From Octopus vulgaris (taxonomy: Eukaryota): 64,000 bases of DNA. Made by a program: the position numbers and the translations under genes. Below the pieces are notes generated by a model. It worked only from the letters and a program-made list of their open reading frames with translations. It was not told the origin of the DNA and did not search any database. The stretch covers positions 25,730,001 through 25,794,000 of the forward strand of contig OX597823.1 in NCBI GenBank assembly GCA_951406725.2. The letters run 5' to 3'. The first letter of the stretch is position 1. Each line of letters starts with the position of its first letter. Positions 1 to 64,000 of this stretch are shown piece after piece.

Positions 1-710
1 AGATCAGATGTGACATTTCACCGATAACCCTGACACTGAATCTTTCTACTCTTGTGTTTCTCCAGCTTATAGGCAGGTGCGTCGCTTTGTATTTGGTTTT
101 GTACTATCACCCCTTCTTCTGTTTTAAAAAGGAATATTAGCTCACATGAAATATATGCCAAGGCTGCTTCCAAATCATAGTTGAATAGGACAAGAAAATC
201 AACTATATTTTTGGTAAGAGATACATTGTTTTCTACCTCACTGACATGGATTTGCGGAAGGCTTGCCACAGTTCAGTGAACAAAATACTAGAAGGCTTTC
301 AATCTTTCAACAAAATGTTCTATACTAAAAGTTTCCTCTTCAAAAGAACACAAGCAAAAGACATGTTTTACTTATTCGTGTTTACATCCTAAGTGCATGT
401 ATTTGTTGCTGTTGACAAAAATTCTAATCGGTGGAGTCAACATATCTGTTTTCTTTTAGTTCGTGTTTACAATTAATACTTTGCGTTTCAATTAATTCAG
501 CTTTCTGAAGGGTTTCTATTCTGTATGTGAAATGTATTATTTAGTACATTTTCAGTTTTGTTTTTGGAGACATGGTGTAAAATTCTCATGACTATTTTTC
601 TTTTACTATATTATGTCAGTAGCGTGAGAGAAAAGAAATTTTGTTCAAAAATATACAAAAACCTTATTTCTTTTGAAAGTCCAAACTTTAGAAATTTATC
701 TCTATGCGAG

Positions 711-1273
711 TATTTTGGGGTAAAAACTCTATTTCAAGTGTTAAAATCATTTTTTCTTTTTGTAAACAAAACACTTACATACGTCGCATTGTATAATAAA
801 AATATTAATCCATCACTTCTCCGCCCCCTTTTTTCTGAGAGGCACCTTCTCCATAAGATCCTATCAGAAGCAATCGTCATTAGACTTAGCGGCTGGATTC
901 CCAAGCGTGATCAACAGAAAGTATGGATATTATAGAACCATCTCGCTCTCGGCCTACCTCAAGTCTCCTGTTGGTTGGGGTATTTTGGGGTAAAAACTTT
1001 ATTTCAAGTGTTAAAATAATTTTTTTCTTTTTGTAGATAAAACGTTTACATACGTCGCATTGTATGATAAAAATATTAATCCATCATTTCTCCGCCCCCT
1101 ATTTTCTGAGAGGATCATGGTATTAAAGTCCCCACACACCTTCTCCATAAGATCTTATCAGAAGCAATCGTCAGTAGACTTAGCGGCTGGATTCCCAAGC
1201 GTGATCAACTGAAAGTATAGATATTATACAACCATCTGGCTCTCGGCTTACCCCAAGTCTCCTGCTGGTTGGC
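711..1273. repeat. ~270-bp tandem duplication spanning the LINE 3' end
   Basis: TATTTTGGGGTAAAAACT... recurs at 711 and 981; the second copy has a ~25-bp extra segment. Confidence 0.9.
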
Positions 1274-1630
1274 TCGGCTTGAAGAATCCGACATGCAATT
1301 CTTTCCTACAACATTCTAATCATATGTCCGTAGAACCGAGCCTGTGACTTCTCAGAGTGGAATACGAGTAACTCGATCTGGAGAGGTTTCCTGATCTCCA
1401 GGCTATGCACCCTGTCGAGTAACGTTACTCCAGAGATCCCCAGGAGGAATCCCATTTTGGCCACTGTATTCGCGATCGTATTCATTAGATCATTACCCGA
1501 CATTCGGCTTTGTATCCGTTCGGTTTCTTGTTCTTCAACAAAAGTGCATTCGGCATCCTGCCCGCGCATGAGTACGAACACAGACCAATGTATACAGATA
1601 TAGAAGGTTGAATTCCTCTTGATCACATAT
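820..1630 (-). mobile_element. RTE-clade LINE 3' remnant
   Basis: Translates to LGISGVTLLDRVHSLEIR...FYGHMIRM...GRPRARW...LGI...DRILWRR, a typical RTE ORF2 C-terminus, with stops. Confidence 0.7.
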
Positions 1631-1764
1631 TACAGAGTAAGATGTACATTGCCAAGCCAATAAACATAGATACACTACAGAGAGATAGATTTTGAAGCAG
1701 TACCTCTGCGAGTCATTATTGTTTTTATTATCAGAATTTTATAAAAATCGTACGGACAACTTAC

Positions 1765-1859
1765 TTGTGTTCTATTCCCAAGAAAGGCGATGGACCGCAG
1801 AGCAATAATGCACTGACAAGTAAAATATTTGACACAATGAGCAGACTTTTCGAATCTGA
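1765..1859 (-). CDS. SLC18B1: SLC18B1-like MFS transporter, coding exon 9 (gene continues beyond left edge)
   Basis: tttcctttcAG|...|GTaagt; 95 nt; SDSKSLLIVSNILLVSALLLCGPSPFLGIEH with the SLC18B1-type 'LLGPxP' motif. Confidence 0.88.
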
Positions 1860-2424
1860 CTGAAAGGAAAATAAACACATTAATTAGCTATTCAGTATTC
1901 TGAAATATACTAATATATCAATATTATACATAGTGTTAGGAAATTATAATTTGTAATGTTAAGTTAAACAGGTAAATAGTTTTTCATGTTTACTGTAAGG
2001 TCAGGATGAAGTCCATTGTCAAAATAGGGGAAGCTAGGTGTTATTAGCCAAAACTGTGAAATTATAACAAATTCGCTAGACCTTGGCCAACCTTTATAAG
2101 CAGAGATAATTTCCCCCTACCAACCCCGTTTTTGTGACAGTTTTTTTTTTTTTTTCTGTGAGACAAAGTTGTTCAATTAGATTCTGGAAGCTATGATTGC
2201 CTGTTTAGTTTATTCACATTGTGCTTCGTGTTAGGCATTTAGGGATTTATTTTTTATGCTCCAGGAATTCGCCAGAACTTTTGTCAGATTTAAAATAATT
2301 TCGTGTCACATCTGGGTGAGTACAAAAATTCTCTTAAGTTATGATGTTATAATATTTATGTGAATTTCGAACCCTGCATTTGTTTTAGGTTGTGTAGTAA
2401 TTTTGCTAGCTATTTTCTGTTAAG

Positions 2425-2644
2425 CTGGCAGAAACGTTAGCGCGCCGGGCGAAATGCTTAGCAGTATTTCGTCTGCCGTTACGTTGAATTCAAATTCCGA
2501 TGAGGTCGACTTTGCCTTTCACCCTTTCGGGGTCGATTAAATAAGTACCAGTTACGCACTGGGGTCGATGTAATCGACTTAATCCCTTTGTCTGTCCTTG
2601 TTTGTCCCCTCTATGTTTAGCCCCTTGTGGGCAATAAAGAAATA
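2425..2644 (+). mobile_element. Octopus-type SINE with 14-bp TSD
   Basis: ctggcagaaacgttagc...gttcaaattccg...ggggtcgat...taaagaaat body; TATTTTCTGTTAAG duplicated at 2411-2424 and 2645-2658. Confidence 0.9.
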
Positions 2645-3915
2645 TATTTTCTGTTAAGATAAATGTTAAAATTTGTAGAAATAGCAAAAGGGTGTATGAA
2701 TTTAATTTTTTCATGTAGCCAATTTTTTGTATTAGACAACTAACTGTAAATTTTGTCTACTCAGCATGCTTTTAGGAAACAGTTTTGTGTGAATTTATAG
2801 CAAACAAAATTTTTGTTTGACTATTTAATTTTTTTACTATAATTATTGATGTAGCCTGGCAGCCGTTTGTTATGAACTTTTAGTTTAACTGATTGCTTTG
2901 ACATTAGATTTATGTTTAGAGGTTCGAAATCCAAGGTTCGAAAACCGAATTTTTACTAAAATGGAAATTCAGATTTTCGGGATCCATATTTTTTGAAAAC
3001 CAAATTTGTGAGGTCAATTATGGTGAAACCAAAATTTGTGAATCCAGAGTTTCCGATCCAAGTTTGTGAAATCAAGTTGGTGAAGCCGGGATTTTGAGTC
3101 AGAATTTCTGAACTGTATATATATGTTACCTTTGTAAATATTTTGACTGCACGTCTGGTGTTGCATTGGTTTGTTTTTGTTCATATATATTTGTTTTGTA
3201 TGTAGGGTGTTTTTTTATGCTGACAATTGTTAATAATATTTTACAAAAGACTGCGTGGTGTGCTGTTTGGGGTTCAGCTGATCTTTGTTGATTTTGTAAA
3301 TTCGGGTTATGGCCACGAGGTCGTAACAATAGTCTAGCTGTAGTACAATTTTTAGTATAGGTATTCAAGCAACTGACTTTCGAATCGTTAACAACCATCA
3401 ATTTTGGCATAAAGTTCGCCGATCCTCCAAGGTTATCTAGCTAATTACAATCCTTGGAACTTATATGTAACCGAAACATTACTAGCCATTCCTTTCACTA
3501 CATATCCCACCTTCCTTGAGTAACTCAAACCTTACACTCTCTCTTACATCAATCTATTCTCTGAAGTAACAAAATGGAAGTAGTTCATACCTTACACCAT
3601 CTCCTAAACTAACTATCTCTGTAGGATTGGAATAGAAAGTGCAAGAGAGAGAGGTTACAGTTTGGTTTGCCTTCTGTATCCCTGCCTAATAACATTCCCC
3701 CCATATGTAAAGTGATGTCAATGTATGTCAGATGGTCTTAGTGTCACTAAGGAACTTTTTCAAGCTGAAAATCCTAGTCATATTTCCCTCAAATCACACC
3801 CAATTTTTTAAAAATAAATGTTATATCGAACAACGTAATTCCTGATCTACAGAAACACTTTTCCTCATAGATCAGTTCGGTCAAGACTGATCTGGGGTTA
3901 AGCAGCAACATCAGT

Positions 3916-4275
3916 GGAGGCGCAATGGCCCAATGGTTAGGGCAGCGGACTCACGGTCGGAGGACTCGCGGTTTCAATTCCCAGACCGGGCGTTGTGTGT
4001 GTTTATTGAGCGAAGACACCTAAAGCTCCACGATGCTCTGACAGGGGGTGGTGGCGACCCCTGTTGTACTCTTTCGCTCCAACTTTCTCTCACTCTTTCT
4101 TCCTGTTTCTTATCCCCGACTTCCTACGCAACCGCTGAGGCTGGACGCACATTCATCCATCAGTTGATGCTCTCGGTATCGGGGTTTGACCTACTTTCTC
4201 TTCTGCGGGTCTTACGAATAGCAAAGGACCACGTTTCGGACTTCTCCCACTCTGGGACGAAGACCGCTTCGCTCA
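3916..4275 (+). mobile_element. tRNA-derived SINE, second family
   Basis: tRNA-like head with A box (TGGCCCAATGG) and degenerate B box (GGTTTCAATTCC), followed by an unrelated body. Confidence 0.75.
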
Positions 4276-4889
4276 ACAGCAACAACAGCAGCAACAACAA
4301 ATCACATCAAGGCCCACTTTGTCTTTAGTTTTTTTCAGAATCCCTAAATAAAATATCATTCTATTAGTGATATCGCTTTTCCCCCCGCTCCTTCTGTCTG
4401 TCTTTCTCTCTTCTCAAAAGAATCATCTGTTATTAAACACGGAGAAGATTGATTTCACCAAGACTAAAATTGCTAAAGATATCCGGTATGCCACAACGAC
4501 GCCCCTACAACTCCATCAAGAGGGCTCAAGGCGAAGCATAATCTTCCTATCATAACTATGTACAACAAAGCAGACAGCATAAGCTAACGTTCAGTGCTTT
4601 GTTATGGACAGCACGTAACACTATCCAGTGCTGATACATTAGGTCTAGGGCATCATATATCCGCGCTAAAAGCATTTCTGTAGACACTATTTATAGCTAT
4701 ATGAATTACACTAGGGTATGCTGAATGTCATGTCTAGGGACACAGTCATAGCATACCCCTGACAGAATATGAACCTGTGACTAAAAGTAGCCCCTACCGA
4801 CCTACTTAACAACTTTCAAAAGTATTTTCAAGTTTTAAGTATATCCAGAAGTATATCTTGAAACATCACTGAAACAAAGGAATACTCAC

Positions 4890-4988
4890 TATTTTATACA
4901 CTATCCGAGCGTTCAATAAGGATGCGAGGCTATAACTGATACTGAGCAGCAAGTACATTACTCCTATCTCCGTCTGAGAAAAAGAAAA
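4890..4988 (-). CDS. SLC18B1: SLC18B1-like MFS transporter, coding exon 8
   Basis: tctttttaAG|...|GTgagt; 99 nt; FSFSQTEIGVMYLLLSISYSLASLLNARIVYKI (TM8); an in-frame alternative acceptor lies 15 nt inside. Confidence 0.85.
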
Positions 4989-5369
4989 CTTAAAAAGACA
5001 AAAAGAATTCGCTTCGTTAGTCTAACGTTTAATATTTTCAAAGGGAAAAACGTTTGTTACCTTTATTGACTTAGGTCGACCTTTGACAGACACCTTTCCC
5101 TCAGCCTATTTCTGGACAGGTACTAATAGTAATTTAAACACTAGATATATTCCCATTTTGCTGCCATTCTTTGCTCCGTAGAACAAGACTTTCACACAAG
5201 AATATTAGTTTCTGGTGAAAGAGACAGGATGTTTTGTGACATTTATTTAGACCTACTTTTCCTTTTGAAAGTCGTGTCTCGACGATATTGACTTTATTGT
5301 TTATTCGAAGAGTAATTCAAAGGAATTAATACGATCGTCAGTGCAAGTCTGTCGAATTATGTGACCTTT

Positions 5370-6046
5370 AAGGCGACGAGCTGACAGAAACGTTAGCATG
5401 CCGGCGAAATGCTTAGTGGTATTTCTTCTCTTTACGTTCTGAGATCAAATTCTGCCGAGGTCGACTTTGCCTTTCATCATTTCGGGGTCGATAAATTAAG
5501 TACCAGCTGTGTATTGGAGTCGATCTAATCGACTGGCCCCTTCCCAAAACATTTCGGGCCTTGTGCCTAGTGTAGACAAAAAAAAAGAATGATGTGACCT
5601 TTTACCTATGTAAAAAGTCCTTCTTTATGATTTGCAAAATACATCGAAATTTTCTTTTTCGTTCATCATAAAAATAATTAGATACGTTTTTGGAAATCAT
5701 GCATTTTTCGGGGTCGATAACTTAAGTACCAGTGAAACACTGGAGTCGATATAATCGACTATTCCCCGTCCCCCGCCAAATTTCAAGCCTTGTGCTTATA
5801 GTACTAAGGATTATTATTATTATTATTAAGGTAGTGAACTGGCAGAATCGTTGGGACGCCGGGCAAAATGCTTAGCGGCATTTCGTCTGTCCTGACGTTC
5901 TGAGTTCAAATTCCGCTGAGGACGACTTTGCCCTTCATCCTTTCGGGGTCATTAAAATAAACACCAGTGAAACACTGGGATCGATGTAATTGACTAGTCA
6001 ACTCCCCACAAATTTCAGGCCTTGTGCCTTTACTAGAAAGGGTTAT
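5370..6046 (+). mobile_element. Cluster of three Octopus-type SINE copies/fragments
   Basis: Same consensus as 2425-2644 at ~5370-5580, 5705-5815 and 5828-6046. Confidence 0.85.
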
Positions 6047-6048
6047 TA

Positions 6049-6816
6049 TTGGGTTTGTACATAATTATTGCGGCTTTTTTTTCAACAAAAGCAATAACAA
6101 TAAGTAACAAAAACATCTTTAAATGATTATTCCAGATTTAAATGATTATTCCAGCATATTCACCATCTACTTCAATTACTGCTTCCCATTTGCTTGGCAG
6201 ACGGTCAGACTGTCATTTAAAGATGGTTTTGTTGATTTTGTTGTATAGAATTTGTTGAAAAAAAGCTGGGATCTTTTCTTTTTGAAAGCCAGATTTTTCT
6301 AGTTAACTAAATAATTTGAAACTTCGTATACTGGTAGAATGTGTCAAAAGAAAACAATAATTTCAACTAGTTTTTTTTGACAAAAATGTATTTTATAAGT
6401 TTAAACGTAGTTTAAATCTGCGAATTTTAACCAATCGTATTGTCTGTTTTCATTTGAAATTATTAGCTGCATAGTGTTAATGTGACGTAGATAGCTATTT
6501 TGTGAGTGGGTAAGCAGTAAGCAAACAGCTGTGGTAGATGTGGTTATTATGGCAGTGGTGGTAGTGGTGACAGTGGATGTGTATGATGGCAGCAATTATG
6601 GTGTTGGTGTTTTTGTAGAGGTGGTGGTGGTGGCAGTGGATGATGATGATGATAATGATGATAGTAGTAGTAGCATTGATTATGTTAGAATGTCTCATGG
6701 ATGGTAGTGTTGGTGTGTGTGTGTGTATGTATGGATCAAAACAGTTTGATTCAAATTCTGTGGTACTTATATATTCATACATACATGTAGATATAACATA
6801 TATATTGTATGTAAAC

Positions 6817-6860
<44 letters not shown>

Positions 6861-6933
6861 GTATGCATCTATAATACGCACACATTATAAATATATACAC
6901 ATATATGCATATGCATTAGAATATGTGTGTATA

Positions 6934-6965
<32 letters not shown>

Positions 6966-7387
6966 GCATATAAATATATATATATATATGCATATGTTTG
7001 TATACATGTGTGTGTAGCTATTTAGGATCTACACAAATTTTATATATACTCCACGAAGTTTACGATAAGCGGAGATGTTTACATTTTAGCTATTTACATG
7101 TTTACGTTAACTACGTCACAAAATAGCTGTTTACGTCACAGTAACAATATTTTGAGAAGCAGTAAATAATATGAGGCCGAAAGAAAGAATATCATTGGTT
7201 AAAATTCGAATTTTTAAACAACGTTAAACTTAGAAATTACAATTCCGTTTTCATTTTGGTTTACAATTATGTTTTCTTTTGACACATTCTACCAGTATAC
7301 GAAGTTTCAAATTGTTTAGTTAACTAGGAAAATCTGGCTTTTAAAAAGAAAAGATCCAAAAGCTGCAATAATTATGCACCAACCCAA
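6049..7387. mobile_element. mariner-derived MITE (TA TSD) interrupted by a nested element
   Basis: TA|TTGGGTTTGTACATAATTATTGCGGCTTTT ... AAAAGCTGCAATAATTATGCACCAACCCAA|TA; minus strand ~6150-6210 encodes DRLPSKWEAVIEVDGEY (mariner C-terminus). Confidence 0.85.
6269..7357. mobile_element. Non-autonomous long-TIR DNA transposon with 8-bp TSD (Merlin-like)
   Basis: GGATC...GATCC ends, ~235-bp inverted repeats (6269-6505 / 7117-7357), AAAAGCTG duplicated at 6261-6268 and 7358-7365; interior is simple repeats. Confidence 0.85.
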
Positions 7388-7456
7388 TATTCTTAAGGCG
7401 GTGAGTTGGCAGAAACGTTAGCAAGCCGGGCGAGATGCATTGCGGTATATCGTCTC

Positions 7457-8299
7457 TGTGAGTTGTACGAGCTTGTTTGTTTGGTTTGTAGTACTTTGTG
7501 CTGCGTTTGCAGCAATTTTTTAGTTGTTGTGCTGTCTCTCGGTAGTACTGAGAGATGGCAGGTGGACGTCGTGTATATTCGGACCTAAGCGAAACTGAGC
7601 TGTCCTCTTCGGAGGAAGAACTGATTGAGGCAGTAAAGATGTTGGACGCAAGTCTGGAAAAAAGTTTTGCAGAGGCAACCGAGATGCGAAGGAAGAAAAT
7701 AAACCTGGTAAATATGGAAAGAGACAGTAGAATGGCTGTAAAGGTGTGGAACGACGTGAGGTTGTCCCCACCGCAGACAAGGATGGAGGAAATCCAAAAG
7801 ATGGTAACGTACAAAGTTTACTCAGTTGAGAAAAAAAGAGTCGATCACATGGAGGAGAAAGAGATAGACAAGACGCTGATGACAGTCTGGTCAGATATTA
7901 CCTACCTGGCCAGAGGTAGCAAGTTCGGGACGATTATTGTTCATTATAAAACAGAGGAAAGAGCGATCGCCCACATGGGCAAGAAGATTGCCAAAATCAA
8001 AGTGGAAGGGATTCCCCCTGAAATCGATGCGGCTTGGGTGGTGGCAGCTCTCTTTATTGAAAGAGAAAAAGAGGTGAATGTAATTCAAGCGGAAGTGATG
8101 GAAGGAACAACATGGAAGGGACAAATCATCGAAATTACCGTCCAAGCTGAGGTGGAGGTCCTCGAAGTGCTTCCTGAGAACCTGTGGATTGGGGATTTGA
8201 TACTGAAAGTGTGGGTGGAGGGCAGGATTCCTCGCTGCTTTAAATGTTGCCAGAAAAGCCACATAAGAGTGAACTGCCCTCCACCACCAAAAATGGTAG
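7457..8299 (+). mobile_element. Tx1/L1-like LINE 5' UTR plus truncated ORF1
   Basis: ORF from 7555 with RRM-like 'KVEGIPPEI' and gag-type knuckle CFKCCQKSHIRVNC (CX2CX4HX4C); after ~8300 the ORF reads into SINE sequence. Confidence 0.7.
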
Positions 8300-10570
8300 A
8301 AATTAAGTACCAGTTACGCACTGGGGTCGTTGTAATCGACTTAATCCGTTTGTCTGTCCTTGTTTGTCCCCTCTGTGTTTAGCCCCTTGTGGGTAGTAAA
8401 GAAATAGGTACTTCGCCCGTCGCTACGTTTTGAGTATAAATTCCGCCGAGGTCGACGTTTCCTTTCACCCATTCGGTGTCGATAAAATAAGTACTAATTG
8501 AGCACTGGGTTGATGTAATCGATATATAGTCCTCCTGTGAATTTGCGGACCTTGTTGAAACAGTTATTACTATTATTAAGGCAGCGAGCTGGCTAAATAT
8601 ATACTTTCTTTTTACTCAATCCAAATTTGCAGTGTGTGTATTTCGTTCTTACATTGTCACCAGACTCTTTCGGCCCTTGTGGCCATTAAAAGAAATTTTT
8701 ATTATTAGATTGGCGGAATCGTTAAAGCGTTGGGCTACAGCTTTTTAAGTTGAGTGTTCAAATCTCGCCGAGATCAATTTTGCCTTCACCCTTCTGATTT
8801 CGAAAAAGTAAAGTAACGATCAAGTGATGGGGGTCGATTTAATCAGTTAACTCCTCTTTAAAAATTTCTGGCTGTATGCCTAATAATAACTTCAAATATA
8901 TGTACAGTATCTGAAATTTGGAGGAGGAGTACTTCATTGGTACTTTACTTTATCAAACCCGACAGGATGAAAGGCGGAGGTCACCTTCGCCTAATAATTT
9001 TTGCAGGGTTGATATAATAAACTATCAGCCAAGTCTTATCAGCTCACTTATCAGCCTGTCACTGAAATTCTGGCCTTGTTCTTACGTTTAAAATTATTAT
9101 AGGCAGTACATTGACAGATCTTTTCAATGTAGGATAAAATACTTTACGGTTTTTGTTCTAATACTGTTCTGAGTTCAAATCCTGGTGTCGATGAAATAAA
9201 GTACTCGTCAAGAATAGGGATCAATGACATCGACTTAATCCTGCTCTCAAAATTGCTAACCTTATATCAAAATTAAAAAAACATTAAAATGGCGGCGAGC
9301 TGGCAGATTCGTTAATCACCGGAAAAAATGCTTTGCGACATTTGTTCCGACTCTTTACGTTATGAACTCATATCCCATTGAAGTGAACTTTACCAGGATA
9401 AATAAAAGTAGGTCAAGTACTACGTCGATAGTTGTTGGTTTTATGCCATTACTAAGGTGGTGTGCAGGCTGAATCATTAGTGTGTCCGACTAAATGCTTA
9501 GCGGCATTTCTTCCGGCCCTTCACGTTCTGAGTTTAAATACCGCCGAGGTCAGCTTTGTCTTTCTTCCTTTTAGAGTCGATAAACTATAATACCAGTGAA
9601 GTACTGGATCGATGTAATCGACTAGCTCCACCCTCCCCACACACACTAAAAGTTTTACTGTGTGCCAAAATTTAAAACAATTATTATTGATATAAATAAA
9701 TGTTTCAAGTTTCGCCACAAAGTGTTCAAGTGGTACTTATTTTATCGACCTCGAAAGGCAAAGTCGACCTCAGCGAAATTTATACTCTGAACGTAACGAC
9801 GGGAGAAATATCGCTAAGCACTTCGTCTCGCGCGCAAACGATTCAGCCAGCTCACCGCCTTATAATACTGTAAATAATCATTTCTACTAAAGGCACAAGG
9901 CCTGAAATTTTCGGGTAAGAGGACTAGTCGATTACATCGACCCAGTGTGTTACTGTTAGTCGGGTTGATAAATTAAATACCCGAACGGATGAAAGGCAAA
10001 GCCAACATCAGAACGTAGTGACAGACGAAATACTCCTAAGCATTTCGGTCGGCGCGCTAACGATTCTGTCATCTCGCCGCCTTATATTACTGTAAAAAAT
10101 ACTTAAATCAAGGCGGCGAGCTGGCAGAAACGTTAGCACGCCGGGCGAAATGCTTAGCAGTATTTCGTCTGCCGTTACGTTCTCAGTTCAAATTCCGCCG
10201 AGGTCGACTTTGCCTTTCATCCTTTCGGGGTCGATAAATAAAGTACCAGTTACGCACTGGGGTCGATGTAATCGACTTAATCCCTTTCTCTCCTTGTTTG
10301 TTCCCTCTATGTTTAACCCCTTGTGGGTAATAAAGAAACAGATATTTCATCTGTCTTTACGTTCTGAGTTCAAATTCCGCCGAGGTCAACTTTGCCTTTC
10401 ATCCTTTCGGGGTCGATAAATTAAGTACCAGTTGCGTACTGGGGTCTATGTAATCGACTAGCCCTCTCCCCCAAAATTTCACGCTTTGTGCCTATAGTAG
10501 AAAGGATTATTTACAGTATTATAGGCGCCGAGCTGGCTGAATCGTTAGCGCCTAGAGTAGAAAAGAATAA
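8300..10570. mobile_element. Dense cluster of Octopus-type SINEs on both strands
   Basis: Repeated gagctggcaga / gttctgagttcaaat / ggggtcgat motifs; minus copies ~9725-10085 abut a composite plus copy 10109-10510. Confidence 0.85.
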
Positions 10571-10577
10571 TACTTAC

Positions 10578-10711
10578 ATCTTTAAGATGATACCAAAGGA
10601 AAACTTCTTGAAATGCGTATGGTAGTGTAATAACTACAAGAAGAAGAACGTTGTTGAAGATCTCCCAAGAATAAGTGAATCTTGACACTGAAGACCTTTC
10701 TTCTTTTTTAT
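10578..10711 (-). CDS. SLC18B1: SLC18B1-like MFS transporter, coding exon 7
   Basis: ttcttcctatttAG|...|GTaagt; 134 nt, open only in the phase required by exon 6; (N)KKEERSSVSRFTYSWEIFNNVLLLVVITLPYAFQEVFLWYHLKD. Confidence 0.85.
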
Positions 10712-11672
10712 CTAAATAGGAAGAAAAAATATAACTTGAGGATTTGCAGAACGTTTAGTATCGGACGAAATATTTTACTGTATTTCTTCCAGTTCTTTAC
10801 TATCCAAGTTCAAATCTTGCCGGCACAAGCTTTTATTTTCATCACTTCAGTAGTTTGATACAATGCAATATCAATCAAGTACTGGAGTGTATTTGATCGA
10901 CTAACCCTTGACCGAAAATCTTTGGCTTTGTGCCTATATAAGACACTTAGTAACATGGAATCAGTAACTAGTCTCCGATGAATCTTTGACAAAAGCTGAA
11001 ATCAATCATATCGATCTCACGTCTACGATAATGAAATACCACCACTTCCATAGTTTCAGGTGCATGGAAAGTGAATTATAAGCAGAAACAAGCGCAGTTT
11101 TCTGCCCTCTCCTTGTTGAAGTGTTGCGTAATCATTCATGGACTTCATTGGTTGATGTATGAAACATCCTGGAGCCTTTCATTAAAGCAGTGGAGGTGTC
11201 ACACATGTGCAACAATGAGATATTGTCGTTTCCACTGCTTCAGGTACACAGAAGGTATTGTATAGGCAAGAGTAATTGTGATTCTCTGGTCTTCAGCATG
11301 GATGTGTCTCTTGTTGAAGTGCTCTATGGCTGAAATTACTGTCTTCATTGATTAATTTTTAAGAAATGAAAATATGCAATCAATATGCATTATACATTAT
11401 ACTGCTGTATTAAATCATATATTATATTATATTATATTAGGCGCGGGAGTGGTTGTGTGGTAAGAAACCTGATTCTCAACCACATGGATCCGGGTTCAGT
11501 ACTCCTGCGTAGCACCTTAGGCAAGTACCTTCTACTATAGCCTCGTGCCGACCGAAGCCTTGTGAGTTGATTTGGTAGAAGGAAACTGAAAGTATCTCGT
11601 TCTATATATATGTATGCATTTGTGCGTCTATGTTTGTCCACTCACCATCACTTGACAACAGATGTAGGTGTT

Positions 11673-12068
11673 AGTTCTATATTTAAGAGATGAGGAATTA
11701 TGCACATTATTTACATTTGACGGATATTTGTCCTCATCTAGCTTGTTAACACAACGTTTCGGCTGATATACCCTCCAGCCTTCATCAGGTGTCTTAGGGA
11801 AATTTCGAACCTGGGTTTCCATTCCTATGGTGTAGTGGTTAAGAGAGCGGGCTACTAACCTCAAGATTCCGAGTTCGATTACAGGCAGTGACCTTAATAA
11901 TAATAATGATAATAATAATAATAATATCGAAAAATACCTTAGGAATGAGAACCCAGGTTCAAAATTTCCCCGAGACATCTGATAAAGACTGGAGGGTATA
12001 TCAACCGAACCGTTGTGTTAACAACAAACAAGATGAGGACTAATATCCGTCAAATATAAATAATGTAA
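11673..12068. mobile_element. tRNA-headed, hammerhead-containing retroelement arranged as inverted partial copy plus forward copy
   Basis: 11673-11827 is the reverse complement of the 3' part (11940-12068); A box 11828-11838, B box 11871-11882, (TAA)n spacer. Confidence 0.8.
11748..11793 (-). ncRNA. Minimal type I hammerhead ribozyme motif
   Basis: GACAC-CUGAUGA-A-GGCUG(loop)CAGCC-GAAA-CG-UU^GUGUU: stem I GACAC/GUGUU, 5-bp stem II, palindromic AACGUU stem III. Confidence 0.75.
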
Positions 12069-12429
12069 ATGGTTGGTGCGTTTACGTCCCCGTAACTTAG
12101 CGGTTCGGCAAAGAGACCGATAGAATAAGTCCTGGGGTCGATTTGCTCAACTAAAAGGTGGTGCTCCAGCATGGCCGCAGTCAAATGACTGAAACAAGTA
12201 AAAGAATAAAAGAAAAATGATATTGTATATTGGTTATATCATAATATACGTGGTCTATCCAAAAGAAAACTAAACTCTTAAAACTTCGTGCCAACCAACC
12301 GATGTAACATACTCCCAACCTCACTGCTGTGTTTTGGTTGGCTTTTCGCTAAATATTGCCACATCATGCCATGTCAGTCATCGACCAACACATGCGAGAG
12401 TTGACGTATAGTTAGTGCAAGTGGACATC

Positions 12430-13420
12430 TGTTGAAGATCAACACTTGAAGGGTTTGGAAGAACATGTTTATATGAAATTTTGTTTCAAATACAGAAAAT
12501 TTTTAACTGAAATCTCTCTAACGTTAAAACAGGTTTACGGGCGGGCATTTTTGAGTCGTACACAATGTTAAGAGTGGTATTAGCGTTTCAACTCGAGACG
12601 AACACCTACTGAAAATGATTCTACGTTACACAACTTCCTACAGCACTTGATGTTAATCATTTTGTGAATGTGCGTGTTATATGTCCATGAAAATCCTCAC
12701 CAAATTGTCCGTAAAGTTTCTAAAGGAGACGTGCGCAAAAGTCCGTGCCGCATGATTAAAAAATTAAAGATGAATCATGATGTCGCAAAGTTAGTGTTGC
12801 ATCTGTTGTGGGATGAAGGAAAATAGAACTGGTGCTGCTTGGTAGTTAGAACGCTGATGAAAACTTTCTGAAAATGCCATAACAGGTGTGCGACTGCGAT
12901 GCAGAAGCAAAAAGATGGTTGTCACAATAGATATGGATCAGCGCTGTCTAGAACAGAAGAGTACCTCAGAGATACTCAAACGCGAAGGGGATGTTGATCG
13001 TCAGTTTCGGTTGGAAGAATCTTATTCATTATGAGTTTGTTTCGTGTGTTCAAGCGACCAAAGTGTTTACTTGGATAACTTGAGACATTTCAGAAAGGCA
13101 GTGTAAAAGGAGAGGCTTGTAGCATAAAATCTTGATGCTGCACAAAATGGCACCAGCTCATACGTCATGTTTTATCCCTAACGTTTTGGACGACGCTTAT
13201 TTCCCTACTATCCTATTTTACAGACTTGGTCACTTGGGATTTTTTGTCTTCAAAATTTTTAATTTATTCTGAACGGTTACCAATTTCAATCATTAAAAAA
13301 CCATCGAAAACTGTTCACTACAAGAACTTCACACCACCTCTAAAAATGCATTGCAAAACTGGAAAAACGCTAGGGTCCTTGTATCCACAGTATATGGATC
13401 TATTTTGTAGGAGACAAGTT
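12430..13420 (+). mobile_element. Decayed mariner transposase
   Basis: HTH-like 'MKFCFK...LKQVYG..LSRTQC*EWY*RF' and a degenerate YSPDLAP.DF region near 13200-13245; many stops and frameshifts. Confidence 0.7.
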
Positions 13421-13548
13421 TCATAGAATTGCAAGTAAAATAGATTTATTTTTCAAAAAGTTTACGTTTTATTTTTCGAATCACTACATTAAATTATATC
13501 AAATTATAATGTATCTTGTTAAATTATATTACATTATAAAACACTTAC

Positions 13549-13639
13549 TCGAGCTCCTTCTTAGAAGATATATATCGCATGGTAAACAAATGGCAAGCAG
13601 TGCACCATATATCAGATACGGTAAATCGAATCCGCCAAG
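13549..13639 (-). CDS. SLC18B1: SLC18B1-like MFS transporter, coding exon 6
   Basis: tctttttcAG|...|GTaagt; 91 nt; LGGFDLPYLIYGALLAICLPCDIYLLRRSS, typical 'GGFxLPF' TM6; ends phase 1. Confidence 0.9.
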
Positions 13640-15385
13640 CTGAAAAAGATTTAATACAATTATGGTTGACTCTGTTGTGGCGATTTAATATTGTTTATTG
13701 CTATTAGCTATGTATTGTTACCAAAAACTTGGTCCTTGGACTCCTCTTTAACACGTTATATTCGAAAATATCTGATTTTTTTTTTTTTTTTTTTGCATAT
13801 GCAGAGAAACATAAATTCATGGGAACGAAACAGACTTTTGAAGTAGCGTAAGTAAATGCTTGGTTTTTGTAATATATTTTGTCGGCTCTGGAACGATGAG
13901 AAATGAATGTCGATTCATTCCAGTAATATAAACATAAATGGATGAATCTAAAATCCGTAAGATATCAATTTCGGTGCTCTGTCATTTCTGCCACTCTACA
14001 TGCTTAATAACATCCGTAAACTGACACCTAGATTTGATTTAGCAGTAACTAGGCATCCCCTACTACAGCCAGTCTGAAGTAACCATCACATTCTACTTTA
14101 TGTTATTTTCTTCAATCTTGTTCTTTCATAGCCTATCTTTTATTTTATTTATAATACACATATTACGTATTATTGTATTTTATCATACCATCTCATATCC
14201 TATCCTATCCTATCTTATCTATCTTGCATTATCTGATCTTATTACAACTCTTCAATAAATATTCTTTGATTTACTATGATCAATTTCGTACTCAAAAAAA
14301 TTGTCTTTTGTCTAAAGGGGAGACCAAAATTAGTTTTTCAAGGTACAGACGAGATGGTCGAAGGTATAGGCATCGGGTTATCTTCTCATGGATCATAAGT
14401 TCAAATTATAGGGTTTACGTGCCACCTAGAAATAGACAACACATAAACTCTATAAATCTATAACAGACTCACATCTTCATCTTGAGAACTAGACACTAAT
14501 TCACACATGAACAGTTATAACATAATGTACAATTGTTGAGCGCCCAATCTTTGAGAAAAGCTAACATATCTAAAGAAAAATATTCTATCACAAATATTCA
14601 GGTAAGTTAGACTATAAGTTAGTCTGTGTGTCATCCCGTTGTTCCTTCTATTGTTTCTGCAACAGTCTAATCTATGAAACAACAAACTATTTTATACAAA
14701 ATTCAAGTTTCGCATGAACTACATCAAACACACTAGTGTTTCGAAAGAGCACATTTCTAAACGACTTACAATGTTTATGGATGGACAGCCATCCTTTTCC
14801 GTTGTGTAAACAATAAAAATAACTTGATCAAATATCGCTATCAACTCGGCTCACCTAGTCGTTCGAATGTGTTAGATACTACGAAATCAATAGTAGATAT
14901 TATCTTAGATAGATCGGCTTCCTTTTCAAAGAAAAGTTATGTCATCTTTTGTACCCATAGTCAAGGAACAGGCCTGAAAAACGTTAAACTACTAAGCCCA
15001 GATTTAGGGGATATTTATACTTATAGGAAACAGAAGGTGAGAGATATTTGCATTACTGATGTAAACTCACGCCCATGGACTTAGTAGATGTCCGAATTAT
15101 TGAATTAATTCCTCTCAGTCAGGTATATGAAGAGGCTTACCTAATCCTTGATAGTGGTGTCAGCAGCCATTCGGCAAACAATATCCCACAGCCATTGTAG
15201 CAGCAGACACAGTTCAGCTGTGATACAGCGGCTTGTATCAACTATGCAATGACAGTCAGCAGCGCAACAATTTATAAACCAACATCTTTTACAGATTCAC
15301 TACGTTTTCAAGTTCTGTTGCTTGAAACGAACTGTAAAGACTATCTATGATCCGGGAACTTAAATTTCATTATTTTTCTATCTTC

Positions 15386-15590
15386 AGGTGGCGGGCTGGC
15401 TGAACCGTTAGCAGACAGGGCAAAATGCTTAGCAGCATTTCCTTCGTCTTTATGTTCTGAGTTCAATTTTTGCCGAGTTCGACTTGCTTTCCATCCTTTT
15501 GGAGTGGATAAAATAAGTACCAGTTGAGAAATGCCATCGATGTAATCGACTTACCCACCACCTCAAAATTTCAGTAGAGAGGATTATTTT
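15386..15590 (+). mobile_element. Octopus-type SINE
   Basis: Matches the consensus of 2425-2644. Confidence 0.8.
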
Positions 15591-16580
15591 TTCGCCTTGA
15601 ATCCATTGAAAGTACCTATTAACTGGATTGTAACACATGTATATACTCTTTATATAAGTACACTAAAAACTTGCATAGCCATACATTTATTGTGTATACA
15701 CACATACATGAACGCACTTTCGTTTACATTTGATGATTCATTTGCATGTACACACACACAACTGTATATACACTCCATCAACGCTTCTTGTAAATAGTTA
15801 TATCCATTTCTATTTCTGAACATTTCACTTAATTTCAAGTAATATTTCTTGACTGTGAAATTGAAACACCATTTGTATCATAGACTTTATATCTTGCCGA
15901 TTAGATGTGTCATAATTTAATTTATTGGCAATTAAAGAATATATATTCCTATTCCATGTTTATTATTGTATGTAGCCAATCTTTATAAATCCAGTTTTGG
16001 GGTGGAGTCTACATTATCCACACAGTGTATAATCCTTCCCCGGCACAAAGGTCAATAATTACGATCTTTAATTCCAGTTTAGAGATAAAGAGATAAAAAG
16101 TAAAAAATCTTACTAGATACGACTAGATTATTTCAGGTAACTATTCTCACGTGAAGAATTAACCTCAACTGCAAGCCTCATTAAAATAATGATGGTGTTT
16201 ACAGCTGTGAACTATGTTTCTTGAAGGGCCTCTTAAATGAATTCAGATGACTCGGATGTTGAAATTGAAGTAACTTGATCACAAACTTAGTGCAATGCTT
16301 GTGACAGAACATAAGTGAGGCGACTTCTATATGGTCTGTCGGCATGCAAGAAATAGCTGCCTTCTCGCTCAAATTTTGCCCTGCTTTCATAAAAACAAAA
16401 TATACGTTGGATAATACTGTCCTGTGTACGCTAAGTCTGAAAACGGTTCTGTCTGGAACTTCGTTAACCATACATTTGTTTAACTGCAGCTAAACGTCAG
16501 CTAGTTACCCGACACATCTCACATGGTTTCATTCTCTCGCAGCAAAAATTCAATGAAGATAATTATGTAATCATACTTAC

Positions 16581-16649
16581 ATCATAAAGTATTCCTCCAA
16601 ATAGGGGGCTAGTTGAGTAACCAAGCCCAGTTACAGCCATAAACAAACC
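16581..16649 (-). CDS. SLC18B1: SLC18B1-like MFS transporter, coding exon 5
   Basis: ttatttcAG|...|GTaagt; 69 nt; GLFMAVTGLGYSTSPLFGGILYD = MFS antiporter motif C region (GLG...[G]PxxGG.LY). Confidence 0.9.
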
Positions 16650-17560
16650 CTGAAATAACGTTTAAACACAATAGCTGTGGAACTTCAGAAGATACTAATC
16701 TGTTTTTGTAAGAAAATTATGTTTTGAAATATTTTCTTAAAAGTAAATATCTTTACTTACATGTAACATTCTCAAAACTTACACAATCTCTCAATTGTCT
16801 CATTCCGTAAAGAATGATATAATCTCAAATGCATTATTCCCTAAAATGTATCTGTACTATAATTGCGATATTCCTTAAAATTTCAGTTCTTTAAAATGGC
16901 GGTAAATTGACAAAACAATGAATAAATTTTATATAGGGGAAAGATATTTAGTTTTACAATAATATGTATAGAACATAATGTATTTGACAACCTGCACAAG
17001 GATCATAGGACCAAATCCATGGCTGGCGTTCCATTGTGATTCAGACTAGCATCTTTTATTCTATTAAGCATTGATCCACTTAGGTAACGGATCATTGGCT
17101 TGTAAATTTTCAAGCTAGTGTTCCATTACTTCTATTCCAGACTGGACCCCATTTGCTTGGAGCTTGCATTGCCAATAAAATATTTCTGGCTGTTTCCTAA
17201 CTTACTGTAACGTTCAAGTCACTATTATCGTCGTTTATTTATACACAAACCTATATCTACACATAATTTCTGGAATATGAAACACATACTACATCCCAAC
17301 TCAAACTTTATAAGCGAGTGTGTGTCTGCGCTCGTATATATCCGATGGTGTTTGAGTGGTTATAAAATTGTCTATGATTTACATATGTTATGAAGAGATA
17401 TTATAAAGTGCTAATTGGTCATTTTGACATAATCTTTATGATGGCCTAATCTATTTGATGTAATGAATAACATAATAGCCTGGCAAGTGATAGATATGTA
17501 AATCAGCTCCCGAAATACAACCAATTCGCTTTTTTCTGTATGGGGCCGTAATTTGAAATA

Positions 17561-18035
17561 TCTATATATTAATACGCTAAGGACAAAATGCGTTACGCTG
17601 TCACGTGATTAGTTGAAGAAAAAGGAGTAGAGCGAGAAAGAAAAAGGGGGAGAAAGAAGTGTTCATGATGCGAAGTAGGAGAAACGTAACATTTATTGCG
17701 GGGTTAAAAAGCTTTCTGAAGGTAGTGATGTAGAGAAAGAGAGTTAGTAACACAAATTTTTAGCAGAATGAGGTTCTAGTGGTGCAGTTAAAGAAAGACA
17801 AAGAGGGAGAGAGAAAGTGGAGAGTGTAAGGGAGAAAGAGTAGAGGTGTTTTGCCAGCCGATGCATTAAGCTGTCAGGTGGTCAGTGCAAATGAGAGATG
17901 AAAATTAAGAGAAAGAGAATGAGAGAAATCATAAAGACGTGAAGAGGGGAATAACATGGTTAGAATGTTTGTTAAAATTTGAGGTAGAGCGAGAAAAAAA
18001 AGAGAGCTGGAGAGAGAGAAGGAGAGAGAGAGAGC

Positions 18036-18096
<61 letters not shown>

Positions 18097-18830
18097 TGTT
18101 AAAAGGAAAATTTTAAACATCATATATTATTGTGACTTATTACATCGTTGGGTGGACTGAAAAAGGAATAATAATAATAACCTTATCATAGAAAAATAGA
18201 TTTTTTCAATTAAAGTGAAATAACTTAGCAAAATAAGCGTAGATGTTATTTTTCGTTTCTTTTCTTTTGTCGCTTTTTGTTCTTTAAAGAGGAGTAGATA
18301 TAAACAAAGAACTGAAATAGAATGAAACTATCGTGGATGGCAAACAACTTAGATTGAGCTTTGTTATTGAAAGCTATAATGATGATGGTGGAGGTGATGG
18401 TGATGATCATTGTGGTGATGATGATGATGGTGGTGAGTGGTTAGCGAAATGTGCAGTCTTTTTTTATTTTTTTATATCGCCTCTCCTCATATATTTACTG
18501 TCTGCTTGCTTGAAAATATGTATTTGTTTATAGAATATGGATGACAACAGAAAGATTAAAACGGTATAGGCAATGATATAAAGAGAAACAGAGGTTCGAA
18601 TCACTAAAACAAGCACGGGAGCATCAGTGTGTTGAAGGGAAAATATGAATCAAAGAGTATTGAGTGAGTATTTACAAGAAATAAGGGAACGAGTTCAAGA
18701 TAGAATATAAAATAAAAATGAACGAGAACGTCAAAAAAACCGAAAACGTATGGTCGAAAGATACAACGTTGGTGACATGAATATTCTCTGTAATCACTGT
18801 GAAGCTATTAGACTGGAATGAGACGAAGAT
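17561..18830 (+). mobile_element. Helitron 5' remnant
   Basis: A|TCTATATATTAATACG start, GA-rich interior, and ~18750-18825 encodes MVERYNVGDMNILCNHCEA (Helitron RepHel N-terminal Zn-finger-like). Confidence 0.6.
18001..18092. repeat. (GA)n microsatellite, representative of many (TA)n, (CA)n, (CT)n tracts in the window
   Basis: Direct inspection; others at ~6825, 19861, 32940, 47711, 49500, 51384, 60601. Confidence 0.95.
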
Positions 18831-18858
18831 AAAGAAGTATGCGCTTAGTTATACTCAC

Positions 18859-19018
18859 AAATAAACAACTGAAATCATCTGGAAATTCAGTGGTATAAAA
18901 TATCATAACTGCTGTATTGATTGTACCACAACTCAAAGATTCGAAAGCTCTCACAATGAAACTTAGTATGAGGAACACCATATTATAAGAACCCTGCTTA
19001 GGGATGTATTCAAGAAAT
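18859..19018 (-). CDS. SLC18B1: SLC18B1-like MFS transporter, coding exon 4
   Basis: ttctctctcatcAG|...|GTgagt; 160 nt, starts phase 2; FLEYIPKQGSYNMVFLILSFIVRAFESLSCGTINTAVMIFYTTEFPDDFSCLF with the TM4 'VR..E' and 'EFP' motifs. Confidence 0.9.
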
Positions 19019-19855
19019 CTGATGAGAGAGAAATATACAAATATTAATAATGGTTTCTACCAACAGTGCAAGGTTACCCATTTTCATGGTGAGAACAGTC
19101 GATAACAGGAAACTCAAATTTTGTCAGTAAGAAAACAATAAAAGCAAATGAAATAGTAATAAAAATAAAAATGATTATATTTTTGTCATGAGGAAAAGAA
19201 AAATTGTTTCGGATTTAAGCTCTTTCTGCTTTTTAGTTTACCCAGTGGCACCCTAGGGCCAGATTTTTCGGGGTATGGTGAGGCAATTGCTCCGGGTATC
19301 TAGATATTGGGGACCCCTGCTAGGAAAGGTATGTGGCACTCAATACAGGAAGCCCCTCACCACCATCTTCCAGCAATCACACTCGCTATACAAAGGTATC
19401 TTGATTTCTTAAAAGATGTAATGGATTCTCTTTTATGATAAATACCCATAGATTTTTGGTCCTTTAGAGATACCAAATAATTCAATTAAAAAACAATTTA
19501 TTGCCAGTCCCAAAACACGATTCCCAGGGAAATTGTAGCTGCTTTGGGGATAGCTGAGAAAAGGGAAACAGAACAATCCTGAAAATGTATGTATGTTTGC
19601 GTCAGAAAAAAGAAATTTTTCCTCAAATTTGACCCAATTGTAATTGAGGTAGCTAATAAAATATCTGAATACTTTCTGGCAAAAAGCTATGGTGAAGTAG
19701 CTATAAAAAACATTTATCGTTGAGATTTTAGATTTTGTCGCATTTCCAATATCTAAAAATGGCTGTATGCTAAATATTACTCATTGTGCCCCACTTACAC
19801 TGGAAAGTGGAAAAGTTGACTTTCAGAAATAGCTGTTTGAACTTCCCCGTATTTG

Positions 19856-19924
<69 letters not shown>

Positions 19925-21421
19925 CCTTTGGAACAGCAACAACCACAAAAATGATTTTTTTCTTCATAATCTGTAATTTTATCTTATTTTACATTCTGAA
20001 ATATATGTAACTCACATCAAAAGAAAAAAAAACTCTTATCTCACTCTTCTCGCCTTCATTGTACTTTTCACAATGAAGGAAAAATCAAATACCGCAAGTG
20101 GATGCGTGAAAAACGAAATTTGAATTTTGAAAAAGTATATCTATAAAGCAAAATTTTCAGTCATTTATTTAAACTTTCTCTGGTAACTCATCAAATTTAA
20201 TTATTGGAAATAGATGGGTTTTGAGATTTAAATTTAGTAATTTTCTGAGATTATAAGTCTTGAGTATAAGTGACCCACTGAACTTGAAGTGCTCCCCACC
20301 GCAGTTTAAATCCGGTCCTGGACTCCCTTTCTGCTTTGCAGCTTCAGGAACATTGACATTATTTTCGATTGCATACATCTTTTAGTATCAACAACTGTTT
20401 ATATTTTCTCTAATTCTTCCTCGTTTTTTTTTCATCACAATCATTTAATCACTCCTGGTGCATACAAACATGCATACATTCATAGTACTTGACCGTCCTA
20501 CCCATACTTACTCACTCATGCTAAGACATACACTGACTCTGTCGCTGTTTACTAAACCTTTAGCACCTGTCCGAAATTTCTGCCCACCATCTATCTCCCA
20601 CCATCCTAAAAAACTAAATACATATCTTCTTTCCATCATCCATTATTATCAAGACTCCTTGCCTTTTCTCTTCTTTTTGGCTTGATAAAGAGCCTGTGGC
20701 CAAAACGTTGGAAATTTCGCTTTTCCTTGTAATAGATGCATTGCGTTATTTTTTTTTTTTTTTACTTATTTTGATTACTTGTCGATGTGACCCCCCCCCC
20801 CCCAACAGATTCTTCAGATTCTTGGTAGATCTGAGCTCAATGTAAAAGATAGATAGCCAAATACCACATAAGATGCTGTCTGATACACCACTGATCCTAT
20901 CAATCCACTGTTCTTCGTAATAATGATACTAATAATAATTATAACATATAACATTGACACAAGGCCACATATTTACTTAATCAACTTGCTTAACTGGTAT
21001 CTATGTCATCAAGATGTAAAAGATCAATGGCAGTCGTTGATCTTGGTTGGACTTGAACTTAGAACATAAAGAGATTAATTAGATACAGCTCAGCTAACTC
21101 TGAAATCTTAATAATTGTAATGATAGTATGTCTACAAAGAAACACAATCAGCAGCTTCTTAGACACAATGGCTTTTCAGAGTAGATTCATAAGTTAGCCA
21201 AGTATATGAACCTGAAAATGAGCCTTTAAAACAATATTATAGATATGACAGATGAAATCATGATGCAAATCATACACCAAAACTTGACCCAATAAAGCAT
21301 TCATACAGGATTTGCCAGTATTTTATTTCATTCAGTATCAATCTCATAAGTAACTTTACAAAGTACGAAAAAATAACATACAATACGACAATATGAAAAA
21401 TTCTGAACAAATCTCACTTAC

Positions 21422-21495
21422 CCAAAAAAAATTGTGTTAATGGCAGAAAACCCGATTGCAACATATATGATATGTTTTAATTCAAAATGATAGAC
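21422..21495 (-). CDS. SLC18B1: SLC18B1-like MFS transporter, coding exon 3
   Basis: tctcttacAG|...|GTaagt; 74 nt; VYHFELKHIIYVAIGFSAINTIFF(G), ends phase 2. Confidence 0.88.
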
Positions 21496-22401
21496 CTGTA
21501 AGAGATAAACAGACAACACTTAGTTTCAATTCCGAATGAGTCGTGTTGATTTGTTAACATATTTTAAAAAAGATCCCATCACCTTCAGAGGAAACTTGAA
21601 CAAATTTCTCAATGAATACCAGATAATCTGCCTACGCTTGAATACTTGTCAGTCAACAGCAACTCTTAACTTGATTTTAAAAATGACTAACAAATCCTAT
21701 CAAGTGGTGCTACTAAGTTAGACATGGCTTAGGCCAATCTTTGGCCGAACCATATCTAAGTCCTCTAAGTTATATGCATATATATGTATATTGAAGAAGA
21801 AGTGATGAAATATTCAAATAGCTGTGAAACAGCCGAAACTTTGATATCAAGTACGGTTTAGCACTCAGCCGATTGTGATATTTTGTTATGACAGGATATT
21901 TAGTGTAATGTAATATGGTATCAAATTTGCTATGACACATTAAGATATGGTATTCAGTGACATTATCCAACAACATATGATAGTTAACAGGACAAGGCTT
22001 TTTTTACATGGTATCATACATCCAACGCATATCGACACTTTTATCAGAAACTAGAGCAATAGATACTAAGTTCGATTTCAAGATGGGAAAGAAACAACTG
22101 CTTCTTTGGTCTTAATTCATATATTTAATGAGAATAAATATTTCCCCTCGGAATTGGTTACATAATCTTATCTATTTGACAAATTGCTCATCCCTTTGGC
22201 GTAAAATTCTTCAGGCTTCAATGCAAGGAAGCACTCAATATAATTTTTAACTTCTTCGCAATTAATAAACAATTATTCGCTTATTTATTCTTAACATATC
22301 TAGGAAGATCCAGACGCAAAATATGTTGGTCACTGAAGTGGATATCATAGAATAACTCCTTTTTACAAGAATTGTGTGTTCAATACACTCGATGCTTGGC
22401 G

Positions 22402-22444
22402 CTTGGACACTGATGTTTCGACATGTTATGTCTCGTCAGCCAGA
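22402..22444 (-). ncRNA. Type I hammerhead ribozyme motif
   Basis: CUGG-CUGACGA-GACAU(aac)AUGUC-GAAA-CA(ucag)UG-UC^CAAG; perfect 5-bp stem II, GUC site, one mismatch in stem I. Confidence 0.6.
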
Positions 22445-22779
22445 AGTAGAATTCTGAGCCTACAAGCTACTGGCGTCATTTAAACTTCCAGCGAACAAAT
22501 TGTTTTCTGATTGGTGCTGATTGCTAACCGATAAAAAAAATCGTTATTTGCACCATATACAGCAAGATCTGGAACGATTATTTGCCTATCCTTAACTAAT
22601 ATGGGAAGATCCAGACACAAAATATGCTGATCATATTTATTCTCTTATGACGTACAGCGACCGGCATATTCTGCCGCTGAATCTGCCAAGACGTATTAAG
22701 AATAAATATGCGAATAATCGTTTCAGATCTCGCTGTACACGTTGCAAGTCTTGATTTTTCAATTGATAAACAGTTTTCC

Positions 22780-23400
22780 CTCTACATAATATTCCAATGA
22801 TCTGAAAAGATGATAGTCAGATGGAGCAATGTCAGGAGAGTGAGAAGTATAAGTCAAAACTTCCATATTTAGTGTCATAATTTTTCCTGATTGGTTTGGA
22901 TAATATGAGGTCTTTCATTGTAGTATAATAACGATACCCCTTTACGACTGACAAAGATGGGCACTTTTCTGAAAATATTTGTGCAATGATTCCAATTGAC
23001 AAAACTTCTCAGTATTAACTCTTTAATTTAGATTTAACACTTCATAGTAGACAATGCTCTTCATATCCCTCGAAACACAGAGCACATTTCCAGGTGCAAC
23101 TCTGGGATAAACTCTTCTTTTTCATTGGGTGCTAACCAATGTCGTTTTTGTTGGATATTATTATAGAGAACCCACATTTCATCACTTGGATCGAAAGTAA
23201 TCTACGAGGAAACATTTTTCCGAACAAAACTGGTCGGACCACTGTTAGCATGTTCATGCATTTTAAAGTTTCATTTCCATAGACAGAACAAATATTTCTG
23301 GCCTCTCCTATTGCTTAAGAAATCCCTCTTGAATTCATACGGCACGCAGTGTCTGATATGGGTTTGATCTATTTTTAAAAAGTAAAATCGATATCATTAC
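22780..23400 (-). mobile_element. Decayed mariner transposase
   Basis: SDEMWVLYNNIQQKRHW, RKGVSLLYYNERPH and SHSPDIAPSDYHLF correspond to the three mariner catalytic motifs. Confidence 0.8.
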
Positions 23401-24397
23401 GCATTTAATCTCTATGATATAAAGTAACATTCAAAGAAAGAAAAAGACTATTAGAATATATAAATTAGGGTTTTATACTAAGCACTGAAAACAAAGTACT
23501 CTCAGGGTGATCATGGGGAAAATACGACAGGACTTTCTCTCCAACCTTATACCATTCTCTGATTGGACTTTAAGGCTCAGAAATATCTGGAACGTATTCC
23601 GATGTTACTGCCCACCATATCTGCTTTCTGTTTGTCTCTCGCCTCGTACACATTGACACAACAAATTTGCACACTCTCTTTTTTTCTTCTCGTACACACA
23701 CACAAACACACATACACTCACATTCGGCTTACACATCCACACACAAATGGAGCTGTTCGTTCATGACATTGTTAACTACGATTCTATTAAAAGCAAGTTC
23801 TAAGCGCAAAAATAAACAAAATCTCTTTTAAAATATTGATTGACTGAAAACAATTCAAGGCCTACTTTTACCATCAATGTATATTTTTGATTCCTAGTTT
23901 AACAAAGAGCACTGTATTAGCTGTATTAGCTAAAATGAGTTAGCTCTTTCTTAACCGAGATTCTATTTACTTAGTATTAGACGACTATTGTTAGTGTGAG
24001 TATTTAGAAGTTAATAAATAACTTTTGTCTCACTCGGTGATAATTTTGCCATTTCCTGGAGGACATTGTTCTTGCTTTTCGGTACTCACAGAAATCCACT
24101 AAAGAGAGCTAATTTCAATATGCTTCAGTTTTCCTCCTGGCCATCTCAGCCAGCTTTCTGCAAAAGTACAGCTTAAGATGAATACATTCAGTATTTGGCA
24201 ACAGATTTGTTGTTTGATAATTTAGACTTTTTTTTCTTTTTTGGTCACATAAGTGGTATACAGTAAAAGTCAATTGCTGCTATCGTTTAAGTCAGTCTCA
24301 TGAGCCAAATTCCACTGCTTTATGATAGTAAAGTATTACAGTATTACTAAACCTTGACAAATATCAACCTTCGTACTCAAACGTGTTCAGGAACCCT

Positions 24398-24930
24398 TTA
24401 CCAGGTTCCTAAACACGATATGTGGGTGACAGGAGGCTGTGTTGATGTATGTTAGCCTCTCGTTTAGTTAGCGGTAAGGCCTGTGAGTACCGGAGCCCAA
24501 GTCCAGCGTGATGTCTAAGAAATACGCTGTGGTGAGATTGGTTTCTATGGTGATCTTCAATCCCATAGCGGCAAGCGTGCTGATTAAGTCCTTCATAAGC
24601 CTATCTAATTAGTGTATGGCCGCTTGCTCCCTTAGAGATGGTCAGGGCATCATCTCTGTAGAGGCCAAAGGGGACAGAGGGGAACTTTTCATAAGGATGT
24701 ACAACCCATCGCTACGTCAAAGGAGCCTGTGGGGTCGGATTACTTGACCCATGCTGAACTTTTGTTAAATAGTACTGCCTTCCAGGCATGCATAATAATT
24801 TCTACATCGCTATCACTAAAGCTAGTGAAGTCCCTAGCGAAAGAAAGCGTTTTGGTCAGTAGCGCTTTTGATATAGACGAATAAAAGTTGAATATATCAA
24901 ATCGGGTGAAACATGCCTTGCCTCTACCCT
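24398..24930 (-). mobile_element. Penelope-like element RT fragment
   Basis: FDIFNFYSSIS, GLYRDDA, FLDITLDL...PYR...YINTASCHP motifs. Confidence 0.85.
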
Positions 24931-25499
24931 TGCTGACGTTACAAGAAAAGGTTGGTGGGCCCTACATCAACTGTACAAAACGCTGCGATCTATGAATCTA
25001 TGCATAGCCGAACGCACGAGAATCCTAAAATTCACTAAAGAGAACCAGGCACTATACTAAACTGCAGAACTGAGATTTTCGGGCCATGTTTGCATTTTAG
25101 GACATTTCTGCTGGCATTTTGGGAACCGCAAGGTTGCGGCACAGCCGGAAGTTGGTAGTTAACGGGAGAGAGAGAGATAATCCCTTATTGTTTACCCTAT
25201 AGCTGAATGATGTCGGTACGGGCGGAAGTCGATAGCCATTAGCAAAGGGATACAACCTCCACCTTGTTTACATCTGCCTTTCTACTGAAACTTCTCTTCA
25301 GGTTTTGGGTTCTGACAAAACGCCATAAGTTTAAACCATTTATGGACGGGAAACACAGAGTAACCCCATAAACCGGACTTCATCAGAAAAAAAATTATAT
25401 ATCTATAGTAATACGTAATTGTAAGATCCAAAGATGTGTTGTGTGTGCGTGTGTGTGTATGTATGTATGTATGTATAAAGGAAAATTCAGTTGGCTTAC

Positions 25500-25595
25500 C
25501 ATTTTTTTGACCATTTGTGGAGCCAATACATTCATGAATGGATAAACACCAAACAGCAAGCTCATTAAAGTATTGTTTATTCCACGAAGTTTAGC
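25500..25595 (-). CDS. SLC18B1: SLC18B1-like MFS transporter, coding exon 2
   Basis: tttttccttcAG|...|GTaagc; 96 nt; AKLRGINNTLMSLLFGVYPFMNVLAPQMVKKM resembles the SLC18B1 'AxxKG..GxIFG' TM2 segment. Confidence 0.88.
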
Positions 25596-27120
25596 CTGAA
25601 GGAAAAAATATCCATTTGGTTCGTTAAATCTGATCAGTTATAGAGGTGTAATGGTGCATTATTGTAGGGACAAGTCCACGTATTTTGTAGGAAGAATACA
25701 GTCGTTTAACTTAAACCCTAGTGCTTGACTAGAACTGATTTTACTTATATCCATAGAATGAAAGACAAATTCCTCTCCACTCCGTTACAACAACTAAATA
25801 CAGCCAATCTGTCTGCCTTTTTAACATACCCCACTCTTTTCTTAATCCCAATAACAACTGCTACTGAGCAAGAAATTAAGCGATGGTAAACAGAGTTCGT
25901 GACACGGTTTCCGCTCTTAGTTGATATATTTTGCTTATCCCAACAAATGCCATTGAGAAAGGCTTAGAAGTTACATAATCTAATGTTTTATAGTAAATTG
26001 ACGATCATTGTCTCAAATAAAAAGTTAATATTTTCGCCATTAATCACAGGTGGAAAGCTACAAATCCAAAATCATTCTAGATTTTAGTCGCAGTGCCTTG
26101 AACGGCGGTGTTGTCAGACATAGTATTCAATATTTAGTCATGTCTTTTAGGTTCTGTGTTCAAAGCCCACTTGTAATTGGCACAGCTTTTCGTCCATGCA
26201 GGGTGCCTATACAATAGTTATACTAGTTATATACTGAGGTCAACAGGCACACCCAAATTTTCCCTTCAATTTTAATCACTACAGTTTGTGTTTCGTATGA
26301 AATTAATATTTTTTTTTAAATATGGCCATCACCACTGTATGAAATGTTTTCGGTTCCTGTCAGCGCCTTCCCGAGATTTAGGTTCAATTCCTAGTTGCAC
26401 CTATTTTACTTTACTTCTCCAACATCGTTAATGTCCAAGAGAAGGACATAAGTATCACTCTGTTTTATATTTGTTCTGATTTTAACTTTTCTAGCTGATG
26501 TTCTTTCTCCCATAAAATTAGTAAACTTGTTTCATATCTTCTTCATTTTGATTTTTCTTTAATAAATGTATAAAAATGTATATATGTTTTATTTAAGGCA
26601 TAATAAATAAATGAAACATGTAGATCGCATACTAAAGTAGAATTTGACTCTTGTAGATCACGTTGGTTACGTAGATCACATACCTAAGTAGCACCCAAAG
26701 TTTGATTGTTTTTTTTTCTTCTTTTGTATACCTTTCATTTTTGCATTAATTCCTCCAAAGCAGGAGTTGAACTCATTACTATAACCTGTGGAAAGAAACA
26801 TTTGTCAACAGTTATGGCGCTGCTGCTGATTCTAAACAGCATGAAGTTGTTCCCATCCTTGATAACTGTTATCAGCTTTCTGAAAAATAAACATACTCCT
26901 GACCTCTTCAAAATCACAATTATCAATCTACAAAGTCTCATTGTATTTGAACAGTTTCACAAGTTCATAAGTATCCGGTCGGTTCATAAGTATCGGTTGC
27001 AAATATTAGACTTAATAAAGCCGCGATCTATGGTGAAAATAGATTTTTATCAGTGTTAAGTGATTTCACAACACTGTGACCAAATTCTTCTGTGAACGGA
27101 CGTTGAAAATTATTGTCTGA

Positions 27121-28617
27121 CTAGCTTAAGGTGACCCGCTCTACGCGCGGGTAAGAGTGTGGTTGTTACTTTCTGATGCTTCCTTTCTGTTTTTTATCAC
27201 CATATTCTCCCTCTTTGTTTCACTCTCCTTTCTCTCACTTTCCCGCTCTCTTACTCTTCCTTTCTCTCGGACTCTCCCTCGCTTTCTCTTACACTCTAAC
27301 TTTCTCTCTCCCATTTATAAACAACAAAAGATCTTGAGTAAGTTAAGAAAGAAAATATTTTGAAAGATCAATCATAAATATCAGGCAGTGACAACGGAAA
27401 CGTCTGCTTCAAGGCAAACAGCAAAACACTAACATTTAAAAGGGACAGACGAACTTGCGAGCTGAATAAAAATTTTAAAGTTTGAAGGGATAGAATCTGA
27501 GGATAGTAGAGTCACCATGGCTGGTATTTCTTAACGACGGACAGCAACGTAGTGGCAGTTTAACGGCTGGCGTAAAATTTTGAACTTGATGTAAAAGAAA
27601 ATTCCTAAACACCAAGTTTTGAAGTGATTCTTTCTCACGACAGTAGACACACCATGGCAAGCATTCAAAACTTCTTCATGATGGACGGCAACACATTGAA
27701 GATTTAAAGGCTGGCGCAAATTTTTTAGCTTGATGTAACAGAATTCCTAAACACCCGCTCCTGTAAATTTTAATCCCTTTCCAGCCCCATTTAGACCCCT
27801 TTTCACATTTTGGTTAATATAACCTGATTTCATTTGGGTCTACTCGGGCTACATTTTATAAGATGAGGAATTTTGTCCTAGAGGTCACGCCTTTCATTTG
27901 AAGAAAAAAATAGTTGCCATGCAAAGTCGCCAGCACTTCTAACATAGGTGTGCATATTTTCAGCTCAACCGACCACATAATGCACACATTATATATATAT
28001 ATATATGTATACTATATATATATATATATATATATACGCATTATATATACAAATGTATACTATATATATGCATATATATATATGTATAAATACAGATATA
28101 TACACTTTGTATATATACATTATGTATACATATTTATATATAGAACACACACACACACATATAAATTAACCCAATAAATATCCGATTCATAATATTTGTT
28201 CTCATGATTCTGTTGTGGTGGTGGCGATAATAATTCTCTCTATAAATGCAGACAGACGTAGAGAGAATGGGGATGTGGGCGAAAGAGTGAAGGCGGCGAG
28301 GGAAAGATAGTAGGCGCTGTCAAACGACGTTATAGAGAGAAAGTGAAAGGAAGGGAGGAAAGAGAGAGAGAGAGAGAGACGGAGGAAGACAGGCAGATAA
28401 GAGAATGAAGGAAGACTTGTCAAAGTGTGCGATTTTTGCCCCAGTAACCACACCTTTTAAGATAGGGATTTCTAACCTAGCCCACTCATATCTTCACCTC
28501 ATTTTACATGTCCCTGTAAATTTTGGAGTCAATCCGACGGGATCTAGTACCCTTTAACCCGTTCCAATGCCAAAAACCAGACAAACAAACAAACTTTTTG
28601 CATTTCAGATTTATAGA
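27121..28617 (-). mobile_element. Non-autonomous Helitron, copy 1
   Basis: Minus strand starts A|TC at 28617 and ends with hairpin ACCCGC-gcgtaga-GCGGGT plus CTAG|T at 27121; contains an inserted segment with an internal ~135-bp duplication. Confidence 0.75.
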
Positions 28618-28623
28618 TATTGA

Positions 28624-29469
28624 CTAGCTTAAGGTGACCCGCTCTATGCGCGGGTGAGGTTGTGGTTGTTACTTTTTGTTGCTTCCTTTCTTATCACCAC
28701 ATTCTCCCTCTTTTTTTCTCTCTCCTTTCTCTCTCACCTTCCCACTCTCTTACTCTTCATTTCTCTCGGACTTTCCCTCGCTTTCTCTTACTCTCTATCT
28801 TTCTCTATTTATCTCTCTCCCATTTATAAACAACAAAATATCTTGAGTAAGTTGAGAAAGAAAATATTTTTACGCTTTTTAAACCCTTCGTCGTTATTCT
28901 CATTTACTCATTATTACTTTCTCTCTATAACATCGTTTGATAGCGTCTACTATCTTTCCTCTGCTGCCTTTGCCAGCGCTGTCACTATCTCTCTCTCTCT
29001 CTCTGCATTCATAGAGAGAATTATCATCGCCACCACCACCACACAATCATGAGAATCTTTCTCTATATATAGAGAGAGGGAGGGGGAAAGAGAAAGTAAT
29101 AATGAGTGAATGAGAATAACGACGAAGGGATTAAGAAGCGTAAAAATATTGAAGGCGGCGGAGGAAGGATAGTAGACGCTGTGAAACGACGTTAGAGAGA
29201 GACAGTGAAAGGAAGGGAGGAAAGAGAGGGAGATGGAGAAAGACAGGCAGATAAAAGAATGAGAGTAGACTTGTCAAAGTGTGCGTTTTTCGCCCTAGTA
29301 ACCACACCTTTTAAGATAGGAATTTCTATCTTAGCCCACTCTCATCCTCACCTCATTTTACATGTCCCTGTAAATTTTGGAGTCAATCCGACGGGATCTA
29401 GTGGCCTTTAACCCGTTCCAATGCCAAAACCAGACAAACTTTTCGCATTTCAGAATTATAATATAGAGA
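28624..29469 (-). mobile_element. Non-autonomous Helitron, copy 2 (tandem to copy 1)
   Basis: Same hairpin+CTAG 3' end at 28624 and homologous 5' region; internal inverted segments. Confidence 0.75.
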
Positions 29470-30537
29470 TGTGATATTTGGTGAGAATAAAATATATTGT
29501 CCAAAGAACACAACAGTGTTGATCGAACCAATGAGGGAGCTACATTCAGAACAACAATCTCTAATGTACCTGCGTCTTTTTAAAAAGTCGGACGAAATCG
29601 GTGGAGCTTCGGTTCGGCAACGGAACACGGCGATCGATTCAGCCACCTGTTGTACGCTCTCTCCTCCATAGTTGTCAGAGAAGACTTCAAAGTGCAACGA
29701 TCAACATGAGCATAGTTGTTCCTTTCCAGTTGACAACGGTTTAGCCGTACAGCGGGTACGATCTCGACTATGAGCACGAACGCGAGCTGACAACCAAGCT
29801 CGGGTACCACCACGAATACGAGCACGAACACGGCCATGCACAATCCCACGAAGACGGTCGCGAAGACAGCCGCGAAGTCGGCTGCGAAGACGGTCATGAT
29901 CACAACGCCGAACGCCCGGTAGCTGACGACAAACGTATAACACACAAACACTCACACCCGCGCTGGAATTGTCGACCGACATGCAGCTCGCCGGCAAGCG
30001 GACGGGATCGCTGGAGCTTCCGCTAGGCGGGGGAATACGGCGATCGATGTGGTTTCAGAGAAATTTGCAATAATTTGTTGAAGGTCATGTGATCATAGAT
30101 TATTGCAACTGAAACAATTTTCACCATAGGTCTGCTGAATCAGGATTGACTTGGAGCTTAACAACGGCAGCAACAACTCAGTGCTGGTGATAGAGCGTGA
30201 ATAACACACTTCTTCACTGGCTATTGTTCTTATTTAATCCCAGTTCAGCTCAGCTTCGACATATCAATGACCGAAAATCTTTCAACCATTATCAACACAT
30301 CTTTTTTCCAGACAGTGAGTCAAGAACTACATTATCCAAAACAGCCTTTCTTGACGTTGTAATTGTTTTTGCTGTTGTTTAACCCCGGTTAATTCTTTGA
30401 CGCAGTAGATCAAAACTGTTCTTACTGTAGTTCTAACTGTAGCCATCACAGCATTTATTAAGATATGGCTTTTCTGTCTGAATAAAAGATGTAAGGATAT
30501 CCAATATATCTTTACATCTGTTTTTCTCAAGATAATA

Positions 30538-31767
30538 CGAGGGTCGGCTGAAAAGTTCATAGTCTGACCAAGATGCTCGCATGGAATGTGACCAAATGAG
30601 ATTTCTTCTATCAGTGTTGCAGTGCTTGGATGCCATTGGTGAAGAACCTTTCATCTGTTAGTCAAAAAAGTTGGCAGCAGCAGATATGACGTCATCATTA
30701 CTGCAATATTGGTTTCCAACCAAGTGTTTTTTTTTTTTATATTGGGGGACAGATGATAAATCAGATGGGGCCAAATTAGAAGAATAAGGAAGCCGATCAA
30801 CCAGGTCAAAGCCACAGTCGCGTACAACATCCATTGAAATCATGTACTTGTATGCTGGAGCATTGACATTGGGAAGCCAGACCTCTTTCTTCAGTTTTTC
30901 TGGCTATTAGATCTTGATAGCTCTTCGTAACTGCTTCAGCAAGTTGGCATAGTACTTTTCTTTGATGGTGTGGCTCTTTAGAAGACAGTTAAGAAACACA
31001 ATGTCTTTTGCATCCTCAAAATCTGATACCATCATCTTGCCTGCAGATGAAACACCCTTGGCCTTCTTTGGAGCAGGTGAGGATTGATGTTTTCACTGCA
31101 CAGATTATCTCTCTGTCTCTGGTTCAAAGTAATAAAGCCAACACTCATCCTGTGTTAGGAAACGTTTAAGAAAACCAGCTGGATCTGCCTCACACAATGT
31201 GAAATTTTCCCGTGATGTGATCATATGTCAGAAGACACTTCGTCCTATCAAGTCATACCAAGTTTTGCAGAATATTCTCAACTCTCTCACAGAATATGTT
31301 AATAGCATTGATTATTTGATTCATAGTCAATTACTCGTCATCCGTCACCGTGTGGAGAACACGATCAATGTTTTCCTCAGTGGAGGTAGTTGCTAGACGT
31401 CCAGATCTTGGTTCATCTTCAAGAATGTCCCTTCTCCTCTTAAATTCGGCTGCTCACTTTTGCATTGTTGATAAAGCTGGAGCAAAATCCCCTAATGTAG
31501 CAACCATGTCAGCATGAATGTTGTTAGGGACAAAATCCTTTTTCTGCAGGTACTTGATAACACCACAATGCCAAATTGTGTCCATTTTCAAAAGAGGTTG
31601 CAACTAGTTGCTTTTGGAGCAGTCAAATGTCTTGTGCTGTGAGGTGCCACTTTATCTGGGTGAAAAATAATGCAGTTATTAAGAATTTAAATCAATGCAT
31701 GCAATATTTCACAACGCTAGCATCACGCCTTCATAGTCAGCCAATGAACACTTTTTACCCACCCTCG
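30538..31767 (-). mobile_element. Near full-length decayed mariner element
   Basis: TA|CGAGGGTCGGCTGAAAAG... and ...CTTTTTACCCACCCTCG|TA TIRs; transposase from ~31586 (MDTIWHCGVIKYLQKK), FLTQDECWLYYFEPET, LPYSSNLAPSD. Confidence 0.9.
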
Positions 31768-32016
31768 TAGAGTATGACGTCAGGCAATTTTGATTACTAT
31801 TAGTAACAGAACACCAGACCACATAAATGTATGCATTTGGGGCAGATTGTCTAGAATGTAAATGATGACACATTTTTGACTGATTGTTCAGTATACTATA
31901 ATTTCTGACATCGTCTTCATAGTCACTGTTATTAAGAGAGAAGATACATTTAGGAGCAATATTTAGGGAATGAATATACATTGAGAAAATGAAGATATTT
32001 TAATAAGGTTACCTAC

Positions 32017-32196
32017 CTCAACTGGATAGCTAACTTCTAGTAGAGGGAACACCGAAGCGGATAAATAACGCGATAGCAACAGTGCCGTTATAAGCAATTT
32101 TTGTTGAGAAGCAATTTTCTTTGGTGTGTCAGATATTTCGTTGGTTGCTGAATCATTATTGTCTGGTACCTCCTCCGAATTCCTCATGATCTCCAT
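32017..32196 (-). CDS. SLC18B1: SLC18B1-like MFS transporter, coding exon 1
   Basis: ATG at 32196; MEIMRNSEEV...LLITALLLSRYLSASVFPLLEVSYPVE (60 codons, TM1-like) then GTAGGT donor; phase 0 joins next exon. Confidence 0.8.
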
Positions 32197-32229
32197 ATTG
32201 CTAGGGATTTTACTCTCTGTCTGTCTGTC

Positions 32230-32260
<31 letters not shown>

Positions 32261-32937
32261 TCCTCGTTCTCTCTCTCTCTCTCTCTCTCTCTTTGTTTCC
32301 CTCGTTCTCTCTTTTTCTATTGCTCTGTCCCCTTCGTTCACTGTAACTCTATCACACTGTCTCTTCTCACAGTCCCACTCTTGCACTGTCCCCTTTCTCA
32401 CCGTTTCTCCTATTCACTGTCCCTCTTTCGCACTGTTCCCCTTTATCACTGTCCTTCCCTCTCTGGCTCTGATCTTTTCTGTTGCTGCATCCCCTCTCAC
32501 TAACTCCCTCTCTCACTATTCCCACACCCACACTGTTCCTTTCTCTCACTGTCCTTTCCTCTCACTATCTTACTGTACCGTTCTCTTGCTGTTTCTTCTT
32601 TCACTAACCATCTCTTACTTTTCCCTCTCCCACTATAACCTTACATGTCCTCCTCTCACTCCCACACTTCCTCAGCTTCCTTCATTGTCTCTCTGTGCCA
32701 AAGAAATAAAGAAATATTGAAAGCCTGTGAGACATACATAAATCAGTACATCGTTCTTAACAACAATAAAATCATGAACAGTAACAACAATCGAGAGAGA
32801 TCCTATGTGATTGCTCACATTGAAATAAAATATCCTTCAAATCGTCATATAGAAAAAAGAATAGTTGTCTGTGGAATACTCAGCCACTTTACACGCTAAT
32901 CAATATATAATATGCTATATGTATGTATGTATGTATG

Positions 32938-32984
<47 letters not shown>

Positions 32985-32987
<3 letters not shown>

Positions 32988-35900
32988 AGTTCTCTAAATA
33001 TAAATCCCTTCCAAAAACAACTTTCCCAAACTATAAAACGGATCACTTCATCACCTAAATTGTTGCACGTCTTCTCAGATAAAATGGAAATTTTGTATCC
33101 TATTACTATCGAGGGATACACCAAATTCATCAAGAAGGAACTATACAAGTCTTATAAGCTGGCACCGACATCTACCCTTGACAATATCGACACCAACCAA
33201 TGTAAGCTTATGAACAAATTACACGTGTCCGATCGCAAAGAATTCAACTGCCCTACATCTCCACACTTCAACCTTAAGGATCATAACAATGACTTCATAA
33301 CTAAACCATCTATACGCCTCATATACCCTACTAAATCCAACCTAGGAAGCATAAATCAAAAATATTCTAGCTAAAATAATACCAATCGTCAAAGGGAAAT
33401 TGAACGTCAACTTATGGTCCTGTACAGGTGTAGTCATAACATGGTTTCATCTCTTAAGCAACAAAGACTCTTCTTTCCTACAGTTCGATATAAATAATTA
33501 CTATTCTTCTATTTCTTCCAAACTTCTTAATCAATCTCTCCTAGCTAGGAATCTAACTAACCTAACCCCACTAGAAATTAACATAATTCTTAATGCCCGT
33601 AAAACACTTATTTCTTTTGAGGACAAACCCTGGTGCCGGATCAACCGCTATAACAATAACCATAACAAATTATTTAACTTTACTATGGGATCATCCGACT
33701 CTGCCCAAGTAACCGTCTTCGTTGTGCTATACATACTCCACTGGCTCCGAATACATTTCCCTAAGATCAAGGGAGGCCTCTACAGAGATGACGCTTTGCT
33801 AGTCACCAAGGGCGTTAATAAATCCTCTTTAGAACTAGTTAGGTAAGATCTACACAATTTTTTTTCTAACATCAACCTATCTATTACTTTTGAAAATTCT
33901 CACAAAAAAATGTTTAGACATACCTTTAAACTTAGAAACCTACCAATACTCCCCATATAATGAACCTAACGAAGACCTTAAGTACTTAAACATTAACTCC
34001 AATCACAACCAATCTATCTTTGATAATATAGTTAAGGGTATCTCGATTCGTATATCTGACCTCTCATCTACTCAGGAAATATTCAATAACTACGTCCCAT
34101 ATTACAACCAAGCGCTTGCTGCCAGCGGCTTCTCCCAACAAATAAAATACATCTCTAATACTAGGCTCAAGCTACATATATCTCAAATAATTTCATAACG
34201 ACATACCAACCATCAGAATCCCACCAGACCACCCATAGGCTATACTGGAACCCCGGGAGAACCCAGATTAAGAAAACTTAGTCTCCACACGCACAAATAT
34301 AACACTAGGTCAAAATCTAAACCAACTAACAATAACGGACCATATTACGCCCCTCTAATTTCTAAAAATATAGATTACACTACCCCTAAGTAGCCACAAA
34401 AAGCAGTCGACGCTCTACTCTATTGTATACACCACCCCCGCCTTCTCACTAAACGTTAAGAACTTAGTTAAATCCTTTTTTAATATACTGGAACCCAACT
34501 TCTCGCGTCAGCATAAATATTACTCTACCTTTAATAGATCTACCTTAAAGCTATCCTATTCCTCCCCACCCAACATTTAGTCTATTATAACAGCCTCTAA
34601 TAGACGAAAACTTTCTATTATCAAACGTTAAACTGTAACAATTTTGAATACACGATCACCCAACATATACATAGCTCCAATATCGAACCCCATGCTTTAG
34701 ATCACAACGAAAACCCCACTAACACTAACCAGAATATTATTACAGATAGGATAAATAACAACAACGATAGAAATAGTAATAATAATAGTAATAATAATGT
34801 TAATAACATAGACCAATCTACCTCCATTTCTAACCTCTCCTTAGACAGTATTACCTCCTCCATTCATGAGGACCATCTGCCCTCTGCAAACAAATTACAG
34901 AAGGTCTAACGTAATTTATAAATGCACCGACCACAACACGTCACGCAATTCTACAACTGTATATATAGGGTCAACTATAAATTTTAAACAGCGATACGCT
35001 GTGCATCTCAATTCTTTTATATATAAGAAACGTAGTAAATCCACAACACTCGCCAGTCACATACATCATCTCAAAAATAGAAATATTCCATACATCTCGT
35101 CATGGTATATAATAGATTCAAGTCTTCCATATCAAGATCAACGTTCAGCCTGTAAGTTATACCTAAAAGAAGCATTCCACATATTAAAACACAACTCTTC
35201 AATACTACTAAATAAATGTAATAAAGCCCTAGGTACATGCAACCAACACTGTTTTCATTATCTTCAAATTTTACCACAAATCTAAATGCAACCTAAATCA
35301 TCACAGTATATATCTCGATCACCCCTGGGTAAAACTCCAGCAAACCTTTTTGATTTCACATTGTCTCCGTTTTTAATTTTTTAACTCTCCATTCGTACTT
35401 TTTAATTGTTTGATAATACATATGTGGATATATCTGTGTTTACATGTGTATGTATGTTTATGTGTGCGTATGTCCGCATGTGTTTGTGTCTATACATATA
35501 TCTATGGGTGGGTGGGGGGTGCATGTATATATATGCATATATGCGTATGAGTTTAAGTACATAACTATGCGGGTCTATATAACAGTGCATATACACACGT
35601 ATACATATGTATGTGCACGCGCGTGTATATCAATATACACTTCTTTTTTTCTCACTCTGATTCCTCAGGCCCCACTATCACATTAGCTAGTACAATAAAC
35701 AACTCCTATTTTTAGAAACTTAACCACTATATCTTATTTTTCCCTTCCTCTTTGAGGTTTGCTACTCACTTTAGTAACCCCCTGTACCATTCTCTGTACC
35801 CATCCCTCCACCTTAGTACCTTTCAAACATATCACCCCACCACTACTCCTCACACATATTCATTCCTTACGTTCTTATCTCTTCCTATCCCTCCCCCTAC

Positions 35901-36410
35901 TCTTCTCTGATCCCCTCATAATATCTTGACCACCAACTAACATTCCTTTTATTTTCTCTTTCGCTTTCTTTCCTCGCCTATTCCTTTTGACCATTCTCCT
36001 CATTTTAACATACTCATCTTTTCTCTCCTCTCTACTTAATACTAACACTACATTCTCAAAATTTTACTCACACGGAATCTACGTCTCCGCACTTTCCATT
36101 TATAATGTCAAACTATGAACTCCTATCAGAATTTATATGACACGGACAAGAAACATTTCTATCATTTCTACACACCACTTTCCTTGGATAACGGAACTGC
36201 AACTATAACATCTTACATATATTTTAAAAACTTTTATTTTCTTATTTCTCTTTATACTTCTTATTTCCATCCTACTATTTCCCTCTATTTAACCATCTCA
36301 CATCGTCTCTGATCAAGGGATATCCCTAATATTCCAGAAACAGCTGTAAGACTAACTTTCTCTTTATAAATGTCCTGAAAATTCCACACAGCCTTGGCTT
36401 TGTCTCATTT
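32985..36410 (+). mobile_element. Penelope-like element (RT + GIY-YIG), disrupted, with 3' pseudo-LTR
   Basis: FLQFDINNYYSSIS, MGSSDSAQV, GGLYRDDAL (33400-33846); thumb YLNINSNH; GIY-YIG VIYKC...VYIGST.NFKQRY (34866-35285). Confidence 0.9.
36305..36352 (+). ncRNA. PLE pseudo-LTR hammerhead motif, core point-mutated
   Basis: GUCU-CUGAUCA-..stem II..-GAAA-CAGCUG-UA^AGAC; stem I GUCU/AGAC; core G8 replaced by C. Confidence 0.65.
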
Positions 36411-36959
36411 TATTTAACACACACACTCACAAACATTCACACACACACTCACAAACATTCACACATACACACATTCTACGTTATTCGATATGAGCTCTTA
36501 TTAATGGCCAGTCATTCCGTTTATTTTTGTATTCAAGAGTTCATCCTTCTGTTCTCTTTGTCATAATGCTCATCTAATGCTTTTATGTTCATACATTCTG
36601 ATGATCAAATTGATTTTCTCCTTTTTCTCATTGGTAAATCTAATCAATATGTGTCATCAATATATATTTAATACGCTATATGTATTTGTAGACAGGCTAA
36701 TTCCATTATTAATTATTCTATTTCCACTATACTCCACTATTACCTTTTATATTCAAATTACTAACAGGTACCATGTATCAGCTTTAGCCTATTTACATAT
36801 TACACTGTGCGTATGTATTTCTTGCTTTAAGCAGAACAAAATTCAATGCATACTGACCAAAAAGCAGTATTCAAGTGGATGAATACGCTTGTAAGTGAAA
36901 CCAAAAGCCAAATTACATAGGCAGAATCAGCAACCTCCAGCACCGTCTATTTGCTTCAA

Positions 36960-38180
36960 TTCAACATGCCAGTCTGAAACCTGCAAGTGAACGTTAACAA
37001 GGCATCTTAGACCGCCTTCTTTTGCTGCTTATTTCTTTATAATGTCTTGAGAATATTGACACTTTTTTCTTTTAACCTGTAGAAAAGAAACAATGATATA
37101 TTGAAAGAAACCTCAAATGCGGAGCATAACTGTAAAACAAAATATAAAACTATAAAACACAGAGCCAGAAATACGGTAAAAAAATCTGTGAAAAATATTT
37201 GACAATACTTTAATGGAGTTAAGAATGCAGAGAATGAAATTTACTTGGACTGCGAACTAAAGAAGATAGCATCTTTCCTCAAATGAAAATTTTAGCAGCA
37301 TGGATTAGCAATGAAGTGCAAATATCAAACTTGCCTACTACCTACACTACAGTTTTTACAAATGCCTTGTCCATGTTTTCAATTCTAAATGACATAAAAG
37401 AAAATTGTAAAGGAAATTTGCTGCAACCTGCATAGTTAGACCACTGTAGATTTGCTGCAAATTAAAGTATTATAAGAAGCAAGCAGGTTGGCATAAAATA
37501 ATGTTACATTGTGAAGCGTGTAGCGCAGATGATGAAGTGGCAAATTCTTTACCCTAAAAATTAGAATAAATTATTAAAAAAGAAAAATTACATGCCAGCT
37601 GATATTGTCAACATGGATGCGACAATTTTTGGAAAAGATTACACATAAGGAGCTACATTGAGAAGAATTATCATTGCCTGGGTTTTAAATTATGAAGGAT
37701 CGCTTTTCTTTAGTATTTGGTGGCAATGCAAGTGAAAACCACAAACTCAAACACTGCTTGTTTATAGGGGTGAAAATCCAAAAGCCCTAAAAATATCACG
37801 AAAGGTAATCCTCCAGTCACATGGAAATCCAATGAAAAGGTCTGGATTACAAATTCACTTTTTAGATATCTGCTTTTCATTGAGGAAAAATAAGTCTCCC
37901 AAAAGTGAAGCCGAATTCCTTGAGATAAAACAAACTTGTGAGAACAAAAAACAAATTCCATTTTCGACATTATACCAGAGAACACTCATCGTCCAAATGT
38001 TCTGTTATTTTTTATTGATTTCGCTGCAAACACAACGTCACCTCTTCAGCCTATGAACCAGAGGATTACTTCAACTTTTAAGACATTTTATTTAGAAAAA
38101 TTCATTTGAAATTCTTATTAAACCCACCGATTGCGAAAGAGGACCTAATTTTGGAAACGTTTTAATGTTTTAAATACAAT
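36960..38180 (+). mobile_element. Decayed Tigger/pogo-like transposase
   Basis: Scattered CENP-B HTH / DDE_1-like peptides (NMDAT.FWK, NTTSPLQPMNQ.I.STFK.FYL) with many frameshifts. Confidence 0.6.
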
Positions 38181-38185
38181 CGGAC

Positions 38186-38249
38186 TAGAATCTGATGAGT
38201 CGTCTGCGAGGCTACGCCCTTCTTTGGTGCGAAACCATTGGTCGTTCTA
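38186..38249 (+). ncRNA. Type I hammerhead ribozyme motif
   Basis: UAGAAU-CUGAUGA-G...C-GAAA-CC(auu)GG-UC^GUUCUA; 6-bp stem I, intact core, GUC site; stem II weak. Confidence 0.6.
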
Positions 38250-38311
38250 CGACCAGACATTAACTTTTTTACTTTAATAATTTACTGCTCTATAATTCTA
38301 TATATATATAT

Positions 38312-38778
38312 ACGAGCAAAACACACACACCCGTCCAATGGACGGTGCTGAGTTGTGAAACATTTAAACCAAATTTTCTCAAAACAACTTGTCCGACTGT
38401 CCCATAGGCCTCCCCTTTGAGAAACACTCATTTAACCTAAATTTAAGACACCAGCAAAAGAAGAAATAAAGATAGACTTTTTTCTATTCCAAAGAAAAAC
38501 GATTTTATTCAAACAAATATGCAACCGAAGAGTTTAAAGTACCAGTAAGTATATTGCAACAGCTGATGTAGTTGCGCGTACAAATGCACGTTCCCACGGC
38601 TTTATCGATCGCATTCTCACCTGGAATCGATTTTTGTAATTTTTTAAAGACTTATACATGGCCTGATACCGTCAGTATCTGCATATCAAATTTGAGCGAA
38701 ATCGGATGGAGGATGCCCGAGATCCTAGAAGACGCACAGACAGACAGACAGAACGGATTTTATATAATATATATATAG
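38312..38778 (-). mobile_element. Non-autonomous Helitron-like element
   Basis: CCGTCC..GGACGG hairpin near the left end; aaatttgagcgaaatcgg...(cagac)n...tatatatag signature shared with the 27-29 kb Helitrons. Confidence 0.55.
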
Positions 38779-39043
38779 TTCGTATTTGTTAATTGAACGA
38801 TAATATTTTGAAAACAAGTATTTAATATCTAATTTCATATAGATGTGTGTGCGTTTGTGTGAAATTGATTAAGTAAATACAATTTACGATAAAAATTCGC
38901 AGTTTTATTTTGAGTAAAATGTCACCGTCTTTCAGAGCAAAATCTTTTAAGTCTGTTCGAATGCTTTACTGCCTCTGACTCACTCCCACTCCGTTTGTTG
39001 TTTTACTCTTCCTTTCCCCAAACATGACCGGTAGGAAACATTG

Positions 39044-39475
39044 TGCGAGCTGGCAGAAATGTTAGCACGCTGGATGAAATGCCTAGCGGTATCTCGCCCG
39101 TCGCTATGTTCTGAGTTCAAATTCCGCCGTGTTCGATTTTGCCTTTCGATCTTTCGGGGTCGATGAAATAAGTACCACTTACTCACTGGAGTCGATGTTA
39201 TCAACTTAATACTTTTGTCTGTCCTTCTTTGTTCCCTCTGTTTAGCCCCTTGTGGGCAATAAAGAAATAAGAATCGTTATCACGCTGGACGAAATGCCTA
39301 GCATTATCTCGCCTGTTGCTAGGTTCTGAGTTCAAATTCCGCCGTGTTCGATTTTGCCTTTCGATCTTTCGGGGTCGATGAAATAAGCACCAGTGAATCA
39401 CTGGGGTCGATGTAATTGACTAGTCCCCTCCCCCAACAAATTTCAGGCCTTGTGCCTATTGTAGAAAGGATTATA
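39044..39475 (+). mobile_element. Tandem Octopus-type SINE dimer
   Basis: Two consecutive SINE bodies sharing diagnostic variants (ccgtgttcgatttt). Confidence 0.85.
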
Positions 39476-39854
39476 TGTTAAATTTATTTTTTTGGATTCT
39501 AATTTTATATCCTTTGTTTTATCTTTATTGTTGTTGTTTCTCCTTTTGATCAAGGTAAACCGCACTTGTGTGTTGTACTCAGTGTTCTGGGACCTTGTAG
39601 CCAATGAAAGAAATCATCATCGTCACCGTCGTCATCATCATCATCATCTGTTGCAGAGAGCGACTTTCGCAGACTCTCAGAAATGTCGTTAACTAAGACA
39701 ATAGTAACTTTTTAAATAAAACTTGGAAGGATGTAAACTAAATTTGAGTGTGGAAGTAACTGAACTTTGGGACCAAGAAAGATAGCACTATATACTCCAA
39801 TAAATTTAAATACATCCATCTACCACCACAGCTGCCACGATAACACGCTTTAAT

Positions 39855-40075
39855 ATTGGTTTCAAATTTCGGTACAAGTCCAACAATTTCAGAAAGGTGC
39901 GTAAGTCGATTACATCGATCCCATTGCTCAACTGGTACTTATTTTTATCGACCCTAAAAAAGAAAATGAAAGCTAAAGTCGACATCGGTGTAATTTGAAC
40001 TCAGAACATAAACACAGACGAAACGTCGCTACACATTTTGCCCGGCGTGCAAACGATTCTGACAGCTTGCTGCCT
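39855..40075 (-). mobile_element. Octopus-type SINE
   Basis: Reverse complement of the SINE consensus. Confidence 0.8.
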
Positions 40076-40142
40076 TTTTTAACATGTTTTAATACTGGCT
40101 TTGAGTCTGGGTGCAGAATCTAGTTAACAGTATCAGTACATA

Positions 40143-43000
40143 CAGGGACCTCGTTTGCCTTAAAAATGTGATGGGGACAAACAACATTTGTTGATTCTTA
40201 AAAGGAGTATGTTAGTATTGCTTATGGTGCCTTTTCCCGACCCTGTCACATAAGTAAAACTTTAAGCTAATTAAATTTTATATAATCAAATGAAGTTCAG
40301 ATATTAAAAAATAAGCTTAAAAAGAATTTGTTATATCAAATAAACAAAAAATAAAACATAAACGTTTGGATATAAAAATATAAAGTAAATTTATTGTCTT
40401 TTAGAACTTTCCAAATCTATATCTCGTATCATTGCTGTCAATAAATAATTTAGCAACTTTTTCACAACTAATCTTTTTCAAAACATCTCTATGAACATAG
40501 CATATTACAATATGATTCAACCTTTGATCGCAGCCAAGTTTTGAGTCTCTGCAGAGTGCTAAACGATCTTTCAGCTTCACAAAAACTGGTCGGAAACATT
40601 AAAAGTAGCCTGAACAATCGTTCAATATTTAGAAACAGTTGATTGCATTTCACCAAATATTTTACGATGATCCTCGAGAGATGATCCATTATGATGATTT
40701 CGATAAAAAAGTATTTCGTTTCTTAAAGAAAATCCATCAAGCTGAGGATACTAATCACTTCAGCACAAAAATTTCCATTGTATAAAATATTGCTGTTTAT
40801 CATAATCTGCCAAATCCTTTGTAAAGAAAAGAAAATCTTTCAAATTTGCTATTGCAGCTACCACAACCTGCAAATACTTCACTCTGCAATGATCCAAGAC
40901 AGTGCAGTTTTGGTATTTTAACGCATTTCCTTCCTGGTATCTTTTAGGAAGTGTTTGTTGCCTGAATCACTGCAAAGGAGAAGTATCGAGTTGATCAATC
41001 ATTTCTTTTTTTTTTTCTTGTTGTATTGAACAGCTCCTGAAATTCTTCTTCACTGCATAGATTTTTTAGTTCCTTCTGCACCAATTTGACACTGTGCAAC
41101 ATGCCACCTCGATTGACGGTGGTACTTTGAAAAGATTTGTTCAATCCTCCAAGAAGCTGAAGTAACGGAACTACAGCATGCAATCCAAAAACACATTGGC
41201 CTGTAGAAAGACACATAAGAATATCATTAGCTCTGGCTGCAATGTTGGTGCCAAACACATTTGTTGCCTCTTGTAAAGAAATAATGACATCTGAATAATT
41301 TTCAAGAAGGGCTTTGACTGCGGAAAGTCGTGTTGGCTATCGAGTAGGGCACACAGGTTTTAAGGAGCGTAGTAATGATACTTCATTTTCTTCATCATGT
41401 TGTGATAAATATGCGTGCTTAAATTTCCCTGATGTACTATATAGTTTTCCCAATTCATTCACGTAATCGAAAGCATTTTTGATAAATGAAGCTTGTTGAA
41501 CGGACTTAGCTATAAGTTGAGAAACATGAGCACCGCAGTGCACGTAATGAGTCAGAGGCTGAATCTTCTTTATTTCTGCTTGACAACCAAGATATTTACC
41601 TGCCATATTAGCTGCACCATCATATGTCTGGCATCGAAGATTTTGAATTGGTAATTGAAGGCATAGAATTACATCAAAAATCATTTGACACTATCTATAT
41701 TGTAGATTCTTAAAACAACTTTAATTTCGAAATAAACATTCATATAACGAACACAAATAACTTCCTGTTCCTTACCGTAAATATCTTGTATACCATCAAT
41801 AATGATTCTAAACTGCTTATATTCTTTATTATGCCTTTCAAAATCATATGTTTCATTGTTTTAAAAATATCATTTTGGATTTCAGCACTAATGTAGCTGT
41901 GTTTTCTGTTCAACGAAATTCTTAGCTCATGTACATCTTCACATCGAAGATTTAAGAGCTCCATGAAGTTGCCCTTATCACTATGCTTTCCTTGAATTGC
42001 GAACCCTTGCTCGGCTAATCTTCAAAGAAGATATTATCTTAAGAAAAGAATGCATTGCTTTATTTTAATAATCACAGTGGGCTTGTTTCCAGTTTTACCG
42101 TATTCTTTCTTGTTTCTTTTTGAAAAGGATGTTAGATGTTACAATTTTATGAGTGTTTGACTTTTCATGCGAAACAAACTTTTCGTGAACTTTTTTCCAG
42201 TTTTTGAAGCCTTTTTAAAATGAAAGCATTATTTAGCCAAGTTTACCAGCGTGTTTTGATGTGCCTATAAGCCTAGAACCATTTTGACTCAAACTTCAGC
42301 AACTTGTTTGGCAGTTTTTGAACAGGTATCATAGCCACATCAGGATGATAAGGTTCCATAGGTGTAGGGCATCTTTCATAACGTTCAGCAGGTTCAATTA
42401 CAGTGGAAGTTGAGGGAGATACAATATTTGGGCTTGATTTATTTTAGCACTCTTTTGGAAGCGTTCCTGAGAGAGAACATTATCACTTTCATGATTAATT
42501 GGTAAAGGGAAGCTTTCTTTACGTTCAGCAAATTAATAAGAAATGATAGAAGTTGAGGGAGACAGGAGATCTTGGCTTGATTTTTTTGTAGTCCTTGTTT
42601 TGGAGCTTTCCTGAGAAAGAACAGCATCATTTTCATGACTACGTTTAAAATATCCACGAATATCCATTTCAAATCAAGTTATGCTAGGATCTTTAAAAAA
42701 ATCTTTAAAAAAATATTCGTACGAATTAAATACAGAAAAAAAATTCAGTCCAAAACAAAAGCAAACTATTTTTGAAAAGTAGACGTAAATGTTCTCAAAG
42801 ACTTGATCTCAGTCGAAAAAGCCTTTTTTTTATTCTATATTTCACTGTTAGTTGTTCTACTGGATAGACAATTCCACAATTCAAACTACGAAGTCAAAAT
42901 ATCAACGATGCACAATATGAAGAATTTCTTACCTTTCTCTGAAATCACAAACTCAAGAGAAAAATAATACCTTGCAAAATGAAAGCGAACAATATCTGTA
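40143..43000 (-). mobile_element. Decayed hAT transposon (ZMYM1/DUF4371-type transposase)
   Basis: GFKNWKK, HEKSNTH, LRCQTYDGAANMAGK, YVHCGAH, CPTR, PTSFCEAERSFSTLQRLKTWLRS; boundaries approximate. Confidence 0.85.
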
Positions 43001-43024
43001 TCCTCTCTCACACACACACACACG

Positions 43025-43535
43025 CACGCTTAAATATTTAAGTTTGTGTATATGTGACTATAAGGATGCTGGCATGATTTATGCTTTTTGGTAAGGAGAG
43101 AATTTTGTCTCCAGATTTTATTATTTAGGGAGATTGAATGCCACAGCTCTACGTGAAAGCTGACCAGCTTTTCAACCTCGTCAAATACCAACGCCGGCCT
43201 CTGTGTGTATATATGTGTATGTATGTATGTATGTATGTATAAGTATACACCCACACATTTTATCACCTTTGCTTCTTTTTCTTGTTTCTCTTGACGCTGT
43301 TGTTGTAACTGTTGTCATAGCTGATGTTCTTATTTTCATTTTCTTCGATTCCTTTTGTTTTTCTTTCATCTCCCTGAACAATTCGTTGACAAGCTTCTTT
43401 CATTTACTTCGTTTCTTTTAAATTTATTTAAGGTACACCCTCGTTCTTTTTCCTCGTCTACCTTGTGGGCTGCTTAAACTCAGGGGCCTTGGGGCGCCGC
43501 CCCGGCTGCTCTCACTTCTCAGTGGGCTTGTGTGT
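43025..43535 (-). repeat. Dispersed repeat (probable MITE), copy A
   Basis: Homologous, in opposite orientation, to 48990-49452 (ORF track gives paralogous peptides ...KKMKIRT...MCGCILI). Confidence 0.8.
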
Positions 43536-43879
43536 ATATGTGTGTTCAGGGCTAGCCAAAAATCACCTGAGAGTAAATCTAATACCAAGATTGGAACAAA
43601 AAATTATTTTATATGAGACATCGCTAATAAATAGACAAATGTTGGGGGGGGGGATAATTATTTTAACTCACAGCATTCAATTATAAAACATAATTGGAAT
43701 GAATAAATAAAATTGAATTTTAAGTATTTATGTCTGAGACGTTATCAATTGATATATACGACGAAAAAACGGAAGCAGCTGAAATTCCAGAGCAGTAAAG
43801 AAAATTATTGACATTTCCTTTGAGTTTGATAAATAATGTATTGTTTATTTATCTATATTCACTCCGTGCGATAAATACG

Positions 43880-45575
43880 AGTGTAGGACAAAAGCCGCCT
43901 AGGAAAAAACCCCACCAGAACTAAACGCCCTCAGCCAAAAGACAAAACCACCATGGTTAAAGTGTGAAAATCCCCTCGGTTATATTTTTCGGTTATTTTT
44001 TCGTTTTCTTCCCCTCTTTACTTGTTTCAGTCATTAGATTGTGGCCATGCTGGGGTACTATCTTGAATTTTTAGTTACATGTATCGACCCCAGAATTTAT
44101 TTTTCCTGTTTACTTGTTGCAGTTATTAGACTGCGGCCATGCTGGGGCACCATCTTGAAGTTTTAGGCGACTGTATGGAACCCAGAATTTTTTTTAAGCC
44201 TGGTCAAAATCTCAGCGATATATTTCTTTTTTTTTTCTTTTTTTCCTTTGTACTTCTTAAATAATTAGACTGCGAGAATGCTGAGGCACTGCTTGCGAGA
44301 ATTCTTAGTCGAACGTATCGACACTAGAATTTTTTTTAGGTGATTTTCAACCAACGCATGAAGTTAAGCCTTGAAGGTTTCTCCACATGCTAGGAATAAC
44401 AGCCAAATCTCTTGAATTTTTTTTTTTTTTATAATTTCAGATAAAAATGGTTGTAAAAAAACATTTATTTTCCAAAATTTCAATTTTTAGGTAAGCAAAA
44501 ATGTAATCAATCGAATATAAATAAGTAGAATAGAATAACAGAACGCAAAACTCTTTACTACTCAATGTACATATTGTCTGAATTCTAACAAATGGGAAAG
44601 AATTTACTTCAAAAAATGTGTAGAAACATAGAAACGATAAGAATAACGTTTGAATAACTAGCTTTCGGCGCCATAATTCTGTTAGACATTCAACGGCCAT
44701 TCAGAAGGTCAACTCACTCTCATTAATCTCTAATGGCAGAGAGAAGAAAACAAAAGACTGCAAATTTAAATTTTAAAATACTGATTTTTCAGCGACTAAA
44801 AATTCTTCGGGACAGTACCCCAGCATGGCCACAGTCTAATGACTGAAACAAGTATGAAAATAAAAAAATTCTGGGATCGATACAGTCGACTAAAAATTCC
44901 TCAAAGCTGTGCCCCAGCATGGCAGTAGCCCAATGACTGAAACAACTAAAAGCATTTTTAGAATATAAAAAAAAAACGAAAAATAACCAAAAATATAACT
45001 GGGGGTTTTGTCTGCTTTTGCACTTTAACTAAGGGGCTTTGTCCTAGTGAGGTTTTGTCCTACAGGGCTTTTGTCTGGATCCTGACAAATAAATATAAAT
45101 GTTATACAATTCTCAAGCAAATTATTCATGAGTTGATCTTTTTTTAATTTTTAGCAAATATTCTTTAAGGTGGTGCCCCAGCATGGCCGCAGTCTAATGG
45201 CTGAAACAAGTAAGAAAATTAAAAATATCCAAAACAGTCGACTAAAAATTCCGCAGTGTGATGACAGACAAGTAAAACAAAGAAATTGGGTGTGGTGGGG
45301 GTGATATATTCGGCTAAAATTTCCTCAAGGCGATGCCACAGCATGGCCACAGTCCAATGACTGAAGCAGGCAAAAATTTTTTTTAGAGAACATAAAAAAA
45401 ACGAAACATAACCAAAAAAGATAACTGGGGAGGTTTTGTTTGCTTTCGCACTTTAAGGGGGTTTTGTCCGAAGGGTTTTTGTCTGAGGGGGTTTTGTCCG
45501 GATCCCGACAAATACATATAAATGTTATACAATTCTTACACCAATTATTGATGAGTTGTTCTGTTTTTAATTTTT
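43880..45575. mobile_element. Mutator-like foldback element with duplicated right arm
   Basis: Subterminal GGACAAAAGCC-type repeats at 43886-43950, inverted at 45000-45081 and again at 45427-45505 (both ending GGATCC). Confidence 0.6.
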
Positions 45576-47188
45576 AGCAAATGGGTGTAACTATCGAACG
45601 AACAAAATTCAATAGCGATTGCAACTTAGGGTCTATATATATTAATATAAATATACATACATTTATAAACATGTAAAAATGTGTATTATACATGTATGAC
45701 TTGTTAGTGGGATTTTCTTTGTTTTTTAATTGAGAAAAAGTAGGGAAGACAAAAGATGGTTTGTCCCCTGTTCCTGTAAAGTGGAGAAGACTTGTCTCCT
45801 GGTAGCCCGCTGAAACAAGGCCCTTAAGTACATAACTGGCACTCAACTTTATTAACCGTAGAGAGACGAAAGGAAAATTTAACTGTTGTAGGATTTGATC
45901 ATAGACCATAGAGGTGTGAAACACTCTAGGATAGATAGGATAAACGAAACGCTCATTTGTTTTGGTTAATAATCACAATTTATAACTTCGGCACAAGTTC
46001 ACAAATTTGAGGGAAGGAACAGTCGAATAAACTAATCTCCATTATTAGACATGTTTAATTTACCTGAATGTGATGCAAACTCAATGTTAAAGAATTTACT
46101 TAAAAATTCGTGAAGAATTTTTGCGTCCAACACTTTACTAATTATATCAACCGCCGTCATCAAACTAAGTCTGAAATTTAGGAGAATTGAGTCAATCATT
46201 TAGATCAACCCCAGTATTTGATTGTTTCTTAATTTTATCGACATAGAAAGGATGAAAATCAAAATTAACCTCGATGGGATTTGAACTCAGAACGTAAAGA
46301 GTCAGAACAAATACCACAAATCCTTTTTTTTTTTTTTCTCCGACGCTCTAACAATTCTACCAGGTCACCGCATGATTGATAATGGTTTCAAACGATGACG
46401 CAAGGTCAGCAATTTTCAAGATAGGGGTTAGTTCCAGTACTTGATTAATATCTAATATTATTGCCTCTGAAAGAATGTAGGCAACGTCGAACATGGAAGA
46501 ATTTGTACTCAGTAGGTAAAAAAAGCCAGGAGAAATGTTGCTAACCATTTTTTTTTAAATCCGACATGCTAACGATTCTGCCAGCTCGCTGCTATAAACA
46601 ACAACAATAATAATAATGATTTCTAATAGAAGCACAATATCTCGAATTTAGAGACAGCCTATAGTTGATAGTGATTAATGTTGTCAGTATAAGTTGAATT
46701 TTATTTAAGAGCAACGTCAATACTGAAAATGATAGCATTCTGAATATATGAAGAGAATAACATGCAATAATGTTACAACATAAATATAGAAGTAGGATAT
46801 AATAATACGTAACTTCTTCTCTAATGTTTAAATAAACTTTTAAACATTTCGGTAAAAAAAAAATGTCTAGCATTGAATATTCGAAGGTAGAGTAGTTGAA
46901 GGAAGAGTTGTTGCCCTTACATAAATGTTACTGACAACCTGAAATTAATTTTCCTTTCTTACCGATTTGTCGCTTTTCTAACTGAATTTGAATATTAACG
47001 CTATTATTCAATCATTATAATGCCAGGCAATAGTTTACAGTCCTTCACGTTCTATGTTCAAACTGCGTGAAATAACTTTTTTTTTTCATCCTATATAGAG
47101 TTATATCCCACAAGAAGATAACTGTATTGTTTGTTTTCACTCCTAGTTATAAATGTAGATTGATCTCAACATACATACATGCGTACAT

Positions 47189-47362
47189 AGCTGAAGATCA
47201 GTGAAAAAGAGAACACCTATGCTGAACTATTGAGAAATCTGCAGTTACTCTATCCAGATTACAAGTTCAGGTTTATACCTGTAATTATTGGGGCCTTGGG
47301 GTATGCAACACACTGCCTAAATGCCAATCTTGAGAAATTAGGCTTCTCAGAACTTGAAAGGC
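47189..47362 (+). mobile_element. R4/Dong-like LINE, restriction-like endonuclease fragment
   Basis: LKISEKENTYAELLRNLQLLYPDYKFRFIPVIIGALG. Confidence 0.7.
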
Positions 47363-47706
47363 GTTAAAAATCGGTTCTGGTACTTTTTGGTTATATCACC
47401 TCCGTTAAAAAATTGCAATTCAAAAATGGGGTTATCGCCCATATATAAAAAACCATCACTTTTTTTAAGTGAGCTTATATTAGTTTTTCTTGAGATTAAT
47501 TTACATTTAGGACATTTTATAAACTAGTATAAATACTATCTTCTTAATACAAAGCAAACATCGCAATTTAAAGATTGGTTGCAGAGTTAAATATTAAGAG
47601 AAAGCTTAATAAGAGAAATCTTAATATAAGAAAGCTTTTTCGAAGATAGTTCAGTCGAAAAGAGTCCATTTGCAAACGCATATACACACTCACACACACT
47701 AATAAT

Positions 47707-47767
<61 letters not shown>

Positions 47768-48112
47768 AATGAGATAGGGGTTGAAAATTCAACCCACCAT
47801 GGGATAACATATATCCAATATACAGCTAGAGAGGTACCCAACAAGACAAATACATAAATGTTAAAAATTGCCATGCAATTAATTCATCTACTGTATTATG
47901 TGGGCAAAGGTAAAAATATTACCGTAAATTAATACTACAAAATTAGAAAATGGAGAAACATACTTAAATCAATCAAACATCAACCATCAGATGATACCCA
48001 ATCAATACTTTATTACACCATTACATAACAGTAAAGGCGTTATACAAAATATATTGTAAATATAATTAGACAAGGAAATAGAAATATAAAATATAATATA
48101 TAATTATATCAT

Positions 48113-48218
48113 ATCTGACAGCTGTTTCGGCCGTAAGGGCAAGTATGCCTCATTTAACCTATAAGCCATATAAGGCAGGTATAAATGAGACATTAACAAG
48201 GAACGGCCTCTTCAGAGA
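48113..48218 (-). ncRNA. Type I hammerhead ribozyme motif with extended stem II
   Basis: UCU-CUGAAGA-GGCCGU...(~70 nt)...ACGGCC-GAAA-CAGCUG-UC^AGA; palindromic stem III as in PLE hammerheads. Confidence 0.75.
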
Positions 48219-48989
48219 ATTTAATTTATTATAAGTGTGAAAAAAATTTTTTTATACATATAAATATAAAAATATAACATATAAAAACGTGTGCATAGAC
48301 ACACATAATACTACACATATATATATACTCATTAATACAATAATACAAAATAAACAAAACAAAATATATCAATATATATTAACAAACACAGTTATTCAAC
48401 ATATTGGGCTACTAGTTCCAAAACTAACCTACAGGAAAATATATGCACACTCATATTTAAATTTAAATCAGACCTATACATAAAAAAATAATAAAAAAAC
48501 ACAGTTCAGTTCATAAAATAATAAACTTATAAAAGTCAATAAAAATTACTATTAATATTAATAATAATAGTAATAATAATAATAATAAATACAACCATGT
48601 CTGTACCAAGTACATCAATCGGACATCTACATATCTATGAGTCTGATTATTCTGTCCGCTTGATATTGATTATTCTAGATTAATTCGATTGGCTTATAGT
48701 TTTAAATTTGAATCACAAAAGAAATTTTACGGTTAGTTAGTCAAGAAACGCACATACGCACACGCACATCCACAGATCAATCGCACATACATACATAATT
48801 ATATGTATACACACACACATATACTCATACACATACATATCCACAAACACCGTCAAACACATAAATAAATAAATAATAAAAGAGGTATAATCGTAGCTAT
48901 GCAGCCATCCAGCCTCCCCAAAACGACAACAATGCCACTATATTAACTACGATATATACACACACACACACACAGTCCAACAGATAAGA

Positions 48990-49452
48990 GGTAGGGGCAG
49001 CCCAAGGTCCATGAGTTTAAGTGGCCTACAAGCCCAACGAGGAAAAAATACGTGGGTGTACCTTAAAGTAATTTAATAGAAAAAAAATAATTGAAAAAAG
49101 CTTGTCCCAAGGGAGATGAAAGAAAAACGAAAGAATTCAAAGAAAATGAAAATAAGAACGTGTACTATGACAACAGATACAAGAACAACTTCAACAGAAA
49201 CAAGAAAAATAAGTAATGGTGATGAAATGTGTGGGTGTATACTTATATATACATACTTAAATACATACACACACACACACACACATATTTACATACACAG
49301 GCCGGCGTTGGTGATTGACGAGGTTGAAAAGCTGGTCAGTATTTAATCTCCCTAGGTAATAAAATCTGGAGACAATATTCTCTCCTTACCAAAAAATTAA
49401 AAAAAACTTAAATCATATCACCATCCTTATAGACTCATATACACGCACTTAA
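48990..49452 (+). repeat. Dispersed repeat (probable MITE), copy B, inside Merlin
   Basis: Inverted homolog of 43025-43535. Confidence 0.8.
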
Positions 49453-49498
49453 ATAAAAATGCATGCATGTATATAAAAATATATAGCTATATAGACGC

Positions 49499-49538
<40 letters not shown>

Positions 49539-50479
49539 CACACAATGAACATGAAAAACGAAATGATGAAACATCGTTTTGAATCTGATATTTTTATAAC
49601 AAATCATATGAAGAATAAGATTAGATATCTTATGCCTATTGAGGAAGCCAAAAGTTAATGTGTTGAAGTATTGAATCAAAAGGATCTAACTCTTCTAATC
49701 CAGTCTTTTGTCGTCACATAAGCTTGCACATGAGGCCAGTAGACCTCTGTGAGAGCCATTTTGTCTTCTATTTTTTCTTTAAAATTCTTCCAAAGTTTTT
49801 CAATATTTTAGGTGTGAGCTCCATTAGTTGGATTGACAAAGTGTAGAGAATGATTCACATTGAGATGTTGAAAATGACCAATATTAATTATATTTTTATA
49901 TTCTGAACATTCGTCACTTATGATGGCAGTACCCGGTCTTATATTATCTGTTATTGGAAGAAGTGTTGCCACAGACCTGTTAACGTCCGACGCAATTTTT
50001 TGTTGGGTCCTCCGATCACTCTTGGGTTTGCCAAAATGTGTGCAGCACAAACTTCTCTCAAATAGTTATTCCAGTCAACCACGCAACTGGCTTTCATTTC
50101 AAGCTCACGTTCACAAAATTTGATACATGTCTTGCAAATGGACTCTTCCCGACTGAACTATCTTCGAAAAAGCTTTCTCAGAAAGAGAATATTTATTAAG
50201 ATTTAACTCTACAACGCATTTCAAAACTTGCGGTGGTTATTTTATATTATGAAGATAGTATTTATATTAGTTCTTAAAATGTCCTAAATGTAAATTAATC
50301 TCAAGAAAAATTAATAAGACATATATAAAGCACACTTGAAAAAAAGAGATGGTTTTTATATATGGGAGATAACCCCTTCTTTTAATGGCAATCTTTTAAT
50401 GTGGGTGAGATAACCAAAAGGTACCAACGTTCTTACTCTGTTGGGAAGAAATCTCGAAATAAACTGAATAATGACATAC

Positions 50480-51085
50480 ATCCATACTTTATGCACGAGA
50501 TGAAAAAGAGCCTTGACCTAGTTGCAACATTCTCAAAGGGTTAGAGTTTGGTCAGAAGAAATGTTGTTATATGGTTGTGAAGACGGGGAAGAACTGTAAA
50601 CAAGATTAGCAACATCTCTATCAATGACTTGGTTGTTTCCCCTACATCTGATGAGGAACGTTACAGGTATCTAGGAGTAAATAAAAACATATCTTTAGTG
50701 TATCACTAAAGAATATTACAGCCAAATAAAAAAAAATTTGAACCTTATAACACTCTACATTTAATAAAGCAGTGGCCCACAATTTATTCGCAGTGCCAGT
50801 ACTCATAGCAACATTTGGTCCGCTTGATTAGATGCTTGATGAGATAGGAGCTATTGATGTGAAAACGTGAAAAATCTTAACAAACACACATAATTTCTAC
50901 ATAAACAGTGACATAGACTGCCTCTACCTAAAGTGAAAACAAGGCAGCAGAGGCTTAACATCGATCCAAAATATCGTATCATATTCCTTCAGCAATATCT
51001 TTTAACCACCAAGTCTCGAAGTGCATCCTTTGACCAAGTCTGCCTACGTGAGGCTGATAATATCATAAGACTGGGAAGGAATTTT
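50480..51085 (+). mobile_element. R4/Dong-like LINE RT fragment
   Basis: GLEFGQKKC, YRYLGV, FAVPVLIATFG, SDIDCLYL..KQGSRGL motifs with stops. Confidence 0.7.
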
Positions 51086-51244
51086 TTTATACGTCATTCT
51101 ATCTTATAAATATTTCCCATAGCAGAATAGCATATCTAAACTGAAAATGAAAAGCTAAAATTTACAAGTCCTTACTGAACAAAACTTACAAAGTAACATT
51201 AATATTGTTGCAGAGCCTACAACAATAATTTTTTCTTTAAGACC

Positions 51245-51378
51245 CGAGGACTTATTTCTTTTAAGTCTAGTACTTATTCCATCATTGTTGTTTGCTGAAC
51301 CGCCAAGTTATTGGGACGTAAACACACCAGCACTGGTTGTCAAGCGGTGATGAGGAGACAAACTCAGACACACACAGA

Positions 51379-51444
<66 letters not shown>

Positions 51445-51530
51445 GCATACATATGATATATATTCAGTTTCAGTCTACTGAATCCACACACAAAGCAACC
51501 CAAGGTAGTGGAAGATACTGGAACCATGTG
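51245..51530 (-). mobile_element. tRNA-derived SINE (third family) fragment with (TA)n
   Basis: Reverse complement of the 11439-12212 body. Confidence 0.65.
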
Positions 51531-53770
51531 AAATAAAAAACACCAGAAAGCTATTCAATAACACAGGGAAACAACAGACTCAGTTCACTGGACACCATAT
51601 GAGAAAAAAAAGTTTTGAGCACTTGGTGACAATTGGGAAACTGAAAGAAAGAAATCAGGGAAGCCAGTAGCACTTGAAAGACTGACCCAATAATGTGCTA
51701 GAAAGACTACCCCAATAATGTACTGTGTGTTAGATATAGGGGCAGGGAAGGCCAAGACTGTTAGAAGAAAGAGATTTAACCAAGTGTTTCTGGAATGGAC
51801 TTAAAAGGAATGAGTTTCGGCAATGCCTAATCAATTCTTAAAAGCATGGTTTCCACAAGTGTGAAAATATTTAACATAATGAAAAAATGATCATGAAGAT
51901 ATATAAGTATTTAAAGTGAAATAGAAATAAAACATTTGTAAAATGTAGAATTTTCATAGCTGCTGCATCACATCAGATATATGGATATAGTAATATAATA
52001 ACATAACATTGTAATAATTTAACATATAGCATAATAACAACATAATAATCACATAATAATATAACAGCATAACGTATAGTAAAAACAGAGCAACTTATTA
52101 ACAAAATTATAACAATATAAGATAATAATATAGTATAGTTGCTGTATAATTAGTACTTACAAATTAAACTCTACAGTTTATATTTAGCTCAATTTGTTTC
52201 TGTGTACTTCTGATTGAATCTTGAAAGTTAGACAGGAGAGGAATAATCAACAGATAGTACCTTACTATCTTTATTGTTAGCTCCAAGTTGTCCCTGATCT
52301 GGCAGACAGACCTATGATTCCATAAATGTCCTTAACAGTGGGAAATGATATATTTTTAAATACAGTGGGGGAGTTTGCAACAGGAATGAATGCTCTTCAA
52401 GTTCACAAATCTGAAGATATCAATGAGATAGTAATTGTTCTCTGCTTCTAGGTTTTTACTTATTAAAAACTGCTATCTCACAAATGTTCTCTTCCTAGGT
52501 ATTTTAACACTACAATTCTTGATCACTTCTTTCTGAAAGATAAACCGTAAGTCATTAATTTATTGACAGAGATAAAATTCATTGAAAATGCTATGCATAG
52601 TTAATGTATTATGTATTAGCAGTAGATGTTGATTCAGAAAATTGTGGAAAGCAAGCAACCAGGTAGACTGAATAAAACAGAACCTGTTACGTTTATTGCT
52701 TAAGTAATATTAATGGTTTTCAATTTCTCCCCAATTTTCTGAATGACACTATGCACTGAATAATATATTACCAACTATGAAAAAATTATATATGTAAATG
52801 TATTTTACCTGACACAGCTGGTCATTTATTTAAGATGGCAACTTTCATTGTAAATACCAGTTAGTTTTGTTTAATCAACTGTAAAATAATTATTAGAAGA
52901 ACCAGTAATATATCAATATTTAGATTTACCATAGATAATGACAGTCCACTCTGGGCCTTCAATTTCTACTTGATAAAGGAGCAAAGAATACATTACAAAA
53001 CATTATCACCAACTGTAAAAAAAGGCACAAAAATAGATTACCTATACAGTGGTAACTGATCATGCAAAGGGCAATATTCACCAACCCACATAATTTCTTC
53101 TACAAAGTGTGCAATTATTCCTAAACATGCAAACACACTGTGATACCTATTTCAACACCCCTGAATAATACAACATACCTATGGCCATAACTACAACATC
53201 ATCTTATAAATACCATCTCCCCTTGCTCAGTCCAAGTAAAAATAAATATGCACAAACATCTCAGAGGTAATTAGACACCACATGTTATAACATTTTAACA
53301 GTGTGGATATTACTCATAAGTACAATCCCCAAACTGGTTATATAATTTTTAAAAAACTGCACAAATCATGTCTACCAAATATTTGATTAATTATTTAAAA
53401 GCATCAAATGACACTAGTTTGCTTTAAAAAATAATTCTTTCAAACATGATAGTGTCTATTTACTTTAGAAATGTCTATGTATATACAAAACTATGAGAAA
53501 GTAACACATAAATCGATTTACAATTTACCAACTAAAAATATTGACCACCTCACATCAGAATTTAAACACTATTTACTATTGTAGCAATAACCATTTTAGC
53601 CATTTTGAAATGTGGCGCGAATTGGCAATATGACGTAATGTCGTATTGCCGAAGAGTTATCATTTTCGTTTTTTTCCATTGGTTAATATAACTGCTCATA
53701 TAAAGATTCTAGAAGTTTCGAAAAGAATATCTGTCATGGATTTCGATTCTTTTTAGTCAAGTTGAGCAGT

Positions 53771-53805
53771 TATAAAAACCCTGGATTTTGGAAGATAGTT
53801 CAGTG
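53771..53805 (+). promoter_or_regulatory. Putative core promoter (TATA + Inr) inside the TIR element
   Basis: TATAAAA at 53771 and TCAGT at 53800, canonical ~30-nt spacing. Confidence 0.5.
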
Positions 53806-54674
53806 TTCATTGGTAGTCACTCAACTCCACGTCACTCACTCTTTTGGAGACATCGGTAATTTTTATGCCATGTCCAAGTTAATCACAAATCTATTTTGAT
53901 TTGTTGGTTAATGTATTAGATAGAAAGAAGAAATTAGCTAAGGAATTAATAGTCGTTTTTCTCCGCGATAAAGTTATCTTTCTTACTGTAAAAAAATATA
54001 AAATGTTATATTATATAATAAAAATAATTAAAAGGAAATGTTTCTCTTCATGTTTGTTTTTCAACTGAGCATAGATAAATATGCATTTCTGTAATCTTTG
54101 ATTTATGTTTTTTATAGCGGTTTAAAGGACACGATTAAAATATTCAACATACATTGTCGTTGATGTAGCGTTCCATGCATATATGTCTCTATGATGTTAT
54201 AACTGTAGTTAGGGTTTTAGATATAATGATAACACTTGAGTATAAGTGACGTTGAATCATTATATTCTCCCTTACGCAGAGAGAAGACAGAATAAATAAT
54301 ATAACCTAAGAGAAAGCTTAAGGTAGAATAACCGAAAACCTCCGTAGGAAAAGTGGTGACCCCGACTAAAACAGCCTATAGGAAAACCTATAGAAAAAAA
54401 AAATTTTTTTAATAAAAAAAAAAAATTATAAACACCGACAGACTGGTGGAAAATTTAATAATATAATAAACATTAATTACAGAATTATTGCATAAATACT
54501 TTATTAACAAATAGTTAAAAGTAAGTTGAAACAAAAAAGAATGCTGAAGAAGAAACTTTAGAAGGAAAATTTTAGCTGCACTTTCTAGCAATATAAAAAT
54601 ATTTTGAGCTGTTAAAAGCTTAGTAACATAATGAGAAAAAAAAATTTTCCTTTGAGAAAATATTTATACATATA

Positions 54675-55034
54675 ATGGAGCAGAATTTAAAAGAATTTGA
54701 GATGTCATATTTCGATAGAAATTACACACAAGCTTCTGTGAATGTATTGCCTAGTCCTCCGTGGACAGGAGATACCGTCATTTGGTTGGCACAACTGGAG
54801 GTAAGCTTTAAAGCTAACAAAATTACAAATGAAGAACAAAAATACAATATAATGCTTAGCAATTTACCTCCACCTCTAAGTAAAGAAATTAGAGATTTGC
54901 TACTAAACCCTATCGAACCAGTTTTGTATTCTTCCATTAAAAGGGAAATATTGAAACGAACATCAAATTCAAAACAAAAAGAATCGAAATCCATGACAGA
55001 TATTCTTTTCGAAACTTCTAGAATCTTCATATGA
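54675..55034 (+). pseudogene. Truncated Gypsy gag N-terminal domain (DUF7041-like)
   Basis: LPSPPWTGDTVIWLAQLEVSFKANKITNEEQKY..LSNLP...IRDLLLNP....YSSIKREILKR fits the Gypsy gag 'PPFW..DP..WF.Q.E..F...IT' pattern; PBS-like TGGTGACCCCGAC at 54354; the last ~19 codons come from the right TIR. Confidence 0.75.
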
Positions 55035-57006
55035 GCAGTTATATTAACCAATGGAAAAAACGAAAATGATAACTCTTCGGCAATACGACATTACGTCATA
55101 TTGCCAATTCGCGCCACATTTCAAAATGGCTAAAATGGTTATTGCTACACTATAAGTCTTGAAAACTTACAGTTTATTTTAACTTAAACTCTTTATAACA
55201 AAAAGGATTTGAACCTTTTCTTTTAAGATCTGTGTATGTACAGATATTTGTGTACATACAGTGAGAAAACTGCAGTAATACCCAGAATCTTCCACCTCCA
55301 TGTCACCTTTTGTATGGGTGGAATTTTGTCTTGTCTGTGGTTTGCAACAAGTTGTTCTATAAGAATTTCCAGTTTTCCTCTATGTCTCCATCTCATCCTC
55401 AATTTTTGTGAAATTTTCAAATTTGTGTTTCTCTGAATTCTTGCCTATTCAACAGTTCTTCAGGTTTCTATAACTTTCTTCTCCAACTTGTCTTGTGTCT
55501 CTGAGTTGACACAGCTCTTACTCTGAAGTCACTAGTTACTAAGCCATCTCCAGAGAAAAACTTAGCATTTACAACTATCAGCCTCTTTCATTTCCCCAAG
55601 AGTATGAAATCTTGTGTGTTCGCCTGATTGTAGAAAATCAAATGATTTTGGTTGGTTTGTAGAAGTAAGTTGCAAATTATCAAGACATTAAAGCTGGGCA
55701 GATGGATCTATAATACACAAATGGGGAATGTCATCCTTCTCCAAGGTAAAAACATCATGCTCAAATATACTATACCCAGCAATTTTCTCTTTTTATATTT
55801 TGTGCATGCAAGTGTGATAATGTTTATGTACAGCATTTTTCTTTCCACATTTAACTTTTAAATATATGATATTAAAAAAATTTTATGTGAAAAAGCTTCC
55901 AATTCAGCCAGTGTAATTCATGTTTTAAATTGAATGAATGAATTGAACAAAGTAGTTATAATAATGATTTTCACTATTGATACAAGTGAAACAATAACAG
56001 ACCTCCATTACCAGGCATGACTATATGGTAAAAAAGATTGCTTCATTCTCAAGTAGTTTAAGGTTCAATTCCACTGCACAGAACTTTTGGTAAATTTTAG
56101 TCTCAAATGCTTTGTGAGAGTAATTTGGTCAGTTAGACATCTCATCAAGCTCATGCATATATACATGTATCTTTGTGTATTTGTGTCCATGTGAATGTTT
56201 GTTACAGCATCAGTTGTCAGAACCAGAGTTGTATAAAAAAGAGTGTAACTCAGTGAATGATTCAACAAATCTATATCGATGTCATACCTCAGACTAAAAT
56301 AAATACCTATGTCCATGATATCGACTAAAATCCTTCAAATTGGTACCTCAGCCTTGTCACAATCTAATTACTGAAGCCAGTAAAAGAATAAAATAATATC
56401 CTGTAACTATACCAACTTAAGAGAATGATTTAAAGAGTATACACCGATATTAACTTTACTAACTCAGAAGGAATACTTTCTCCTTAGCCAATATTTCTTC
56501 CAACAAAATAGTAGGGAAATATCTGAAAAGTATCCATTCAAAAGAGACAAAAGCAACATTTGGAAAACCAACGTGTGGGAAATTGTATTTCACATAATGA
56601 CAAAACACAAAACCATTCAAGTTCAATGATAAGATTGTACAAACATGTTTGGGATGACAAACACTGATCCTAGACAAAGTAACCATACTAAAAACCTTGT
56701 ATGATGTATCAATTCAGCTTTATGACATCTTATTTAGAGGTTTACTCCTTTGCAAACCAGAAGCAAGGAATTTCTACCACATGTCTGCTCAAAAGGTAGA
56801 AAGCAGCATCTGACAACAAAACTAAGCAATACAAAAACAAAACTGAAGATATTAGTGACAATATTGCTGACTGCAGAGAATTTCTTTGAGTATCATTTCA
56901 TAAGATATGATGTGGTAGACAGCAACTTTTAGTATATATAAAAAAAACACAGTCAAACATATTGAAACAGATGGCTCAAAAGAACATTGGTGGAAGAGAA
57001 AAATAT

Positions 57007-57212
57007 TTACATTATTTATATTTGACGGATATTTGTCCTCATTTTGTTTGCTAACACGTTTTGGCTGATATACCCTCCAGCCTTCACCAGGTGTCCTGAT
57101 GAAGGCCTGAGGGTATATCAGCTGAAATGTTGTGTTAAACAAGATGAGGACAAAAATCTGTCACATGTAAATAATGTACATAACTGCTCATCTCTTAAAT
57201 ATAGAACTGTAT
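57007..57212. mobile_element. Head-to-head inverted pair of the hammerhead-bearing 3' segment (same family as 11673-12068)
   Basis: ...ccttcaccaggtgtc|ctgatgaaggcc...; both arms share ggatatttgtcctcat / cattatttac with the 11.7-kb element; both hammerheads carry substitutions. Confidence 0.8.
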
Positions 57213-58169
57213 TAGAAAAATAATATAAACAACCAAATTAAAACACAACTTACCTGGTGTTGTATATGATAATAAAATAGAAACATGCTATTGTGGAAAT
57301 CATTTCCCGACATGTGTTAATGTGCTAAAAATAAAAGACCTGCACACCAAATACACTTTCAGCATTATAACTGTTATCATTGGAGCAATGATCTGCTTGG
57401 ATTAACCTGGGTTCTTGATTAAAGAATATAGCTCCATAATTCATACCCCCTTGGTCATGTCAAATACGATAAAAATCTTCTGGACCTTAAAATTTAAAGC
57501 ATAAATGATTGTGCAAAAAACAAAACAAACATATTGTATGCATATCTTTCCTTAACAACCTTGCCACTGAACAGATGGTCAGTCAAATAATCTACCAAAC
57601 TCCAGTTAGGAAAAGAAAACAACACCTTATTAGCCGGTAGAATTACAAGAGATTTAGGAAAATACTTTATGATATTTTCTGGCTCTTGACATTCTGATTT
57701 CAAATCCTTCCAATATCAACTTTGCTTTTCATCTTTTCAAGGCTGAAAGAATAAAGAACCAATCAAGCCAATGGAATCAGCTAACCCACTCCTTTCAAAA
57801 ATGTCTAACCCTCTCCCTAAATCAGAAACCATTATTATCATTATGTTGTTTTGTTTTATACAATCTCTTCCTGAGTTTCACCAGAGACTTCAAATAATAG
57901 CAAAGTTGGACATTTTACTGTGGGTTTTAATCATGAATAGCAATGACATATTCCAAGGAAAGGAGACCAAATATTCAGAATTAAAATTCCATTAAGAGTT
58001 TGTGGTAATATTTGTGATTTTACAAGTTTCATGTATTCTGAAAGTATTGACCTTCAGATATGGGCTGTACTCATCCTCATTATCATTTTTTAACATCCAT
58101 TTCCCATTCTACCATGGGAGCAATTTTTTGTAGTTTTGACACTTTGCAATTTCCTGGTATTTAACCATA

Positions 58170-59460
58170 TTATTTGAGAATACTATCTGGTAACATACCT
58201 AAAGCTCCATTTATCACAGATACACTTGTCATTCTTAGATGCCACATTTTTGAAATCTCTATTTCAAGGTTCTTGTATTTAACTAACTTTTCAAATATTT
58301 TCACTCAGGTGTTGTAGTCTGCTAGGTTTGATGTATCTCTGAGCATACATTCTGTCAATGAGATTTTTCACCACAATAACTGTTCTATTGGCCAGAATAG
58401 CTTGATCTGTTTGAATACCAAAATCCCAGAGAATAGTGACAATGTCTACTTTCTACTATTTTGGTAAACTTATATTCCCACCAGTTCTTCTCATATGGGA
58501 GTCCAAATTGTTGGTAAATAGTCCAGTGCAAATACTGACCAAGTCTATTATGGTGATTAGTATACTCAGTTGTGGCTAACATAAGACAACCAGAGATTAG
58601 ATGATCAGTTATTTGTCTGTTCATACCCCAAAAGTGGTAGGAAGGATCAGTACTATTTTCACAAATCTTGGTTTGGTAATTTCTAGTTGACAGATCTTGA
58701 GTTGCTATGATGAAGCCCTCTTTTTCTGATTTACATTCAGATGCAGACACACTAATGAGTAATATTTATATCAATATCAGAATCACTGACCCTTGTAGAG
58801 TATTTACCATGTAGTACCTTCATTTTCCATCTATTATGCAACTCCAGAATATCATTTGATTTATATATTTCTTTGTGTCTTCTGATTTTGTGTGTATTTT
58901 CTTAGTACTTTCATGCTTGCAGGTTAGTTAAAGCATTCACTCACTAGTGTCTTTTAGATAAAGGTCTAACTCATGGTTGCTGTCTTTGACACAATTGCAG
59001 TCCACATCCTCTATCTTTTCAAGGAATATATACTTTGTCTTCATCTACCTTTGGGTGATGTGTGTAAAGCATTGCAAGAAAATTGCATATATTTGTGATA
59101 ATCTTATTGATGGACCTTTTTATATTAAAACCGCATATCACAACAGGTATAGCTAGGGTATTGGTGGCCTCAGTCCTGTTTCTTGCATAAAATTTGCTTT
59201 TTAGGCTAGCTCTAACTTTAAGATTGCATTCTTTCAGTAGTTTCTCATGCATTCATATGCACTGGATGCCACCCCACTCACAGCACATAAACATTTGTAC
59301 TTTCTTGAGGATCTAATTCCTTGATTACAATATTTTTTTTGTCTAGCTGTTTGTTGTGCATTCTTTATGCTTTATCTTAATCCTATTATTCTTTATCCTT
59401 TAGAAAATGTGGCTTTGGCACATTCATCAAGGCCAAATTCCATTTTAATATTGTTACTAA
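58170..59460 (-). mobile_element. R4/Dong-like LINE remnant
   Basis: NTLAIPVV, EGFIIATQD..TRNY, DHLISGC..LATTEY..HN..GQYLHW motifs; many disruptions. Confidence 0.8.
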
Positions 59461-59559
59461 ATTGTTGTTATTATTACCATTGTTATTGGCAGAATTGTTA
59501 GTATGCCAGAAAGAAATATATATATACAAGGTATTGAAGGCCATTCTACAAAATGCTGA

Positions 59560-59913
59560 AACTTATGAAGATGACAGAGGACTGAGACATGTGATGCATT
59601 GCTGTATTCTAGAAGACCCACCCACCACAACAGAATTGAGATTCTAAAACCAAAGTGCCACATAAAAGCACTAGTGTGAGTGCTAGTGCCACATAGATAG
59701 CACTGGTGTTGGTGCCACATAAAAAGCGTGGGTGATGGTATCACATACAAAGCAACCAGTACACTCTGTAAAGTGGTTGGCATTAGGAAGGGTATCCAAC
59801 CATAGAAACCAAGCTAAAACAGACTATGGAACCTCTAACCTTGCCAGTTCCTGTCAAGCATCCCAACCCATGCCTGTGTAAAAAACAGATAAAATGTTGA
59901 TGATGATGATGAT
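59560..59913 (+). mobile_element. RTE LINE 3' end
   Basis: gtggttggcattaggaagggtatcca...caacccatgcc and (TGA)n tail. Confidence 0.7.
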
Positions 59914-60309
59914 ATATAAACACATGAAGATGATACACACATGCATGCATGGACACACATACGTACCAACATACATACATACATACAACAAAAATATGAA
60001 TGGATAAAATCATATCTTTAATTTGTGGCTCCACCATACGATGCCAACAATCATTTCTGGTGTATCATCATATTTAGATACAGAAAATATCAGTCAAATT
60101 AATATATCCAAAATACATGTTAATACATTATCAAGGCAATCCAAAATTGGTTAAATTGAAAGCAAACTAAAAAAATATCTTTAGTAGACAAAGGCATACA
60201 AAAAGAACATTTTCCACAGTTGTATCACTTTGTACTCTTTTAACACTGAGTGCTTTACTGATATCTGCCTGGAGGTTTTAGTCCCTTTTTCTTATATATA
60301 TTCATACAT

Positions 60310-60597
60310 ACATCCGTTCATGGCCGTTGCCAGCCTCGTCTGGCCCCCGTGCCGGTGGCACGTAAGAAGCACCATCCGATCGTGGCCGTTTGCCAGCTCC
60401 GTCTGGCACCTGTGCGGGTGGCACATAAAAAGCACCCACTACACTCACGGAGTGGTTGGCGTTAGGAAGGGCATCAAGCTGTAGAAACACTGCCAGATCA
60501 GACTGGGCCTGATGCAGCCTTCTGGCTTCACAGACCCCAGTTGAACCGTCCAACCCATGCTAGCATGGAAAGCGGACGCTAAATGATGATGATGATA
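60310..60597 (+). mobile_element. RTE LINE 3' UTR
   Basis: gtggttggcgttaggaagggcatc...caacccatgctagcatgg and (TGA)n tail. Confidence 0.75.
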
Positions 60598-60598
60598 T

Positions 60599-60642
<44 letters not shown>

Positions 60643-61692
60643 GCATTCACACATAAGCAATATCTATTTTATGCACAACACATTAGAACTGAAATGATTT
60701 TGATTATTAGAAAGCCTTACAATGGGCAGTAATAAGAGTGTAAATACATTCTTTGTTTTAATCTGATGAATAGAAATGTTTATTGGCTGCTCTCAGAAAA
60801 AAATATATCTGACTTCCTTAGGCACAGAAAATTATATCAGTCAAATACCAAAATATTAGCCACTTTCTGAACCTTGATTCAAAATTCATACATTAAATTC
60901 ACATGTATAATGAATTGGAAATTATTTTACCTTTTGTATTCAATAATTTATTATCTGTAGTTTTAGTCCGGGTGTGTAGTTTTTATGTTGCCCATCTGAA
61001 TTGATCTAGTGTTAATGATTATGACTTTATGACCTAATTTCAAATTTAGATTGTTCATTCTTGATTTCTTTCATCAATTAAGGATTAGTTAATGTTTGTT
61101 CTTAAGTTGCACTATCTTTGAAAATTCATTTCATCATTGTTATCATCATCATCATCATTTAATATCTGTGTTCCATGTTGGCATGGGTTGGATGATTCAA
61201 CAGGCTCCAAGAAGCCAGGGGACAACATGTATTTTGGTTTCTTATATAGTTTCAGTAATCAGTTTTCTAGTTTTATCTGGGATGTGGGTGGATTGATTCT
61301 ATATGAAACGGTTGTATTTGCCAATTAACATATTTTTATTTAGTTTTTATGTTTCATTGAAGCACAATATGTTACAGGTACACATTTAAAAGATCAATAT
61401 AAAATATAATGTCATGAAATTAAAATTTGTTTGTATACAGATTTGAAGTTTATTCTTCAGCTGATAGAATTATTCAGTTGTTAAGGATTTTATTGTTTTT
61501 TTTTTTATTTTTTTAATGTGTGATATATTATTAGTGTTAGTTTATGAATGGATTTAATGTATGAGATGTTCAACTTTGTAATGAAACTAAACATCAACTG
61601 AATCAAATTCATTTGTTTGGGAAGGCTTACAAAAGTGATAGATCTCTCTCATTCTCAAATTAATTATAAACTAGTTAACTTGTCTATAGATC

Positions 61693-62320
61693 TGTAGTGA
61701 CGTCATATTCCAGTGTGTGTACACGCAACGTCATTCTTCAGTGTGCGTGTGCGGAACGTCACCTTTGTAGTGACGTTATGTTCCAGTGTGCGCACACGCA
61801 ACGTCATTCTTCAGTGTGCGTGTGCGGAACGTCACCTTTGTAGTGACGTCATGTTCCAGTGTGCGCACACACAACGTCATTCTTCAGTGTGCGTGTGCGG
61901 AACGTCCTTCTTCAGTGTGCGTGTGTGGGGTTGGAACCTTCTGGAAAGGCATAAGGAAGTTCCCTCATGCACATGCGCTAGAGACTGAAGAAGAAATTTC
62001 TATTCGCGTTCCTTAATAGCGTCGGGGACTTGAGACACGGCGATAGAAGAGAAAGGACGTATTTTCATACGTGTGATCAGCCTATTCTCCTGTCCCAGAC
62101 GCTTAGGATTTTAACCTGTTCTATTGCTGCTGAATTGTTGTAAGAAGCTTACAAAAGTTAGAATTCAGCCTTGCTGTGTTGAACTAGGTGGATACCAGTA
62201 TACCATCATGTTTCATTGTTGATTAAGAGAATAAAGAATTGTATATATGTTTAAACTTGCGTTTCGTTCCTGACTGGTAGTTTCTAGAAACAAAAAATGT
62301 CGGGCTAAGAGATCCTTACA
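61693..62320 (+). mobile_element. Solo LTR with 4-bp TSD and triplicated 73-bp 5' module
   Basis: TGTA...TACA ends, GATC at 61689-61692 and 62321-62324, AATAAA at ~62230; units start at 61693, 61766, 61839. Confidence 0.85.
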
Positions 62321-62454
62321 GATCCTTAACCAAATTTTCAAGAAATTATGTCATCTTTAAAAAAAATGAAGAATACATTGGATAATGTATATTATGTCTG
62401 GAAAAAAGACAAGAGGATGTGCTTAGAGTGCTTTTAACTAGATTTTGTTATTCT

Positions 62455-62700
62455 TTTTTTTAATACACACCGTTGGAGCTGCCCATTTTACTTATTCCAC
62501 TTTTTGGATGACTCCAATTTTCTCTAATCTGTCTAATTGTTCATTGATATGTTTTATTACAGCAAAAGGTTCCATTCTTTTAGGTTTGAACACTGGTACT
62601 GTGTTTTCCTTAATTTGGAAATATGTCTCTATCTTAGAACACAAACCTAATTTATCTAACAACCTCGACCCAAAATATGGTGCAAAGTCCCCTCTTGACC
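62455..62700 (-). mobile_element. Gypsy pol fragment (protease-RT linker)
   Basis: LGLCSKI...IKENTVPVFKPKR..PFA...INEQLDRLEKIGVIQKV..KWAAPTV. Confidence 0.8.
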
Positions 62701-62779
62701 CAAAATATGGTGCAAAGTCCCCTCTCGGCCCAAAATAACGTTGTGGTGGAACAATGCTGTTGACAGGGCTATTAGACAA

Positions 62780-64000
62780 AAGAAACTGGCTTGGTAGGAC
62801 TGGAAGAACGGTGGTAGCAGGGAAGTGTATCAGACTGCCAGAAGGGAAGCTAGGAGGCAGGTTTATTTAGCCAAAGGGGAAGCAGATAAGAAAAAATTTG
62901 CCAATGTTCTGCACCGTGAGGACCAAAGACTTGAGATATTTCGTGTTGCACGACAGTGTAAGAGAGAATCGTGATGTGGTAGGAGAGAAATGTGTTCGCA
63001 TGGATGATGGTTCACTTGCGCTAAATGAGGATGCAAAGAGAGAGGTTTGGAGACACCACTATGAAAGGTTGCTGAATAAAGAAAATGAATGGGAGAAAGA
63101 GATTCTGCCAAATGTTGACCTAACAGAGAGACCAGCTATCCGAGTTGACAGTACCTTGGTAGATAAGGCAATTAGAAGTATGAAGACAGGGAAAGCTCCC
63201 AGCCCATCAGGAATTACTGTAGAGATGCTCAAAATATCTGGCAGTGTTAGCTATAGCCTAGTCACCCGTATAGTTAACCAGGGGATACACGAAGGAGTCA
63301 TACCCAATGACTGGTGTAGCAGCATAATAGTCAACTGCTACAAAGGTAAAGGTGACGCTTTAGATACAAATAATTACAGAGGTATTAAGCTGTTGGATCA
63401 GGTAATGAAGGTCACTGAGAGGGTCATAGCCCAACTGATTAGGGAAAGAGTTAGCTTGGTTGAGATGCAGTTTGGTTTCATGCCAGGGAAAAGCACCACT
63501 GATGCCATATTTCTGGTAAGACAGCTGCAGGAGAAATACCTAGCCAAAGATAAGCCTCTGTACCTGGTTTTCATTGACATGGAGAAAGCCTTTGACAGGG
63601 TCCCCCAATCCCTTATCTGGTGGTCAATGAGATAACTAGGGATAGATGAATAGTTAGTGAGAGCTGTGCAAGCCATGTACAGGGATGCTGTAAGTAAGGT
63701 GATGGTTGGCAATGAGTACAGTGAAGAATTCAGAGTAGAGGTAGGGGTCCACCAAGGTTCAGTCCTCAGCCCCCCTCATATTTATTATAGTCCTCCAGGC
63801 AATAATGGAGGAATTCAAGACAGGATGCCCCTGGGAGCTCCTCTATGCTGATGACCTTGTTCTAATTGCTGAGTCACTATCAGAACTAGAGAATTTTCAA
63901 GTGTGGAAACAAGGATTAGAATTGAAGGGCCTTAGAATCAACCTAGCTAAAACCAAAGTCCTAATAAGTAGAAAGGCAGACAAACCATAAATCCCTTCAG
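62780..64000 (+). mobile_element. RTE-clade LINE reverse transcriptase region, disrupted, runs off right edge
   Basis: GKAPSPSGI, NYRGIKLL, QFGFMPGKSTTDAIF, FIDMEKAFDRV, GVHQGSVLSP, LLYADDLVL with stops/frameshifts. Confidence 0.9.

Follow-up and report, generated by a model that had tools for sequence, protein, structure and literature searches.

An inserted unit of 1,570 bp was found at positions 53580 to 55149 of the window, by which we mean the whole analyzed stretch of 64,000 nucleotides of Octopus vulgaris DNA. The original prediction had given the same unit as 53576 to 55153, an interval that counts both copies of the flanking CTAT. The features of the locus are the following (+, forward strand; -, reverse strand):

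53576 to 53579, +, target-site duplication (TSD) CTAT, left copy, 4 bp
53580 to 55149, +, whole inserted unit, 1,570 bp, TGTAGC...GCTACA
53580 to 53754, +, left arm of the inverted pair, the first 175 bp of the predicted U3
53580 to 54352, +, 773 bp with ends TGT...AAA, predicted as the 5' LTR of a Gypsy element of the CsRn1 clade; extent inferred from the terminus pattern
53771 to 53804, +, predicted promoter of the LTR at the U3/R border, made up of a TATA box and, at canonical distance, the Inr-like TCAGT
53856 to 54279, +, possible GT-AG intron (GT at 53856, AG at 54278-54279; motif only)
54291 to 54296, +, AATAAA, weak candidate polyadenylation signal
54354 to 54366, +, primer-binding site (PBS), tRNA-Trp type, 13 nt, TGGTGACCCCGAC; pattern as in PMC2582038
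54367 to 54674, +, AT-rich untranslated leader, GC 0.23
54675 to 54984, +, start of gag (DUF7041), some 103 codons out of about 280 (tblastn, residues 1-103 of P0003 to 54675-54983, 84%)
54976 to 54984, +, junction microhomology, 9 nt, common to gag and the reverse strand of 53746-53754
54976 to 55149, -, right arm, the inverted first 174 bp of the predicted U3, stopping at the exact LTR terminus
55150 to 55153, +, TSD CTAT, right copy, 4 bp

The inverted repeats of 175 and 174 bp with two differences were recovered as predicted; alignment gives one substitution and one indel, the latter in a T run, and an identity of 98.9%. The CTAT copies on either side were likewise present; the repeat does not extend to a fifth base, and two random flank 4-mers would match with a probability of 0.007. 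The arms contain 8 CpG per 175 bp, whereas the flanking sequences have 2 and 1 per kb, consistent with a young insertion. The direct 4-bp TSD, the exact TGT termini on both sides, and the near-identical arms support the earlier proposal that a Gypsy-type integrase inserted the unit as a whole, and insertion in one step, leaving the 4-bp TSD, is likely. Within the 64-kb window there was no further copy of the 1,570-bp unit and no empty-site paralogue, and the flanks match no interrupted older repeat there; we expect the unit to be single copy. Rfam gave no match at an E value of ≤1 across 52500 to 56500, and a 24-nt left-end pattern had no match among metagenome contigs. Among the 24 sequencing runs listed, none of them an RNA run, the best share of sampled words was 0.51; these shares are not placed on the sequence and are evidence neither way. 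The inversion could represent an assembly or library fold-back artefact. We regard this as extremely improbable: two positions distinguish the arms, the inverted sequence ends precisely at the LTR terminus, and the direct 4-bp duplication is followed by unique flank, where fold-back chimeras would run into inverted flank.

The left 773 bp (53580 to 54352) are predicted to be the LTR of a family in which this sequence occurs elsewhere as a direct repeat; the prediction is drawn from this one Octopus DNA copy. Chance levels for motifs were obtained from 5,000 Markov-1 resamples of these 773 bp. The TATA box and Inr lie where the original prediction had placed them (TATAAAA at 53771 and TCAGT at 53800), with a spacing reached in 2.1% of the resamples. 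The motifs of the possible intron and of the AATAAA were also in place, but neither is above chance, since a donor and acceptor pair arises in 12.5% of the resamples and an AATAAA within the last 80 nt in 11.9%. The RNA fold of 54260 to 54375 was ordinary (z, -0.55).

The predicted LTR ends in AAA at 54350 to 54352, followed by one spacer base (G) and the PBS, which is of the tRNA-Trp type and lies at 54354, as the original prediction had stated for a Gypsy-type PBS. The same prediction had noted that the CA expected before the PBS was missing. The absence is real, but it is no anomaly: CA before the PBS is absent in 12 of the 28 related families that have a PBS and at 31 of 71 relative loci, and non-CA ends have been published for the CsRn1 clade. 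According to PMC2582038, this clade is characterized by a tRNA-Trp PBS, a 4-bp TSD, a TGT start, LTRs that end in AAA or ATA in place of ACA, and a gag with the CHCC knuckle CX2HX9CX3C as its signature.

The open reading frame at 54675 to 55034 encodes 119 amino acids, of which about 103 are gag codons; the remainder is read from the right arm up to the stop at 55034. This agrees with the previous description of a gag N terminus that runs through an A-rich junction into the right repeat, and the profile scan proposed there as a check matched DUF7041/PF23055 with an E value of 7e-17. The closest proteins are Octopus gags (80 to 94%), and annotated Octopus gags of the same family differ from the window copy by 6 to 30% at the protein level. 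P0003, a full-length Octopus relative of 280 amino acids that is 84% identical, carries the CX2HX9CX3C knuckle. This knuckle was found at the gag C terminus of P0003, P0005, and 140 of the 164 collected proteins; the window gag ends upstream of it. In an O. vulgaris relative, the same gag is followed by a DTG protease (P0019 versus P0102; E, 1e-13), and a protease, RT, or integrase is fused to the gag in six of eight scanned long distant homologues. No match to pol, integrase, or transposase was obtained in the unit or in the 64-kb window, nor any to a recombinase in the unit. A gag alignment search of viral contigs flagged 12 stretches, none of which was confirmed.

Distant relatives were represented by 79 fetched loci, 31 to 35% identical, 54 of them from one assembly; they were ranked by full-length gag, so that products broken inside gag were left out. 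Direct LTRs were found in 48 of the 79; the main script left the other 31 unscored as direct because contigs were short or a PBS or second end was lacking. An inverted copy of the PBS-adjacent end was seen in none of the 79, and inverted matches in five relatives all lie within flanking repeats outside the LTR. A tRNA-Trp-type PBS precedes gag in 72 of the 79. Under a fixed-end rule that allows at most two starts and four spacer lengths for a 4-bp repeat and is slightly biased to 4-bp calls, 45 of the 48 direct-LTR relatives have a 4-bp TSD. Taking the longest match with sliding ends, the same 48 comprise 29 TSDs of 4 bp, 10 of 5 bp, 3 of 6 bp, and 1 of 3 bp, as well as 4 loci with none and 1 without a start. 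All 45 relatives with a 4-bp TSD begin with TGTAG, TGTGG, or TGTTG, and in 18 of them the LTR ends in TA.

The unit thus shares with the CsRn1 clade (CsRn1, PwRn1, AgCR, and Kabuki) the tRNA-Trp PBS, the DUF7041 gag, whose full-length Octopus relative carries the CHCC knuckle, the TGT start, a non-CA LTR end (AAA) next to the PBS, with the LTR extent being inferred, and a 4-bp TSD without strong target preference. It differs in that an inverted partial left end replaces the 3' LTR, gag breaks off near codon 103, and pol (PR-RT-RH-IN) and PPT are absent. The leader (about 310 bp) is long for the clade, and so is the predicted LTR, with 773 bp as opposed to the 157 to 241 bp measured in relatives and the 179/180 and 381 bp given in published accounts of the clade. 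Having neither a direct LTR pair nor pol, the unit is a derivative of the CsRn1 clade and not a canonical member. LTRharvest requires direct repeats. The 15 CsRN1 families that PMC6238403 lists in O. bimaculoides all come from LTRharvest clusters.

The original prediction had proposed a possible Gypsy/Ginger intermediate. According to Bao et al. 2010 (PMC2836005), Ginger1 elements have TIRs of 40 to 270 bp, a TGTNR start, a TSD of CCGG or CCGT/ACGG, and transposase genes in which GT-AG introns are frequent, and Ginger2 elements have TIRs of 45 to 297 bp (180 bp in one snail family) and prefer the target RTATAY, as measured in Nematostella only. Ginger1 and Ginger2/Tdd resemble the unit in their TGTNR...YNACA inverted termini, similar length, and 4-bp TSD; the unit differs from both in lacking a transposase and in an interior that consists of PBS and gag. 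Its arm length and TGTAG start are those of Ginger1, whereas its TSD, CTAT, is neither CCGG nor CCGT and a Gypsy-integrase-like transposase is missing. Its arm length (about 45 to 300 bp for Ginger2/Tdd TIRs), TGTNR start, and 4-bp TSD also suit Ginger2/Tdd, but the target A-CTAT-A agrees with only one of six positions of the Nematostella-derived RTATAY, and the end traits do not discriminate, as they hold equally for CsRn1 ends. The idea of an intermediate is therefore unsupported: a TGT start, a 4-bp TSD, and LTR ends without CA are known from the CsRn1 clade, where the gag and PBS also belong, the target is unlike that of both Gingers, and neither the unit nor the 64-kb window contains a transposase or integrase.

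The arms could still be true TIRs of a Ginger2-like transposon, or of another TIR-bounded family, that carries a captured or leftover CsRn1 U5-PBS-gag segment and is mobilized by a transposase in trans. The 175-bp arm falls within the Ginger2 TIR range, while the left part is far longer than the LTRs of related elements, and an intron would be reminiscent of Ginger1. We nevertheless consider this origin unlikely. It demands a second, hidden left junction, yet the AAA-G-PBS arrangement is exactly that of a CsRn1 LTR; the intron motif is not above chance, every supporting trait is also found in CsRn1, and neither the target nor the absence of a transposase from the window fits. Nine of 10 close proteins reach the gag/arm junction, and all 9 continue in gag; the arm-derived tail is in none of the 10, and a search with the tail gave no candidate, in a sparse sample in which a 119-amino-acid frame may escape annotation.

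Our preferred interpretation is that the unit is a truncated copy of an Octopus CsRn1-clade element that arose as a template-switch cDNA with two U3 ends and was integrated by the integrase of its own family; we hold it with moderate confidence. Three origins had been offered initially. The template switch with two U3 ends gains support from the 9-nt junction microhomology together with the direct TSD, exact termini, and near-identical arms, whereas capture by a Ginger-like element and deletion from a TIR-bounded element are disfavored. Microhomology of at least 9 nt occurred in 6 of 200,000 random junctions (P = 3e-5), and the inverted second U3 end was likely acquired by an RT template switch at this A-rich microhomology. 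In such a switch, a plus strand primed at the PPT and still nascent, about 175 nt long with its end in the T run, would pair with the A run of gag on a co-packaged RNA and would be extended back through PBS, U5, and R and then, after the usual end-jump, through U3. By a mirror route, a plus strand growing through gag would jump onto a spare plus-strand strong-stop DNA, giving the same product; such spare DNAs build up in Ty3/Ty1 particles, as reported in PMC5371799. By either route, PPT cleavage would set both ends and provide the integrase with two CA-3' U3 ends, unlike the clade's own non-canonical U5 end (AAA). Since pol, PPT, and 3' R are absent, the copy would be dead as a retroelement.

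Microhomology junctions are also produced by end-joining and by DNA-transposon gap-repair capture, and they are typical of repair. Two cDNAs integrated head to head through their U3 ends by one intasome, with the inner ends joined by microhomology-mediated end joining and the intervening sequence lost, would likewise produce a direct TSD, two exact U3 termini, and the 9-nt microhomology, and the two arm differences could reflect two source copies. This scenario and the template-switch route are indistinguishable from a single sequence. We judge it quite unlikely, as it calls for a pair of cDNAs at a single site and for two long resections, and randomly drawn donors would presumably often differ more than arms of 98.9% identity do, given the gag protein divergence of 6 to 30%. 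Near-identical arms would also result if a direct-LTR copy had inserted first and its right part had later been exchanged during fold-back repair that used its own left LTR as template. This seems highly improbable, because the repair copy would have to end precisely on the LTR's first base and then meet the TSD again in direct orientation, with CTAT rather than the reverse complement of the left flank on the right, and because the predicted U5 end (AAA) offers no homology to guide the return.

Under the template-switch interpretation, the unit is probably an isolated by-product and not a new type of transposon. As a single dead copy it matters little to the host; its value is that of a clean fossil of a strand-changing reverse-transcription error, and it indicates that one event can plausibly convert the ends of an LTR element into inverted repeats flanked by a valid TSD. 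The speculation of Bao et al. (PMC2836005) is that Ginger1 TIRs derive from two LTRs in opposite orientation, a route that needs two insertions, whereas the unit suggests that a single RT event could suffice. We think it very unlikely that U3-U3 cDNAs arise recurrently from Octopus CsRn1 elements with weak U5 ends of the AAA type and that at least one product, with a switch downstream of integrase or with help in trans, spreads as a TIR-bounded DNA element. This would amount to LTR-to-TIR conversion in progress, the step still lacking in the proposed origin of Ginger1, and a multicopy junction would define a new TIR-bounded, gag-carrying family. For annotation, such products resemble Ginger or MITE elements and escape direct-LTR finders.

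DIRS elements also have inverted terminal repeats around gag, encode a tyrosine recombinase, lack a tRNA PBS, and usually have no TSD; the unit differs from them by its PBS, 4-bp TSD, and Gypsy gag and by the lack of a recombinase match. No precedent for a U3-U3 product was found in the literature searched, most subscription papers and Repbase lying outside that search, and an article on HIV strand-transfer errors (PMC12657518) makes no mention of inversion or inverted. The phrase "inverted LTR" does occur in a lentiviral vector paper (PMC13370168). Sabot and Schulman 2007 (PMC1950507) recognize RT template-switch insertions by a TSD with near-identical outer ends, indicating one RT and one integration, and the unit shares its single TSD and near-identical outer ends with those insertions. 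In the latter, two elements are fused in the same orientation and three direct LTRs are present, while the switch proposed for the unit changes strand and leaves two inward U3 ends. The inversion circles formed by auto-integration of Ty1 and of Arabidopsis SISYPHUS (PMC7197481) are, as is proposed for the unit, inverted LTR-retrotransposon by-products arising within the particle; their internal junction lies at an exact LTR end, whereas the unit is linear, has a TSD, and is joined at a microhomology in mid-U3.

The arm alignment reproduced what had been described for the unit from the sequence: its borders, its inverted arms differing at 2 positions, and its CTAT flanks.

Features of the unit (window positions)
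53580-55149: whole unit, 1570 bp, starting with TGTAGC and ending with GCTACA, with CTAT directly adjoining each side
53580-53754 and 54976-55149: inward-facing inverted arms, 175 and 174 bp aligned, with 1 substitution and 1 indel in a T run

The CTAT duplication stops at 4 bp, the fifth base not being shared, and a 4-bp identity between the flank positions has a chance probability of 0.007. CpG density in the arms is 8 per 175 bp, compared with 1 to 2 per kb in the flanking DNA, consistent with a young insertion. The 64-kb window contains no further copy of the unit. The TATA, Inr, GT, AG, AATAAA, and PBS motifs were all at the positions originally reported, and their chance levels were derived by resampling the left 773 bp 5000 times. 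The TATA-Inr spacing occurred in 2.1% of the resamples, the donor-acceptor pair in 12.5%, and the terminal AATAAA in 11.9%. Thus, the promoter alone is modestly above chance, and the suggested GT...AG intron is unsupported although its motifs are present. A short motif of the left arm (53689-53700) recurs inverted at 53763-53774, beginning just upstream of the predicted LTR's TATA box and overlapping it.

The intact gag N terminus noted earlier was borne out by a profile scan, in which the frame at 54675-55034 matched DUF7041 (E 7e-17). The nearest proteins are from Octopus vulgaris (93 to 94%), O. sinensis (80 to 84%), and O. bimaculoides (93% over the covered part). A full-length Octopus relative, P0003 (280 amino acids), has the C-terminal end CX2HX9CX3C; the CsRn1 clade is described as characterized by a CHCC knuckle of this kind, along with a tRNA-Trp PBS and a TSD of 4 bp (PMC2582038; PMC3630058). 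In the O. vulgaris gene model P0019 the same gag is joined to a DTG protease (46% to the protease of the related protein P0102, E 1e-13). A full HMMER search retrieved 6563 relatives at an E value of ≤0.001, and 6 of the 8 long ones scanned contained a protease, reverse transcriptase (RT), or integrase. For O. bimaculoides, 15 CsRN1 families are listed, all from LTRharvest clusters (PMC6238403).

The absence of CA before the PBS had been regarded as an irregularity. It is truly absent: the left part starts with TGT at 53580 and ends with AAA at 54350-54352, followed by one base and the PBS. We compared it with 79 loci with related gag, ranked for full-length gag, which are distant relatives (31 to 35% identity, the best 80 of 312, 54 from one assembly). 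A PBS was located in 72 loci and direct LTRs in 48; the same script returned the other 31 as short contigs or as having no PBS or no second end. Under a fixed-end rule, 45 of the 48 had a 4-bp TSD, and all 45 LTRs start with TGTAG, TGTGG, or TGTTG and end with CA (27) or TA (18). CA before the PBS is lacking in 12 of the 28 relative families having a PBS, and one locus carries AAAG there, identical to that of the unit. Excerpts of the published record likewise describe clade termini altered from TGT...ACA to TGT...AAA or TGT...ATA (PMC2582038). The TGT start, the 4-bp TSD, and the absent CA are thus ordinary for the CsRn1 clade, and the missing CA is no anomaly; 53580-54352 reads as a probable 5' LTR. 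Against this reading, the predicted LTR measures 773 bp, versus 157 to 241 bp in the relatives and 179 to 381 bp in published figures (PMC2582038; PMC3630058); the distance of the sampled loci and their ranking for full-length gag also weigh against it.

The overlong left part would fit capture of a CsRn1 piece by a TIR element resembling Ginger2, or a TIR-bounded family deleted to the size of the unit, and the arm length lies within the 45- to 297-bp TIR range of Table 2 in PMC2836005. We nevertheless consider this explanation unlikely: the target A-CTAT-A shares 1 of 6 positions with RTATAY and differs from the CCGG/CCGT of Ginger1 in the same source, no integrase or transposase match was found within the 64-kb window, and a second, hidden junction is required. 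An inverted copy of the PBS-adjacent end was seen in 0 of the 79 relative loci; five inverted matches all fell in flanking repeats, and nine long loci, when re-examined, gave a direct copy in three and an inverted copy in none. That the unit is a spreading TIR-bounded derivative appears improbable. Among the relative loci, L065 and L069 (~2.2 kb) and L067 (~2.5 kb) are CsRn1-type copies that have lost internal sequence and whose direct LTRs are near-identical; L065 and L069 have an identical TSD and are thus likely one locus in two assemblies.

The breakpoint between gag and the right arm is reached by 9 of the 10 close proteins, and all 9 run on in gag, one in a shifted frame. The tail encoded by the right arm was in none of these 10, a sparse sample, and a search with residues 80 to 119 gave no candidate among proteins of 65 to 209 amino acids, also a sparse sample. 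Nine bases (54976-54984) belong to gag, going by the codons of the relatives, and also match 53746-53754 read on the reverse strand; random junctions of the same two sequences reached 9 nt in 6 of 200,000 trials. The copied arm ends 16 bp before the TATA box and so would lie wholly inside the predicted U3. The gag of P0009 (O. bimaculoides) shifts frame in the same A run in which that of the unit breaks, which suggests a slippage hot spot.

The direct TSD and the exact right terminus indicate that the inverted end probably existed before insertion, the same reasoning that Sabot and Schulman applied to insertions arising by template switching (PMC1950507). A post-insertion fold-back would be expected to continue into inverted flank, which is absent here, and is very improbable; the same expectation makes an assembly artifact, judged on sequence alone, highly improbable. 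Together with the 9-nt microhomology, these features favor the option of two U3 ends among those originally proposed: the unit is probably a template-switch product, a CsRn1 cDNA with a second, inverted U3 end. A PPT-primed plus strand of ~175 nt may have stalled in the T run and paired with the A run in the gag region of a second RNA packaged in the same particle. Its extension would then have proceeded back across PBS, U5, and R and, once the normal end-jump had taken place, across U3. By a mirror route, a gag-extending plus strand would jump to a spare strong-stop DNA, giving an identical molecule; excerpts of PMC5371799 report that such DNAs build up in Ty3/Ty1 particles. By either route, both ends would be PPT defined and end in CA-3', which may be as good a substrate for integrase as the AAA end of the clade, or a better one. 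Having no pol, PPT, or 3' R, the product would not retrotranspose again. Head-to-head integration of two cDNAs and subsequent end joining yields the same anatomy but requires more steps, and we regard it as quite unlikely.

The unit resembles CsRn1 cDNA inserted by an integrase of the Gypsy type and differs from canonical CsRn1 in having neither direct LTRs nor pol; it is therefore best placed as a derivative of the clade, not a canonical member. Ginger membership was rejected on the target site and the transposase. GingerRoot elements have 6-bp TSDs and, in the excerpts of PMC6839031, no mention of gag, in contrast to the 4-bp TSD and gag of the unit, and auto-integration inversion circles, as presented in part of PMC7197481, differ in junction and topology. 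The proposal of a Gypsy/Ginger intermediate was correct in observation, and its Ginger reading is mostly explained away by traits normal for CsRn1. We found no description of a TSD-flanked U3-U3 retrotransposon insertion in the open-licence literature. Bao et al. suggested that Ginger1 TIRs could derive from two oppositely oriented LTRs, calling the chain of events unclear (PMC2836005); a strand-changing template switch would yield such opposed ends in one step. Compared with that scenario, the unit retains gag and not integrase, and there is no sign of renewed movement.

The window contains further repeats. An inverted pair at 47378-47675 and 50132-50426 (79% identical, ends GGTAC...GTACC) is presumably an old Merlin-type DNA transposon; ORF fragments inside it (49811-50157, minus strand) match an ISXO2/IS1595 transposase weakly (E 0.004, below the cutoff). 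A second pair of ~340 bp (43160-43493 and 49001-49339, 80%) is interleaved with the first, its right arm sitting within it, and possibly represents a single small repeat present in two separate copies. An RT fragment (PF00078, 62871-63632, plus strand, E 3.5e-11) and a weak GIY-YIG match (34845-35282, plus strand, E 0.0015) probably derive from non-LTR or Penelope-type elements of which they are remnants. A family of SINE-like repeats is dispersed over about ten places in 2418-39443, such as 10116-10473 and 39045-39435, in some of them as adjacent pairs.
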